This document shows positions 1 through 64,000 of a stretch of 64,000 nucleotides of DNA, piece after piece. The DNA is from an uncultured Planctomycetota bacterium (GTDB lineage: Bacteria > Planctomycetota > Planctomycetia > Isosphaerales > Isosphaeraceae), in contig CAWGMQ010000011.1 in NCBI GenBank assembly GCA_963823665.1, positions 992,001-1,056,000 on the forward strand. The letters are read 5' to 3'. A program made the position numbers and the translations under genes. Under the pieces are notes generated by a model. The model did not search any database and was not told where the DNA came from. It was given only the letters and a program-made list of their open reading frames with translations. Positions within the stretch are counted from its first letter, which is position 1. Each line of letters opens with the position of its first letter.

Positions 1-1
1 C

Positions 2-406
2 GGTCGTTCGCGCGATGAGCTCCTCGCCTGGCTTCGCAAGATCCTCGAGAACAACCTGGCGGTCTTCAGGCGGCGCTATCGTGGGACGCGGAAGCGCCGG
101 GTGTCGCTCGAGGTATCGTTCGACGCGGATGCGCGGGGAGCGCCGGGGCCGGAGTGGGCCTCCGATTCGGCATCGCCGAGCACGGCTGCTGCGAAGCGAG
201 AGCAGGCCGCGGCGCTTCAATCCGCGCTCTCACGCATTCCGGAGGATTATCGCCGGGTGATCGTCTGGTACCAGTATGATCAGCGCACGTTCGAGGAAAT
301 CGGGCGCCGGCTGGACCGGTCTCCGGAGGCTGCACGGAAGATCTGGTCGCGAGCACTCCTTCGCCTCACGCAGGAGCTAGGGCCGACGCATGACCCCGGA
401 GCATGA
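2..406 (+). CDS. ECF-type sigma-70 factor, planctomycete type (5' truncated by window edge)
   Basis: Frame open from base 2: ELLAWLRKILENNL...SPSTAAAKREQAAALQSALSRIPEDYRRVIVW...TFEEIGRRLDRSPEAARKIWSRAL (end of region 2, region 4 HTH); overlaps the kinase start. Confidence 0.88.
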   Translation, partial: GRSRDELLAWLRKILENNLAVFRRRYRGTRKRRVSLEVSFDADARGAPGPEWASDSASPSTAAAKREQAAALQSALSRIPEDYRRVIVWYQYDQRTFEEIGRRLDRSPEAARKIWSRALLRLTQELGPTHDPGA

Positions 407-3400
407 CTACGAGCTCAGCGACCTATCTCGAGTCCGGGCGATGCTCGCGTTCGATCGGGCGCTTGTCATCGGTGGCATTCCGCCGGCAACGGGCGATGAA
501 AACCCGTCGCTTGAAGCGATTTACAACTGCCAGCGGCTGCTCGAAGAGGTGTGGCCGCGGTCGATTCCCACGCCGGCGGAGCCTCCGAGGCAGTTCGGCC
601 GCTATATGATATTGCGCGAGCTCGGCCGGGGAGCCTTCGGCGTGGTCTTCCTGGCCTCGGATTCGGTGCTGGGACGCAAGGTTGCGCTCAAGGTGCCGCG
701 CCCTCTTGCACTCGTCACGCCGGAAGTTCGGCGGCGGTTTGTGCGCGAAGCGGAAGCGGCGTCGCGGCTTGACCACCCGCATATCGTGCCCGTTTACGAC
801 GTGGGCGAGGAAGGCCCGATCTGCTACATCGCCTCGGCCTATTGCGAAGGACCGAACCTGGCGGACTGGCTACGCGGGCGGTCGGCGCCGGTTCCATTCC
901 TCGAGGCGGCCCGCCTGGTGGCCATCCTGAGCGCGGCCGTCGGCCATGCGCACGAGCGTGGCATTCTGCACCGTGATCTCAAGCCGAGCAACATCCTGCT
1001 TCGGCCGCCTGAACCCGCCGCGTCCGGAAATGACGATGTGAGTTCTGGTCTGGGTTTCGTTCCCCGCATTTGCGACTTCGGGCTGGCGAAGCTGCTTGAT
1101 CAGGACTCACACGAAACTTGCAGCGGCGTACCGATCGGGTCACCGAGCTACATGGCACCCGAGCAGGCCACCGGGCGGCTGCGCGACCATGGACCGGCGA
1201 CCGATGTTTACGCCCTGGGAGCGATCCTGTACGAGCTGCTCACCGGCAGGCCGCCCTTGAGAGGCGAGACCGATCTGGAGACACTGCGGCTGGCCTCGGA
1301 TCAGGACCCACTTCCTCCGCGCGGCTTGCGCAAGGGGATCCCGCGCGATCTCGACACGATCTGCCTGAAGTGTCTCGAGAAGCAGCCGAAGGCCCGGTAC
1401 GACAGCGCGGCGGGATTGGCGGAAGACCTCGAGCGGTTCCTCGCGGGCAAGGCGGTGCATGCGAGGCCGGTACGGGTGTGGCAGCGTGCGGGCAAATGGG
1501 CCAGACGACGGCCGGTGCATGCCGCGCTTCTGGGCGTGAGCGTGATGGCGGTCTCGATCATCCTCGGCGTCGCGCTTTGGTCCGGCACGTGGATGCAGAA
1601 ACACCGACAGAACCTCACGAACGCTGTGGCCCAGACGGAACGCGACGTGCAGCACGCCGAGCGATCGGCGCACGGCGCACGCATTGAGCTCGCGCTGGCC
1701 GAGGAGCGAGAGCGATTCGCCGAGCGCTATGGGCCGGCGACACAGATCAAGATCGTGTACGACACATTCGCCGCCGGCGATGTGGTGCTGGCCGCGAGGA
1801 TGCTCGAGTCATTCGGGCCGCCTCACGGCCGTGTCGAGCGCCGCGGTTTTGCCTGGGGGCATCTCCGCCAGCTCATCGAGCCCAGGTTGACCCGCCTTGG
1901 CGACCCTCATCAACCCGCGATTGCGACCGTGAGGATTGTGATCACGCGCGACAGCCGGGTGGTCGCCGCGGGCAGGGCAGATGGCCGCATCGAGCTCTGG
2001 GACCTGAACGACATGCGACTGCTGCGGACCCACGTCAATCAGCCGCCCGGACCAGGCGCCGAGGTTTACTTCCTGGCGCTTTCGCGCGACGACCGATTCC
2101 TGGCGACCGGTAGCTCGAACAATCTTGTGAAGATATGGGATTTGGGCACGGGGGCGCTCGTCGGCGAGCTTCCCAAGCCGCCCAGGGAACTGGCGGCTGA
2201 GCTCGGCGAGATCTTCACAATGAGCTTCACGGACGGTTCCGACTTCCTGGTAACCTTCTATACGGGCATGAGGGAAAGGACGACTTTCGTCGTGTTCTGG
2301 AGATTGCCTGAGCGCGGCGGCCAGGCCGAAATCGCGGCGGTATTGAATCAGGACGAGGTGCCGCAGTACGGTAAGCGGGCACCGTTTCAAAGTCCGGCGC
2401 CAAAGCGCGACGGCGTCAAATCTCCGCCGTGGATCTCATACGCGGAAGAGCATGTGGTCATGCTCGATAACGGCTCGTCGGTGGCGATCAAGGAAGAATC
2501 AACCGGCGTGACGTTCTATAGCAACCACGTTCGAATCGCGCGGGTTTACGGGCCACTGGGTGTGCCGGTACTCACGCAACGCGGGTTCAATGGCCTGACC
2601 AAGGACGAGATCGCGTGGTGGAGCGAGCGCGCATTCGGCCTGTGCGGAACGACAACGAACGGCGATCGTCGCATTCTCGAACCTTGCGGTGTTCCCGACT
2701 TTTCCCCAGACGGCCGCACGCTCGCCTTTTTCCACTGGCCGCTGGGCACGATCTTGAAGGATGTAGAAACGGGCCGGATCGTCTGTGCCGATTCCGCCAG
2801 ACCCAACTGGCGTGTCGCCGATCAAGCTCACACGCCCGACGGACGGCTTCTGGTGATGGGTGGCTTTCACCCGCAAATCCACGTTTGGCACCTCGAGCCG
2901 CGCGAGATCATCGCGCACGAGAAAGAGGTCTGGTCGCTCGCTTTCGCCCCCGACGGATCGAGCCTCGCCTCCGGCGCGGATGACCACACCGTGAGGCTCT
3001 GGAACACGGCCAACGCCCGCGAACGCACCGTTTTGAAGGGACACCAGTCGCTGGTGTCGGCGGTGGCGTATTCGCCGGATGGCAAACGGATCGCTTCCGG
3101 CAGCTTCGACAGCACGATTCGCCTCTGGGACGCAGGCTCACGAGATCAACCGGCCACGCTTCATGGACATGACGGTCGCGTGCGAACGTTGACGTTCTCT
3201 CCCGATGGGGCCACTCTGGCATCGGCGGGCGAAGATCTCGGTATCCGGCTGTGGGACGTGAACGCCAGCCGCGAGCTGTCGCCGCCGCTGGCGGGCCATA
3301 CCAGCTCGGTGTTCTCGCTGGTTTTTGCTCCAGACGGCAAGACGCTTTACTCAGGCTCGACGGACGAAACCATCCGCCTTTGGGATCGCGGAGCGACTGA

Positions 3401-3794
3401 GGCTCGCGCGGTCTGGCAGGCAGACGATCAGGTCTACTCGTTGGCAGTTTCGTCGGACGGCAAATCGCTCGCAGCAGCGCACCGGGGCGGAACCGTGTCG
3501 CTCTGGGATGTCAGCGGGGCAAAAGTCCGCGCGCGCTGGCGGGCGCATGCCAGCGAAGTTCTTAGCGTCACGTTCAGCCCCGACGGGCTGACGCTGGCTT
3601 CCACCGGCAACGACAAGATGGTTCGCATCTGGGATCCGGTCACGACCCAACCGCTCCTGATGCTTCGCGGGCACGAAGCGCCCGTTCATGCCGCGACGTT
3701 TTCACGTGATGGGACCATTCTCGCGACGGGCAGCCACGACGGCAGAATCAAGCTATGGCGGGCGCTGCCGGACGAGCAGCCCAAACCCAACTGA
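390..3794 (+). CDS. Ser/Thr protein kinase with C-terminal WD40 repeats
   Basis: LGRGAFGVV, VALK, HRDLKPSN, DFG, YMAPE motifs; hydrophobic segment; many GH...WD repeats. Confidence 0.95.
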   Translation: MTPEHDYELSDLSRVRAMLAFDRALVIGGIPPATGDENPSLEAIYNCQRLLEEVWPRSIPTPAEPPRQFGRYMILRELGRGAFGVVFLASDSVLGRKVALKVPRPLALVTPEVRRRFVREAEAASRLDHPHIVPVYDVGEEGPICYIASAYCEGPNLADWLRGRSAPVPFLEAARLVAILSAAVGHAHERGILHRDLKPSNILLRPPEPAASGNDDVSSGLGFVPRICDFGLAKLLDQDSHETCSGVPIGSPSYMAPEQATGRLRDHGPATDVYALGAILYELLTGRPPLRGETDLETLRLASDQDPLPPRGLRKGIPRDLDTICLKCLEKQPKARYDSAAGLAEDLERFLAGKAVHARPVRVWQRAGKWARRRPVHAALLGVSVMAVSIILGVALWSGTWMQKHRQNLTNAVAQTERDVQHAERSAHGARIELALAEERERFAERYGPATQIKIVYDTFAAGDVVLAARMLESFGPPHGRVERRGFAWGHLRQLIEPRLTRLGDPHQPAIATVRIVITRDSRVVAAGRADGRIELWDLNDMRLLRTHVNQPPGPGAEVYFLALSRDDRFLATGSSNNLVKIWDLGTGALVGELPKPPRELAAELGEIFTMSFTDGSDFLVTFYTGMRERTTFVVFWRLPERGGQAEIAAVLNQDEVPQYGKRAPFQSPAPKRDGVKSPPWISYAEEHVVMLDNGSSVAIKEESTGVTFYSNHVRIARVYGPLGVPVLTQRGFNGLTKDEIAWWSERAFGLCGTTTNGDRRILEPCGVPDFSPDGRTLAFFHWPLGTILKDVETGRIVCADSARPNWRVADQAHTPDGRLLVMGGFHPQIHVWHLEPREIIAHEKEVWSLAFAPDGSSLASGADDHTVRLWNTANARERTVLKGHQSLVSAVAYSPDGKRIASGSFDSTIRLWDAGSRDQPATLHGHDGRVRTLTFSPDGATLASAGEDLGIRLWDVNASRELSPPLAGHTSSVFSLVFAPDGKTLYSGSTDETIRLWDRGATEARAVWQADDQVYSLAVSSDGKSLAAAHRGGTVSLWDVSGAKVRARWRAHASEVLSVTFSPDGLTLASTGNDKMVRIWDPVTTQPLLMLRGHEAPVHAATFSRDGTILATGSHDGRIKLWRALPDEQPKPN

Positions 3795-4088
3795 AACCGC
3801 CTGTCGCGCAGTAAAAAACAGAAATCTTTGCGAGAATCGACGGCATTAAGGCCAATCGCCTCAAGGAGTTGAATTCGCCGGCCGCGCTCGTTGTAAAAAC
3901 GAGCGTCCGGAGACGGCCGGATTCGATCTTAAGTTGGTGGGTATGACGGTGGCGGCGATGCCCAGGTCACGGTGGTGGAATGGATGCCACTGCCTCGATG
4001 ACGAGGGATCCTTTGCCTTCTTGGGTCTACTGCGCGCGGTTCCTGCGATGGTAGGATGTCGCAAGAACTCGCTCATGGAGGCCCGATC

Positions 4089-5615
4089 ATGGTCAAAACG
4101 CACTCGCATTCTTCTGCGGAACAGCACGTACCATTTCTGATCGAAGGGCACTGGCTCACTAGCCGGTCCGGCCGATCGGGCCCGGTGTACAACCCGTCGA
4201 CCGGAAAGGTGATCGCGACGGTTCCGTTCTGTACGGCCGAGGAAGTCGATCGGGCGGTGCAGACGGCGGCCGCGGCATTCCCGGCGTGGGCCGAGACGCC
4301 GATCGTCGAGCGGGCGCGGGTGATGTTCCGGTTTCGCGAAAGGCTCTCCGATTGCGCCGAGGAGCTGGCCTCACTCGTCACGCGCGAGCACGGCAAGACG
4401 CTCGCCGAGGCTCGAGCTTCAGTTCAGCGCGGGATCGAGATGGTCGAATTCGCCTGCGGAATTCCCAGCCTCTTCATGGGCCAAGCGATCGCCAACATCG
4501 CCCGTCAGGTTGATTGCGAGACCATTCGCCACGCGCTGGGCGTGTGCGTGGGAATCACGCCCTTCAACTTCCCGGTAATGGTGCCGCTCTGGATGTTTCC
4601 GGTGGCGATCACGTGCGGAAACACATTCGTACTCAAACCGTCCGAGAAGGTGCCGCTTTCGGCGGTGCGGCTGGGTGAGCTCTTGATCGAATCAGGCCTG
4701 CCCGAGGGGGTCTTCAGCATCGTACACGGTGACGGCGAGGCTGCCGGGGCGTTGCTTTCGCACCCGCTGGTGCGAGCCATTTCGTTCGTCGGTTCGACGG
4801 TCGTCGCCCGCTCGATCTATGAAACCGGCACGCGGCACGGCAAGCGAGTGCAGGCAGCCGGCGGTGCCAAGAATCACTTGATCATCATGCCCGACGCCGA
4901 TATCGACCAGGCGGTTGGTGCGATCAAGCTCTCGGCGTTCGGCTGCGCTGGCGAGCGCTGCATGGCCGGCAGCATCGCCGTCGCCGTGGGGCATGTGGGT
5001 GAGCCGCTGGTCGAGAAGCTCTGCGCCAGCGCGCAGGCGATGGCGGTCGGGCCCACGGATGGCTGCGAGTCCGTCGACATGGGCCCGGTCATCACCCCGG
5101 AGCACCTTGACCGCGTGAGTGGTTACCTTGATATCGGCCGCGCAGAAGGCGCGGAGATCGCGCTCGACGGCCGCACTCATCCCGCTGCCGGGAAGGGATT
5201 CGTCCTCGGCCCGAGCGTGCTCGATCACGTCCGGGCAACAATGCGGGTGGCGCGCGAGGAGATCTTCGGGCCCGTGCTGTCGGTCGTGCGCGCGGGTGAT
5301 CTCGATGAAGCGCTCGCAATTGGCCGCGAGTGCCCGTACGGCAACGGCGCGTCCATATTCACGCGAAGCGGCTGGGCGGCACGCCAGTTCAAGCAGTATT
5401 TCAACGCGGGAATGATCGGCATCAACGTCGGCGTGCCGGCGCCGATGGCGTGGTTTCCCTTCACGGGCTGGAACAGCTCGTTCTTCGGCGACCTGCACAT
5501 TCAGGGAACGGAGTCGGTGCAGTTCTACAGTCAGCAGAAGATGACGATGACGCGGTGGTTCGAAACGCGGTTTGACTCGCACCATGATCCGGTCTGGAAG
5601 ACGGGGAAGGGTTGA
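4089..5615 (+). CDS. mmsA: CoA-acylating methylmalonate/malonate-semialdehyde dehydrogenase
   Basis: ITPFNFP, LKPSEKVP, FVGST, GAKNH, FGCAGERCMA, EEIFGPV, GINVGVPAP; GGAGG before ATG 4089. Confidence 0.93.
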   Translation: MVKTHSHSSAEQHVPFLIEGHWLTSRSGRSGPVYNPSTGKVIATVPFCTAEEVDRAVQTAAAAFPAWAETPIVERARVMFRFRERLSDCAEELASLVTREHGKTLAEARASVQRGIEMVEFACGIPSLFMGQAIANIARQVDCETIRHALGVCVGITPFNFPVMVPLWMFPVAITCGNTFVLKPSEKVPLSAVRLGELLIESGLPEGVFSIVHGDGEAAGALLSHPLVRAISFVGSTVVARSIYETGTRHGKRVQAAGGAKNHLIIMPDADIDQAVGAIKLSAFGCAGERCMAGSIAVAVGHVGEPLVEKLCASAQAMAVGPTDGCESVDMGPVITPEHLDRVSGYLDIGRAEGAEIALDGRTHPAAGKGFVLGPSVLDHVRATMRVAREEIFGPVLSVVRAGDLDEALAIGRECPYGNGASIFTRSGWAARQFKQYFNAGMIGINVGVPAPMAWFPFTGWNSSFFGDLHIQGTESVQFYSQQKMTMTRWFETRFDSHHDPVWKTGKG

Positions 5616-5686
5616 AAGAATCGCCGAGATCGCCGGGTAGCTCAAGAACCTTGTGGTTGCGACGGCACGGACATTCTTGAGCGGTT

Positions 5687-8103
5687 CTATGTATTGGTCA
5701 GCATCGCCATGAGGTTCGGCATCCCCGCGCCCTGATGATTGCGGTCGCGCTCGAGATCATTGCAGTTCTTGAGCAAGATCTGTTTCACCTCATCCGGGCG
5801 GCCAATGAATTCGCGGCGGACGGATAGGAATGCGGCCAGCAAACCAGACACGTGGGGGCAGGCCATGCTGGTACCGCTTTCCCAACGATAGAGCTCCTCC
5901 TCGAATTTCATTCTGTTCCCAGATTTGGGGGGCGAGTAACGCCCGCTGGCACTGCAAGAAAAGATGCGTTCCCCCGGCGCGACGACGTCGGGCTTGGGGC
6001 GCCCGTCAGCCGTCGGGCCCCGCGACGAAAACCAGGAGACACCGTACAGGTGCGGCTTGTCGGCATTCACCGAGCCGACGGCAACACAGTCCTGGAGATT
6101 GGCGGGATCGCCGATGGAAAGCTGCGTATTCAAGTCAAAGCCACCGTCAGTGGTTGCGACTTTGATCTGACCTTCATTTCCAGCCGCAACACAAACGAGC
6201 GTCCCTTGCCGCCAAAGGTCGCGGAGCTCCTTGCAGATGGGTGAAAAACCGCAGCCGTAAACCGAGGCGTCGAATGGTCCGCCCAGGCTGAGATTCACTC
6301 CGTGGATCTTGATGCCAGAGACGACAGACTGGTTCTGGGCGAAGACATGGTCGATGGCCTTGATGATCCAGGCATCGTTGCCGAAGCCGTCGTCGTCCAG
6401 GACCTTGTAGACGACCAGTTCAGTCTTGGCCGCAATCGCGAGGATTTGCATGTGCTGCCCAAGAAACTCGCCGGCGATAATGCCGCACACGTGCGTGCCG
6501 TGACCGTCACGGTCTCCAGCTAACGCTCCGGCGCGATCTTATCACCGCGACGATACAGGATTTTCGGTTTATCGGAATGCTGCGTGCAATCCCATACCTC
6601 TTTGACCGTGTTATTGGTGAGGAAATGCGGGTGGTCCCAGCGAATTCCAGTGTCGAGCACTGCCCAGGTGATCCCTTCGCCCGTTGCCGCGTAGCTCGCT
6701 CGTCCTGCCTCGACTTTTAATGGACCGTGCGAACGTCTCAGCAGTTTTCGTTTGTTGGCGTTCCGCCAGACCGCGTAGATGTTCAAGTGCTGATGATATT
6801 CGGTCATCGCGTTGATCTCGTCAGGCGTCAGTCGCGCCGAGACGTATTTCCTTAACGCAACGGCCTCAACTTCCTTCAGGAGACCGGCCCGGGCTTCTAC
6901 CGTCGCTTTCCCTGGCAGTGAACGCTTGATGGCGATGTCTTCGACGCTGGCCTTAAGAATCTCGATGCGACCAACCAGTGTTTTCTCGTCGCCTTCCTGC
7001 TTGGACTCTCGCTTTGCAAGTTTCTCGGGCGATTCATCGACAGCCCAATACCCGGGCTCGAGCGCTTCGATCAATACGGGGACGCGGCGAGTTGGGTCGA
7101 CGAATTCCTGGGCAACGTCACGAGCCACCAGAAATCGACGGGTTGAGTCGAATTCGATCGGACGATACACAACGATACGAACGTCTGGATGGGACAGGTA
7201 GCCAAAGGAAGAATGTGGATCAAACTCTCGAAAGCTGACGGTGCGCTCATTGACGATCCATCGGTCGATGATGCGTCCGACTCCGCCAGGTGCCGGCGGC
7301 GGTTCGAAGTCGTTGCCAAGCTCGGCATCTAGCGCGACGGGATCAAGCCGATCCGCGAAGTTGTGCCACGCTCGTAATCGCCCTGGCACTCGCAACATGT
7401 TGCCGGCGTCCTCAAGTGCATCCTGAACTTCGCGAATGCCCAGCGGCGAACCCATGGTCACCAGCAGACTGCAGTTTGGGCGTTTGAACCGTTTGTCCGA
7501 CAGAACCTCGAACGCCACGACGGTCCCGAGGCTATGGGAAACGACGACGAGCGGTTCAGCGGCGTTCTCGGATTCAGTCGATTTCCTGGGTTGCGCAGCT
7601 TTCTTGATTTCGTCTCGAATTCGCGCCTGAATTCTCTGGCGAATGTCCGGTGAATAAAAATAGGCAGCGACATCTTTGAGGAACGCGCTCAGAAACAGCT
7701 TGGTGATCGGTCTCCGAGCGAAGCCGGGCAAGGGCAGAACCTTCGCACGTGGTCCGGCCCCGGTGGCCGAACGTCCGCCGACGCTGAGACCGGTGAACGA
7801 TTCCGCGATTCGCTCGAGGCGCGCGGCCGCATCCGAACGCTTCGCCTCGGGAACGGACGCATCGTCCAGAATCGCGTCCAGATCGATCTCGTCTGAGCTA
7901 TCTCCGCCTCCTGCCCGGTCGCCGAGCGATCGGGCTCGCACCGCCGCGGACGTGGGCCGGCCGTGCAATATGTCGGACCAGTACGCCATCGACGTCTGGC
8001 CTCTCATCGGCTTGCCGAACAACGCGTTATCCCACTCCAGCTTCAACTCGTCCTTCGGCGGATGCGATCCGATACCATGGATGTAAATGACCATCGTCGG
8101 CAC
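5687..8103 (-). CDS. Alpha/beta-hydrolase - S8 subtilase fusion (frameshift at ~6525)
   Basis: N-part: IHGIG, SHSLG, TMGSPLG, DRLDPV, PHSSFGYL. C-part: VLDTGI, DGHGTHVCGII, AAGNEG, SGTSMACPHVSG. The catalytic Asp and His of S8 lie on opposite sides of a 1-nt frame change. Confidence 0.85.
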
Positions 8104-8355
8104 TCTCGAAATGCTGATTTCTGTGGGTCGACTCCATTTAGCATATCACAATCCAAGCGACGTCGCGTCTCGCTTCGCTTTCTTCGGAGCGCCGTCGGGA
8201 ACATGGATGCGAGGCTTCAATACGCCCACTTCTTCACGTCACGCTGTAGTTCGCTAGACCGAAACGAGTTAAACCTGATGCCTTGACAGGGACGACGCGG
8301 AAGGGACACTAGGATGGGGAACAACTTGGTGGGGTCTACACGGAAGGAGAAGCTT

Positions 8356-8913
8356 ATGCGAATTCGCTTTGCGAAGTACGTGGCCGGAATGTTGGCCTGC
8401 GTCGCGGTCGTGGGGATGAGCCTTGCGGGTGATGCTGTGAAGTCCGGCTTGAAGCCGGGCGAGCCGGTGAATCCTTTCACCGTGGAGGATGTGACGGGGC
8501 CGAGTAAAGGCACGTCCCTGTGCTACCGCTGCCAGTATGGTTCCGCCGCCGTGGTCTGCGTGTTCGCGCGCAAGACCTCCGACTCATTGGCCAGCCTGGT
8601 CAAGCAGATTGACAAGAAGATCGCCGAGAACGGCGCGCTCAAGAGCTTTGTCGTCCTCATTCCCAAGAAGGACGAGAAGGTCAAAGACTCCCTGGAGAAG
8701 CTGGCGAAGGATTCCAGCATCAAAAACGTGCCGCTCACGATTGGCGAAGGTCCCAACGGTCCGCCCGATTACGAAATCTCCCAGGAAGGCGACGTCACCG
8801 TCCTCATGTGGAAAGACGGCAAAGTTCGGGTCAACCACGCGTATAAGGGCGAGTTGACCGACAAGGACGTCGAAGCCGTGGTGGCAGATATCCCCAAGGT
8901 CTTGGCGGACTGA
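8356..8913 (+). CDS. Secreted thioredoxin-like-fold hypothetical protein
   Basis: AAGGAG RBS, signal peptide, SGLKPGE...DVTGP...LCYRCQYG. Confidence 0.75.
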   Translation: MRIRFAKYVAGMLACVAVVGMSLAGDAVKSGLKPGEPVNPFTVEDVTGPSKGTSLCYRCQYGSAAVVCVFARKTSDSLASLVKQIDKKIAENGALKSFVVLIPKKDEKVKDSLEKLAKDSSIKNVPLTIGEGPNGPPDYEISQEGDVTVLMWKDGKVRVNHAYKGELTDKDVEAVVADIPKVLAD

Positions 8914-9052
8914 GCTATCTTTCCCGTGGTCAAATAAACGTCCGATGATTTCCAGTTGCGGACCCGACCAATCTTCGACACGACCTGGGCTTGTTGCCCG
9001 GGTCGTGTCGTTTGGAGATCGCGCGGGCAGCCATGACGTTCGAGAGCGCGAC

Positions 9053-9274
9053 ATGGGTGTCGAACTGCTTCTGCTCTATCTCATCCTCACGATCGTGCTT
9101 GGTCCCGGAACGATCGTGTGCGGATCTGTCATCGTCCTACGAGAAAAGGTCAGGTTGTCTCGCCGCATCTGTCTCGAGGGCGCCCTGGCCGTCGCGGCGG
9201 GCCTGGGCGTCATGTGTGGCGGATTTGCACTCACATATTTCTTTTGGTATATGGCGCGTTCTTTCCCTCACTAG
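9053..9274 (+). CDS. Small membrane protein (2 TM)
   Basis: Two hydrophobic helices; no family recognised. Confidence 0.5.
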   Translation: MGVELLLLYLILTIVLGPGTIVCGSVIVLREKVRLSRRICLEGALAVAAGLGVMCGGFALTYFFWYMARSFPH

Positions 9275-9942
9275 CTCGAGTGCGGTCCTGGGTGATGCGT
9301 CCCGCCAGGAACGAGGACGGCATGTCGGGCCATCCCGCTACTCACCGTAGCGGTCGCGTGTCTCGAGGCCGTAGACATGCATCTCTGCGCCGCCGCGGCT
9401 CGCCGCCGGCTCGGTGAAGGCGTGGGGGTACGCGCGGCCACGAGGAGATCGATCGTGCCGAGCGGTGGATGTCTGATCAGAGGATCAAGGATCCCGTGAA
9501 ACTCGCGTCCACAATCGTGACGTCCTGGAAGTGAGCGAGCTTAGCGGATCTCGGTCGGCCAGATTCGCCGCGCGAGCCTCTCGAGTAACCAGGCTCCGAG
9601 GTCGATCGGCAGGCGAGCGAACGGGCCAACAACCAGCACGGCGATGACCGCGAACTTCGGGTACAGGTCCGGGTTGATCATCATGTTGGAAATCACCTGG
9701 CTCATCGGTATGCTCCTCGTTGCAATTCCCAAGTTTCTCCACATCTCGACTGGTTATCTCCATTCCGGAGGTGAACGGACAAATTCTTTACCGGGCGATC
9801 CACCGCGAGGCATTTTCGCAGCATCGGCAGCTCGGTCCGAGGCAATCGAGCACTTCGTGTCCGGTCGACTCCGGGACGGCGATAGCTTCGTGGCTGGGCC
9901 GGGTGCCGGCCCGTTTGGAGGTCTCGTGATGGGAGCTTCCCC

Positions 9943-10947
9943 ATGCTCTGGTTGTACTTCGGCTTGATGATGTACGCGAAGTCGGATCAAGGAGCCGCGG
10001 AGGCGACCGACTTGATGAAACCGCCCTCCTGGACGGGAAACTACTGGGGGCCGGCTGCGACGAAAGCGAGGGCGGCGGGACAACTTCCCTCACCGCCCAC
10101 AAACATCGCCATGACGCGCTGGAACACCTGGGGCCGCAACGTGCTTCGGGATGGCGACATCGTATTCCGCCTGGGCGACGCCAGGACCATGCGGGGCATC
10201 TTCCCCGTGAGCCGGTTCATCGCCAGGGCAAGCGGGAGCGCCTTCTCGCACACAGGGATCGTTGCCATCGAGGAGGGATCGCCGGTGGTCTACGATTGCT
10301 CGTCAGACGGAGTTCAGCGCCAGCCGTTCGAGGTCTGGATGCTGGACTGCATCGGATCAGTCGGGGTCAAGCGGCTCAAGCCCGAGCACCGGCACCTGAT
10401 CCCGGGCGTGATCGGCTACTGCCGCTCGAAGTTTGACCAGCAGATTCCGTTCGACTTCGAGTTTCGCCTCGACGATTCTGCGTTCTACTGCGTCGAGCTG
10501 ACGGAGAAGGCGTTTCGGTCTCAGGGACTCGCGCTCTCCGAGCCGGTCCGGATTGGTGATTGGGAGCGGCTGGACAGCTTTCCGCTCACCGCACTGGCGG
10601 GCCCGTACGTCAGCGAGTTCATGCTGAAGCATCGCATCACGCTGGAGCAACCAGTCTACTTGCCTGGGAATGAGCGCCAGGGGGTATGGGCGTCGACGTT
10701 GCTCGAGACCGTCATCGGCCCGGAACCGAAGCCGGCACAGGAAGCAGCTCTCTCAGGAGACGGGCGCGTGAGCCTGCGGGGTGATGTTGAGCTGGCTTTA
10801 TTCGCACTCGGGACGCTGCGCCGCTCGTTTACGGATCTGACGGCCGCAGACGACATTCGCAACGGGCGAGGGGTTGCCGGAAGTGAAGAGCGGCCGGAAT
10901 CTGCCCCGATTGCCGACGGTGATCGGTTAGCCCGGCACGCTCGGTGA
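9943..10947 (+). CDS. Permuted papain-like NlpC/P60 amidase (YiiX/YebB-like)
   Basis: LRDGDIVFR, FSHTGIV (His) preceding FYCVELT (Cys); start codon uncertain. Confidence 0.82.
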   Translation: MLWLYFGLMMYAKSDQGAAEATDLMKPPSWTGNYWGPAATKARAAGQLPSPPTNIAMTRWNTWGRNVLRDGDIVFRLGDARTMRGIFPVSRFIARASGSAFSHTGIVAIEEGSPVVYDCSSDGVQRQPFEVWMLDCIGSVGVKRLKPEHRHLIPGVIGYCRSKFDQQIPFDFEFRLDDSAFYCVELTEKAFRSQGLALSEPVRIGDWERLDSFPLTALAGPYVSEFMLKHRITLEQPVYLPGNERQGVWASTLLETVIGPEPKPAQEAALSGDGRVSLRGDVELALFALGTLRRSFTDLTAADDIRNGRGVAGSEERPESAPIADGDRLARHAR

Positions 10948-11146
10948 AACCCCCGGCATACGAGTTGCTATCATCTCGTCACATGCTATGTTAAAACCAT
11001 TCAGACCGGCGTGATTTTCGCGAGCCCGAGCCGTTAGCTGAGTGCGGGTAGCGCAGGCTCGGTGATCGCCATTTATGGGATCTCGCTGTCCGCCACTGCG
11101 GCTTCTTCGTCCTGAATAACCCTTCGCATCGAGGTCACGTCGGTCC

Positions 11147-12709
11147 ATGGCTGACATCGTCATCATCAATCCACGGTTCGAGATGTCGTTCTGGGGCATG
11201 GAGCTCGTGCTCCCGTTCATGGTCAAGCGAGCCGCCACGCCGGTCGCCTCTCTGCCATTGCTCGCCGCGCTGACTCCACCTGAACACAACGTCACCCTGA
11301 TCGATGAAAACGTTGAGGCCATCAACTTCGAACGGTGCGCGAAAGCGGACATCGTCGGCGTGACCGGCATGGGTATCCAGCGGCATCGGATGAAGGAAAT
11401 CTTGACCGAGCTAAAGCGGCGAGGGGTCTTCACCGTGGTCGGCGGCCCCATGGTCACCGTGTGGGAAGACTACTTCGGTGATCTGGCCAATGTCCGCTTC
11501 ATCGGCGAGGCTGAGGAAACCTGGCCGCAGTTTCTCAAGGAGTGGCGAGCGGGGTTGCACCAGATGCGTTACGAGCAGGCTGAGAAATCCGACATGTCTA
11601 AGGTTCCGACGCCGCGGTTCGACAAGCTGAAAATGCAGCATTACCTTTTCGGCAGCCTGCAGTTCTCGCGCGGATGTCCCTTCCAGTGCGAGTTTTGCGA
11701 CATCATCGTCACGTTCGGTCGACGCCCCCGGATCAAGACTTCGCAGCAGATCACGGCCGAGCTCGATGCCATTCGAGCGCAGGGGCTGCGCATCGTCTTC
11801 GTGGTGGATGATAATCTGATCGGCAACAAGAAGGCGATCAAGGAAGTCTTGCGCGACGTGGCGACATGGCAGGAACAACATGCCTATCCCCTCACATTCT
11901 TTACGGAAGCGTCGATCGACCTCGCCGACGATCCGGAGCTCATGAGGTTGATGGTCGAGGCCAATGTCATCACCGTTTTCGTGGGAATCGAGAGCCCGAA
12001 CGACGCGTCGCTGCGCGAGACCAAGAAATATCAGAATGTCCGCGCGGGGGGGACGATGCTCGAAAAGGTGCACCGCATTCAAACCGCGGGCATGGAGGTG
12101 TGGTGCGGAATGATCGTCGGATTCGATAACGACGACTCGACCGTATTCGACGCGCAGACACAATTCCTCGACCAGTCACGAATCGCCAACGTGCTCGTGA
12201 GTCTACTGACGGCCATTCCCAAGACGCCGCTGTATGACCGGCTGGAACAGGAAGGGCGGCTCGATCTTTCGGACGACCTCGAATTTGGCACCAATGTCAT
12301 CGCTCTTCAGCTCGGCCGCGAAGAGCTGCGAGACGGCTACGTGCGAGTCATGAACGAACTTTACGAGCCCGAGGCTTATTTCGGTCGGCTGGAGCAGCTC
12401 TACCTGCAAGAGAAGATCCAGTTCTGCCAGGGCCGCACGCGCTACTTGAAGCGACATCCGATCAAACGGCTGAAGGCCAACGCGTTCTTTCTGGCCCAGG
12501 CGACCGGCCTGTTTCTCCAGTTGATGCGGAGTATTCCCGAGGCCTCGCTTCGCCGAGAATACAGGCGTCGAATCGGCCGCTTTCTGAAGATCCGTCGCGA
12601 CCCGGCCACCCTGCTTTCCTTCGTGTTCAGTTGCGCCATGCATTACCACGCCCACTCGATGGCCAAGCGGATGGTCAGCGGGCGCACTCCCGTGCTGAGT
12701 GGATATTGA
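11147..12709 (+). CDS. B12-binding radical SAM protein (HpnP/DUF4070-like family)
   Basis: N-terminal cobalamin-binding domain (LIDENVE, GGP), RGCPFQCEFC CxxxCxxC, VDDN, GIES. Confidence 0.9.
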   Translation: MADIVIINPRFEMSFWGMELVLPFMVKRAATPVASLPLLAALTPPEHNVTLIDENVEAINFERCAKADIVGVTGMGIQRHRMKEILTELKRRGVFTVVGGPMVTVWEDYFGDLANVRFIGEAEETWPQFLKEWRAGLHQMRYEQAEKSDMSKVPTPRFDKLKMQHYLFGSLQFSRGCPFQCEFCDIIVTFGRRPRIKTSQQITAELDAIRAQGLRIVFVVDDNLIGNKKAIKEVLRDVATWQEQHAYPLTFFTEASIDLADDPELMRLMVEANVITVFVGIESPNDASLRETKKYQNVRAGGTMLEKVHRIQTAGMEVWCGMIVGFDNDDSTVFDAQTQFLDQSRIANVLVSLLTAIPKTPLYDRLEQEGRLDLSDDLEFGTNVIALQLGREELRDGYVRVMNELYEPEAYFGRLEQLYLQEKIQFCQGRTRYLKRHPIKRLKANAFFLAQATGLFLQLMRSIPEASLRREYRRRIGRFLKIRRDPATLLSFVFSCAMHYHAHSMAKRMVSGRTPVLSGY

Positions 12710-13094
12710 AGCGTGCTCACTTCGTTAGTTTCCGGAGAATTCTGCCTTGTATTCGGTCCATCGCCTCCAGCCAAGGAAAAAAATCGGCCCAGCCAGAACC
12801 ATCGATCACGCGCTGCTCATGGCGGAGGCCGACGGCCACGGTCGTTACGAGGTGTCCATCATCGGCGATGTGTCAAAACACGTTTGCTTCTTGACGAAGC
12901 ACGAAAACGGGACGTTTACCGTCGACCCGAGGCAAGCGGGTAGCTTCACGGTCGTGTTGAGCGACACGCTCACGCGGGCTTGAGTTCTGCACCGACATCC
13001 GGCCAACCTCGCGTAGTCCAGGTCAGTAGAGGACGGGCGTGCTGAGCAGGGTGCTGGTATCCTGAACTCCGGCGGAAAGGTAACGCTCTCTTCG

Positions 13095-13295
13095 GTGCAA
13101 ATCAGGAACAACCTCGCGATCGGCGGAACGGGCGCGAATGGAGCGGGCGGATCGGGTGGAGGGGCCGTCGGTGGCAACGGCACTGGCGGAGCAGTCGGAG
13201 GCGTAGCCGAAGGTGGAGGCATCCTGAATGCCGCGGGGTCGCTGAGCCTGTTGAATTGCACCATCAGCTCCAACATGGCTTTTGGGGGCAACGTT
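13095..13295 (+). pseudogene. Fragment of a Gly-rich beta-helix surface protein
   Basis: NNLAIGGTGANGAGG...AEGGGILNAAGSLSLLNCTISSNMAFGG; no credible start or end. Confidence 0.55.
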
Positions 13296-13634
13296 CGAAG
13301 CAACTCTCGGGATCATCGACACTTACGAATGACGAGGGTTCTTTTGCCTCACAGCGCCCCCCGCGTTCCGATGCTCCCGCCCCGGAACGTCACCCGTGCC
13401 GCTCAGCGGCGCGGTCGGCGATGACATGCCACACACGGTCAGCAACTAGGTGCGCTCGGCTACGTCGCCGGCGTTTTGCACGCGTCGGTTGCTGCGAACC
13501 GCTCGATATCGACCGCCGTGCTTCGTCGCTTGCCGCGCCGGCGAACGAAACGCCGCCGGCCGGCCTCGAATCCAATCGAATTCCGCGTCTGCCGCTGCGA
13601 CCAGCGCTCGCGAGCGGGCGAGCGAGCGGCTTAC

Positions 13635-13880
13635 CTACAGAAACGCGACTTCTGCGGCCGCCTTGCCCTGAAACCAGCGCCGTGAGCAACGCGGTGCAGT
13701 GCGCACAAGCGAACTCGCTCGACCCGCCGCTTGTTTGAACATGCGACCGAAGTCGCGCACCGTGTCCACCCAATTCGTTCGGTCCAGTCCCAGTCGGTCC
13801 AGGATGGGAGCCAGGTCTTCAGGGATTGCCCCACGCTTGTCTCGCCGCAATTCCCGGCCCGTCTAATCGACACTGCTCGC
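13635..13880 (-). pseudogene. C-terminal remnant of a RAYT-like (HUH/Y1) transposase
   Basis: VD*TGRELRRDKRGAIP...PILDRLGL...W...VRDFGRMF; the expected DWTGR has TGG replaced by TAG; N-terminus absent. Confidence 0.7.
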
Positions 13881-13930
13881 CAAGAGTGCAGCGTCATCAA
13901 GGACTTAGAAGACCCCCCTCAAACCCGCTC

Positions 13931-14023
13931 CCTTTTCGTGTCTTTTCGTGTTTTTCGTGGTTAAACACTCTGCCCTGCCTCGAGCCCCTTTGTCATCGGC
14001 GTCGATCGGCGTCATCTGCGGAC
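13931..14023 (-). repeat. Two triple-unit motifs: CCACGAAAAACACGAAAAGACACGAAA and GTCCGCAGATGACGCCGATCGACGCCGAT
   Basis: Read directly; the second matches the motif flanking the GxxExxY gene. Confidence 0.75.
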
Positions 14024-14217
14024 AAGTCTTATCCGTTCGACCCTGTGCATGCGGCGAGAGAAGTCCAAGGCGAAGCCGCCAAGACCACAGTTGCTCGTGG
14101 CACAAAGACTGCTAGCCGATTCGTAAGTCAGATTCTTCAATCGAGACCGTTCGATAACGGCCATGGAGGAAACACGGCCCCACGCCTGTTCGATCGCCGT
14201 GTCGTCGGCTGTTTCAC

Positions 14218-15114
14218 TTACTCGCACACACCAACTGGCGCCACCGCACGCATATAACCGGATCCGCAGCCGATCGCATGGTCGCTTCCAATCTGCGCGA
14301 AATGTCCGTGGAGTAACTCCAGCACGAGGCTCGCGTCTCGCGTGGCTCTCAATCCCGGACTATCATCCTCGATCTGACCGAGTTGGTTGATGTACCGAAG
14401 AATTCCAACTGGCTGGTAATCAAATCGCGCGATGCCATCGAAATTCGCGCTCACGAACGGGATGGCTTTGAGAATGTCGACGAAGCCTCCGTCCGAAAGG
14501 GGCACGTGGGGCACGATGTCGTTGTTGTACTCGTAGCGAACATGGTCGATCCCAGCCTGGATATACGCGGCACGGAAGTCCGCATCTGCCGGTTTCGCGG
14601 CGGCGAACGTGACGACCTTCACTGGAATCTGATCGATCTGTTGAAACTTCCACGCGGCCAGCCCGGCAATCGCTCCGCCTTTGCTGTGGCCCGTGACCAA
14701 CAGCGGCTTCTGGGCGAGTGACCCCGTGCGCTGTTGTTGCAACTGGGTCTCGATGCCAGGATGAAGGAGATTCAAAGCGTCAAGAAAGCCTTGGTGAACA
14801 GCGCCCGGGAAGTTGGCCACCGTGACCGGATCGGCCTCGAAGTCGTTGATCCAATCGAGCAGCGACGTGATCTGGTGGATGTTAAACGGCAGTGTGCCGC
14901 GAAACGCCACAACGATGCCGTCCTCGATCTCACCCACCAAACATGCGTCGATTTCGAGTGGACCTTGCCTGACGACCGAGGGAGGCCGGACGAATCCAGC
15001 ACCACCGAGGTAGACGTTGGTGGGATCAGGGGCAATCGTGGGCGAGTCTCCGATGATGGAATACGCCGCGCTACTGGCGCATAGCAAACGACCTTCAAGC
15101 GTGGGTGCTGCCAT
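14218..15114 (-). CDS. Lipase class 3 family protein
   Basis: VAFRGT, DWIND, VHQGF, TGHSKGG, TFAA, DIVPHVP, late His. Confidence 0.9.
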   Translation of the reverse strand: MAAPTLEGRLLCASSAAYSIIGDSPTIAPDPTNVYLGGAGFVRPPSVVRQGPLEIDACLVGEIEDGIVVAFRGTLPFNIHQITSLLDWINDFEADPVTVANFPGAVHQGFLDALNLLHPGIETQLQQQRTGSLAQKPLLVTGHSKGGAIAGLAAWKFQQIDQIPVKVVTFAAAKPADADFRAAYIQAGIDHVRYEYNNDIVPHVPLSDGGFVDILKAIPFVSANFDGIARFDYQPVGILRYINQLGQIEDDSPGLRATRDASLVLELLHGHFAQIGSDHAIGCGSGYMRAVAPVGVCE

Positions 15115-15372
15115 CGACTGCTCCCGTCTTGGGATATCAACCGTGAAAAAATGAGCGAGTCTGTCCGCGATTATAAGCGGCATGAACACGCGACTCCACT
15201 CGCCACAGGAGAATATGGCTGATCGATCGCACCGGCATGGTGACCTTGTTTGCCGTCCTGTCCATCAGAAGCCGGCTGGCCACGGGTGGTTAAGAGCCCC
15301 CTCCCCCGAGTACAATCAACACCAACTTGGCTGGTTCGTCCGTCCAGAGCGACTAACGCTCGGCAGATTACG

Positions 15373-16570
15373 ATGAAACGAGTCACATGTGCGTCCTTGA
15401 TCCTGGCCGGCGTGCTTGGGGCAAGCTCGTTTGGAACCCGCGCGATCGCGGCGGACGGAAAGCTCAAGCCGGGTGATCCCGCGCCGCCTCTCGCAGTCTC
15501 GACCTGGTTGCGTGGTGCGGAGGTCAGTCGATTCGAGCCGGGGAAGGTCTATGTCGTCGAGTTCTGGGCGACGTGGTGCGGGCCTTGCCGGCAGATCATG
15601 CCCCACATGGGCGATCTTCAGGACGAATATCGCGACAAGGGAATCACCTTCATCGGATTTACCTCCGAGGCCAACGACAAGGAGGAGAAGGTGAACGCGT
15701 TCATCGCAAAGCAGGGCGCCAAGCTGGGCAACACGTTTGCCTGGGGTAGCGGATCCGAAACGCACAACGCGTACATGAAAGCCTCGGGGCAGAACGGCAT
15801 CCCGTGTTCATTCGTCGTCAACAAGGAAGGGAAGATCGCCTACATCGGGCACCCCCTGTTCCTTGACTACGTGCTGCCGAAGGTTTTGGACGGCGAGTGG
15901 GACCCGAAAGCCGGTGCCGAAACGCTTGCCGCAGCCGACAAGGAGTTCGACGCGACGTACGGGGCCACATGATGTTGACGACCAGCAGTGCTCAAGCGGG
16001 GCTCGAGGCCCTGGCCAAGTTTGCCGCCAAGTGGCCCACGCTGGCGAATAACGTCTACATGATTCAGAAGAAGCTGGGACTGCTAGTGCACGCGAAAGAG
16101 TTCTCGGACGCGAAAAGCGCGCTGAAAAGTTGATCGCCAAGTCCGTCAACCGCGGTGACACATCCGGCCTGCGGAGCGTGTCGACCGCGCTGCGCGACGA
16201 ATCCGCCAAGGGGAACGCCGAACTGACCGCACTCTCAGTCAGGGCCGCCGAAGCGGCCCACGAGCTAGATCAAGATGATGTGCCCACCTTAATCAGTCTC
16301 CTGGAGGCGTACGCGTTCGCCGGCGACCAAGCCAAAGTGAAGGAATTCGGGCCCAAGGCCGTGGCCGCCGCCAAAGCCGCCGTCGCTAGCGAGAAGGACG
16401 CGATCGGCACGCTGAGCGTCGCGGCCGCATACCTTGCCTCAGGCGACAAGGAGCAGGCCAAGGCAACGGCCGAGAAGGCAATCAAAATGGTCGACCGATC
16501 AAACGCCGGCATGCTGCGATACATCGAACAGCAAGCCAAGAAATTTGGCGTCGGGGCGGGCAAGAAGTAA
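15373..16570 (+). CDS. Secreted TlpA-family redoxin with helical C-terminus (frameshifts ~15962 and ~16120)
   Basis: Signal peptide, VVEFWATWCGPC, GIPCSFVV; three consecutive frames join into one protein. Confidence 0.85.
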
Positions 16571-16751
16571 GCGACACGCGATCCGTGCCGCCAACCCCCA
16601 ACGAGCTTATCAACGGAGTGAATGAGGCCAGAATCTGGATGAGACGACCGTGAGCGCCAGATAAGATCGATCTTATCTCCGCCTCATGGTCGCCTCATCT
16701 CGTCGTGCGATAAGCTGAAGCGGCACCCGGGCCGTCGAGCGGCGTCCACGC

Positions 16752-18275
16752 TCACTCCGTCGGAGCGACCGCTGGCCACAAACCGGCGAGCTTCATCAGG
16801 CCGGCATAGCAAACGGCCGAGATCCCAAAGCTCATGAACCAGGCGTAGTGATAGAGCGAGATCCAGATCGGAGTTACATTTGCGGCGCCGATCGTGCCGA
16901 GAAAACCAGGAACGCAGGGTGCGATACCCGCCGCCAGCGCGATCATCGCCAGCGGATTGAAGCCCTTCGAGTACCAGTATTCTCCGCCACTTTGGTACAG
17001 GGCCTTCAGGTCCAGGCGAGTTCGGCGCAGGAGATAGTAATCGGTGATCAAGATCCCGCCGATGGCACCCAGTAGCCCCGAGTACGCGACAAGCCAGCGG
17101 AAGATGTAGCCCGTGGGGTCCGCATACAGTTTCCACGGCTGCATCAGGATGCCCGCGACACCCGTGATGAGCCCACCCGTCTTGAACGAGATACGGCGCG
17201 GCCAGAGATGGGCGAAGTCGTTGGCCGGGCTGACCACGTTGGCCGCGATATTCGTGGCCAGCGTCGCCAGGCAGAGCGAGACCATGCCGATCGTGAGCAC
17301 GAGCGGATTGCGAAAGAGCGAGAGCACCTCCACCGGGTCCCAGATGAACCTGCCGTAGATGACCATGGTGGCGGAAGTCACAGCCACACCGATGAACGAA
17401 TAAAGAGCCATCGTGAGTGGAAGCCCGAGCGCCTGGCCGAGGACCTGCGCTCGTTGCGAAGTGGCATACCGGGTGAAATCGGGAATATTTAGCGAGAGCG
17501 TGGCCCAGAAACCGACGATGCCGGTAAGCGCGGGAAAGAAAAAGACCCAGAACTCACCGGCTTTCTTGCCCTCAGGCGCAAACTGTGAGGGCTGCGATAG
17601 CATCGGTCCGAAGCCATTGGCCTGGTGATAGGCCCAGCCGAGGAGCGCCAGTCCCAGAACAATCAGGAGCGGCGCCTTGATGTTGAGCAAGAACCGGATC
17701 GAGTCAATGCCGAGATAGATCACCAGCATGTTGATCGCCCAGAACGCCAGGAAGCACGCGAGCTGGGGCGTATTGATGTTCAGCCAAGGGATCGGTGCGA
17801 TCCGGTCCCACGACGGAATGGCGATGGCCAGGATCTTGTAAATCGCCCAGCCGCCGATCCACGACTGGATTCCGAACCATCCGCAGGCGACGAGCGCACG
17901 CAGAAGCGCGGGGACATTGGCGCCCAGGATTCCAAATGAGGCCCGGCAGTAGACCGGGAAGGGAATGCCGTATTTCGTGCCGGCATGGGCGTTCAAGACC
18001 ATCGGCAAGAGCACGATCAAGTTTCCGAGGAAGATCGTCGCGAGCGCTTGCCACCAGTTCATCCCTTCGTCAATCAGGGACGAAGCCAGCGTATAAGTCG
18101 GCACGCAGGCCGACATGGAGATCCACAAGGCCGCGATGTCCTTGGTGCCCCAGTGGCGGTCCTTGAGAGTGGTCGGTGCCAGGTCGGAGTTGCTGTGCGC
18201 GGAATCGCCGGCGGCGAAAGGCTCGAACGAATCGAGTGGGTCGGGAATCGCCGCTTGCGGATCGATTGCGCTCAT
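16752..18275 (-). CDS. NCS1 nucleobase:cation symporter (allantoin/uracil permease-like)
   Basis: [45 protein letters not shown]; many TM helices. Confidence 0.93.
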
Positions 18276-18760
18276 GAGCTCACCGCTTTCTTCACGAGAG
18301 CGCTGATCCTTGCCTCTTCGGCGGCAGTCATAGCCTTGAGCGCGAAGGCAACCGGCCACATGGCGCCTTCGTCGAGATTCGCATCGTGCTGGAAGCCGAG
18401 CGTGGCGTACCGCGTCTTGAATTTGGCGGCGCTCTGGAAGAAGCAGACGACCTTGCCGTCCTTGGCATACGCGGGCATCCCGTACCACAGTTTCGGCGAG
18501 AGGCCTGGCGCATTGGCTTTGATGATCGCGTGGAGGCGCTCGCCCAAGGCGCGATCCGTAGCCGGCATCGCGGCGAGCGTCGCGAGCACAGCGCTTTCCC
18601 CTTCCGCCTTGTCCCCTCGCGGGCCGCGCCGCCCCTCCGCCTTCAGCTCCTGGAGCCGCTCCTTCATCGCGAGTCGCTCATCGTCCGTGAATCCCTTGGA
18701 CGTCTTGCCGATCGCGCCCGTGCTCTTCGCGGACTTCCGCGTGCCCTTCTTTGCAGTCAT
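18272..18760 (-). CDS. DUF1801 (YdhG-like) protein
   Basis: [23 protein letters not shown]...RYATLGF...MWPVAFAL. Confidence 0.85.
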
Positions 18761-18784
18761 TTTTCGTTCCCATTCGTTAGATGC

Positions 18785-20560
18785 TTATAAAGCGATGAAT
18801 TCTTGCCTGGTCACGTCGAAGACGCCTCTGGTCGTGATCCGCAGCTCGGGGATGACCGGAAGTGCCAGGAAAGAGAGCGTTCCGAACGGGGCTTCGAGCG
18901 GGCACCCGAGCGCCGCCGCGGCGTGATTGACCAGGTCGAGCTGGCGGCAGACGGTCTCGGCGCTTTCTAGCGAGAGCAGCCCGGCGACCGGCAGCGGCAG
19001 CATGGCCTGCACGGCGCCTTCCGCCGCAACCACGAATCCCCCGCCGTGCTCGGCCAGCGAGTGGGCGCACACGAGCATGTCGGCTGCGTTCGTACCGGCG
19101 ATGATCAGATTGTGCGAATCATGGGCGACCGATGATCCTAGCGCACCGTCGCGCGTCAGGCCGAAGCCGCTGACGAGTCCCAGGCCGATCCGGCCCGATC
19201 CCTTGTGCCGCTCTATGCTTGCGATCAACAAGACGTCACGCTCGGGGTCGAATGCCCACTGCGTGCCCAGACGGCGAACGCTGCGCACGGTACGCCGCGT
19301 GACGATCTGGCCCGGGACGATCTCGATCACCGGACAGTTCTCCGCTTCGAGCTTCAGGCGGAACGTCGACTCGGAGAGCGGTGGCAGACGGACGGTATTC
19401 GTGTGATCAAACGAGCGCACTGCCCCCTGCGCCAAGCATCGGCCGTCGCGCGCAGCCAAGTGCCCGTCCTTGATCACGCTGTGCACGCGGAAGCTGTGCA
19501 GATCCTCGACCAGAACGATGTCGGCGCGGTAACCCGGGGCGAGCGCTCCGCGGTCGTCGAGGCCATAATGCCGGGCGGGGATATAAGAAGCGTGGCGGAC
19601 CGCGACGGCCGGCGGCACTCCCCCCGCGACCACGCGGCGGAGCAGGCCGTCGAGATGACCGTTTCGTCTCAAATCGCTGGGAAAGACATCATCGGTGACC
19701 AGGCACCACGACTCATCCAGCTCGCCGCTGGCCAGGAGCGGCAACAGCGTATCGAGATTTCGGGCACTCGAGCCGTCGCGCACCTGGACGAGCATGCCCA
19801 GTGCGGCGCGCGCACGCGCCTCCTCGACCGTCGTGGACTCGTGATCCGAGCGAATTCCCGCCGCGGCGTATGCGATCAGATCTCGCGCGCACAGACCCGC
19901 GGCATGGCCGTCGACCGGGGCCCCGGCCGAAATGGCGACCCGCACTTTTTCGAGGATCTCCGGCGCCGATGCCAGCACCGCCGGAATATCCATCACTTCG
20001 GCCAGCCCGAGAACTCGCGGGCTCGACAGGAGCACGCGTACGTCGTCGGCCCCGAGTGCGGCGCCGTTGTCTTCCCAGGCGGTCGCCGGCACGCAGGACG
20101 ACGCCATCAGAAAGAGGTCCAGCGGCAGCCCTTCGCTGGCCTGGGCGAGCATTTCGATGCCGCGCGCTCCGAGCACGTTGGCCACTTCGTGAGAATCAGA
20201 GATCATCGCGGTCGTGCCCATTGGAACGATCAACCGCGCGAGCTCGGAGGGGACGAGCAGCGTGCTTTCGAGATGCATGTGCGCGTCGATCAACCCGGGG
20301 ATCAGCACCAAACCCGACGCGTCGATCACCTCCTTGGCTTGCCAGGAATAGCAACCAACCCCCGCGATGCGGCCGTCGGCAATCACGACGTCCGCCGGCT
20401 CGACCCGGCGGTTGAAAACGTTCACCACCTGGCCACCGGTGATCAGCAGATCGGCCGGCTCGTGCCCCAGCGCGACGCGAATCCGACGGCCCAGTCGCTC
20501 GGCGTCAACCTCCGAGGGGGGCCATCCGGAAGCCGCCGCACTCGGGCTGTGAGCACCCAT
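18785..20560 (-). CDS. ade: Adenine deaminase
   Basis: PGLIDAHMHLESTL, DSHEVANV, DGH, SDHEST, TDD, SSVAHDSHN, LALPVIPELRIT. Confidence 0.93.
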   Translation of the reverse strand: MGAHSPSAAASGWPPSEVDAERLGRRIRVALGHEPADLLITGGQVVNVFNRRVEPADVVIADGRIAGVGCYSWQAKEVIDASGLVLIPGLIDAHMHLESTLLVPSELARLIVPMGTTAMISDSHEVANVLGARGIEMLAQASEGLPLDLFLMASSCVPATAWEDNGAALGADDVRVLLSSPRVLGLAEVMDIPAVLASAPEILEKVRVAISAGAPVDGHAAGLCARDLIAYAAAGIRSDHESTTVEEARARAALGMLVQVRDGSSARNLDTLLPLLASGELDESWCLVTDDVFPSDLRRNGHLDGLLRRVVAGGVPPAVAVRHASYIPARHYGLDDRGALAPGYRADIVLVEDLHSFRVHSVIKDGHLAARDGRCLAQGAVRSFDHTNTVRLPPLSESTFRLKLEAENCPVIEIVPGQIVTRRTVRSVRRLGTQWAFDPERDVLLIASIERHKGSGRIGLGLVSGFGLTRDGALGSSVAHDSHNLIIAGTNAADMLVCAHSLAEHGGGFVVAAEGAVQAMLPLPVAGLLSLESAETVCRQLDLVNHAAAALGCPLEAPFGTLSFLALPVIPELRITTRGVFDVTRQEFIAL

Positions 20561-20603
20561 GAAAGTGAGGGCCTTCGTTCGCGAATCGAGGATTGACCGC
20601 AGA

Positions 20604-21050
20604 CTAGCGGAACATGAAGGGAATCTCGACGGACTCGCCCGCCAACACGACCGCGAGCCGTCCGCGCAGCTCATCAGGGTACTGACCAGGTTCCGAGGCG
20701 AACTGGCCGGCGGGTTTCGTCTCGGCGGCCAGCTTCACGTGCTTGACGTCCTTACCACCCTCAGCCCCAAGATGAACCGTCACATCGGAGGGCGGCGGGC
20801 TGAGCGCGCTCATACCATCGGCCTGGTAGAAGTAGGCCACCAGGCGGGAGGGGGTCGCGCTGGCCCCCCTGCCCGCAGGACCGCGCTCAATCAAAAGCTC
20901 GGCAAAGCCTTTCCCGCCGGGAATTTGCAGCATGTTGCCGCCGTGGGATGCAGCGGGCATTGACCCCGATGCCGCCGAAGGACCAGTGGCCGAACAGCCA
21001 CAGACCCCGACGCCCGAACACAAGAGTAGTCCAACAAAGACGCAACGCAT
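20604..21050 (-). CDS. Hypothetical lipoprotein downstream of DUF1559 gene
   Basis: Lipobox-like VCGC, SHGGNMLQIP motif, GAGG RBS. Confidence 0.72.
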   Translation of the reverse strand: MRCVFVGLLLCSGVGVCGCSATGPSAASGSMPAASHGGNMLQIPGGKGFAELLIERGPAGRGASATPSRLVAYFYQADGMSALSPPPSDVTVHLGAEGGKDVKHVKLAAETKPAGQFASEPGQYPDELRGRLAVVLAGESVEIPFMFR

Positions 21051-21393
21051 GGAACCTCACTTGGAGAGGATGCAGGTGTCTCTGGTTGTAGATTAAGTAC
21101 GAACTCGGCGAATCAGCTAAGTACAATAGCGATTCGCGCGGAAGGAGAACATGGGAGCGAGTCAAGACGCTTGCGCACAGAGAGCGCAGCACGATCGAGG
21201 GCAAACTGGAAGGGCGGTTGAGCGCGAGACGCCTGAACTGAATCGACGAAAAGCGATTAAACTCGCAATGCGGCGAGGCTTGGCGTTTGCAGCACGCGAA
21301 CAACGGAGGCCGGGAACGAATGACTCCCCGGCCTCCGTCCGGATCGTTGGCCTAACCCGGGCGAAGGAAACCCGGATTGCGAGATCACCTGAA

Positions 21394-22487
21394 TTAATAC
21401 TGATCGGCGCTGATAACTTCGCCACCGTTGCGCGTGGCGAGCTGTTGATAGACTCCCTCGAGCGCGCCGTTATTCGTGAACAGCCAGTTCGTGGAGTCAA
21501 ACCCGATGCCATCCGGCGCGGAATCGCCATAGGAATCGGCGTTACCCGTAGCAAAGGTCCACGAGCTGATCGAATTCTTGATGAAGCGCACCGAGCCGTC
21601 GGCGAACCCGAAATTGAGCCCCCCAGGATGCAAGCTTGAACCCATGGCGGCGCGTAGTAGTAGTAGCTCGGGATCGACGTCGACGAACTCGAGATGTTGG
21701 GAGGATAGAAGGTTGACACCATCGTGTCATAGTACTGCCCGGTGTTCCACGAGCCGTCGGAGATGGAGTAGGCCGGGTCGACCTTCACGAGCAGCGATTT
21801 CGCTCGCTCGCCGAAGAGGAACGTGTTGCTGGTTCCGTCGGTGATCGCTGCGATCTTGACGGCGCTGTCGTCATAGATCAAGCCGTTCATCTGCGAGAGG
21901 ACCTGGCTCGGATTCGTCGATTTGATTCCGATGTAGTACTTGCTGATGAAGGTTCCGCTGCAGCCGCCATAGCTTGTGAACGCCTGGTTATATATGGGAG
22001 ACGTCGGGAACACATCGTAGCCGTAGTTCCAGCCCGGCGTCGTGCCGTAGGCTGGGGCCGGCAAAATCGGCGCCGAGTCGGTCAAGTCGCTGGGGCAAGC
22101 CAGAGACGCGATCTTCACGCCCGCGATCGTGATGTTCTGGACGTTGTATCGCGTGAGATTGAAATTCGTCGCGCTATACATAGGCGCCTGCTCGAAATAA
22201 GGCAGCATGTGGACGAAGCAGCTAAAGTTCGCACTCCAGTAGTTGTGGAACGGGTCCCACGAGCTGTACGCCCCGCCGGGCAGCACGCCAGTGGCCTGTT
22301 CGTAGTTAAGCGCGGCAAGGCCGAGCTGCTTGAGATTGTTCGTGCACTGGGCACGCCGGGCGGCTTCCCGCGCGGATTGGACGGCCGGCAACAGCAGAGC
22401 GATCAATACGGCGATGATCGCAATCACGACGAGCAGTTCGATCAGCGTAAAGCCGCGAGAGGAACGTGTTGTCGATCTTGACGTCAT
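21394..22487 (-). CDS. DUF1559 prepilin-type protein with H-X9-DG motif (frameshift ~21650)
   Basis: [63 protein letters not shown] in the shifted frame. Confidence 0.93.
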
Positions 22488-22941
22488 GCGAGGCGACTCC
22501 TGGAAGGATAGAAAATCAATCGATCATGAGAAATCGTGTGTGCTCCGCCGGCCGCTGTCACTCAAGATCGGATTCCGAAATAAGCAAACGCAATCTCGAG
22601 CAACTCAGTCAAGGAACCACCGGCGGTTCTCGCGGCCAAAAAATGATCCGTGCGGGCGAGGCGTCGTTGCCGAGGGTCCCTCGATTGAACGACAAGACGA
22701 TAACGTATGTCATGACTAAAATCAATCGACTCATGATGCGACATTTTTTGCTTGCATGCGACTCGAAGAAAGAACCGCGAAGACCTCATGAAGGGATCGT
22801 GCTGCCCGACCCGCAAATCCGGCAAAATCCATAAGCTCCGCAATGTGAGGCGTCCGCAGCGGGATCTTTGGCGTTAACGTGCCTGATTGCCTCCACGTTC
22901 CCGTCGACACGCAGCCTCTCTTACGCTAGTCACGCGCAACT

Positions 22942-25285
22942 CTATGTTCCGCTGCGCTCGTACAGTTTTTTGAGGATTTCCTCACTGGTTGCTGGCAAGT
23001 TCAAGCCAACTGGCCCCCTGGCCGCCGTACTGGCAACGGCCTGCCTGGCCGCGGCCCAGACGCTGAGCCCGAGCACAAGCGGCGGTTCACCCACCGCCTT
23101 GCTGCCCAGAAGATTGATCGGGTTCTCTGAATCTTCAAGGAACGCGACTCGAAAATCAGGCGGGATGCATTCGACGGAAGGGATCTTGTACTTGTTTGCC
23201 GAATCCGTGAGCAGCTCGCCGCTTTCGGAGTAGAGCACTTCTTCGGTTGTGGCCCAGCCCATTCCTTGCACAAATCCGCCGATGGTCTGGCCGCGGTCGA
23301 TGGCCGGATTGATCGAGCGGCCAAGGTCGATCAGGATGTCCACCCGCGTGACCGAAAGCTCACCCGTGAATCGGTCGATCACGACTTCGGAAACGGCTGC
23401 TCCGCTCGTGTAGTAAAGGAACGGGGCGCCCCGGCCGGACTGACGGTCGAATTTGATGCCGGGAGTCGCGTAGAATCCTCTGCGCCCAGGTCCACGCGAT
23501 CCGCGTACGCCAGGCGCACGAGTTCGCTGAAAGCGATCCGACGTTCGGGCCGGCGCGTGTCAAACACGCATCCATTATCGAAACTGATCTCCGGGACCGC
23601 CGCGGGCATGGTCGAGTCCGCTGCAAGGTGACGCGCTGCAACTACGGCGAGCCGCTCCTTGAGGACCTCGCAGGCGCGGAGGGCGGCCGTACCGTTCAGA
23701 TCGGTGGAAGCCGAGGCGGCGGTGGGTGAGGTGTTGGAATTCTTCTCAGTCGACGTGGCCGTAACCCGAACCGCCTCGATCGGCAGCGAGAAACTGTCGG
23801 CCACCACTTGGCTGATCTTGGTGAAAAGGCCTTGCCCCATCTCCGTGCCGCCAGTCGAGACCTGGATGGTTCCGTCCAGGTAGATATTGACCAGGGCACT
23901 GGCCTGGTTCAGAACCGAGTGCGTGAACGAGATGCCGAACTTGACCGGCACGAGCGCGATTCCGCGCAGGTGGGTCACGGAGGCCGCATTCCACCGCGCT
24001 GCCGCCTCGCGGCGACTTTCGTAGTCTGATGAGACAACCAGCTCTTCGAACAGCGCGGCAGCGTGTTCCGGGCGACGACCTGGCCATAGGGGGTGACGTC
24101 GCGGCCCACCTCGCCGTAGCAGTTCCTGCGCCGTACATGAAGGGGGTCGATCCCCAGGAAAGCGGCGACGTCTTCGATCACGTTCTCGATCGCCGCGATG
24201 CCCTGCGGCGCGCCGAAGCCGCGCATGGCGGTGTTCGGCGGCAGATTCGTCCGGCAAACTCTGCCGCAGACCGAAAAGTGCGGAATGTAGTACGCGTTGT
24301 CGGCATGGAGCATCGAGCGATCCATCACGGCCAGTGACAGGTCGCAAGCACAGCCTCCGTCGGAGTAGAGCTCGAGCACGAGAGCGTCGATGCGCCCGTC
24401 GGACGAGAATCCGGCCTGATATCGCGCCAGGTAGGGATGCCGTTTGCCTGTGATTCGCATGTCAAGGCTGCGCGGGTAAACGAGGCGGGCAGGCCGGCCC
24501 GTCCGGTGCGCCACCAGTGCAGCGATCACCGCCGGCCCGGCTGCCTGTGATTCCTTGCCGCCGAAAGCCCCGCCCATCCGGGTCGCCATGCAGGTGACCT
24601 GGTTCTGGCGCAGGCCCAGGCAGTGCGCCACGAGCGCCTGGACCTCGCTGGGGTGCTGCGTCGAGGAATAAACCGAGATCGAGCCGTTTTCGCCGGGAAT
24701 GGCCAGCGCCGCCTGCGTTTCGAGGTAAAAGTGCTCCTGAGCGCCGGTGCGCAGGCCGCCCTCGATTCGATGCTCGGCTTGCTCGAGCGCCGTGGCGGCG
24801 TCGCCCCGCGCGATCCGCCGCGGGCCGCACAGAAACTCTCCGGCGTCAATCGCCTGTTCGATCGAGACAATGGCCGGCAAGGGCTCGAGCTCGATCTTCA
24901 CGGCGCTGCGGCCAAGCTTGAGCGCCCTCCGGGTCTCGCCCGCCACTGCAACGATCGGCTGCGCGGAGTAGCGACATTCGCGCGACGCGAGCAGCTCTTC
25001 ATCGTGGACGACCGGGCCGAATTGGTTGTCGCCGGGGACATCGGCCGCGGTGAAGACGGCCGCGATTCCCGGAATGCGAGCCGCCGCCGTGACGTCGAGC
25101 AATGTGATCCGCGCATGGGCAAGCGCGCTCGTCACCAGCTCGACGGCAAGCTCATTGCGGAAGCGCGGCAGGTCGTCGAGATAGCGAATGGTGCCCGTGA
25201 CGCCCGCATGCGAGCCTTCGTGCGGCACTGATCGGCCTACCCACGAATGCGGGGCGAGAAACTGGTCCGCGGCTTTATTCTCCAC
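22942..25285 (-). CDS. xdhB: Xanthine dehydrogenase molybdopterin-binding subunit (about 3 frameshifts)
   Basis: QEHFYLETQ, MGGAFGGKE, AMRGFGAPQG, GGTEMGQGL, SPTAAS, GGFVQGMG, SKAVGEPP spread over frames. Confidence 0.92.
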
Positions 25286-26720
25286 GTGGGGCCTCCTCGG
25301 GCTGGGCGATTCCCGTTTCATGGAAGAATTTGAGCAGAACGTTCTCGGCAAGCTGGAGGCGATACTCGCTCTTGCCGCGCACGTCGGAGATCGGCTCGAC
25401 CTCGGACCGCGCAAGCTCGCCCGCGTGGCGGAAGGTCGACTCGGAGAACGTCTGTCCAACCAGAAAGCTCTCGGTCCGGGGATGCCTGGCGGCGGTCGGG
25501 CCGACTCCCGAAAAAGCGATGGCGGCCGCGTGGATCAGACCGCCGCGCTCTTCGATCCGGATCGCCGCACGAAAGGTTGACGTGTCGATCTCCTTGCGCT
25601 TGGAGATCTTGTAGAGTTTGACGAGCTCATTCGCCCCGGGCAGTGGAATGAGGACCCTGGTGATCAGCTCTTCAGGCGCCAGGCTCGTCTGCCTGGGCCC
25701 TTTGTGGAAGCCGTCGACCTGCACTCGCCGCATGCCACCTGGGCCGGCAAGCTCGAGCTCGGCCTGCATCACCAGCAAAAAGCAGAGCGAATCGGCAACG
25801 GGAGACCCGTAAGCAATGTTGCCCACCAGCGTGCCGGCGTTCCGGATCTGGGGCGAGCCAAAACGCTCTGAGAGCGCGTGAAGCAGCGGAAGCTTGTCGC
25901 GCACGAACTCCTGGAGGTCGGTCCAGGAGACGGTCGCGCCCACGGAAAGAAGCTCGCGTTCTTGTGTGATTTGCCGCAGCTCGCTGATTCGCGATAACGA
26001 GAGGAGGTGCGGCGGCTCGGACCCGCTGCGGTTTCGCGCCAGACCGGTTTCCGTTCCTCCGGCAACGACGAGCGCGCCGGAGTGCTGCGCACGGAATGCG
26101 ATCGCGTCGCCGAGATTGACGGGGGAGAAAAAGACTCGGCCGTCGTGCTCCAGGCGAATTGGTAACGCAGCACGATCGGCTAGCTCCCGGGCCATCTCCT
26201 GCGACGGATAGCGGGATTCGAGCGAGGGAACGCTCGCGTGATCGAGGGCGAGCCCCGCCTCGAGGATGGGTAGATAACCGGTGCAACGGCAGAGATTCCC
26301 GGTGAGACCGGCACGAAGCGCGGTAACGTCAACGGGTCTCTTCGCCTCGAGGAGTCCCTCGAGGGCGGCGACCATTCCCGGCGTGCAATAGCCGCACTGC
26401 AAAGCGTGATGGTCGACCATCGCCTGCTGGACGGGGCTGAGCCCCCCGGCGGGCGTGAGGCCTTCGATGGTGACGACGTGCGTGCCATCGAGCTGATACA
26501 TCGCCTGCAAGCAGCTCGCGATTGCTCGGTAGCGGAGCGAGCCTTCGAAAGGACGCCCCACCAGCACGGTGCACGCCCCGCAGTCGCCCTCTCCACAGCC
26601 GATTTTTGTACCTGGGAGGCTGCATTCCTCGCGCAGGAATTCGACGAGCGTGCGAAATGCGCGACCGCCTTCGACGATCACGCGCTTCCCATTCAAATAG
26701 ATGAGGACGTGATCGGGCAT
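25275..26720 (-). CDS. xdhA: Xanthine dehydrogenase small subunit (2Fe-2S + FAD)
   Basis: GTKIGCGEGDCGACTV, QCGYCTPG, GNLCRCTGY, QIRNAGTLVGN, YKISKR. Confidence 0.94.
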   Translation of the reverse strand: MPDHVLIYLNGKRVIVEGGRAFRTLVEFLREECSLPGTKIGCGEGDCGACTVLVGRPFEGSLRYRAIASCLQAMYQLDGTHVVTIEGLTPAGGLSPVQQAMVDHHALQCGYCTPGMVAALEGLLEAKRPVDVTALRAGLTGNLCRCTGYLPILEAGLALDHASVPSLESRYPSQEMARELADRAALPIRLEHDGRVFFSPVNLGDAIAFRAQHSGALVVAGGTETGLARNRSGSEPPHLLSLSRISELRQITQERELLSVGATVSWTDLQEFVRDKLPLLHALSERFGSPQIRNAGTLVGNIAYGSPVADSLCFLLVMQAELELAGPGGMRRVQVDGFHKGPRQTSLAPEELITRVLIPLPGANELVKLYKISKRKEIDTSTFRAAIRIEERGGLIHAAAIAFSGVGPTAARHPRTESFLVGQTFSESTFRHAGELARSEVEPISDVRGKSEYRLQLAENVLLKFFHETGIAQPEEAPRGE

Positions 26721-26844
26721 GTCCAGTTCGCGGTGAAGAATTGATGAGGATTCTAGCGGTCAGGGAGGGCCTGGGTCAACTGGCGGCGGTTGCCGGTTGC
26801 ACGGCCGGGCGCGGTATAATCGTATGTACGGAGGTGCCACGACC

Positions 26845-27399
26845 ATGACCATCTCTTCGAGAACCCCGGAAGGCGAACCCGCCGTCTGCCCGATCTGTGA
26901 CACCGCGTTCACAGCCGAGCCCTCCTACCCGTGCGGCGATGCGCCCTGTCCGTGCTGCGGGCACCTGATCTGGTTTGACCGGCATACGACTCCTGAGGTG
27001 AGACCGACATTTGAGGTTTTTCCGCCGAGGTGGTCGGTGCGCCCCGCCGCGGCGGTGGCGCGACCGGTTCTTGGCGACGGGCCGCATGTGGGGGAACTCG
27101 GGGCGGCGGGTCGTGGGCGTGCGGTATTCACGAGTCCCACCGAAAACGTTCACTACGCCGCTGGCATTGTGGCCTTTTGCATGGTCGCCGTTGCGCTCGG
27201 CTGGAAGCCATTTGTATCTCATTCGTTCGTCACATTCTGTTTGGATCTGTGCTCGATGGCGGTCGTGGTGGCGTTCATCGTGGTCATCTACGCGCGTCTG
27301 GCGTGGGTCGTAGGCTTGCTCTGGGCGAGGTGCGTGTCCGGAGTGGAGGCTGGAGGATCAAGTTTTGGCGGGGTGTGGGACCGGGATCTGGACGGGTGA
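26845..27399 (+). CDS. Zinc-ribbon membrane protein
   Basis: GGAGGT RBS; SRTPEG...CPIC...DAPCPCCGHLIWF followed by two TM helices. Confidence 0.7.
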   Translation: MTISSRTPEGEPAVCPICDTAFTAEPSYPCGDAPCPCCGHLIWFDRHTTPEVRPTFEVFPPRWSVRPAAAVARPVLGDGPHVGELGAAGRGRAVFTSPTENVHYAAGIVAFCMVAVALGWKPFVSHSFVTFCLDLCSMAVVVAFIVVIYARLAWVVGLLWARCVSGVEAGGSSFGGVWDRDLDG

Positions 27400-27549
27400 T
27401 TCCGGCGTGCGTCGGTTGACCAGCGTGCGCAACAACGAGCGTCTAGCGGCGGAAGTGTATCTGCCATCATAATGGTGGCTCGCCTTTCTAGACGAATCAC
27501 ACGACCAGTCAATCTGCCCTCCCGCCTCAATCGAATCAAGGAGCCGACG

Positions 27550-28197
27550 ATGTTCGAGATGATCTCACGCCGCTCGTTCAGTGCTGCGACCACGGGGCTG
27601 GTGCTGGGATCAGCGGCCGGCAGCGCTGCGGCGGATGACCAGAAGAAGCCGGCGGCTCCCGCAAGTGCGGCTACGGCCCCGCACCCGGTCGAATCGTCGT
27701 TTGATCGCGATTATCCGCCGCCGGGTTTCAAGCCTTCGTGGAAGAACCCGCAGATCAACCGGCTGTTCGTGCAGGACTTCGTCATCTATGCGCACTCGGA
27801 GCTGGATATGGTCAAGAAGCTGCTTGACCGCCAACCGGCCGTGCTCAACGCGGCGGTGGACTGGGGAAACGGAGACTGGGAGACCGGGCTGGGCGGAGCG
27901 TCGCACATGGGGCGGCGCGATATCGTCGAGTATCTGCTCGATCGCGGCGCACGCATCGACATTTTCTGCGCCGCGATGATGGGGCAGCTCGATGCGGTCA
28001 AATCGTTCTTGACGCTGCAGCCCAAGTTGATCGATGCCAAAGGCCCGCATGGGTTCACGCTCCATTTCCACGCACAAGTCGGAGGCAAAGACGCCGAACC
28101 CGTGCTCGACTACCTGCAATCGATCAAACGGATCGAGCTGAAGCCGAATCCGTTTCTCAAGAAAGCGGCGGCGCCTGCGGCGAAGACCGGGAAATGA
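27550..28197 (+). CDS. Tat-exported ankyrin-repeat-like protein
   Basis: SRRSF twin-arginine signal; DWETGLGGASHMGRRDIVEYLLDRGARIDIF. Confidence 0.8.
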   Translation: MFEMISRRSFSAATTGLVLGSAAGSAAADDQKKPAAPASAATAPHPVESSFDRDYPPPGFKPSWKNPQINRLFVQDFVIYAHSELDMVKKLLDRQPAVLNAAVDWGNGDWETGLGGASHMGRRDIVEYLLDRGARIDIFCAAMMGQLDAVKSFLTLQPKLIDAKGPHGFTLHFHAQVGGKDAEPVLDYLQSIKRIELKPNPFLKKAAAPAAKTGK

Positions 28198-28306
28198 AGA
28201 GGTCGCCGTTCTGCCATGTGCGCACTTCGTCGACGCAACGAGCGTAGCGAGGCGCATTCGAGAGAATTGTGGGAGTGAACACGCCGTTTGATGGAGTGGA
28301 ATCGCG

Positions 28307-29314
28307 ATGTCCGGGAAACTCACGACACGCCGGAGGTTGGGGACGGGCGGTCCGCAGGTCTCGTCGATCGGGCTGGGCTGCATGGGGATGAGCGAGTTTT
28401 ATGACCCGTCGAAAATGGACGACGCCGAGTCGATTCGCGTCATTCATCACTATCTCGATTCAGGCGGCAACTTCCTGGACACGGCCGACGTGTACGGAAC
28501 GGGCCGCAACGAGCTGCTCGTGGGCAAGGCCATCGCCGGACGCCGTGATCAGGTGGTTCTGGCCACAAAGTTCGGCAACGTGCGCGGACCGGGCGGAGAA
28601 TTCCTGGGCGTTCGCGGCGATCCGGAATACGTGACAGCCTGCTGCGACGGAAGCCTCAAACGGCTGGGCGTCGATGTGATTGACCTGTATTACCAGCACC
28701 GGGTCGACCCGGCGACACCGGTCGAGGAAACCGTCGGCGCGATGGCAGAGCTGGTGCGCGCGGGGAAAGTGCTGTACCTGGGCCTATCCGAAGCCGCTCC
28801 GGGAACGATCCGGCGCGCGGCGAAGGTGCACGCGATCGCCGCGCTTCAGACCGAGTATTCACTGTGGAGCCGCGAGCCCGAGGACCAGATTCTGGCGACC
28901 GTTCGCGAGCTGGGGATCGCCTTCGTTGCGTACAGCCCTCTGGGTCGCGGGTTCTTGACGGGGGCGTTCCAGAAGCTCGACGACCTGGCTGCAGACGATT
29001 TTCGCCGCAACGCGCCGAGGTTTCAGGGTGAGAACTTCCAGAAGAACGTCGAAGTGGTGCAGAAGGTACGAACGCTCGCCGCGGGCAAAGGCTGCACGCC
29101 GAGTCAGCTTGCCCTGGCGTGGGTCCTGGCGCAGGGAGAGGACATCGTGCCGATTCCCGGTACCAAGCGGATGGCGTATCTTGATGAGAACATGGGCGCA
29201 ATTGACGTGCGCCTGACTGCGGATGAATTGAAGCAGATTACCGCCGTGCTGCCTAAGGGCGTGGTATCGGGCGAGCGCTATCCCGAGCGGGCGATGAGGG
29301 CGGTGAATTTGTAA
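28307..29314 (+). CDS. Aldo/keto reductase
   Basis: [41 protein letters not shown]. Confidence 0.95.
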
Positions 29315-29362
29315 CGTCAGTGTAATGCAGTTGAAGCTGATGGTCGGCAATGATCGCGGACC

Positions 29363-30262
29363 CTACTTGGTGACGGAGACGCTGGGCATGGCTTGGCGAA
29401 AAGGTTCCAGATCCTTGTCGGTGATCGGCGTGCCGGAGAGCCAAACCGTCTTCAGGCTGGGCATCCCCTTCAACTGTTCGAGACCGTGCGCGGTGACCTT
29501 GGAATTCTGAAGGTCGACGAGTGCGAGGTTCTTGAACTCCGTGAAGTGAACGAGACCGGCGTCCGTGACCTCAAAGGTGCCTCGGCCGGTTGCGAGCTGC
29601 TTCAGCGTGTTCTGACCCTTCAGCCGAAGGAAGCCTTTGTCCGAGAAGTGGCCCTCCTGAAGCGAGAGCTCTTCGATCATCGGCAGACTGCTCAGGAGAA
29701 TGAGGCTCTCGTCCGTGATCTTCGACCCGGAAATGTGGACCTTCTTCAAGTTCTTGAGTCCGGCGAGGTGCGCGACGCCGGCGTCCGTGATCGACGTGGC
29801 GTCCCAGAAATAGAGCGATTCCAGTCCAGTCAGCTTTCCGATGTGCTTGAGTCCCTCGTCGGTCGCCTGCGTGGCATGCAGCAAGAGCGTCTTGATGCCG
29901 GGCTGGCTTGCAAGCTGGGCAAAAAGGTCGTCGCACGTCGCGAAGTTCTTGTTCTCGTAGCGTGTCCCGGTCGAATCATCGTAGACCAGGCTCACTTGTT
30001 CGATTTCCTGGAAAAACTCGTCGCCGAGGATGCTCCGGAGCCAACGAGGTGCCCACGGCTCGCTTCCGGGTGTCAATTTGCCGCTGACGAATTCGTAGTC
30101 GTAGTGGACCCATCCGCCGTGGCTCTTCACCGCAGCAACGGCCCTGGCCTGCTGTCGCGCCTTGTTCACACGCCAGCCGAGAAACACCGCGAGGATGAGG
30201 ACGAGAACCATCATGGTCCTGAGACTCATTCGCAGGTATTGTCGCGAGCGGGCGCTCAGCAT
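29363..30262 (-). CDS. Membrane-anchored leucine-rich-repeat protein
   Basis: SLRTMMVLV N-terminal TM; repeated ITDxGLxHLxxLxxL. Confidence 0.88.
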   Translation of the reverse strand: MLSARSRQYLRMSLRTMMVLVLILAVFLGWRVNKARQQARAVAAVKSHGGWVHYDYEFVSGKLTPGSEPWAPRWLRSILGDEFFQEIEQVSLVYDDSTGTRYENKNFATCDDLFAQLASQPGIKTLLLHATQATDEGLKHIGKLTGLESLYFWDATSITDAGVAHLAGLKNLKKVHISGSKITDESLILLSSLPMIEELSLQEGHFSDKGFLRLKGQNTLKQLATGRGTFEVTDAGLVHFTEFKNLALVDLQNSKVTAHGLEQLKGMPSLKTVWLSGTPITDKDLEPFRQAMPSVSVTK

Positions 30263-30429
30263 GACGGCGGCCCTGGATTTGGCGATTCAAGCGATTGCAA
30301 CCTGGCCACGGGTTGGCTGTTCACAAGTGTAATCGAGACCTCGGACGTCGTCACGAGGTATTGCCTTGAGAGCTCGACTATCGAGAAGGGGAAGGCTCGC
30401 CGTCAAGACAATCCGAATGAGGGACTAAA

Positions 30430-30583
30430 TTCGTGGCTTAGTCCGATGATTCTCCCGGAGGATGGAGACCATTTCTGATCATCAAGACTCCGTGAATTCG
30501 TGCCCGGTCCACTGTTCTTCGATCCGACAATACTGGCAGCGGCCGGCGGCGCGGTCGCGCACGTTCGCGCGAATCTTAGCCAT
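30430..30583 (-). pseudogene. Truncated HNH endonuclease
   Basis: MAKIRANVRDRAAGRCQYCRIEEQWTGHEFTES* followed by out-of-frame KWSPSSGRIIGL; HNH core missing. Confidence 0.6.
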
Positions 30584-30986
30584 GAGAGGCGGCGACGCCG
30601 AGTGAACGCATCAACTCAGTCAACGACACACCGCGCAGTTCGGCCAGTTCCGTTAGCGCCTTGAGCCGCTCCACGCCCCGGCGCTCAACCTCATCGACGA
30701 GATCGAGTAGCTCAACTTTCTCCTTCGGGGTCAACGTGCCGTCATCGCGCTTCGCCAAAAGCGACTGAACGCGATCGGTGAGCGCAGCAGGCACGCACTC
30801 GTTGATAACCAGCAGCAGCCGGGTTTCATCGATCGATGCCACTGGCGCAACGCGCTTGGCCTTCAATTCGAGGACACCAGAGGTCAATTGCTCGATTTCC
30901 TCGCGGGACTTGAGCAGATTGGCTCTCGAGAGGATTCTCGCAACGGCTGTCGATTTGGGACTCGGCGAGTGCGTCATGACCAGCAT
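30576..30986 (-). CDS. Hypothetical antitoxin-like protein of the type found upstream of HNH genes
   Basis: ETRLLLVIN...LLAKRDDGTLTPKEKVELLDLVDEVE...RLKALTELAELRGVSL; overlaps the HNH start. Confidence 0.7.
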   Translation of the reverse strand: MLVMTHSPSPKSTAVARILSRANLLKSREEIEQLTSGVLELKAKRVAPVASIDETRLLLVINECVPAALTDRVQSLLAKRDDGTLTPKEKVELLDLVDEVERRGVERLKALTELAELRGVSLTELMRSLGVAASHG

Positions 30987-31226
30987 CGATTCTTCGAGAG
31001 GCGGACGCGAACCAATTGAGCGCTCTAGTTGAATCATCGAGAAATCATGCCTGCCCGTCAAGAAGCTCCGGATCTTGAGGCGGAGGGATTGGCTTTCGGC
31101 GCAGATCAACCGCACAGTTCACGGTCCGCAACAGCGGACCCCTCGCGCCCGCGAGACGGTGGCCAGGCGCGGGCTGAGCGTCGCGGGGCGATGGTCGCGC
31201 GCGAAGCGTGGGAATGAGGCGCTCGA

Positions 31227-32463
31227 TTAATGCTCGATTCTCAGACAGGGCAACGCGCCCTGCAGCTCATCCAGGCCCGCTGGCGATATTTGCGTGTGTG
31301 TTACGCGAAAGCGCCTGAGGCTCGTCAGGGCCTTCAAGTGGATCACGCCCGCATCGGTGATCTGCCAGCCGGTGAGCGTCAACGCCTCGAGCTTGGGTAG
31401 CACCTTCAGGTGCGCCAGACCAGCGTTGGTGATCTGCGCAATCGAGGCTTAACCAGGTGAGGCCGGGCAGCCCACTCAGGTGTTCCAGCCCGGCATCGGT
31501 GATCGCGCATGCCTGAAGGTCGAGAGCCCGGAGGCCATTCATACCTCTCAGACTCGCGAGGCCGTGCCCAGTAACATATGTGCATGAAATATCCAGCTCG
31601 GCCAGCCTTGGCAGGTTTTTGAGATGAACAAGGCCGTTGTCCGTGATGCAGGTGAGGTTCAGTCGTAATACCTGCAAGCTCGCGAGTCGCGCGACGCGTG
31701 CCAATCCCGCATCAGTTACCTTCGTCTCGCTCAGGATCAACTCCTCAAGTCTCGGGAGCGCCTCCAGGTGCGCCAGGCCGGCGTCTATGACACCGGTTTT
31801 GGTCAGATTGAGGGACTTCAGGCTCCTCACGATTCCAAGATGCACCAGACCGGCGTCGGTGATCCTGCACAGTGAGAGGTTGAGATCCTCGAGGGCACTC
31901 AGCGTGTTCAGATGCGCCAAACCGGAGTCGGTCAAGTCGGTGCAGGTGAGGTCCAAACGCATGAGACTTTGCATCCCTTTCAGATGGACAAGCCCATCCT
32001 GGACACGCGGGCCAAATAAGACCAACTCGTCGACGCTTGACAAACGCCGAATTTCCGCGAGCGGCGCATCGGAATCACCGAGACCATAGCAGGTCACCTT
32101 GCTCACGTGGTCGAAGTAGTCGACTCCCAGTCGATCGACGAGCCAATCGGGCGCCCAGATGGCGAGTATCGTTCTGCCCCGGCGGTCCTCTCGCTCGCGG
32201 TTGTAATGCACGTGGTTTGTTATGGCGTTCCTCCTGATCGCCGCGACCGCATCGCGCTGAATGCGCGCGCTGCGCACGAGCCAGCCAAGGCCCGCGCCGA
32301 TCACGAGGACGATCAAGGTCAGTCCCCGCAGACTCACTTGCAGGGAAACACACGAGCGCCGTGATTCGGGTCTGTTTTCAGAGATGGGAAATCGGCGCCT
32401 CCTCCTGCACGCGTAGTGCTCCCGTTTCGACGGATCCGCTCGCGATCCGGTCTGCAATAGCAA
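31227..32463 (-). CDS. Membrane-anchored leucine-rich-repeat protein (frameshift ~31435; start uncertain)
   Basis: SLRGLTLIVLVIGAGLGW; tandem LRRs continue in the shifted frame to TAA at 31227. Confidence 0.85.
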
Positions 32464-32570
32464 AGCCTACTGAGTCACGAATTGGCCCGCAACGCCAGAA
32501 TGTATACAAGAATCGGTTCGTGGAGTCGGACCTTCCTCGACCGCGGCGACAGTAGTGGCAGCGGCTCTTT

Positions 32571-33092
32571 CTACTTGCCGTCGATTCGAAAGTAATGCAG
32601 CCAGGAGATGTGGGTTTCCTTCTCTTCGCGAGCCCGGGTGATCACCAGCGTCGTCGATGCGTTGGCCCTGTTCACCACGATGACCCTTAGCTTCACCGGC
32701 CGGTCTTCCGAGTCGTCCTGGCTCGCGACGGATTTGCCGTCGGTTTCCGGCACGCCGCCGTGCGGTTCCCTGTCGGCTCGGGATTCGAGGTTATCCTGCG
32801 CGTAATACGTCGTCACCTTTTCGAACGGATCCGTGGTCGTGAGCGTCGCCTTGCACTTGACCGACTGCAGGAGTGGGTTTCCGCCGTCGCTCATGCTGGC
32901 GCCGCCGAGCATGCGCGAACCGGGGTATTTCCACTGCTCGAGGGTCTCCAGGAGGCTCATTGGTCGTTCCGGCTTCTTGTCCTGGGCCGCTGTCAGGGCT
33001 GCGGTGGCCAGCGCGAGGACTGTCGCGACTGACAGGGCGAGAACGGGCCAGGACAACCGACGTCGAGAGAGTCGTGAGGGATCTCCGCGCAT
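32571..33092 (-). CDS. Exported hypothetical protein
   Basis: GGAGG RBS, signal peptide, WKYPG...MSDGGNP. Confidence 0.72.
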   Translation of the reverse strand: MRGDPSRLSRRRLSWPVLALSVATVLALATAALTAAQDKKPERPMSLLETLEQWKYPGSRMLGGASMSDGGNPLLQSVKCKATLTTTDPFEKVTTYYAQDNLESRADREPHGGVPETDGKSVASQDDSEDRPVKLRVIVVNRANASTTLVITRAREEKETHISWLHYFRIDGK

Positions 33093-33276
33093 GAGAGGAC
33101 CTCCGTGGGAGAATTGGCGGGAAAACCGATGATCGGCTATCGTACTGCATGATAGACGAACGAAGACTGCGTTTCTTAGATTCGGTCGCCCACATGGACG
33201 AGCCGGCCACGACAACCACTGATACTGTGCTGGTTGGAGCCTTATCGCGATTTGTCAACTGTGAACGGAGATCGTG

Positions 33277-35274
33277 ATGAAAGCAGCATCGATCGCGAGC
33301 GTGACGGCCTTCCTGGTGGTGTCGGGCTGGGCCCAGACGGTTTGCAAAGCGCAGACGATCGTCGATTCGGATTTTTCGAAGGGGGCCTTCGCGGCCCTGG
33401 GCTGGAGGGTGAAGGGAGACTGGGACGTATTCCTTTACCCCAAGGAATCGGCCAACAACCCGGGCGCGGTGGCTCGTTTTACGGCGAACAAGCCCGACGG
33501 CTCGCTCACAAAAACCTTTGCCGAGATCAGGAATCCCAGGAAGCTGGCACTTTCCCTCGATTACGGCTGGGGGTGGGGCGATGCGACCCAAGGCTCCGAC
33601 TCGGTCTCGTTCATGCTCGTTGACTCCGGCGGCAACGGTTATGTCTTCGAAGTCCACCGCTGCAAGGCAACGTGGGCCGTGCAGTGGGGCAAGGTTGTAA
33701 GCGGAGTTCCCGCCAAGGACAAGACCTGGGCGCCCGAGGAAATTGACGCGGGCCACCCATCCGTTCGCGACGGCGGCGGTTTGAGCCGCCTCATCATCAC
33801 GAGAGAATCCGATGCGGCGTGGACGATCACGGGGAAGGACTGGAACAAAGGCGCCGGCGCGACCGTCCGGTTCACCGATGCGACCACAAGCACCTTCAGC
33901 CAGTTGGTCCTGCTGGGGACCCGCAACTTCGATGAACAGGTCTTCAACAAGGTTAATCTGACCTGTAGCGGAGGCAAGCCCGTCGCCGTGACCGCCGTGC
34001 CGGCGATCGATTTTTTGAACAGCATCGGCGTTGTCTCCACGTTCCCGGATCGCGGACAACCTGTGCCGAAAACGGTCGCGATGGTGAAGTACGCGGGGTT
34101 TCGCTGGGTCCGGGGCGGCATCGAGGGTCTGACCGCCGATGGCCCGACGACCGTCCAAACCTATCTTGACCTGCACCGGCAAACCGGCGTCCGGTTCAGT
34201 TGGGGACTGGTCAGCGGCGGCACCGATCTCAAGAAGCTCGTCGAATCCGCCCGGCGGCTGGCCGCGGCCGACGCCCTGCTGGCCTTCGAAGGGAATAACG
34301 AGCCGAACAACTGGGGAGTGACCTATCAGGGCGAAGCCGGCGGCGGCCGAGCGCCGTCGTGGCTGGCGGTCGCGAAGCTGCAACGCGACCTGTACAGCGC
34401 GGTCAAGAACGATCCGGTGCTGAAGAAATACCCCGTCTGGTCGATCAGCGAAGGCGGCGCGCAAGCAGACAACGTCGGATTGCAGTTCCTGACGATCCCC
34501 CCAGGCGCCGGGACTTCCCTTCCGGACGGAACACGATACGCCGACTATGCGAACGTTCATAATTACATTTATCATCCGAACTCACCGCGTGTGGAAGACA
34601 ACAAGACATGGAATGCCGCCGATCCGACTTCGGCGTGCCGGATCGACGGCCTCTACGGCAACTATGGCCTCACCTGGGCGAAACACTTTCGCGGCTATTC
34701 GGAGACCGAGCTTTTGAGTTTGCCGCGGGTGACGACCGAAACGGGCTGCACGATTGACGGACCGGTCACGGAAGAGATCCAGGCGCTCAATCTGGTGAGC
34801 ATGTATCTGGACCAGTTCAAGCGGGGCTGGAGTCACACGGCGGTCTACCTGCTGCGCGATCGCGCCGACGAAGGCGGTAATCAGACGTTTGGGCTTTTCA
34901 AGTCCGACTATACACCGAGAAAGGCCGCCAGGTATCTGCACAATATGACGACGATCCTGGCCGACAGGGGCAGGATCGAGAAGCCCGGCCAACTGAATTA
35001 CGCGATCGCGGAGCAGCCGGCGACGATGCACGAGATGCTGCTCCAAAAGAGTGACGGCACGTTTGAGCTGGTGGTTTGGGGTGAACGGGTGAAGGGCGCG
35101 GACCGCGTGACCGTGCAGCTAGGTGGTACTCAACGAGAGGTGAAAGTTTACGATCCGACGATCGGCGCCGCACCGATCAAGACCCATCGCAACATCAATT
35201 CACTCGCTTTGACGATGAGCGACCATCCCTTCATGATCGAGATTCCGGGGAGCGCCGACGACGCGAGGCCGTGA
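33277..35274 (+). CDS. Secreted glycoside hydrolase (clan GH-A-like TIM barrel) with N-terminal beta domain
   Basis: Signal peptide; FEGNNEPNN (acid/base), NVHNY, TTETG (nucleophile). Confidence 0.78.
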   Translation: MKAASIASVTAFLVVSGWAQTVCKAQTIVDSDFSKGAFAALGWRVKGDWDVFLYPKESANNPGAVARFTANKPDGSLTKTFAEIRNPRKLALSLDYGWGWGDATQGSDSVSFMLVDSGGNGYVFEVHRCKATWAVQWGKVVSGVPAKDKTWAPEEIDAGHPSVRDGGGLSRLIITRESDAAWTITGKDWNKGAGATVRFTDATTSTFSQLVLLGTRNFDEQVFNKVNLTCSGGKPVAVTAVPAIDFLNSIGVVSTFPDRGQPVPKTVAMVKYAGFRWVRGGIEGLTADGPTTVQTYLDLHRQTGVRFSWGLVSGGTDLKKLVESARRLAAADALLAFEGNNEPNNWGVTYQGEAGGGRAPSWLAVAKLQRDLYSAVKNDPVLKKYPVWSISEGGAQADNVGLQFLTIPPGAGTSLPDGTRYADYANVHNYIYHPNSPRVEDNKTWNAADPTSACRIDGLYGNYGLTWAKHFRGYSETELLSLPRVTTETGCTIDGPVTEEIQALNLVSMYLDQFKRGWSHTAVYLLRDRADEGGNQTFGLFKSDYTPRKAARYLHNMTTILADRGRIEKPGQLNYAIAEQPATMHEMLLQKSDGTFELVVWGERVKGADRVTVQLGGTQREVKVYDPTIGAAPIKTHRNINSLALTMSDHPFMIEIPGSADDARP

Positions 35275-35507
35275 TCGGAAGGGGGAATATTGGTTTCTGA
35301 CACATTTTCCGGGGGGCGGAAATGATTATGCAGCAGGCATTTTGGCATCCACGCCCCGCGTCTCGATCCTTGCCCGCGTCTCGATCCTGTCAACTTGCGA
35401 TGGACGTTGCGAGCCCTTTCGAAGGATTTTCAAGAAACCAGGACACACGATGACTCCCCATGGCATTACTCTCATGAGTGAGGCGGCGGTGACGCACGGG
35501 AGTTGAC

Positions 35508-36899
35508 ATGGCGAACAGTTACCGAAATTTCGCGAGTCGACAGCTCGAGACCCTCTTCAACAAGGGGACGGTCGTTGGACTGACTGATGCGCAACTGCTC
35601 GAGCGGTTCACCTTTCGTCGGGACGAGGCGGCCGAGCTGGCGTTCGAGGCGCTGGTTCATCGCCATGGACCGATGGTATTCCGGGTCTGCCGGGCAGTCC
35701 TTCGCGACTCCCATGATGCGCACGACGCGTTCCAGGCGACGTTCATGATCCTGGTCAAGAAGGCCCGGGGACTGTGGGTGCGCGATTCTCTGGGTCCCTG
35801 GCTCCATCGAGTCGCGTACCGCACCGCGTGCCGCGCGCGGTCGACAGTAGCCCGGCGACGGACGTACGAGCGACTCACAACCGCGGCTTCGGCCGAGTCG
35901 GCCGGCGAGGCGGTCATGGATGACCTCGGAGAAGTGCTCCACGAAGAGCTGGGCCGCTTGCCGGAGCGATACCGCGAGGCGGTCGTGCTCTGCTTGCTTG
36001 AGGGCCTCAGCCCGGAGCAGGCGGCTCGGCGCCTGGGATGTCCGGTCGGCACGCTCCATAGCCGGCTGGCGCGCGGGCGAGAGCGGTTGCGGGACCGTCT
36101 CACGCGCAGGGGGCTGGCTCCCCTGGTCGGAATGATCGGGACGGCGCTCTCCGGGGATGTCGCCTTGGCGGTTATGCGGGCGTCACTGGCCGATGCCACG
36201 GTCCAGTCGGCGATCGGATTCGCGGCAGGCAGAATGTCGATGGCAGAAAGAATCTCGGCTTCGGTTTGCGAGCTGACAAAAGGAGAATTGAAGATGATGC
36301 GTTTCGCCGAACTGAAAACCGCGACGTCCGTGGTCGCGGCCCTCAGCCTCGTTTTCGCGGCAAGCGTTCTGGCGCAATATCAGCCGGCCGACTCACCCGG
36401 GGGCGTCCTCACACCAAACCGGACGTTGCTCCGGTCGCAGTTGTCATCGGCGGTCGCCGAGCCCGGAGGGGACGTCGACAAGGAGCTGCGGAGACTTGAG
36501 CGGGAGTGGGCGACCGGGATCGCGAATCGCGACCGCGCCGCGGTCGACCGCATCCTCGCCGACGACATCATCGTCACCGACCCCGTCGGGCGCACCTGGG
36601 ACAAGGCGAGATATCTCGCCGAGCTGGGGACCAGTGCCTGGGGCATCGACTCCTACGAGCTGCGGGATATCTCGATCCGCGTCTATGCCCGAGCGGCCGT
36701 TGTGGTTGGGCAGGCCATGGTGAAGACGAATGCGAGCAACCCGAGCGGAACCGGTCCCTACCGCGTGACCAAGACCTACATCCTGCAAGAAGGCCGCTGG
36801 CGCTGCGTCGCCTCGCACAATTCCTCCCTCTCCGACCAGCCGGCCGGCCAGCCCATCTTTCAGGATGTCCCGTTCCGTCCCTTGCCCCCGAACCCATGA
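35508..36899 (+). CDS. ECF sigma factor with TM linker and C-terminal DUF4440/NTF2-like domain
   Basis: AFEALVHRHGPMV, DAFQATF, LGCPVGTLHSRLARGR; C-terminal LEREW...ILADD...WRCVASH. Confidence 0.9.
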   Translation: MANSYRNFASRQLETLFNKGTVVGLTDAQLLERFTFRRDEAAELAFEALVHRHGPMVFRVCRAVLRDSHDAHDAFQATFMILVKKARGLWVRDSLGPWLHRVAYRTACRARSTVARRRTYERLTTAASAESAGEAVMDDLGEVLHEELGRLPERYREAVVLCLLEGLSPEQAARRLGCPVGTLHSRLARGRERLRDRLTRRGLAPLVGMIGTALSGDVALAVMRASLADATVQSAIGFAAGRMSMAERISASVCELTKGELKMMRFAELKTATSVVAALSLVFAASVLAQYQPADSPGGVLTPNRTLLRSQLSSAVAEPGGDVDKELRRLEREWATGIANRDRAAVDRILADDIIVTDPVGRTWDKARYLAELGTSAWGIDSYELRDISIRVYARAAVVVGQAMVKTNASNPSGTGPYRVTKTYILQEGRWRCVASHNSSLSDQPAGQPIFQDVPFRPLPPNP

Positions 36900-37296
36900 T
36901 CAGCGTCAATTTCTTCCCCGGGCCGATGCAGCCGATCGTCGCCTCGGCCGCCCGATCGACGATCACGACGGCCTCCTTGCGGGTCCTGAGATCCCGCGCT
37001 CTGCCGGGTATTCGCTTCGCTGAAGTCCGGGCGAGGGAGCGCATGGCTCAAGTCCTCGGGCCAGTGGACTTCGTCCCCTGCGGGGGAGCCAAGGGGCGGA
37101 GGCAACGGGCCCGCGGCTAGTGATTCATCCCAATCAGATCCTCACGCGAGCGGCGTAGATGCTCTCGCGGCGGTCATCCGAGACCAGGACGAACGCGAAG
37201 AATCCGGCGCGCGGCAGGTCGAGCCCGAGGGCGTGGAGGCACGCTTGGCAATCCCGACCGGCCATGCTAAGCTGGAAGTCAAAGTAACATCTGTAT

Positions 37297-37443
37297 ATGT
37301 ATATTCATTTACCAGAATTCTTGCAAGCCGACATCCTGGCCGCCGTCCATAGCGGTCGCTATGCCTCGCTCGACGATGCTATGGTCGACGCCGCCTTCCT
37401 GGCGATATCCTATTCCTCGTCCAGTGCTTCCGGTTCGATGTGA
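37297..37443 (+). pseudogene. Truncated ribbon-helix-helix/ParD-like antitoxin fragment
   Basis: MYIHLPEFLQADILAAVHSGRYASLDDAMVDAA, then runs into the convergent gene. Confidence 0.5.
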
Positions 37444-37784
37444 ACCCGCAGTTCCAGGTCTTGCCCAAACTCTTTCCAACTGATCTCGAAGACGGCTCTA
37501 CTCTGGCTGAAATGGAAGTTCTCCAACGTCACATTCTTGACCAGCTCAGTGAAATCGAACTCAGCCAGCTCGTACAGGATGTCAACTTCTACCTGCTCGT
37601 GACCGTTGCCCTCACTGGGCACTGGTTCGTCAACGCTTTTCGGCCAGACCTCCAGAACATGGCACTCGCAGTTCTCGTCATAGAAATAGGCAGTCTCCGC
37701 CCCGTTAACGAACCAACATCCAGAGACCGGGCAGGGAATCAGGGCCATTATTTCCTCAAGACGCAGCCGGATTTGTTCGCTCAT
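37410..37784 (-). CDS. Acidic hypothetical protein
   Basis: GGAGGA RBS before MSEQIRL; protein-like composition. Confidence 0.68.
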   Translation of the reverse strand: MSEQIRLRLEEIMALIPCPVSGCWFVNGAETAYFYDENCECHVLEVWPKSVDEPVPSEGNGHEQVEVDILYELAEFDFTELVKNVTLENFHFSQSRAVFEISWKEFGQDLELRVHIEPEALDEE

Positions 37785-38025
37785 CGGGTGTTCCTCCGGG
37801 AACAGTCGAGCCCGTGCAGCGCCTGCCAGCTTATCGCCGGGTCCGAATCGAGCAGCCAATTGATGGGATCCATGGTGCGAGATTACCAACTTTGCTCGAT
37901 CTGAGCATGGAGATTTGCCTGGTGCGCGCGGGGCGATTAGGATCGTCCGTAAAGGCGCTGGGAGCGACCGGCGGGGAAAACCACGATAAACTGGCGACCG
38001 TCACCCCAATATCGGTCGGATTTCG

Positions 38026-39339
38026 TTGATCACACGAACACACGCGGAATCTGGTTCAGCGAGCGACGTCGTGGCTCTGGCGCGCGCGGTTCTCGAACGC
38101 TGCGATCGAGCGGCCTCGTTCACCGAGGAACCGGGCCGGATCACGCGCCCGTTCCTGTGCGACGCCATGCGCGGGCTGCACGAGGAAGTGACCCGGTGGA
38201 TGAGCGCTGCGGGGATGGACGTTCATCTCGATGCAGCGGGGAACCTGATCGGACACTACGAGGGGACAAGTGCGAACCTGCCCGTGCACATCATCGGCTC
38301 ACATCTCGACAGCGTACCGGATGCGGGGAAATATGATGGCGTCCTCGGGGTGCTTGTGGGCATCGCGGCCGTGCAGGCGCTGGAGGGATCCAGGTTGCCG
38401 TTCGGCATCGACGTGATCGCCTTCAGCGAGGAGGAAGGGGTGCGCTACCGCGCTCCGTTTCTGGGCAGCCGGGCGGTTGCCGGCCAGTTCGACCCAGGGC
38501 TACTGGATCGATGCGACCGGCAGGGCGTGCCCATGCGCGAGGCGTTTCGCTCATTCGGGCTTGATCCGGAGCGGATCGGTGAGGCGGCTTATCCTGCCGC
38601 ACGCATACACGGTTATACGGAAGTGCATATTGAACAGGGGCCCGTGCTCGAGAGTCTGGACGCGCCACTGGGGGTGGTCGAGGGAATCACCGGCCAGAGC
38701 AGGCTGTGTGCCACGCTTCGCGGACGCGCGGGGCACGCCGGCACGTTGCCGATGCGTGGGCGGCGGGATGCACTGGCGGCGGCGGCGGAGCTCGTGCTCG
38801 AAGTCGAGCGGGTGGCGCTCGAGCGGCCCGGGCTTCGAGCCACCGTGGGCAGCCTCTCGGTGCTGCCCGGGGCAGTCAATGTCGTGCCGGGTGAGGTAAA
38901 ACTTTGCGTCGATGTGCGGCACCTGAATGACGAATCACGGATGGCAGCGGTGGACGAGATTCGTCGACGTGCGGCGGCGCTTTGCGATGCCAGGGGAGTT
39001 GCGTTCGGCATCGAGGAAGAGGAGCATCATCCGGCGGTTCCGGCTGATTCCCGTCTGCGTGCCGTGCTCGAGGACGCGGTCACGGCTACCGGCCAAGCAT
39101 GTCACTGCTTGAGCAGTGGTGCGGGGCATGATGCCGGGGTGATGGCAACCGTCGCGCCGATGGCGATGCTGTTCGTCAGGAGCCCGGGAGGCGTCAGCCA
39201 CAGCCCCGAGGAGAGAGTGCTCGCACAGGACGTGAAGGCGGCGCTCGACGTTGTCGTGCGGTACCTCACGCTGCTGGCCGAGCGCGACGGCGGGGCGAAT
39301 GAGCGTCACGCATGCAAGGAATCCATGGGAGCTACATGA
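38026..39339 (+). CDS. allC: Allantoate amidohydrolase (M20)
   Basis: GSHLDSV, GKYDG, EEEG, EVHIEQG, GHAGT, SGAGHDA, SHSPEE; operon context. Confidence 0.88.
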   Translation: MITRTHAESGSASDVVALARAVLERCDRAASFTEEPGRITRPFLCDAMRGLHEEVTRWMSAAGMDVHLDAAGNLIGHYEGTSANLPVHIIGSHLDSVPDAGKYDGVLGVLVGIAAVQALEGSRLPFGIDVIAFSEEEGVRYRAPFLGSRAVAGQFDPGLLDRCDRQGVPMREAFRSFGLDPERIGEAAYPAARIHGYTEVHIEQGPVLESLDAPLGVVEGITGQSRLCATLRGRAGHAGTLPMRGRRDALAAAAELVLEVERVALERPGLRATVGSLSVLPGAVNVVPGEVKLCVDVRHLNDESRMAAVDEIRRRAAALCDARGVAFGIEEEEHHPAVPADSRLRAVLEDAVTATGQACHCLSSGAGHDAGVMATVAPMAMLFVRSPGGVSHSPEERVLAQDVKAALDVVVRYLTLLAERDGGANERHACKESMGAT

Positions 39340-40092
39340 ATGGAATTGTTCGGCACGACGCGCAGTCAATTGCGGCGCAGCCACGCGGTGTTCGCCCCCG
39401 AGAGCTTCGTCCGCAGCGATCTTCCCGGATGGGAGCGCACCCAGGGCGTGATCCTGATCTCGCCACGGATCGGCGCCCGGTTCGTTCAGTACCTCGCGCT
39501 CATGGAGCCGGGCGGCAGGGCGGGAATGCCGCCCGAGGGTGTGGAGCGGGTGCTGTTTGTGATCGAAGGGCGAGTCTCGCTTGGACTTCCCGGCTCGCAA
39601 GGATGCGTTCTCGAAGCCGGCGGATTTGCGTACTGCCCGCCTCAGGCTGGTGCGACGGTTGAAGCGATCGATCCCAGCCGCGTGAACATTTTCGAGAAGC
39701 GGTATCTGCCCCGCGCTGGGATACCCGTGCCCGAGCCCATCGCCGGCAATGAGAGTGAGGTTGCCGGTGCGCCGTTCCTGGGCGATCCCGACGCGATGCT
39801 CAAAGTGCTTCTGCCGGTGGACGCACGATTCGATCTGGCGGTCAACGTGTTCACGTTTCAGCCGGGGGCAGCTTTGCCGCTGGTCGAGATGCACGTGATG
39901 GAGCACGGGCTCTTGATGCTTGCGGGCCAGGGCGTTTACCGGCTTGACGAGGAGTGGTACACGGTGCGTGAAGGAGACGCGATCTGGATGGCTCCGTTCT
40001 GTCCCCAGTGGTTTGTGGCGATGGGCAAGACGCCGGCGGCTTATCTGTATTACAAGGATGTAAACCGCGATCCAATGGAGGAACACGGGTGA
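39340..40092 (+). CDS. allE: (S)-ureidoglycine aminohydrolase (bicupin)
   Basis: VEMHVMEHGL, WMAPFCPQW, YLYYKDVNR. Confidence 0.93.
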   Translation: MELFGTTRSQLRRSHAVFAPESFVRSDLPGWERTQGVILISPRIGARFVQYLALMEPGGRAGMPPEGVERVLFVIEGRVSLGLPGSQGCVLEAGGFAYCPPQAGATVEAIDPSRVNIFEKRYLPRAGIPVPEPIAGNESEVAGAPFLGDPDAMLKVLLPVDARFDLAVNVFTFQPGAALPLVEMHVMEHGLLMLAGQGVYRLDEEWYTVREGDAIWMAPFCPQWFVAMGKTPAAYLYYKDVNRDPMEEHG

Positions 40093-41399
40093 GCGGCTTG
40101 CGACTGGATGTGGACATCGACCGGGTGATGAACGAGCTCGGCGAGCTCGCGGCCCACAGCGATGCACCGGCTCCGGCGGTCACGCGGGTCGTCTATTCCG
40201 GCGTCGATCAGGCCGCGCGCGCCCTGGTCAAGAACCTCTGCCGGGAAGCGGGGCTTTCGGTTCGGGAAGATGCGATTGGAAACACGTTTGCCAGGTGGGA
40301 GGGGGAGCGGGCCGACCTGGCCGCGGTGGCGACCGGGTCGCACATTGACGCGATCCCGCACTCGGGCCGGTTTGACGGCACGGTGGGGTTTCTGGGCGCG
40401 ATCGAGGCGGTGCGCGCGCTTGGCCGTGCGGGCTTCCGGCCCGTGCGGCCGATCGAGATCGTTTTATTCACAAGCGAAGAACCGACGAGGTTCGGCATCG
40501 GCTGCCTGGGCAGCCGGGGAATGTGTGGAAGCCTTTCGGCCGATGCACTGGCGGCGCTCCGGGATTCTGACGGCAACACGCTCGAGGCTTTGCGGAGGGC
40601 AGCGGGTTTTGAGGGCGAGCTGGCGGACGTGCGGCTATCCGAGAATCGGTTCGCGGCGTTCGTCGAGCTCCATATCGAACAGGGGCCGTTGCTCGAACGT
40701 GGTGGAATTCCGATCGGGATTGTGACGGCGATCGCCGCGCCGGCGGCGCTCCGGGTGACGTGGGAGGGAGAGGGAGGGCACGCCGGCGCCGTGCTGATGC
40801 CTGGGCGCAGGGATGCGCTCTGCGCGGCGGCCGAGGCTGTCCTCGAGGTGGAACGAGCAGCACGTTCGGATGGCAGCCCCGACACCGTGGCAACGACGGG
40901 GGTGTGCCGGGTGCACCCTGGTGCGATCAACAGCATTCCCGAGCGAGTGATTCTTGAGATCGACATCCGGGACATCGACCTGGAGCCAAGGGACCGCGTG
41001 ATCGGCGCAATCGGGCGAGCGGTAGGCGAGATCGCCGCGCGGCGGGGCGTGGCCGCGATCGTCGAATGCTTGAATTCAGACCCTCCCGCGCGCTCGTCGG
41101 AAGACATCGTTGCGGCGATCAGGGCAGCATGCGAGGACGAGGGGATCTCGAGCATGCCCATGATCAGTCGAGCCTATCATGATTCGTTGTTCATGGCGCG
41201 GGTTGCACCGACAGGGATGATCTTCATTCCGTGCAAGGGAGGGATCAGCCACAGACCGGATGAATCGGCAACACCGCTCGACATCGGCCGCGGTGTGGCC
41301 GTGCTGGCGAGGACGCTGGCGCGGTTGTCAAGCGTGGCCGGTTCCACTCAGGAGATTGGTGATCAAGTGCGCGACACCGTGCCGGTGATGGAGCCGTAG
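40089..41399 (+). CDS. M20 Zn/Mn hydrolase, ureidoglycolate amidohydrolase-like
   Basis: TGSHIDAIP, FTSEEPTRFG, ELHIEQG, GGHAGAVLM, SRAYHDSLFM, SHRPDE. Confidence 0.85.
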   Translation: MSGLRLDVDIDRVMNELGELAAHSDAPAPAVTRVVYSGVDQAARALVKNLCREAGLSVREDAIGNTFARWEGERADLAAVATGSHIDAIPHSGRFDGTVGFLGAIEAVRALGRAGFRPVRPIEIVLFTSEEPTRFGIGCLGSRGMCGSLSADALAALRDSDGNTLEALRRAAGFEGELADVRLSENRFAAFVELHIEQGPLLERGGIPIGIVTAIAAPAALRVTWEGEGGHAGAVLMPGRRDALCAAAEAVLEVERAARSDGSPDTVATTGVCRVHPGAINSIPERVILEIDIRDIDLEPRDRVIGAIGRAVGEIAARRGVAAIVECLNSDPPARSSEDIVAAIRAACEDEGISSMPMISRAYHDSLFMARVAPTGMIFIPCKGGISHRPDESATPLDIGRGVAVLARTLARLSSVAGSTQEIGDQVRDTVPVMEP

Positions 41400-42208
41400 G
41401 GCTCGTCGGTTGCGACGAAGATTTCGTTTGCGTTATCGAGGCCGAATGGTTTCAAATCGGCGAGGATGCGATGCTTGTTGGGCATGGTGAGCGTGATCTT
41501 CTGGACCTCCGGCGCGCCCGCCAGGACCGTTTCACCCATTTTGTACAGAGTTTGCTGGACGGAGAGGCTGTCGTGGAGAGCGAACACCTCGAGCAAGGAC
41601 TGGCGGATGCACGCGTGCGATTCGTTCCAATTCACAAGCTGATCTTGGTAGAGCCAGGTGGCGTCGAGCATCGTGGCAAGGATGCGGTCAGGGGCATCTT
41701 TGAGAGTAGTGTAGCGGTCCGTGAGGAAGCCGCAGAAGGCCGAGCCGGTCGACTTGAGCAAGAACAGGTCTTCGAGCCCCGCCTCGAAGCGGAGGCTGCC
41801 GCGGGTGTGAGTAATCGTGGTGGAGCGGCGCTCGGAGCTGGTGCCAGTGAAGGCGTGGGGATGCTCGCGGCCATCGACGCGAATGCGGTCCAGCGGCCGC
41901 TCCGTGATCCGCACGCGGGCTGCCGAGACGTGGGCGTGATGATCGAGAAAGAAGCCGGCGATCGCGGCGCCGAATTCCTCGATCGCTTCAAGCGGATGCT
42001 GTTTCGCGAGGGCGAACGCGACGTTTTTCATCGTGTCGGTGGGGATGATCAGCCGGTTGTCGCCGTGGGTGTACGACGGCTCGAAGGCGCCTTGAAGCGA
42101 GATATCGATCGAGAGCTCGCGGACCTCGTGGCGATCGGCACCGCGAGTGACTTTTGTCAGTCGGATGTGCGACTTGCCGTACGAGTGATCAGTAAGAAAC
42201 GCGGTCAC
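41363..42208 (-). CDS. pucL: Factor-independent urate hydroxylase (uricase)
   Basis: YGK, PTDTMKN, LKSTGSAF, SLSVQQTLY, MPNKH, PYGSI. Confidence 0.93.
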   Translation of the reverse strand: MTAFLTDHSYGKSHIRLTKVTRGADRHEVRELSIDISLQGAFEPSYTHGDNRLIIPTDTMKNVAFALAKQHPLEAIEEFGAAIAGFFLDHHAHVSAARVRITERPLDRIRVDGREHPHAFTGTSSERRSTTITHTRGSLRFEAGLEDLFLLKSTGSAFCGFLTDRYTTLKDAPDRILATMLDATWLYQDQLVNWNESHACIRQSLLEVFALHDSLSVQQTLYKMGETVLAGAPEVQKITLTMPNKHRILADLKPFGLDNANEIFVATDEPYGSITGTVSRT

Positions 42209-42340
42209 GGTCGGACTGCTCCTCTCTCGGTGACTGACTCGTGGCGGGAAGAAGAGATCTTAACGCCGCCGGAACGGGGACGGGAGTGCCATGCGTGAAC
42301 GCGCACGCCGCAATGGGAACTCGGCCCAAAGCGAGTCGAT

Positions 42341-43699
42341 GTGGGCGCGAGGAGCAATCGCATCGTTTGTCGAGGAGAGGTGTTCGACGGCGCGGTGCTG
42401 GTTTCAGGCGAGAAAATTGCCGGGGTGGTCGGACCAGGCGATATTCCGTCATCGTGTCCTTTAGAAGACGTGGGAGACCGAGTGGTGTTGCCGGGTTTGG
42501 TGGACGCTCACGTGCACATTAACGAACCAGGCCGTACCGAGTGGGAAGGGTTCGAGACAGCGACGCGTGCCGCTGCCGCGGGAGGAATCACCTCGCTTTT
42601 TGACATGCCGCTGAACTGCTCGCCGGTGACCACGACCGCGGAGGCCCTGGCGCAGAAGCTCGAGGCTTCACGCGACAAGCTTCGAGTGGATTGTGGATTT
42701 TATGGGGGAATCGTGCCCGGAGTGCGGGGGCAGATCGGGCCGCTTTCACGTCTGGGGGTGGCGGGTTTCAAAGCGTTTCTTTGTCCCTCCGGGATCGACG
42801 AGTTCCCGAACGCAAGTGAAGCTGATCTGCGGGAAGCGATGCCCGAGCTAGCGCGGGCTGGGCTGCCGCTCCTGGTGCACGCGGAATTGATGGGGACGGC
42901 ACAGCCGGTCGAAGAAGTGACCGGGATGGACGCGCGGAGCTATGCCCGGTATCTCGACTCGCGGCCGCGGGAGTGGGAGCACGAGGCGATTCGCCTCATG
43001 ATCGAGCTTTGCCGGGAAACGGGCTGCCGCGTGCATATTGTGCATCTCTCGTCGGCCGATGCGGTGCCGATGATCGCGAGTGCGCGTGCAGAAGGCTTGC
43101 CCATCTTTGTCGAGACCTGCCCGCATTATCTTTTCTTCACCGCCGAAGAGATTCCAGACGGCGACCCTCTCTACAAGTGCGCACCTCCGATCCGGGAGCG
43201 GGAGAACCGGGAGCGGTTGTGGAAAGCCTTGCAGGATGGCGTGATCGATACGATCGGCACAGATCACTCGCCGGCGCCAGCAGCGCTCAAGCAGCTCGTG
43301 AGCGGCGATCTGATGCGTGCCTGGGGGGGAATCGCGTCGCTGCAGGTTGCCCTCGCGGCGGTGTGGACCGAGGCGCGGCGGCGGGGGATCTCGATCACGG
43401 CGGTTGCCGAGTGGATGGCGCGCCGCCCGGCCGAGCTGCTCGGCTTTTCGGCGTCAAAAGGCGAGATTGCCGCGGGCCGGGATGCCGACCTGGTCGTCTT
43501 CGATCCGGATGCAAGTTTCACGGTGCAAGCGACTGCGCTCCATGATCGTCATCGCCTGACGCCATATGAAGAACGGCAGCTCACAGGGCAGGTGGAGACG
43601 ACGTATTTACGAGGGGAACGGGTGTTTCGTTGCGGGTCGATTGCGATGCCCGTCCGCGGCAAAGCACTGGTGCGGCCGGGAAGAGCGGAGGGTAGATGA
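42341..43699 (+). CDS. allB: Allantoinase
   Basis: DAHVHINEPGRTEWEGF, DMPLN, HAE, HIVHLS, ETCPHY, KCAPP, TDHSP; start approximate. Confidence 0.93.
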   Translation: MGARSNRIVCRGEVFDGAVLVSGEKIAGVVGPGDIPSSCPLEDVGDRVVLPGLVDAHVHINEPGRTEWEGFETATRAAAAGGITSLFDMPLNCSPVTTTAEALAQKLEASRDKLRVDCGFYGGIVPGVRGQIGPLSRLGVAGFKAFLCPSGIDEFPNASEADLREAMPELARAGLPLLVHAELMGTAQPVEEVTGMDARSYARYLDSRPREWEHEAIRLMIELCRETGCRVHIVHLSSADAVPMIASARAEGLPIFVETCPHYLFFTAEEIPDGDPLYKCAPPIRERENRERLWKALQDGVIDTIGTDHSPAPAALKQLVSGDLMRAWGGIASLQVALAAVWTEARRRGISITAVAEWMARRPAELLGFSASKGEIAAGRDADLVVFDPDASFTVQATALHDRHRLTPYEERQLTGQVETTYLRGERVFRCGSIAMPVRGKALVRPGRAEGR

Positions 43700-44199
43700 A
43701 CCTCGCGGCGATCAACGATTGGGCTGAAGTGGAGGCGAGCGAAACGTTTCGCGGCTGTTGCGGATCGACTCGCTGGTCTCGCGAGATGGAGTCGATGCGT
43801 CCATTTGATTCGGAAGCGGCGGTGCTCGAAGCGGCCGAGCGAGTCTGGTGGGCACTCGAGGCTAGCGACTGGCTCGAGGCATTTGCCGCCCACCCCAAGA
43901 TCGGCGCCCGCGGCGGGGCGCGGGCGGAGCACGCCGCCACGGCGGCTTGGTCGAAGGCGGAGCAGTCGGGTACGGAGCGCGCGACCGGGGATTTGCTCGA
44001 GAAGCTTGCTTCCATGAACGCCCGGTATGAGGCAACATTCGGCTACATTTTCATCATTTGTGCGACGGGGAAATCAGCCGAGGAAATGCTAGCGGCGATT
44101 GAGAGCCGGCTGCTTCATTCGCCGGATATCGAGATTCGGTGCGCGGCTGCCGAGCAGGCCAAGATCACGAGACTTCGTCTGGAGAAAATCGCGCCATGA
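43696..44199 (+). CDS. uraD: OHCU decarboxylase
   Basis: CCGS, AHPKIG, EQSG, YEATFGYIFIICATG, EQAKITRLRL. Confidence 0.93.
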   Translation: MNLAAINDWAEVEASETFRGCCGSTRWSREMESMRPFDSEAAVLEAAERVWWALEASDWLEAFAAHPKIGARGGARAEHAATAAWSKAEQSGTERATGDLLEKLASMNARYEATFGYIFIICATGKSAEEMLAAIESRLLHSPDIEIRCAAAEQAKITRLRLEKIAP

Positions 44200-44540
44200 G
44201 CCCGATCACGAGCCATGTTCTTGATACGACATTGGGCAAGCCCGCGCATGGCGTGGTTGTCATACTGGAGATCCGCGACGGGCCAGACCGCTGGTCCGAA
44301 CTGGCGCGAGCGACCACTGATTCGGCCGGGCGTATCGCCAACTTCGACCCGCCGGTCAAGAGCCTCAGTCGCCAGGTATACCGGCTGCGATTTGCGACGG
44401 GGGTGTACTTCGCGACGATGCACGTGCGCACGTTCTATCCGGAAGTCCACGTCGTGGTCGAGATCGACAATCCGTCCGAGCATTATCACATTCCGCTGCT
44501 GCTGGCCCCGTTCGGTTATAGTACATACCGCGGAAGCTAA
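44196..44540 (+). CDS. uraH: 5-hydroxyisourate hydrolase
   Basis: SHVLD...G.PA, FYPEV, HYHIPLLL, C-terminal YRGS. Confidence 0.95.
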   Translation: MSPITSHVLDTTLGKPAHGVVVILEIRDGPDRWSELARATTDSAGRIANFDPPVKSLSRQVYRLRFATGVYFATMHVRTFYPEVHVVVEIDNPSEHYHIPLLLAPFGYSTYRGS

Positions 44541-44569
44541 CGGAGAGTCTCGACGGAGAGGTGTGTGCC

Positions 44570-44917
44570 ATGCTGAAATTCACGGCCGAGGAATCAGGCA
44601 GTGTGATGGTTATCGCGTTCGAGGCGACCGACGAGAGTGCCGCCGACTGGCAGTCCACGCAGCGAGACTGGCTCTACAAGCTGGTCGAAGCGCGCGAGGA
44701 CGGCCGATTCGCCATCGACCTGAGCGACGTCAACTACCTGGCGAGCTCGGAGATCGGCTTCCTGATGACGCTGAAGCGAAGAATCGACCGCCGCCAGGGG
44801 AAATTCGTGATGTTCGGAATCAGTCCCTATCTTCTCGACATCTTCCGGACGATGAACCTCACGAAGATCATTGATATCGTCGCTGACTTGCCGGCGGCGG
44901 TGGCGAAGTTGGGGTGA
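44570..44917 (+). CDS. STAS-domain anti-sigma-factor antagonist
   Basis: IDLSDVNYLASSEIGFL motif. Confidence 0.85.
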   Translation: MLKFTAEESGSVMVIAFEATDESAADWQSTQRDWLYKLVEAREDGRFAIDLSDVNYLASSEIGFLMTLKRRIDRRQGKFVMFGISPYLLDIFRTMNLTKIIDIVADLPAAVAKLG

Positions 44918-44971
44918 GCGTCGGGCTGAAGAGACAATCGGTCGTGGGCCAACTGACTGGACGGATCAAAG

Positions 44972-45238
44972 ATGTCCTCTAGAGCAATGAATTATGGCGA
45001 ACTACACAGCTATCTGACCTCGCTGGGGTACCAACAGAAAACGGCACCAACTCACGTCGTGTACGAAAGGACCGGAGAGGAGCTGCCAATAATTCTTCCC
45101 AAGATCGCCAAAAAGAAAGCGGTTCGGCAGTCCCATCTCTTAGCGGTCGAACAGATTCTGGTACTCGACGGGGTGATCAAGCAGGGCCAACTTGCTTATT
45201 CCATCGGGCGAGCTTCGGCGAGTCGCGAAGGCAAATGA
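44972..45238 (+). CDS. Small HicA-like protein
   Basis: YGELHSYLTSLGY...THVVY...PIILP pattern. Confidence 0.55.
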   Translation: MSSRAMNYGELHSYLTSLGYQQKTAPTHVVYERTGEELPIILPKIAKKKAVRQSHLLAVEQILVLDGVIKQGQLAYSIGRASASREGK

Positions 45239-45388
45239 GAGCGGATCGCCAGGCCTGGCGTGCTTGCTCTGCGAATCGCCGGCTCTGGGTGCGCTGATGA
45301 AAAGCGGGCCGTATTGGCGAATTTCGAGCTGGACGATTCGGCGTTTTCTGTTGCGCGACGGTTTTGTGGTGGCGGCCGCTAGCACGGA

Positions 45389-45539
45389 CCCCCCCTGGCC
45401 CCCCCTTCTAAAGGGGGGGAAGCTTGGCGCAACATTCGCGGAGGGAAACCTCCGCTCGTCAATCTGGAAGTTTTCAACAGGCCACCCCTGGCCACCCCTT
45501 CTAAAGGGGGGGGAGCTTGGCGCAACATTCGCGGAGGGA
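45389..45539. repeat. Two copies (93-bp spacing) of a REP-like unit CCCCTGGCCnCCCCTTCTAAAGGGGGG...CTTGGCGCAACATTCGCGGAGGGA
   Basis: Direct repeat with internal C-run/G-run hairpin, between convergent genes. Confidence 0.8.
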
Positions 45540-45588
45540 GAGCACCGCTCCTTTGCTCCCGAAAGTCGACGCGGCAATCGCCAATGAA

Positions 45589-47708
45589 CTACTTTGCCCC
45601 CTTCTGCCGCACAGTTACCAGAATCGGGCTGCTGCAATACGCAGTTTTGACCACGAAGTTGATCGACACATGGCCCATGACTGTGATCGGAACTTTTTCA
45701 CACGCCGGCGCATTGGCGGCGGCCTCGATGATGATCTTGCCCTTGGTCTCCTTGGGGCCGAGCAAGGTCTTGCTGCCGGCCTCCTTCAGCTTCACGCCCG
45801 GGGGAAATGGATTGCCGTGAATTCCGCCCAGGTGCTGCAGCACCACCGCGAGGTTCACACCCTGTTCGTAGCGCGGATTGCGGGTGACCGTGATATTCAG
45901 GGGCAACGACTCGCCCGGCGAGAGCACCAGCTCGCGCGGGTTGCCTCGACGGTGATATCCGACGGGTCTGTCACCGCCAGCGCGAGTGTGCGAACGGGGA
46001 AATGGCCACGGCCGCCGCCGGGAAGATAGATTTCTTCGAGGGGAGAAGCCGTGCGGACGATCGGCCCGCCGGCAGCTTGTCCGGTCGCCTTGAGAGTCAG
46101 GAGCAGGCTTTCGCGCCGGACATCGGGGGCTGCCTCGATCACCATGACGCCTTCGGTCATCGAGGGTGGGATGACGAGCGGGCTTGCCGTGACACCTGGC
46201 GGAAGCTCCTGGAAATCGAGCCGCACTGCCCCCGAAAATCCCTGTCGCCGAGCCAGGCGCACGAAGAGCGGCACGCGGCCGCCCGGGCCGACGTTGATCA
46301 TGTCCGGGTCGCAAGTGACGGAGAAATCGGGAGTGGCCTGTTCAGCCAGGATCACGTAGGGAAGCGCCTCGCCTCCCCGGGCGTGGAGGTCGACGATTTC
46401 TACGGTGTAGATTCCGTCCGACGGCGCCTTCCATTCGATCCGCGCGTCCTTGCCCAGTCCGGGTGAGTCGTCCACTTCGGTGACAACGGCACCCTTCGAG
46501 TCGAGCAATCGAAGCACGGGGTCGCATTCCGAGCCGGCTCGGCGGGCCACTGCCTCAAATGTATAGATTGCATCCTTACGTGCACTAAATTTGTATCCAT
46601 CGCTCTCGCCGCGCTCACCAAGCCGGCCGCAGAGCGCCACGGGGAGGGTGATCGGGCTCGAGGGAGTGCGGGCGGCCGGGGCAGCGGTCGATTCGAGGGT
46701 TACCGGCAACGGAGTGACGACGAGGGGAGAAGGGAGAGATCCGGGTGACGATTGCGACAGCGAGAAGAGATGCGGGCCGGGGCTCAGATCAGGAGCGACG
46801 GCGAGGGAGACTTTGCTCGCGGGATTGATGCCCGGGCCGTGGAGCTCGAGCAGGGCTGTTCTGCCGGGGTTAACAGCGAGGGGATAGGCAGACGTCGTGA
46901 TGGGTCCGGTCGCGGCCAGCAGGGCGTAGGCCCAGGCAGGGTTGCCCGCGTAGGTCGTGTCGCGAACCTGGAGGTAGTAAGTCCCGGCCGCGGGCGCCTG
47001 GAAGGTGAGCAAGGGGTCTGCGTAGTGGTTGTTATCCGCGGCGGCGAGCTCGCGGCCGGTGCCGTCGTGCAGCGAGAGAATCGGGTCGAGGTGGGTCTGG
47101 AGGTCGTGGATCTTGTTCTCGAGACGGTTGCCCCAGATCTCGAATCCGACGCGCTGGCCTTTCGTCAGCTCGACAGCATACCAGTCAACGTCTTCGGGCT
47201 TGGCGATGCGGCCGGAAACGACGCAGGGGAGAGACAACATGTGTGCGGATGTGGGGCGATCATTGGCAATATCTGCGTCGAGGGTCTCGGTGACGACCGG
47301 GCCGTCGACAACGACGACGAGCCCGACACTCGAGACTCCCTGGGGTGTGGCGACGCGGAGCTCGCGGGGGCCAAGCGGTGCGTCCGGGGCGACGTGCAGC
47401 CGGGCGCGAACCTGGGCGGTCGCCGCTCGGCGGCCGCCACCGCCGCCACGCGCCTTGGTGCTCGGCTGGGCGTTTTCCACGTTCTGGATCTCGCCGCGCA
47501 GACCCGGTCCTTCGGAAAGCAGCTTCCAGGCCCCGCTGAAGTTCTCGCGGCCGAAAACGGTGATATCGACAGATTGTCCGCGGGAAACGGCGATCGGGTC
47601 GACGTAGAGAGTCATGGGATAGGACGTCTGGGCCCGAGCATCCGCGCAGGCGATCCAAGCCGCGATCACGATCGTGAACCAAGCGGCGTGAAAGACGCGA
47701 GTGCGCAT
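45589..47708 (-). CDS. Planctomycete PPC (pre-peptidase C-terminal) domain protein (frameshift ~45940)
   Basis: Signal peptide, GPRELRVATPQGVS, GRIAKPEDVDWY, DPILSLHD, DPVLRLLD. Confidence 0.85.
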
Positions 47709-47718
47709 GGTGCGCTTC

Positions 47719-49407
47719 CTATTTCTGGGAGACGAAAACTTGAAATTGACAGAATCGGTGGGCTCACCCTGCATTGCTCTGGCCACGATATCGGGATCGA
47801 ACGCATGCCGCGCTGGCAGCCGCAGCCGGGAGCACGACTCCGCCTGCGCGCCAGGTGAGCAATTTGATCAAGGATGCCGAGCCGGCGACATGGCCGCCGG
47901 GAGTGAGCGCGAGCCAGTCGATGCGGGCGAGCGGATCTTCATTCGCTGTCGCATCGAGGCCCGGCGGCTGGAGCAACGTGGCGGAGAGCTGGCCGGAGGG
48001 CAAATTCCAGAGGCGGACAAGGCCGTCGCAGCCGCCGCCGGCTGCCAGGTTGCCCGAGTCCGAGATGGCCGCTGCGTATTGCCAGTCGAGGGCCGGCATT
48101 TGTTTTGCGGGCTCGCCGGTCAAGCCGTTCCACAGACGGAGAGTGTTGTCGCTACCGCACGAGATGAGCCAGCGGCCGTCGCCGCTGAACGCGAGCTGAT
48201 GAACCGAGCCGGAATGACCATTGCGGCGCGACTGCGACTTGTCGCCGTCATAGGTCCACCAACGGAGCTGCGGCTCGCCGCCGGAGGAAACGAATCGTTT
48301 GCCGTCCGGATGAGCCGCGACGGCGAGGACCTCATCGTTGTGCTCGCTGTAAGTGCGCTCTTCCTTGGCTGTGCGCGTGTTGATGCGTTTGATCGTGCGA
48401 TCCTTGCCACAGGAAAGCAGCGAGCGGCCGTCGGGCGTGTAGGCAGAGCGAGTACACAAAATCGGAATGACCACGAAAGATCCCGTCGGCGCTTGCCGAG
48501 TCCGAGGTTCCAGAGGCGAACGGTCTGGTCGAAGGAAGCCGAGGCAAGCTGTGCGCCGTCGGGCCGGATGGCCACCGCAAAGACGGCGTCCGTATGTCCG
48601 GGGAAATCGTGGATCAAGCGTGCCGTCGGGCACGGAATAAACTCGCACAACTCCCGAGCGCGCCGGCAGGCCCGCGCCCAGGGCCAGGCGGCGGCCATCG
48701 CGGCTGAATACGAGGGAATGAACCGGGCCCGGGATCTCGGTAATCGCCCCTGCGGGCCCGCCGTCGTGAAGGTCCCACAAAACGACCTGGCCGTAGGTCC
48801 CGACTGCAAGCAGCCGCGAGTCACCGCGAAAAGCGAGTGCCGTCACGGGCGGTAGCGGGCCGGCCGCGAGGCTCAGCGTGAGAGGGCCACCGTTGGGTGC
48901 GACGGCACTTCCCGGTGGGACTTTGGCATCGCACGGCAAATTGACGTCTAGCGACCGGATGAAGTGCACCCGGCGCGGCGGCGAAACGGCGGCCGTTCCG
49001 GCCCGTGCCAGCGCTGTTCCTGCGGGCGCACCGGCGTCGATCCAGCGACTGATGAGGTCGATCTGCGCCGAGGGGAGAGGCTCTTCCCCGCGCGGCATGC
49101 GGCGATCTTCGTCAGGATCGGACAGTCGGCGCATGAGCTCGCTCTGGCGTGCCTTTCCCGGTGCGATCACCTTGTCACGCGGAGAACCCGCGAGAACGCC
49201 TATGAGCGAATCGAGTGCCAGGCCGCCGGAGATATCGAGCGAGCCACGTTTCGAGGCCCGGTGACAGACCGTGCACCGCTTCACGAAAATGGGTTTAATG
49301 TCTTTCTCATATGTAGGCGCGGCAGAGTCGTCGGCCCGGCCTGCGGCAGCGCAGCACATGCAGCAAGATGAAACCAGCCAGATGAGGGGCCGTTTCCAAC
49401 CGTGCAC
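47719..49407 (-). CDS. Planctomycete cytochrome c domain + WD40 protein (several frameshifts; 3' end approximate)
   Basis: CTVCH heme motif, GLALDS, RMP, WIDAGA; WD40 repeats spread over three frames. Confidence 0.85.
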
Positions 49408-49437
49408 GGGCTTGCTCCGCGTCAGGAACAGAGGAGG

Positions 49438-51943
49438 TCAATGGTTGAACAGGAACTCCTTGGAGTTCAGCAAGGCCCAGAAGAGATCCTGAGCGGCGAC
49501 GGCACGACTGGGGCCTTCGGCGAAGACTGACAATGCTCTGGAGGCTTCGCCTTCACTCGGCGGGCGGTTGAACGTCAGCAGGTAGAGCCGGCGCACGAGT
49601 GCTGAGTCGTCGAGCTTGGGGTCTTCGAGCAACCGCGACAGCCGGCCTCCCTTCTGGAGGAGCTTTCGGTTGAGCAAGTCGCCGTTCATCAGGTGAAGCG
49701 CCTGGCTCAAATTCGGGTCGCCCGAGCGCTCGCATTCGCACGCGATCGCTCGGAGGGGACGACCGAACGTATCCAGGAAGAACGATGCATAGTTGGTATC
49801 GGGCAGAGAGATCGCCCGGGTGCCGGAGGGAAGCTGGGGAAACTTTTCAACCGTGCCAGACGCCGCATCGATCGCGTCGAGCAACTGTTCGGCCGTGAGG
49901 CGCTTGATCGTGTAGTGAGTGAAGAATGAGGTGTCCATCCGATTTTCGGACGTCGGCATTGCACTCAGTTGATAGACCCGGCTGGTGAGGATCTGGCGGA
50001 GCAGCGCCTTCAGATCGAATCCCGAGGCGATGAAGCGGTCAGCCAGGGCGTCGAGCAGCTCGGGGTTTGAGGGCGGGTTAGTCTCGCGGAGATCGTCAAT
50101 CGGGTTGACCAGCCCTTTGCCGAGCAGGTAGCCCCAGTAGCGGTTGACGACGCTTCGGGCGAGCCACCTGAGGGTTTTCGGTGGTGAGCCATCTTGCGAG
50201 GGCGCGGCGGCGATCGACGGGGTCGTCGATGGGTTTGTCGCCCAGCGGCCGCGGTTCCATCTTCTTGCCGGTTCGCGGCTGATAAACTTCACCTTGCTGG
50301 GAGACGAAGATCACTTGATCGCCGCCGAAGAGTCCAAATTCGTCGCTTCGCTTGGTCCGTACGCGAGCGAAGTAAGCAGCCAGGGAGTAGTAGTCGTCCT
50401 GCCCGTATGATTCGAACGGGTGATGATGGCAACGCGCACACTGAAGGCGAACGCCCATAAAGACCTGGGCTGTCGTCTCGGCGAGGTCGTCGGGACTCGT
50501 GGCGACGCGAAAGTAGTTGGCCGGACCGTTGCTGAAGATCGAACCCTGGGCAGTCACGAGCGCTTCAGCCATTCGGTCGAAGTGCATGTTGGACCGAAAC
50601 GCCTCGCGAAGCCAGAGGTTGAACGCGAGCATACCCTGGGCGCCCAGCTTCTCGGAGTTGACGCGCAGCACGTCGCCCCACTTGAGCGTCCAGTAATCAA
50701 CGTATTCGGGGCGGTCGAGAATCTGATCCACCAGTTTGGGGCGCTTGTCCGGATCGGGATCCGCGATGAAATCCTCGATCTCGTCCGGCGACGGAGTGGT
50801 TCCGATTGTGTCGAGCATCGCGCGGCGGAGGAACTCCGCGTCGGTGCAAGGCGGCGAAGGGGCCAGCCCGAGCTCGCGCCACTTGGCGCGCCGCCTTCTG
50901 ATCGACGACGTTTTGCGACGGGAATTCAAACGGTTTTTCGCGCCGAAGGGCACGGTGAGCCGCGTCATGGCCGCGTGGCCCAGGTATCGCACCATGATGC
51001 TGGCCTCACCACGGCCGACGGTCTTGGCGATTCCGCCGGACCTGACCGTGGCGACACCTTCATTGAGCGTATCAAACCGCGCGGCATCCGTGACGTCTCG
51101 CTCGGTGCCGTCGCTCAGCCTGGCGATCACGGCGAGTCGCTGCTCCTGTCCCGGCTCGATCACCCGGGCATGGGGATAGACATTCACGCCGACGACCCGT
51201 GGGTCTGCCTCGCTCGGGCCCGGCGCGCCCTGCTTGAGCCAGAGCGTGATCAGCCGATACGCCTCTGAGCCCGGTTCGAGCCGCTTTCCGCCGCCGTGGG
51301 CCACGGCCAGCGTGGGCTTGAGCAGAATCAGGCTCTCTTCCGGTGCGAATGGCGTGATCCGACGCTGTTCTGCACTCTTGACGATCAAGGTGTAATCCGA
51401 TTCGGGCTCGAAACCCAGTAGCGAAAGCTTGAACCCACCCTTCCCGTGTTGAGACCCGTGGCAAGCTCCTTGATTGCAGCCGAGCCTGGTCAGAACCGGC
51501 ATGATCTCGTTGCGAAAGCTCACCTGCCGCGGCGCCCTTGCCTTGGTCACCTCGACCGGAACGTGCGCCAGGACTTCGCCCACTCGAACGGCCACTTCTG
51601 TCGTGCCGTCGGCCGCGGGTCGAAGCACTCCGTTTTCGATTCTGACGCAGTCGGGTCCCAGCGACTCGAGCCGGGCGTCGGCCGACCGGTCGTTGGTCTT
51701 GCCTTCGGGAGTGATCTCCAGCACCACCAGGCGCTGTCTCGCCTCCGGGCCGCTCAACCTGACCTTCGGCGGAAACACCTGGAGCCGAGCCGAACGGTCT
51801 TTTGGGTCGCCCGCAGCCCGGGCACCTCCGGACCACACCAGGAGCAACACGACGGCGAAACCGTAAACTGCCGGTCGAAGCGCACTGGCCGATGGACGGT
51901 TGGAACCATGAGGACGCTCGACATCGAATTCGCTCGCGGGCAT
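49438..51943 (-). CDS. DUF1549/DUF1553 protein with Ig-like domains (frameshifts ~50900 and ~50160)
   Basis: GCNQGACHG, FLRRAMLD, QCARCHHHP, VNRYWG, NPELLD, ACECER, terminal LNSKEFLFNH. Confidence 0.9.
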
Positions 51944-52191
51944 GGCGTGGCCCCTTCGTACCAAGGGACTTTACCCGAACCGAGACCTCACCGCGGATCG
52001 TGGCAGAGCATGTCTCCAGACCAGGCGATGAATCCCTCGCGGGCGGCGGGAATGGCTAAGTCGGTGTGGCAACGCGGTTTGAGCGCAGTCAGAATGTTTG
52101 ACGATCGCTAATCTATAGTTTAACAATGCTCTGTATGGCTGCCAAAAGCAAGACAGAACTGCGGCTGCCGCGGCAGATTCATGACGCCGTG

Positions 52192-53414
52192 TCAACGAGC
52201 GGAGACGCGCGTCGCGAGATCAGGGTTGACGATGCGCTTGGATTCTTCGATGTCTTCGAGCGCATCGGCCCATTCGTCGGTGCTGTCGCCGGGTGGGTCC
52301 AGAAGAATCCAGCCCCGGCGCGAAGACGGCGTCTCGCGCGAAGCCTCGCCTGCGGCGACCGCCAGGGCGATGGTGCGGCTGAGGGCGAGTGCTCCGCGGC
52401 TATTCAAGTGCGTCGCGTCGACGAAGCATTCAGCGGGGTAGCCGGCCCGGCGGGCGTCGAGCACCGTGAAAGCTCCGGGGTGCGCGCCACAATCGACTTC
52501 AGAAGCCGATCGTGGAGTTCATCGGCTCCGCTCTGATCGCGGCGCGACTGCAACGTGGGCGAGAGCGGACACAGCACCCAGTAGATCGGGATACGGCGGC
52601 CAGCAGCGAGCCTCAGGATTCGCTCGATGGCCTCGGCATTGGCCGGATCCACGTGAAAAATATCGGTGTAGAACGGCCGCTCGGCTTCGGCACTCAGCTC
52701 GCCGTTGTAAGCCGGTACGGCCGAGGCGACGTTCGCCCCATGGTTCACTGTCCAGTTCCGCCAGAGGACAGGATTGATCGAGCGAATGCGATCGGTCTCG
52801 CCCCGGACCGCGGCCATGACGGCGGACTGGATCTCCAGCCGAGCTCGTAACGACGGGAGGAGACGGCCGACGAGTGTTGAGGCAACGAATGGAGCGTTTC
52901 TGGTGATCTGGAGCATTTCCGGGGCATCGCGCAGGCCGAGCACCTCTTGCCAGGGCCGGGCATTGAATTCCGGGCCACCCAGGAGCACGGCGGGCTTGGC
53001 GTTGATGATCAGCGCGGCAGGCCGCGCACCGGAATCGAGTACTTGGCGAAGGAGGCAATACGTCAGAAGTGTGGACCCCCGCGCCGCTGAAAGGTTAGCC
53101 GCCTTCAAGCCGGACGTACGCTCGATGACTGAAGGAATCAGACCGTGCTTGACGAGGCTGTCGCCGAGGCAGAGGAGCTGGCTGTCGCGAGCCTCAGATT
53201 CAGCGGCCTTCGCGCTGTAACGCCAGCTCAGGCTGACCGGGTCGGTCAAATCAATCCAGTGACGGAATAGGAAGCCTTCGATCCCGATGACGAGGGCCAA
53301 CATTCCGGCTACCCCGCACGGGATCGAGCGCTGATTTCGGAAAGACAAATGAGCTCTCCCAGGATCGCTCCCGAATCTGGGGCGTATCTTGGGCGAATTC
53401 GGAGATTCTGGCAA
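52192..53414 (-). CDS. SGNH-like/DUF1574-like membrane-anchored protein (frameshift ~52470)
   Basis: TM segment, LCLGDSLVKHG, C-terminal FVDATHLNSRGA in the shifted frame. Confidence 0.7.
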
Positions 53415-53437
53415 GAGATTTCGGGCTCACGAACGCG

Positions 53438-53593
53438 CCAGAACGCGCTGGGCCGGCAATCCGCCGGCAGGTGGTAGCGCAGTCCGTCGTCGATATTCAG
53501 GTAGAGGTCGAAGCCGGTGCGAGGCAAGCGCTTGAGCTCGCGCTGGCAATAAACGCCGGCAGTTTCCGGCCGCAGGGTGGTGTCAAAGACGTC
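53438..53593 (-). pseudogene. Fragment resembling the N-terminus of a planctomycete glycosyltransferase
   Basis: VFDTTLRPETAGVYC...GFDLYLNIDDGLRYHLP...RPSAFW; no start and no catalytic domain; family recalled from memory. Confidence 0.5.
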
Positions 53594-53628
53594 GGTCCGC
53601 AAGTGGACGGTCAGGAATTCAGCTCATC

Positions 53629-53879
53629 TTCGGGTGAAGGCGAAGTTGGAGAATTCGGAGTTTGGTCCGCAGATGACGCAGAGGAACGCAGATAAATCAG
53701 ATGGAAGACAATTTCGGGCGAAGGCGAAGTTGCAGAATTCGGAGTTTGGTCCGCAGATGACGCAGAGGAACGCAGATAAATCAGATGGAAGACAATTTCG
53801 GGCGAAGGCGAAGTTGCAGAATTCGGAGTTTGGTCCGCAGATGACGCAGAGGAACGCAGATAAATCAGATGGAAGACAA
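53629..53879 (+). repeat. Three tandem 84-bp repeats, each containing GGTCCGCAGATGACGCAGAGGAACGCAGAT
   Basis: Motif starts at 53664, 53748 and 53832; copies 2 and 3 identical, copy 1 differs at two positions. Confidence 0.95.
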
Positions 53880-54080
53880 ACGGAACGGGCCCGCGCTGGA
53901 ACCGCTGATGGGTGCGGGCGGCCGTCCTTTATCGGGTCTCTTTTGGTGGGTGAAGCGCCGATGGTGTCTGCGGCCGTGCCGCGAGATAGACTGACGCATC
54001 GTGGTCGATCACAAACGTCTTCGTGTCGATCTTGTGTCGTAGCAGGGTCGACGGACTTATCGGAGTGGAAGCGTTTTCTC

Positions 54081-54524
54081 CATGATGAAGAAACGCGCGA
54101 TCCTCGGACTTATGCGATCATCGGGGCTGCGATCGAGGTGCATCGGAGGCTTGGTTGCGGGTTTTCGGAGCCTGTCTACCAGGATGCTCTCGAAGTCGAA
54201 TTTCTGCATCGGGGGATACCTTTCCAGCGTGAGCTGGAGCTGAGGATCGCGTATCGAGAGCAGATTCTACGAAGCTTCTACAAGGCCGATTTCGTGTGTT
54301 ACGGATCGATCGTCGTGGAGCTCAAGTCGCTCGCGGGATTGGATTCAGCGCATATCGCGCAGGTCATCAACTACTTGAAAGCCACGGGCCACACTGCGGG
54401 ACTGCTGCTCAACTTCGGCACATCACGTCTGGAATGCCGCCGGTTGATCTTTTCGGGACCGACGTCGGAGGTTCTGGACGAGACCGTCTATTCAAGGCCC
54501 GCAGACGACTTGAGCGAATGCTGA
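54081..54524 (+). CDS. GxxExxY protein (PD-(D/E)XK nuclease-like); start codon uncertain
   Basis: TYAIIGAAIEVHRRLGCGFSEPVYQDAL...ADFVC...IVVELK...AQVINYLKAT...GLLLNFG. Confidence 0.92.
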   Translation, partial: HDEETRDPRTYAIIGAAIEVHRRLGCGFSEPVYQDALEVEFLHRGIPFQRELELRIAYREQILRSFYKADFVCYGSIVVELKSLAGLDSAHIAQVINYLKATGHTAGLLLNFGTSRLECRRLIFSGPTSEVLDETVYSRPADDLSEC

Positions 54525-54555
54525 CGCGGCCGTGTCGCTCGAAAGTCAAATCCCC

Positions 54556-54658
54556 GGTCCGCAGATGACTGGCGATCGGCTCAGATCAAAAAACGAGTCA
54601 CTCGCAAGCGGAAGCGTCGCTTCGATTTCATCTGCGTCCATCTGTGACATCTGCGGAC
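54556..54658. repeat. Inverted pair of the GTCCGCAGATG motif downstream of GxxExxY
   Basis: GGTCCGCAGATGAC at 54556 and ATCTGCGTCCATCTGTGACATCTGCGGAC at 54630-54658. Confidence 0.85.
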
Positions 54659-54746
54659 AGTTCCGCCCTCCCCTGCTGCGCCAGCCGTCCGGTCATCGCA
54701 CGTCGACTGGGTCTACCTGTGGACGTCCGACTCGCTCCGAACGTTC

Positions 54747-55128
54747 TTACTCAGTGCCCTGACGCGGACCGGGCCAGTGCGGCAGCGCATCCTTCAGCGC
54801 CCCGATCGCCAGCGCCGGGCAATGCAGCTTATCCGGCGGCACGCCCTCAAGCGCCTCAATCAGACCCTCGACCGTCAGTTCCCGGCACTCCGCGATCGAT
54901 TTACCCTTGATCATCTCCGTCAGCATCGACCCACTCGCAATGGTCGGCCCGCAACCGACGGTGTGATACTTCGCCGCCACGATCCGCTCTTCTTCGACCT
55001 TCAGATAGAGGATCATGAACGCCCCTCGACCTGGCGCCGGCGTGGCCGGTCAGGTCGGGGTTCTCGATCGCCCCACCGTTTCGAGGCGACATGACGTGCT
55101 CGGTCAGCGTTTCGGAGTACTTCCCCAT
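54747..55128 (-). CDS. IscU/NifU N-terminal-like scaffold protein (frameshift ~55030)
   Basis: YSETLTEHVMSPRNGG, GCGPTIASGS, GVPPDKLHCPALAIGAL. Confidence 0.85.
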
Positions 55129-55251
55129 GCTTGGAACTTACGCAATGCGACTCTTGAATCCACGCCTCGCCGAACTAACTTGAAAATAGGTCTGACCACC
55201 GGGAGGGGTAGAGATTGGCGAATCGACGGCGCTCGCTCCGCGCGGGGACGT

Positions 55252-55270
55252 GCCTTCGCGGAGCGAAGGC
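55252..55270. repeat. REP-like hairpin GCCTTCGC-GGA-GCGAAGGC
   Basis: Perfect 8-bp stem; shares TTCGCGGAG with the 45.4-kb units. Confidence 0.6.
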
Positions 55271-56485
55271 CGACCATTGTTCTGGGCCGTCGCCTCAGGC
55301 AGTGATTTGATCGGGTGGGCTGCCTCGTCGCGGCGCGGGGGTGTCGGTTGACGCCCGCCGGCGGGTTGGATGAATGGCGCCGACGAACCGAGAGGCTCAC
55401 GGACTGGACGGACACCCTGGAGGCGGGGGTCGCGTTGGGTGTTTTTTCCGTTTTTTGGCCGCGGCGCGCGAACCTGAGGTTCAAGTAAGCCGCGTGCGCG
55501 ACGGAGCGCTTGCCTCAACTCGGTATAACCCCGAGCTGGTCTACAGTCCTCTCGTCTCTTCAAAACCGGTCGGCGAGTGCTTCGAAGCCCGATTGCATGC
55601 AGAGTGGTTTTCAGGCGGTCTTTCTTCCCAGTTTGGAATGGAGCCACTCATGATCACTCTGCTGCGCAAACGTATGCACCACGAGACCGGCAAGCCACTT
55701 CGCCGCGCCGAAGTTCGCTGGTGCTGCGCGCCCAGGTCGCTTATGGAGCGCCCCGATCCACTTTCCCAACCAGAATCGCCATCGATTCCTCGCCGAGCAC
55801 GCCGCTCCTGCCCCACCCAGCACGCCCCGGCGCCATCGCGACCCCCTCGGTTCCCGCCGTTGACCCTCGATCACCTATTCTCGTGTCGAACCGTTTCCCT
55901 AACATCAGGTTGCGGGGCGCGCTCAACGGGCTTCTTGAACCGGGATTTGAGATTCGGCTTCGCGAACTCAAATCCTCATTGGGATTCGATCGAGCTGATC
56001 GTTGCATCCGTTGCAACCCGGATAAAAATCCCAGGTTTTCTGGTCGACGAAATGGCCGAATCGCGAAAGTGGGCCCATAATATACATAGCTCTTTCTCGA
56101 TCGCCGACACCGGAGTCGGCGCGAGGGGCGAGCCACCCATGTCTCTGGAACCGGGAATGACTGCTCCGTTTGCTCGAGCGCGTGCTCGAGGAACTCAGGC
56201 CGGTGTGATCCTCGCTTTACCGCGGCAACGAAGCGGCTGGTCTGCGCTTGCAATGGGGGAACAGTTCCCGACGAAAAGCTGTCAAGTTTGTGCTGTGGCG
56301 ATCGCGGGACAGGTTTGGACCAGGGTGAGGGCGGGTTTTCACCCGGTGGGCCGGGGCATCGTTGTGCGGGCTTGGCGGCGTTATCCTCTTTGTTTCTCAG
56401 CATTTCCGTGCTGCTCAGGGGCATTTCGGCCTGCCATCGCGCGGGGCTCCCAACGGCAATAAGAATGGGACTGTTTTTGGAGTCA

Positions 56486-58450
56486 GGAGTTCCATTCAAC
56501 GGGTCGAGCCGCGTACGGCCCCCTCACGGCCCGTGAACTTGGGTCGAGAAAGGTCTGGCTTGGTTTACCTCATTATGTCGACGTTGCCATATGGCGACGC
56601 GCGTCAGTGGCCGTTGGCACGTTGGTGCTCTTAGCCCGACATTTAGCATGGTCCGAGAGGCTTCGACCTTGTCATTGGTGACTTGCCATGCCGGGTTTTT
56701 CCGGCGTGGTATTGATCCCGTTGGGGAGACTATTTCGTTCCCGATACCCCTCTTGGCTCGCGGCGCCTTGTCGTTTCACCACACCTACCCGCGAAGCGGA
56801 GAGATCCCATGCTTGTCCCCCACGAAGAGCCGAAGAAGCCACGCAAGCCCAAGAAGCCGAGCAAACCCAAGGAGCCGACCAACAAGCCGCGGGTCAGGTC
56901 GCTTCCCGTCCCCGTCCCCGCCTCCTCTGCACCGCTCAGTGTCGTGAATCCAGACGCAGCCGGAGTTGATGTTCATTCCGACATGCATATGGTCTGCGTT
57001 CCCGCTGACCGCGACGTTGACCCAGTCCGCCAGTTCGGTGCCAACACCGCCGATCTTCAGGAGATCGCTGTGTGGTTAAAGAAATGCGGCGTAAAAACCG
57101 TCGCGTTGGAATCCACCGGCATTTACTGGATTCCTCTGTTCGAGCTCCTCGAATCCCAGGGCTTCGAGGTTATGCTAGTCGAACCGGGACAGCTTTCGCG
57201 TTGTGGCGCGCGCCCCAAGACGGACGTACTCGACGCGCAGTGGATCCAGCGGTTGCACTCCTACGGCCTCTTACGTGGGTCGTTCCGACCTCCGGACTCC
57301 GTGTTGGCCCTGCGCGCCTACTCCCGGCAACGGCAGATGCTGGTGCGTTACGCCGCTGCTCATGTCCAACACATGCAGAAGGCCTTGGAGCAGATGAACG
57401 TCAAACTGACGGAAGTCATGAGCGACATCACGGGACTGACGGGCATTTCGATCATCGACGCCATTCTGCGAGGCCAACGCAATCCCAAGAAGCTGGCCAA
57501 ACTGCGGCATGGGCGCTGTAATCACAGCGAGGAGCAGATTGCCCTAGCGTTGGAAGGGACATGGCGGCCCGAACATCTCTTCGAGCTGCGGCAGGCGCGC
57601 GAGCTGTACCAGTTCCATCATGGGCAGATCACCGAGTGTGACCAGCAGATTGAAGCCGAACTGGCCAAATTCGAAAACCGGGCGGGAGAGAAGACACAAA
57701 CTGGTAAGCCACGCACGCGTGGTCGCAAAAGCAACGATGCCCGATTCGAGGCGACGGGCCCGTTGTTCCAGGCATTGGGTGTAGACCTGACAAAAATCGA
57801 GGGAATCGGCGTGGGAACGGCCCTGATCATTCTGGCCGAAATCGGTGTGGACGTCAGTCGGTTTCCCACGGAGAAGCACTTCGCAAGTTGGCTGCGTCTT
57901 TGTCCTTCCCAGGATGAGAGCAATAAGACCAAAAGACGTCGCGGTCATCGCCAAGGGAAGAACCGAGTCGCTATCGCCCTACGGATGGCCGCGCAGTCAG
58001 CAGGCAAGACGATGACACCCTTGGGCATGTACTACCGACGGATCAAAAGTCGGATCGGTGGACTTGGAGCCGTCAAGGCGACTGCACACAAGCTGGCCTG
58101 TTTGGTCTACAGGATGCTCAAGTACGGCGAAGAGTATGTGACCCAGTCGATGGAGGAGTACGAGGCCAAGATCAAAGCCAATCTGGTGAGAGCGCTCCAG
58201 CGGAAGGCGGCGGCGATGGGCTTCCAGCTCAGTCCGATAGCAACGCTATAGAGGAATCGATCGAGGCCGTCGCCATCGCGCTACAGGCCTGTCACAATGC
58301 TCAACGCCGCGAAGCCCACTTCTCGCATATTCGTTGTTATGGGGGTCTGGGGGAAATCTGCGCGTCGTTCGCTACAAAATGCAGGAACAAACCCCAAATA
58401 ATCGAGTCATGTTGTTGATTGCTTGGGGAGTTCATGGGGAGTTCCATTCA
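56486..58450 (+). mobile_element. IS110-family insertion sequence (boundaries inferred)
   Basis: Transposase CDS with non-coding ends, bounded by direct repeat GGAGTTCCATTCA at 56486 and 58438. Confidence 0.8.
56809..58251 (+). CDS. IS110-family DEDD recombinase/transposase
   Basis: AGVDVH, LESTGIYW, KTDVLDA, IEGIG, FASWLRLCP..ES, ATAHKLA. Confidence 0.95.
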   Translation: MLVPHEEPKKPRKPKKPSKPKEPTNKPRVRSLPVPVPASSAPLSVVNPDAAGVDVHSDMHMVCVPADRDVDPVRQFGANTADLQEIAVWLKKCGVKTVALESTGIYWIPLFELLESQGFEVMLVEPGQLSRCGARPKTDVLDAQWIQRLHSYGLLRGSFRPPDSVLALRAYSRQRQMLVRYAAAHVQHMQKALEQMNVKLTEVMSDITGLTGISIIDAILRGQRNPKKLAKLRHGRCNHSEEQIALALEGTWRPEHLFELRQARELYQFHHGQITECDQQIEAELAKFENRAGEKTQTGKPRTRGRKSNDARFEATGPLFQALGVDLTKIEGIGVGTALIILAEIGVDVSRFPTEKHFASWLRLCPSQDESNKTKRRRGHRQGKNRVAIALRMAAQSAGKTMTPLGMYYRRIKSRIGGLGAVKATAHKLACLVYRMLKYGEEYVTQSMEEYEAKIKANLVRALQRKAAAMGFQLSPIATL

Positions 58451-58694
58451 CGTATACTTATCTGTAAGGCGCGAAGTATGGCTCGGGGGTTTGACTGCGG
58501 TGCGCGAGAGGAGACGGTGAACTTGCGCTGCGAGAAACTGGTTCGACGCAATTGCGGGCTGGAGGAGTCAGACACGATGTTACAACGCGGATGGCGCAGT
58601 GCGTGCGTCGAGAGTAGGGCCGAGGATGGACCACGGAGCACCGGAGAGAAGCTGGAACCTTTGGGTTGGCGGGAGGCAGAGAATGACGGCGGGC

Positions 58695-58717
58695 GGCACA
58701 CGGAGTGTGCCTGCTAC
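58695..58717 (-). repeat. GTAG-family REP: GTAGCA-GGCACAC-TCC-GTGTGCC
   Basis: 5' GTAG tetranucleotide followed by a perfect 7-bp hairpin. Confidence 0.7.
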
Positions 58718-59136
58718 AAAGGCGCGGCGGTTACGGTTTGTGTGGCACTTTCAGGGCGAATCAGCCGTTCCCGTAACCCTTACGGCGTAAGGACGCGCGA
58801 CGAATGTACAAAACGAAATCGGTGGAGGGTGGTGGGCATGAGCTCGGATAGAAGCACGAGTCGGCAGACCGTGACACCGACGCGTGCGGTGCGATGCCAA
58901 CTATTGTCGTGGCGACCGCTATCCTCACAAATATTCGCCAGCGTCGCTGGGACTACCAAAAGTAGCGTCCGAAGGCGTTGCTTGTCTCGTTGATCTGGAT
59001 CAGCGCTGTTCGCTTGGCGAAGAAACCAAAAAAATTTACGCTGGGCGAAAGTTCGATCGGGAATCCACAAAGGTCGGGCAAGATAGCCAAAAGAGCGAAC
59101 CGTTTGATTCTCGTTTGATGGTTCTGGAAAGAAAAG

Positions 59137-59164
59137 GGAACGATCGTCCGCACTGATGTACTCA
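59137..59164 (+). promoter_or_regulatory. Candidate ECF-type promoter GGAAC-N16-GTAC
   Basis: Motif and spacing ~40 bp upstream of the ECF gene. Confidence 0.4.
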
Positions 59165-59201
59165 TAGGATAAACAGCCAGGAATTCGGAGAGCCATAAAA
59201 A

Positions 59202-61514
59202 ATGTCCAGTATCCGTCGCGGAGCGGTAGTCAATTCGATTCAACGACTCTTCGATGAAGGCACGGTCGTTTCCCTTGGCGAGCGACAGCTCCTCGATCGC
59301 TTTCTCACTCGAGCGGACGAGTCGGCATTCGAGGCGATCGTCGGGCGGCACGGTCCAATGGTGCTGAGCGTTTGCCGGCATGTGCTGGCTGACGAGCACG
59401 ACGTCGAAGACGCCTTTCAGGCGACATTTCTCGTTCTGGTCACGAAGGCCGGTTCGATTCGTGACCGCGACGTACTGGGAACCTGGCTTTACGGAGTGGC
59501 CCGCCGCGTGGCCGTTCGCGCCCAAACCAAGGCAAGGCGCAGGCAGTCGCGCGAGTGCCCGGGAGTGGAGGGAATTGACGTGCGGGATGATCGTTGCAAT
59601 CTGGTGGAATCGAACGAGATCCGCACGATGGTCGGCGCCGAGCTGGATCGTTTGCCGCAACGGTTGCGGGACCCGCTGATCCTTTGCGACCTCGAGGGCC
59701 GAACTCACGAGCAAGCTGCCCTCGAGCTTCGGTGCCCGGTCGGCACCGTCAAGAGCCGGCTGTCGCGAGGGCGCAAGCGGCTGCGTGCTCGGTTGGCCCG
59801 GCGTGGTCTGGCGACTCCTTCGCTCCTTCCCGGGCCGATGCTCGTCGGCGATCCGATGTCGGCCGTGCCCATCGACTTGCTCAGTCACACTGTGCGAGCC
59901 GCGACCCAGTGCGCGACCAAGAACCTCGTCAGTGGCGGGTTGATCACCGCTCGATCCGCTGCTCTCACAAAAGGAGTGATCCATACGATGGCGATGACGA
60001 AATTGAAGATCGCGATGGCCGCATGTTTGATAGCGGGTTTGACGGGCGCTGGTGGCTTAAGGGCCGTGAAGCTGATTCCCGCGCTGCCATCGCAGGGCGT
60101 CGCCTGGGCCGCCGGCCAGCCAGATCAGCAGGTGTCTGTCAAACCCGGATCGGAGACATCTCGGATCGAGAACGCCGAAGCGATTAGCGCTCGACAAGCC
60201 GGCCGAGAGCAGCCCACTCCGCAGCAAGGTTCTGTGCGGATTGATAAAACCGAGGCGCAGACACCTGTGGAACCCGGCTCCGAGCGATTCGTGCTCGACA
60301 ACGGCTTGACCGTCCTGCTCCGGCCGATTCGTGGCTCCACGTCGATCGCCCTCACTGTTCTCTATTCCATCGGCAGCGACCACGACCCTGCCGGGCGCTC
60401 GGGATTGACGCACATGGTTGAGCACCTCTATGTCACGGCGGCCGCCGGGCAGGAGAAGGCACGGACCGCCGAGGAATTCGCGCGGAGATACGCGCTGGGC
60501 GCCAACGCGCAGACCGGGCATCGCTACACGGTTTTCGCCGCGGTTTTCCCGACAAAAGCGCTCGAAGTCGAACTGCGAGACGCGGCCGCGAGGATGGGCG
60601 ACTTGCGGATCACGGCCGCGGATCTGGATCGCGAACGGCCGCGATTGCTCGAGGAAGTCGACAACATGTTCGGTGCCATGCCGATGCTCGGTGCGCTCAA
60701 CAGCGCCCGCGAGCTGGTACGTCCGACCTCCGCGGGTGGGCGAGCCGGCGGCTCGCCTGAGCATCTTCGCGCGCTGAAACCGGAGGAGGCTCGGGCATAC
60801 TGGCAGCGTTATTACAAGCCTCGCAGCGCGATCCTCGCGCTGGCGGGCGACATTGATACGGCGCTGGTTCGAAAGGCGATCGAGGCCCACTTCGGCACGA
60901 TTCCCTCTGGCGAAAAGGCACCCTCGCCTCTCGAGCCCGAAAAACCGATCCTGGGAAAAACGCGCGAGCTGACGGTCAATGCGTTCGAGCCCGATGCGGC
61001 CTCGATTGCGTGCCTGGCATACGCCGCGCCCGAGCCCGGAAACGAGACTCTACGTGCCGTTTCTCGTGCTCGTGTCTCGGCTATGGGCCGCAGGCTCGAA
61101 ACTCGGCAACGACGGACCGACCGGCTCGCCGGTTTACTTCACGCCGCTCGATGACGGCAGCGTCGTCGCCATTTCTACAGAAGCGAGGCCGGGGGAGACA
61201 AGCGCTCAGGCGTTCTGCGCATCGAGGCCGTGGTCGCGGAAACCCTCGCGCCGAAGCTGCGGCCATTCGAGATCGCCGCCACCCGTCAGCAACTGGCACC
61301 GTTCTTGCTCAATCAACATCTTCCCGAGAACATTCTCTCCAAGAACATCTATGGCGTGGCGTTCTCGCTCGGCCGGCGCCGTCAGTTGGGAATCGATCCA
61401 GCCAAACTGGACAAGGCACTCGGTGCCGTGACCGAGCGGGACATTCGCCGGGCGGCGACGGAAATCTTCACACCTTCCCGTCATGCGGGGGCGTTTGTAT
61501 CCGTAAAGAAGTGA
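59202..61514 (+). CDS. ECF sigma factor fused to M16 (insulinase-family) peptidase (frameshifts ~61045 and ~61220)
   Basis: RHGPMV/DAFQATF/CPVGTVKSRL; hydrophobic linker; LDNGLTV, GLTHMVEH (HxxEH), YYKP...LAGD; sigma and M16 parts in one uninterrupted frame. Confidence 0.87.
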
Positions 61515-62041
61515 GCAGCCATTGTGCCGACGAGGCTGCCGTTTTGGATCGCGTTCCAGCCCTGGCGGTCAACCCAAGCCATTCTTCCGGTCATACGGCA
61601 CGATGTTTTCCCACTCGCTCGCGTCGGAGCGAGCAACCACGGCGACCACCGGCTCGGTCTCGCTCAGGTTGAACACCTCGTGCGGCACTCCAGGCTCGAT
61701 GTAGATGAAGTCGCCCGCCCCGTTCTCGATCGATTGCTTGCACCCTGGGCCATACTCGTGACGGACCCTGTCTTGGTTCACCGTGAAATGGAATTTCGTC
61801 CGATTGGCGTAAATGAATGGGGAACGGCATCGTGGCCTGGATGTCGCGGCATCGTGCCGCGAAGGTTTGTCGCATTGGTGCCAATCCCGGAGCTGTCGTG
61901 CTGCGATCGAGGAGAGACGCAGAGCCGAGGTATGCTCGGCTCTGGCTCCGGTCTTGGCCCCTGGCTCGGCGCTCGGGGTGCTCCTCAGCAGTGCCCTATC
62001 CTCCGCCCAGGTCAACATCGTTTGTAGCTCGTCCGCGATCT

Positions 62042-63011
62042 TCACGCAACCTCTTGTGACCCGTGTCTAACTGTTGCTCGACGCTCGCGCGCCTCCTCCA
62101 GCTTGCGGTCACGCTCAGCGAAGATTTCTTTTTCCAGCCCGATCAACTTGTCGGCTGGGGTCAAATAACCTAACGCGCTATGCAACCGTATATTATTGTA
62201 GTGATCCACATATGATGCAATGTGACGTAGAGCCTCATCGAACGAAGACACCGCCGCTGGCCGTACGCACTCGCGTTTCAAACTGCCGTGCCAGCGCCTC
62301 AAGTTTTCCGTTCGATTGCGGATAATACGGGCTCGTCCGAACGTGCGTTATGCCCGTCAGCCGGATGAATTCCTTGAAATCCCGGGCAATGAACTGCGGG
62401 CCATTGTCACTGATGATCCGTGGCTTTTCTCCTGGATGCCGCTCCAACGCCCGCTGGATGATTGTCTCGACTTCGCGCTCGGTCATGCTCTCACGAATCT
62501 CCCAGTGCACAATGTATCGGCTGCAACCGTCCAGCACGCTCGTCAGGTAGTAAAACGTCCCCGAGACGTTGATGTAAGAGATGTCCACATGCCAGTGTTC
62601 ATGAGGCACCAGTGGTTGCACGAAGCCGGTTCCCTTCTTCGACGGTGAGAACCGCCTGCGATCGAGCCGGTTCGCTTGCTTGAGCACGCGATAGACGCTC
62701 GCTGGGCTGACGGCCACCACGTCGTCGTCGAGCATCATGAAGGTCAAGCGGCGATATCCTTCGAGAGGATGGCGATCGTGAAAATCGACGATGGCTCGTT
62801 TTTCCCAGTCCTCGAGCCACCAATCGCGCGGGACCTTGCCGTTGTGCTCGTTGACTTTGCCGTAACGGTGCTTCCAGTCGTGGAACTTACTTGTGCCCAG
62901 GCCGAGCCAACTCAGGAGCTGACGAGCCGGAAGCTCCGTGCGGTCGACCCAATGCTTGACGTAGTCGACGACCTGGTCACGCGTGTCGTGGGGAACCCAG
63001 GCTCCGTTCAG
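62042..63011 (-). CDS. IS3 OrfB DDE transposase (extra frameshift ~62300)
   Basis: WHVDISY, VLDGCSRY, ISDNGPQF, PQSNGKLE, YNNIRLHSALGYLTP. Confidence 0.9.
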
Positions 63012-63032
63012 AGTTCCCCAAGTTCTTTTTTT
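62989..63032 (-). other. Programmed -1 frameshift signal (AAAAAAAG followed by a hairpin)
   Basis: Slippery run at 63025-63032, then stem TGGGGAAC...GTTCCCCA. Confidence 0.85.
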
Positions 63033-63325
63033 AGCTGGACGTGCTCCTGCATCAGCTCGGCGATGACCTCGTTCTTCTTGACGAGACTGGATTGGAGCCG
63101 CTCGACGAGCTTCGCTTGAAGCCGCTCTGCGCGGGGCGGACGGCCTGCTGCGCGCTCCAAAGCATGCTCGGCCTGGTCGAGTACCTGCTTAATCCAGTTG
63201 TGGATCTGGCTGGGTTGAAGGCCGAACTCATCGGCCAAGTTGGAAACAGGCTCTTTGCCACTGATATGGCGACGGACGATTTGAGCCTTTTGCGGCGCTG
63301 AGAAATGCCGGCGCGACTGTCTCAT
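63008..63325 (-). CDS. IS3 OrfA (HTH)
   Basis: RRHFSAPQKAQIV...VSNLADEFGLQPSQIHNW. Confidence 0.9.
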   Translation of the reverse strand: MRQSRRHFSAPQKAQIVRRHISGKEPVSNLADEFGLQPSQIHNWIKQVLDQAEHALERAAGRPPRAERLQAKLVERLQSSLVKKNEVIAELMQEHVQLKKELGEL

Positions 63326-63774
63326 GGAACTCACCTCCGATAGGGTTAATTATAACCCAACCGGCGCGACATTCTATTTTCAGGTGAGGCAGGACAGCCC
63401 GGCCTTCGAGGATATACAGCATCAGCTCGAATCCAACATGGATATGAGCATACGCAACGCCACCTGGGTGAATGGTCGCCACATTCATCGAGAGCTTCGT
63501 CGAGCCGACGTTCTTGGCGCTCATCCCCGCCTTGTACTGGATGTTGTTCCAGCTCCGGCAGTTGCCGGCGGACCGGATCACCCGGATCCCGCCGTCGCCT
63601 TCGACACACTCGCGCAAGTCGACCCCGGTTCGTTCGTCGAGAGGAGGCATCGCGTTCTTTCCCCGTTCGATCGCCGCAGAGCTACCGGGTGGGGCATCTA
63701 CGGACGACCCACCCGGATGGCCGGTTCGGCACAGCGATTGATTATAACGGAGAACTCGCGGGCCCGCGATCATC

Positions 63775-64000
63775 TCAGGCTTTGGAGAACGACAGGCCGG
63801 GATCATTCGGCGGGCCCCCCAGGACCTTGAACGTGAAATGGCTGTCATCAGTCCAGTGCACGTTGCCGACCATCGTGTTCGAGTTCTGGTCCTGCACGAG
63901 CGTCAAGATCTCGTTCTGGGAACTTGATTTACCGGCGAATGACTGCTCCTTGCCTCCCTTGGCCAAGTTCCAGACGAATCGGCCATCTTCCTGGAATGTC
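63775..64000 (-). CDS. C-terminus of a hypothetical protein (truncated by window edge)
   Basis: Open frame ...FVWNLAKGG...FTFKVLGGPPNDPGLSFSKA*. Confidence 0.7.
   Translation of the reverse strand, partial: TFQEDGRFVWNLAKGGKEQSFAGKSSSQNEILTLVQDQNSNTMVGNVHWTDDSHFTFKVLGGPPNDPGLSFSKA

What the first reader, a model, noticed from the sequence alone, without database searches (positions are those of the whole stretch)
53594..54658. GxxExxY nuclease gene embedded in an oriented repeat cassette: candidate REPtron-like or RNA-associated mobile system
Seen: the motif GGTCCGCAGATGACGCAGAGGAACGCAGAT occurs three times upstream in an 84-bp tandem array. A variant occurs forward at 54556 and another inverted at 54630-54658, so the gene is bracketed by inverted copies and followed by a ~100-nt hairpin. 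A partial GGTCCGCA at 53594 sits where a truncated glycosyltransferase fragment begins. Known: GxxExxY proteins are PD-(D/E)XK-fold proteins of unknown function. Inference: the protein may recognise or propagate this motif, as RAYT does for REPs, or the repeats may form a structured RNA.
Basis: partly seen in the sequence, partly recalled or inferred. Interest (0 to 1): 0.8.

Follow-up and report, generated by a model that had tools for sequence, protein, structure and literature searches.

The report
Repeat-armed nuclease cassette, decayed copy
A small nuclease gene of unknown function sits between mirror-image DNA arms built from a thrice-repeated 7-base word, and across many bacteria particular bases of that word change together with particular amino acids of the protein, so the protein likely reads its own arms and may act as an undescribed selfish DNA element, although this copy is likely broken.

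Summary
The repeats are real. The gene (TIGR04256/PF13366, PD-(D/E)XK fold) lies between inverted arms of three CGCAGAT words spaced 9-10 bp apart. 141 of 192 homologous loci have such paired arms (0 of 384 shuffles), as do 55 of 79 held-out loci. Helix-1 residues track arm bases: in held-out loci Thr9 went with G5 in 29 of 29 and Tyr10 with T/A7 in 14 of 14. A strict tree-based test was underpowered (p 0.25). This copy is decayed. Its ancestral start codon is one base out of frame, it lies antisense to its host operon, its left arm is locally triplicated (the 84-bp array; a tandem junction is confirmed in independent contigs), and a ~2.4-kb neighbour gene is missing, with the switch point inside the right arm. 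Paralogous operons show gene-less versions, and another genus has the intact cassette. It is not a REPtron (no HUH transposase). I found no support for a structured RNA, no target duplication and no exact empty site, so mobility is inferred. The scan noted this family before in at least eight other genomes; my paper searches found no description.

The parts
53432..53590 (-). Remnant of the N-terminal part of a large glycosyltransferase gene (full paralog: PF13524 + methyltransferase + PF00535 + TPR); its start was removed by a 63-bp deletion between AAGACG repeats
   Evidence: tblastn; alignment; Pfam of paralog; 63-bp skip also in a contig of run X1
53594..53601 (+). Degenerate arm-like stub GGTCCGCA; ancestral flank shared with paralogs L041, L042, L046
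53629..53880 (+). 84-bp x3 tandem array: local duplication of the left arm with about 39 bp outer and 19 bp inner flank
   Evidence: single unit in paralogs; junction bridged by X1 contig
53665..53693 (+). Left arm, copy 1 (terminal GTC + three heptamers, spacing 9 and 10)
53749..53777 (+). Left arm, copy 2
53833..53861 (+). Left arm, copy 3 (innermost); holds an in-frame ATG at 53841
53862..54081 (+). Unusually long leader (arm-to-residue-9 distance about 270 bp against a family median of 64.5 bp); first 124 bp shared with paralog L042; in-frame ATG at 53961
54082..54084 (+). Ancestral start codon, one base out of frame with the core
   Evidence: alignment to the G008 orthologue; N-termini of closest homologues; letters matched without gaps by X1 contig 54041-54317
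54084..54524 (+). GxxExxY nuclease coding core (146 aa; G26-x-x-E29-x-x-Y32, D69, E79-L-K81, Q93-x-x-x-Y97; helix-1 residues D6, T9, Y10)
54504..54638 (+). Inner right segment shared with the gene-less paralog L041 (93% over 157 bp), including the last codons of the ORF
54556..54586 (+). Degenerate forward arm (one good heptamer, two decayed)
54626..54638 (.). 13-nt switch point: L041-type sequence to the left (59 of 60 identical), L043-type (NifU-side) arm and flank to the right; the PF00534 glycosyltransferase gene of the paralogs (~2.4 kb) is missing
54630..54658 (-). Right (inverted) arm CGCAGAT-GT-CACAGAT-GGA-CGCAGAT with terminal GTC
54747..55128 (-). NifU_N-like first gene of the host operon; its frameshift near 55033 is probably an assembly error
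   Evidence: X1 contig has 2 more bases there

Best explanation
The locus is a likely inactive copy of a ~470-bp cassette in which a GxxExxY PD-(D/E)XK nuclease gene lies between two inverted arms of three 7-base words; the protein likely binds its own arms as double-stranded DNA through its first helix and likely cuts at or beside them, and repair of such cuts would shorten, duplicate, swap and spread the cassette. Shown: the gene-arm association across phyla, the residue-base covariation, gene-less derivatives, co-orientation with host genes, and the history of this copy (tandem arm duplication, out-of-frame start, a neighbour gene missing with the switch point inside an arm). Inferred: direct binding (about 0.8); one protomer per word on one face of the helix, from the 8-11 bp spacing (about 0.5); cutting at the arms and arm-centred recombination as the route of spread (about 0.45); expression mainly by read-through from host operons, which this antisense copy would lack.
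For: Arms: 66 of 79 homologous loci have an inverted repeat beating all 40 shuffles, against 4 of 76 neighbouring windows; 141 of 192 have paired heptamer triplets scoring >=50, against 0 of 384 shuffles and 0 of 111 neighbouring windows; held-out 55 of 79, against 0 of 237 shuffles. The word follows the protein tree (57 changes; shuffled minimum 86, mean 95). Code, training set of 136: T9 with G5 in 91 of 93, S/A9 with A5 in 24 of 40; Y/F10 with T/A7 in 43 of 43 against 5 of 91 otherwise; nearest disjoint pairs 16:0 (of 23), 3:0 (of 3) and, for D6-C4, 7:0 (of 8), with T9 top of 206 tests and D6 top of 24. Held-out, predictions noted first: T9-G5 29 of 29 (non-T: 14 A, 6 G), Y10-T/A7 14 of 14, C4 only with D6 in 3 of 3. 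This copy fits (T9, Y10, CGCAGAT). Catalytic D69 and E79 are invariant and E29, K81, Q93, Y97 are >=90% conserved in 73 sequences (motif roles recalled); model pLDDT 90.5 matches PD-(D/E)XK folds. One genome holds three protein types, each with its own word. At one operon junction, paralogs carry the intact cassette (L155, another genus, 68.7% aa), gene-less versions (L041, L046), a different GxxExxY type or its remnant (L043-L045, L157, L162) or unrelated repeats (L158-L161). The switch point here lies in an arm. A gene-less doublet sits in frame in a glycosyltransferase linker in 3 paralogs and is absent from the 10 other linkers printed. G006 has 25 strict triplets, six as short inverted pairs.
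Against: No exact empty site and no target duplication of 3 bp or more in 122 cassettes. The tree-based independent-pairs test is not significant (T9-G5 3.4 same, 0.1 opposite, p 0.25; Y/F10 p 0.5); my nearest-pair and Fisher counts do not remove kinship. Base 7 also follows clade: 12 of 34 held-out proteins without Y/F10 still have T/A7, and one F10 has G7. 14 of the 15 strict triplets in this genome lie in paralogs of one glycosyltransferase operon, so many copies multiplied with their host. The cassette has stayed at the same junction across two genera, which suggests slow movement. A 13-nt shared stretch could give the local deletion by ordinary recombination. No match in 50,697 phage records; 8 of 72,556 plasmid records, all typed non-mobilizable. 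Fold Z-scores are middling (9.3 and below) and show no function. No binding or cutting was tested.
Confidence: 0.5

Rival explanations
1. The arms are the protein's own operators. It binds them to control its expression (or to loop the gene), has a cellular job such as defence or repair, and moves only as a passenger of other elements or by homologous recombination; gene-less doublets are decay products.
For: Explains the covariation, co-orientation with host genes (upstream gene on the same strand in 110 of 122 called flanks), the lack of target duplications, retention at one junction across genera and the tie of arm copies to operon paralogs.
Against: An operator does not need an inverted copy downstream of the stop codon in 127 of 141 loci. 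It does not explain in-frame gene-less doublets inside a coding linker, many gene-less pairs in G006, or up to 15 family matches per genome.
Confidence: 0.27
2. The arms work as RNA: they pair in the host transcript to form a long stem that is cut out or processed, like an intervening sequence, so the insertion is tolerated in operons.
For: 53820-54670 folds with the arms paired (z -4.63; 0 of 20 shuffles). Cassettes are co-oriented with host genes. Spacer bases agree more within a cassette (52%) than between cassettes of one class (41%).
Against: No strand bias of wobble pairs: 41 vs 40 in words and 40 vs 44 in spacers relative to the gene, 69 vs 64 relative to the called host strand. About half of spacer positions are mismatched. 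No Rfam match at E<=1. Any inverted repeat folds well. This copy and L155 are antisense to the operon.
Confidence: 0.13
3. The association is passive: an unrelated repeat family moved by another enzyme collects around GxxExxY genes, and the covariation only reflects shared descent.
For: The strict tree test is not significant. The junctions also collect unrelated repeats.
Against: The top-ranking columns are helix-1 residues, not clade markers. Y10 goes with T7 inside the otherwise-G clade (3 of 3 in training; 3 of 3 held-out). Three word types in one genome each stay with their own protein type.
Confidence: 0.08
4. The 84-bp array and the bracketing are assembly artefacts.
For: The assembly has probable indel errors (NifU frameshift; a 42-bp gap not seen in an X1 contig). 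X1 has no cover at 54549-54690.
Against: An X1 contig bridges a tandem junction. Copies 2 and 3 share derived substitutions. The flanks are 93% and 84% identical to the paralogs, not 100%. 18 of 122 homologous cassettes also have duplicated arms.
Confidence: 0.02

Closest known systems
REPtrons / REPINs with RAYT (TnpA-REP), and TIRtrons (PMC3116915, 12 passages; PMC3733652, 12 passages; PMC8266576, abstract and outline)
   Same: One small enzyme gene flanked by its cognate repeats; gene-less inverted doublets elsewhere; repeat type co-evolving with enzyme type; several types per genome.
   Different: The enzyme is PD-(D/E)XK, not HUH/Y1. Arms are direct triplets of a 7-mer at helical-turn spacing, not individual palindromes with a GTAG tag. 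No sign of selection on a folded single strand. Tens of copies per genome, not hundreds.
PD-(D/E)XK nucleases: BpuSI type IIG nuclease domain (3s1s, Z 9.3, rmsd 3.0, 110 aligned), Uma2/DUF820-like (3ijm, Z 8.3), Cas4 SSO0001 (4ic1, Z 7.6), lambda exonuclease
   Same: Core fold and E...D...ExK plus QxxxY motif (motif roles recalled).
   Different: 12-18% identity for these top matches; no methyltransferase, helicase or Fe-S part; an extra N-terminal helix that co-varies with flanking DNA; no solved relative by sequence. PMC3424549 (passages) lists PF13366 as function 'Unknown' with multiple transfers.
Homing endonucleases and Tn7 TnsA (recalled; TnsA named in a passage of PMC3424549)
   Same: A PD-(D/E)XK enzyme can serve a mobile element.
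   Different: No intron or intein, no DDE partner; the sites that co-vary with the protein are in the filled element, not the empty allele.
MITEs / mobile insertion cassettes (recalled)
   Same: Short, inverted ends, gene-less derivatives.
   Different: No target duplication of 3 bp or more; the ends track the cargo protein rather than a separate transposase.
23S rRNA intervening sequences
   Same: An ORF inside a potential long stem.
   Different: Not in rRNA; no wobble-strand bias.

Membership tests
GxxExxY protein (TIGR04256 / PF13366) | Score above curated cut-off; GxxExxY motif | tested here: met
   134.7 bits vs 35; 130.1 vs 22; G26-F-S-E29-P-V-Y32
PD-(D/E)XK nuclease superfamily | Core fold with E...D...ExK residues | tested here: met
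PD-(D/E)XK nuclease superfamily | Metal-dependent nuclease activity | not testable with these tools
   needs an assay
REPtron (RAYT/REP) | HUH/Y1 tyrosine transposase gene | tested here: not met
   only TIGR04256/PF13366 match; PD-(D/E)XK fold
REPtron (RAYT/REP) | Palindromic REP units with a conserved GTAG-type tag | tested here: not met
   arms are direct heptamer triplets
REPtron (RAYT/REP) | Cognate repeats flank the enzyme gene and co-vary with it | tested here: met
REPtron (RAYT/REP) | Gene-less inverted doublets elsewhere in the genome | tested here: met
   L041, L046, L002/L010/L012; G006; in this genome 14 of 15 strict triplets lie in operon paralogs
REPtron (RAYT/REP) | Enzyme cleaves cognate folded ssDNA | not testable with these tools
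   needs an assay
IS / MITE with DDE transposase | Target-site duplication | tested here: not met
   no excess for k=3-8 in 121-122 cassettes; a 2-bp signal (24 vs 6.3) is not separable from arm symmetry
IS / MITE with DDE transposase | Precise empty site in a relative | tested here: inconclusive
   junctions too diverged or filled by other repeats
Structured RNA / intervening sequence | Strand-specific selection on base pairing | tested here: not met
   wobble 41:40, 40:44, 69:64
Structured RNA / intervening sequence | Match to a known RNA family | tested here: not met
   0 Rfam matches at E<=1 in 52500-56000
Structured RNA / intervening sequence | Transcription and processing | not testable with these tools
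   needs RNA data
Cas4 | Four-cysteine Fe-S cluster (recalled) | tested here: not met
   no conserved cysteine set among invariant or near-invariant columns

The most novel reading that the evidence does not exclude
GxxExxY cassettes are a class of minimal self-mobilising element: one ~130-aa PD-(D/E)XK enzyme that reads its own 7-mer triplet arms by a simple helix-1 code, cuts there, and moves or converts itself and gene-less doublets without target duplication. This would give a small, retunable, natural DNA-recognition code with thousands of variants.
Probability: 0.35. Interest if true: 0.9.

Novelty: categorically new. Interest (0 to 1): 0.68.

Why it matters
PF13366/TIGR04256 is very common (102 of 201 genomes of this phylum over the cut-off; 7,975 of 8,000 scored candidates) and is listed as function unknown. 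The arms give it a predicted substrate, and the residue-base pairs give direct experiments. If it cuts and spreads, it is a repeat-propagating system with an enzyme class not known for that role, and a source of operon rearrangement such as the gene loss seen here. The class and score refer to the family; this copy is a decayed example whose value is the paralog series (intact, gene-less, swapped, duplicated, deleted at an arm). The 'categorically new' call rests on failed membership tests and paper searches that miss most subscription journals; mobility itself is not shown.

Tried and rejected
Empty site: the geneX/GT junction in 12 paralogs or orthologues and the glycosyltransferase linker in 13 gave no exact junction. 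Target duplication: none of 3 bp or more. RNA reading: Rfam blank, no wobble bias; no RNA holder listed, which says nothing on expression. The 3' hairpin is weak. I first took S28 for decay; the closest homologues share it, so I dropped that. Tree-based independent pairs were underpowered; the exhaustive scan was unreadable and not used. PDB sequence search: one chance-level hit, E 0.21. Phage records: no match; viral contigs gave 8 loci. No sigma-70 promoter-like site in 53400-55300 (weak test). X1 contigs do not cover the 54626-54638 switch point or bridge the gene-less junction of L041, so both rest on the assembly. One X1 contig holds the 42-bp stretch that the window's glycosyltransferase remnant lacks, so that gap may be an error or another allele. 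The strand caller is crude and uses recalled amino-acid frequencies; it called only one flank for this locus and L155, both antisense, so '56 vs 0' undercounts antisense cases. Oligomeric state was not tested. The whole genome was searched by pattern and family, not scanned by script. Paper searches: family names: 4 works listed, none on repeats by title or seen passage; nothing on this system. Supplements were not read.

Full report
Observation. The 84-bp unit occurs three times at 53629-53880. Each unit holds an arm of three heptamers, CGCAGAT/CGCAGAG/CGCAGAT, spaced 9 and 10 bp. An inverted arm lies at 54630-54658 and a decayed forward arm at 54556-54586. The motif is above chance in the window and the genome (81 matches vs 16 for the reversed pattern; strict triplet 15 vs 0). 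The gene is a GxxExxY protein. A contig of run X1, which may be the source sample, bridges a tandem junction without differences. The 3' 'hairpin' is weak.

History of this copy. The locus is one of at least seven paralogous operons in the genome: NifU-like gene, PF00534 glycosyltransferase ('gene X'), large multi-domain glycosyltransferase, all on the minus strand here. In G008, another genus of the family, the intact cassette (arm, gene at 68.7% identity, inverted arm; 660 bp) sits at the same gene X / glycosyltransferase junction (L155). Paralog L041 has the same left flank, left arm and inner right segment but no gene; L046 is shorter still; L042 has one 84-bp unit and part of the leader. 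So the array is a local duplication, as in 18 of 122 homologous cassettes, and gene-less doublets most simply arise by internal deletion (inference). The window lacks gene X. Its sequence follows L041 up to a 13-nt stretch at the inner end of the right arm (59 of 60 bases) and follows the NifU-side arm of L043 after it. I infer recombination between two same-facing arms; X1 does not cover this point. The ancestral start codon at 54082 is one base out of frame with the core, and an X1 contig agrees with the window there. In-frame ATGs at 53841 and 53961 could give longer products. The copy is antisense to its operon, whereas the upstream neighbour is on the gene's strand in 110 of 122 called flanks (crude caller). 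I rate this copy as likely inactive (about 0.7).

The family. Of 93 loci given to, 79 were scored (1 without hit and 13 with short flanks or partial genes dropped): 66 had an inverted repeat across the gene beating 40 shuffles, against 4 of 76 neighbouring windows. Of 211 loci given to searches were scored: 141 had paired heptamer triplets, against 0 of 384 shuffles and 0 of 111 control windows. Sampling leans to relatives of the query, one other clade and this phylum. The median cassette is 472 bp; arms begin TT[AC][AT]C-CRC; left-right likeness fades beyond three bases outside the first word; there is no target duplication of 3 bp or more. This genome has 10 family matches (6 near-full) in three protein types with three words.

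Protein-arm covariation. In 136 in-register cassettes (5 off-register dropped) the word follows the protein tree (57 changes vs shuffled minimum 86). T9 goes with G at base 5, Y/F10 with T/A at base 7, and C at base 4 occurs only with D6. These residues were chosen after seeing the data, so I fixed predictions and fetched 80 new loci: 79 scored, 55 with arms, 49 in register; T9-G5 29 of 29, Y10-T/A7 14 of 14, C4-D6 3 of 3. Limits: held-out loci come from the same phylum and partly the same genomes; base 7 also follows clade; the strict independent-pairs test gave p 0.25 and 0.5. Residues 6-10 lie outside the arm's coding overlap in compact cassettes, so overlap does not explain the signal.

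Protein. The model (pLDDT 90.5) has an N-terminal helix (7-23) before the GxxExxY helix and a PD-(D/E)XK core. Best matches are BpuSI (Z 9.3), 3ijm (8.3) and Cas4 SSO0001 (7.6), middling and close together. The motif residues are conserved; their catalytic roles are recalled from the superfamily.

Mechanism. Arms are conserved as words, not as a paired strand: wobble-compatible differences show no strand bias and half the spacer bases mismatch. With 8-11 bp spacing and inverted symmetry, this favours binding of dsDNA by several protomers at each end. I commit to cutting at the arms with recombinational repair as the source of deletion, duplication, swapping and spread (0.5 overall). In favour are the switch point in an arm, the different cassettes at one junction, the in-frame doublet in a coding linker and dispersed pairs in G006. 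Against are the lack of an exact empty site, 14 of 15 strict triplets lying in operon paralogs, and long residence at one junction. The operator-only reading (0.27) is the main rival.

Known systems. It is built like a REPtron or TIRtron (PMC3116915 and PMC3733652, 12 passages each; PMC8266576, abstract and outline) but fails their defining enzyme and repeat tests. PMC3424549 (9 passages) lists PF13366 as unknown. bioRxiv 10.1101/2021.01.26.428298 (1 passage) mentions the name only; PMC12085832 and PMC9756366 were seen as listings only. Six searches found no description of the arms; the library lacks most subscription journals and I read no supplements. The scan's own notes report the same family in at least eight other genomes; they are leads, not support.

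Verdict. Real feature; decayed local copy of a widespread gene-plus-arms system that I could not find in print, with a testable recognition code. Interest 0.68.

Noticed in passing
window 13934-14020 (- strand): Two orphan arms side by side, a CACGAAA triplet and a CGCAGAT/CGCCGAT triplet, with no GxxExxY gene.
   Followed up: no
L011, L014, L016, L019, L021, L026, L027, L029, L030: Nine loci share another dispersed repeat with the same 9-bp word (ACGCAGATG x2-3) behind a conserved ~35-bp lead, with no inverted partner in the stretch printed.
   Followed up: no
L041-L048, L155-L165: A NifU_N-like / PF00534 / multi-domain glycosyltransferase operon occurs in at least seven copies in this genome and about ten in G001; its junctions collect many unrelated repeats.
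   Followed up: partly
L316, L322, L328 (G000) and L323, L329, L333 (G001): The same interdomain linker of a glycosyltransferase carries an in-frame CGCAGAT doublet in G000 and a tandem ~51-bp unrelated repeat in G001.
   Followed up: partly
L042:4970-8350: The paralogous cassette is cut off after its leader by an array of a different repeat, with a reverse-transcriptase gene (PF00078) about 2 kb further on.
   Followed up: no
L156:3900-4500 (G008): A second G008 copy of the cassette is interrupted in the gene by a tandemly duplicated ~270-bp sequence.
   Followed up: no
L022/L023 (G000:C8 ~1407400-1408500); L031 downstream: Tandem arrays of 216-305-bp units mixing CGCAGAT and CACGAAT arms; L031 is followed by tandem CACGAAT doublets.
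   Followed up: no
L044:7637-8251: Nested remnants at the NifU junction: CACGGAA arm, 5' half of an ACAGGAG-type GxxExxY gene with its arms, then a CGCAGAT arm.
   Followed up: partly
window 55033; also ORFs 47764-51964: The NifU-like frameshift is absent from an X1 contig; nearby ORFs look split too, so the assembly probably has scattered indel errors.
   Followed up: partly
window 56809-58251: IS110-family transposase gene (NF033542, 252 bits), 2 kb from the cassette; no link seen.
   Followed up: no
window 55221-55278: 29-bp imperfect palindrome upstream of the NifU-like gene, with related copies elsewhere in the genome.
   Followed up: no
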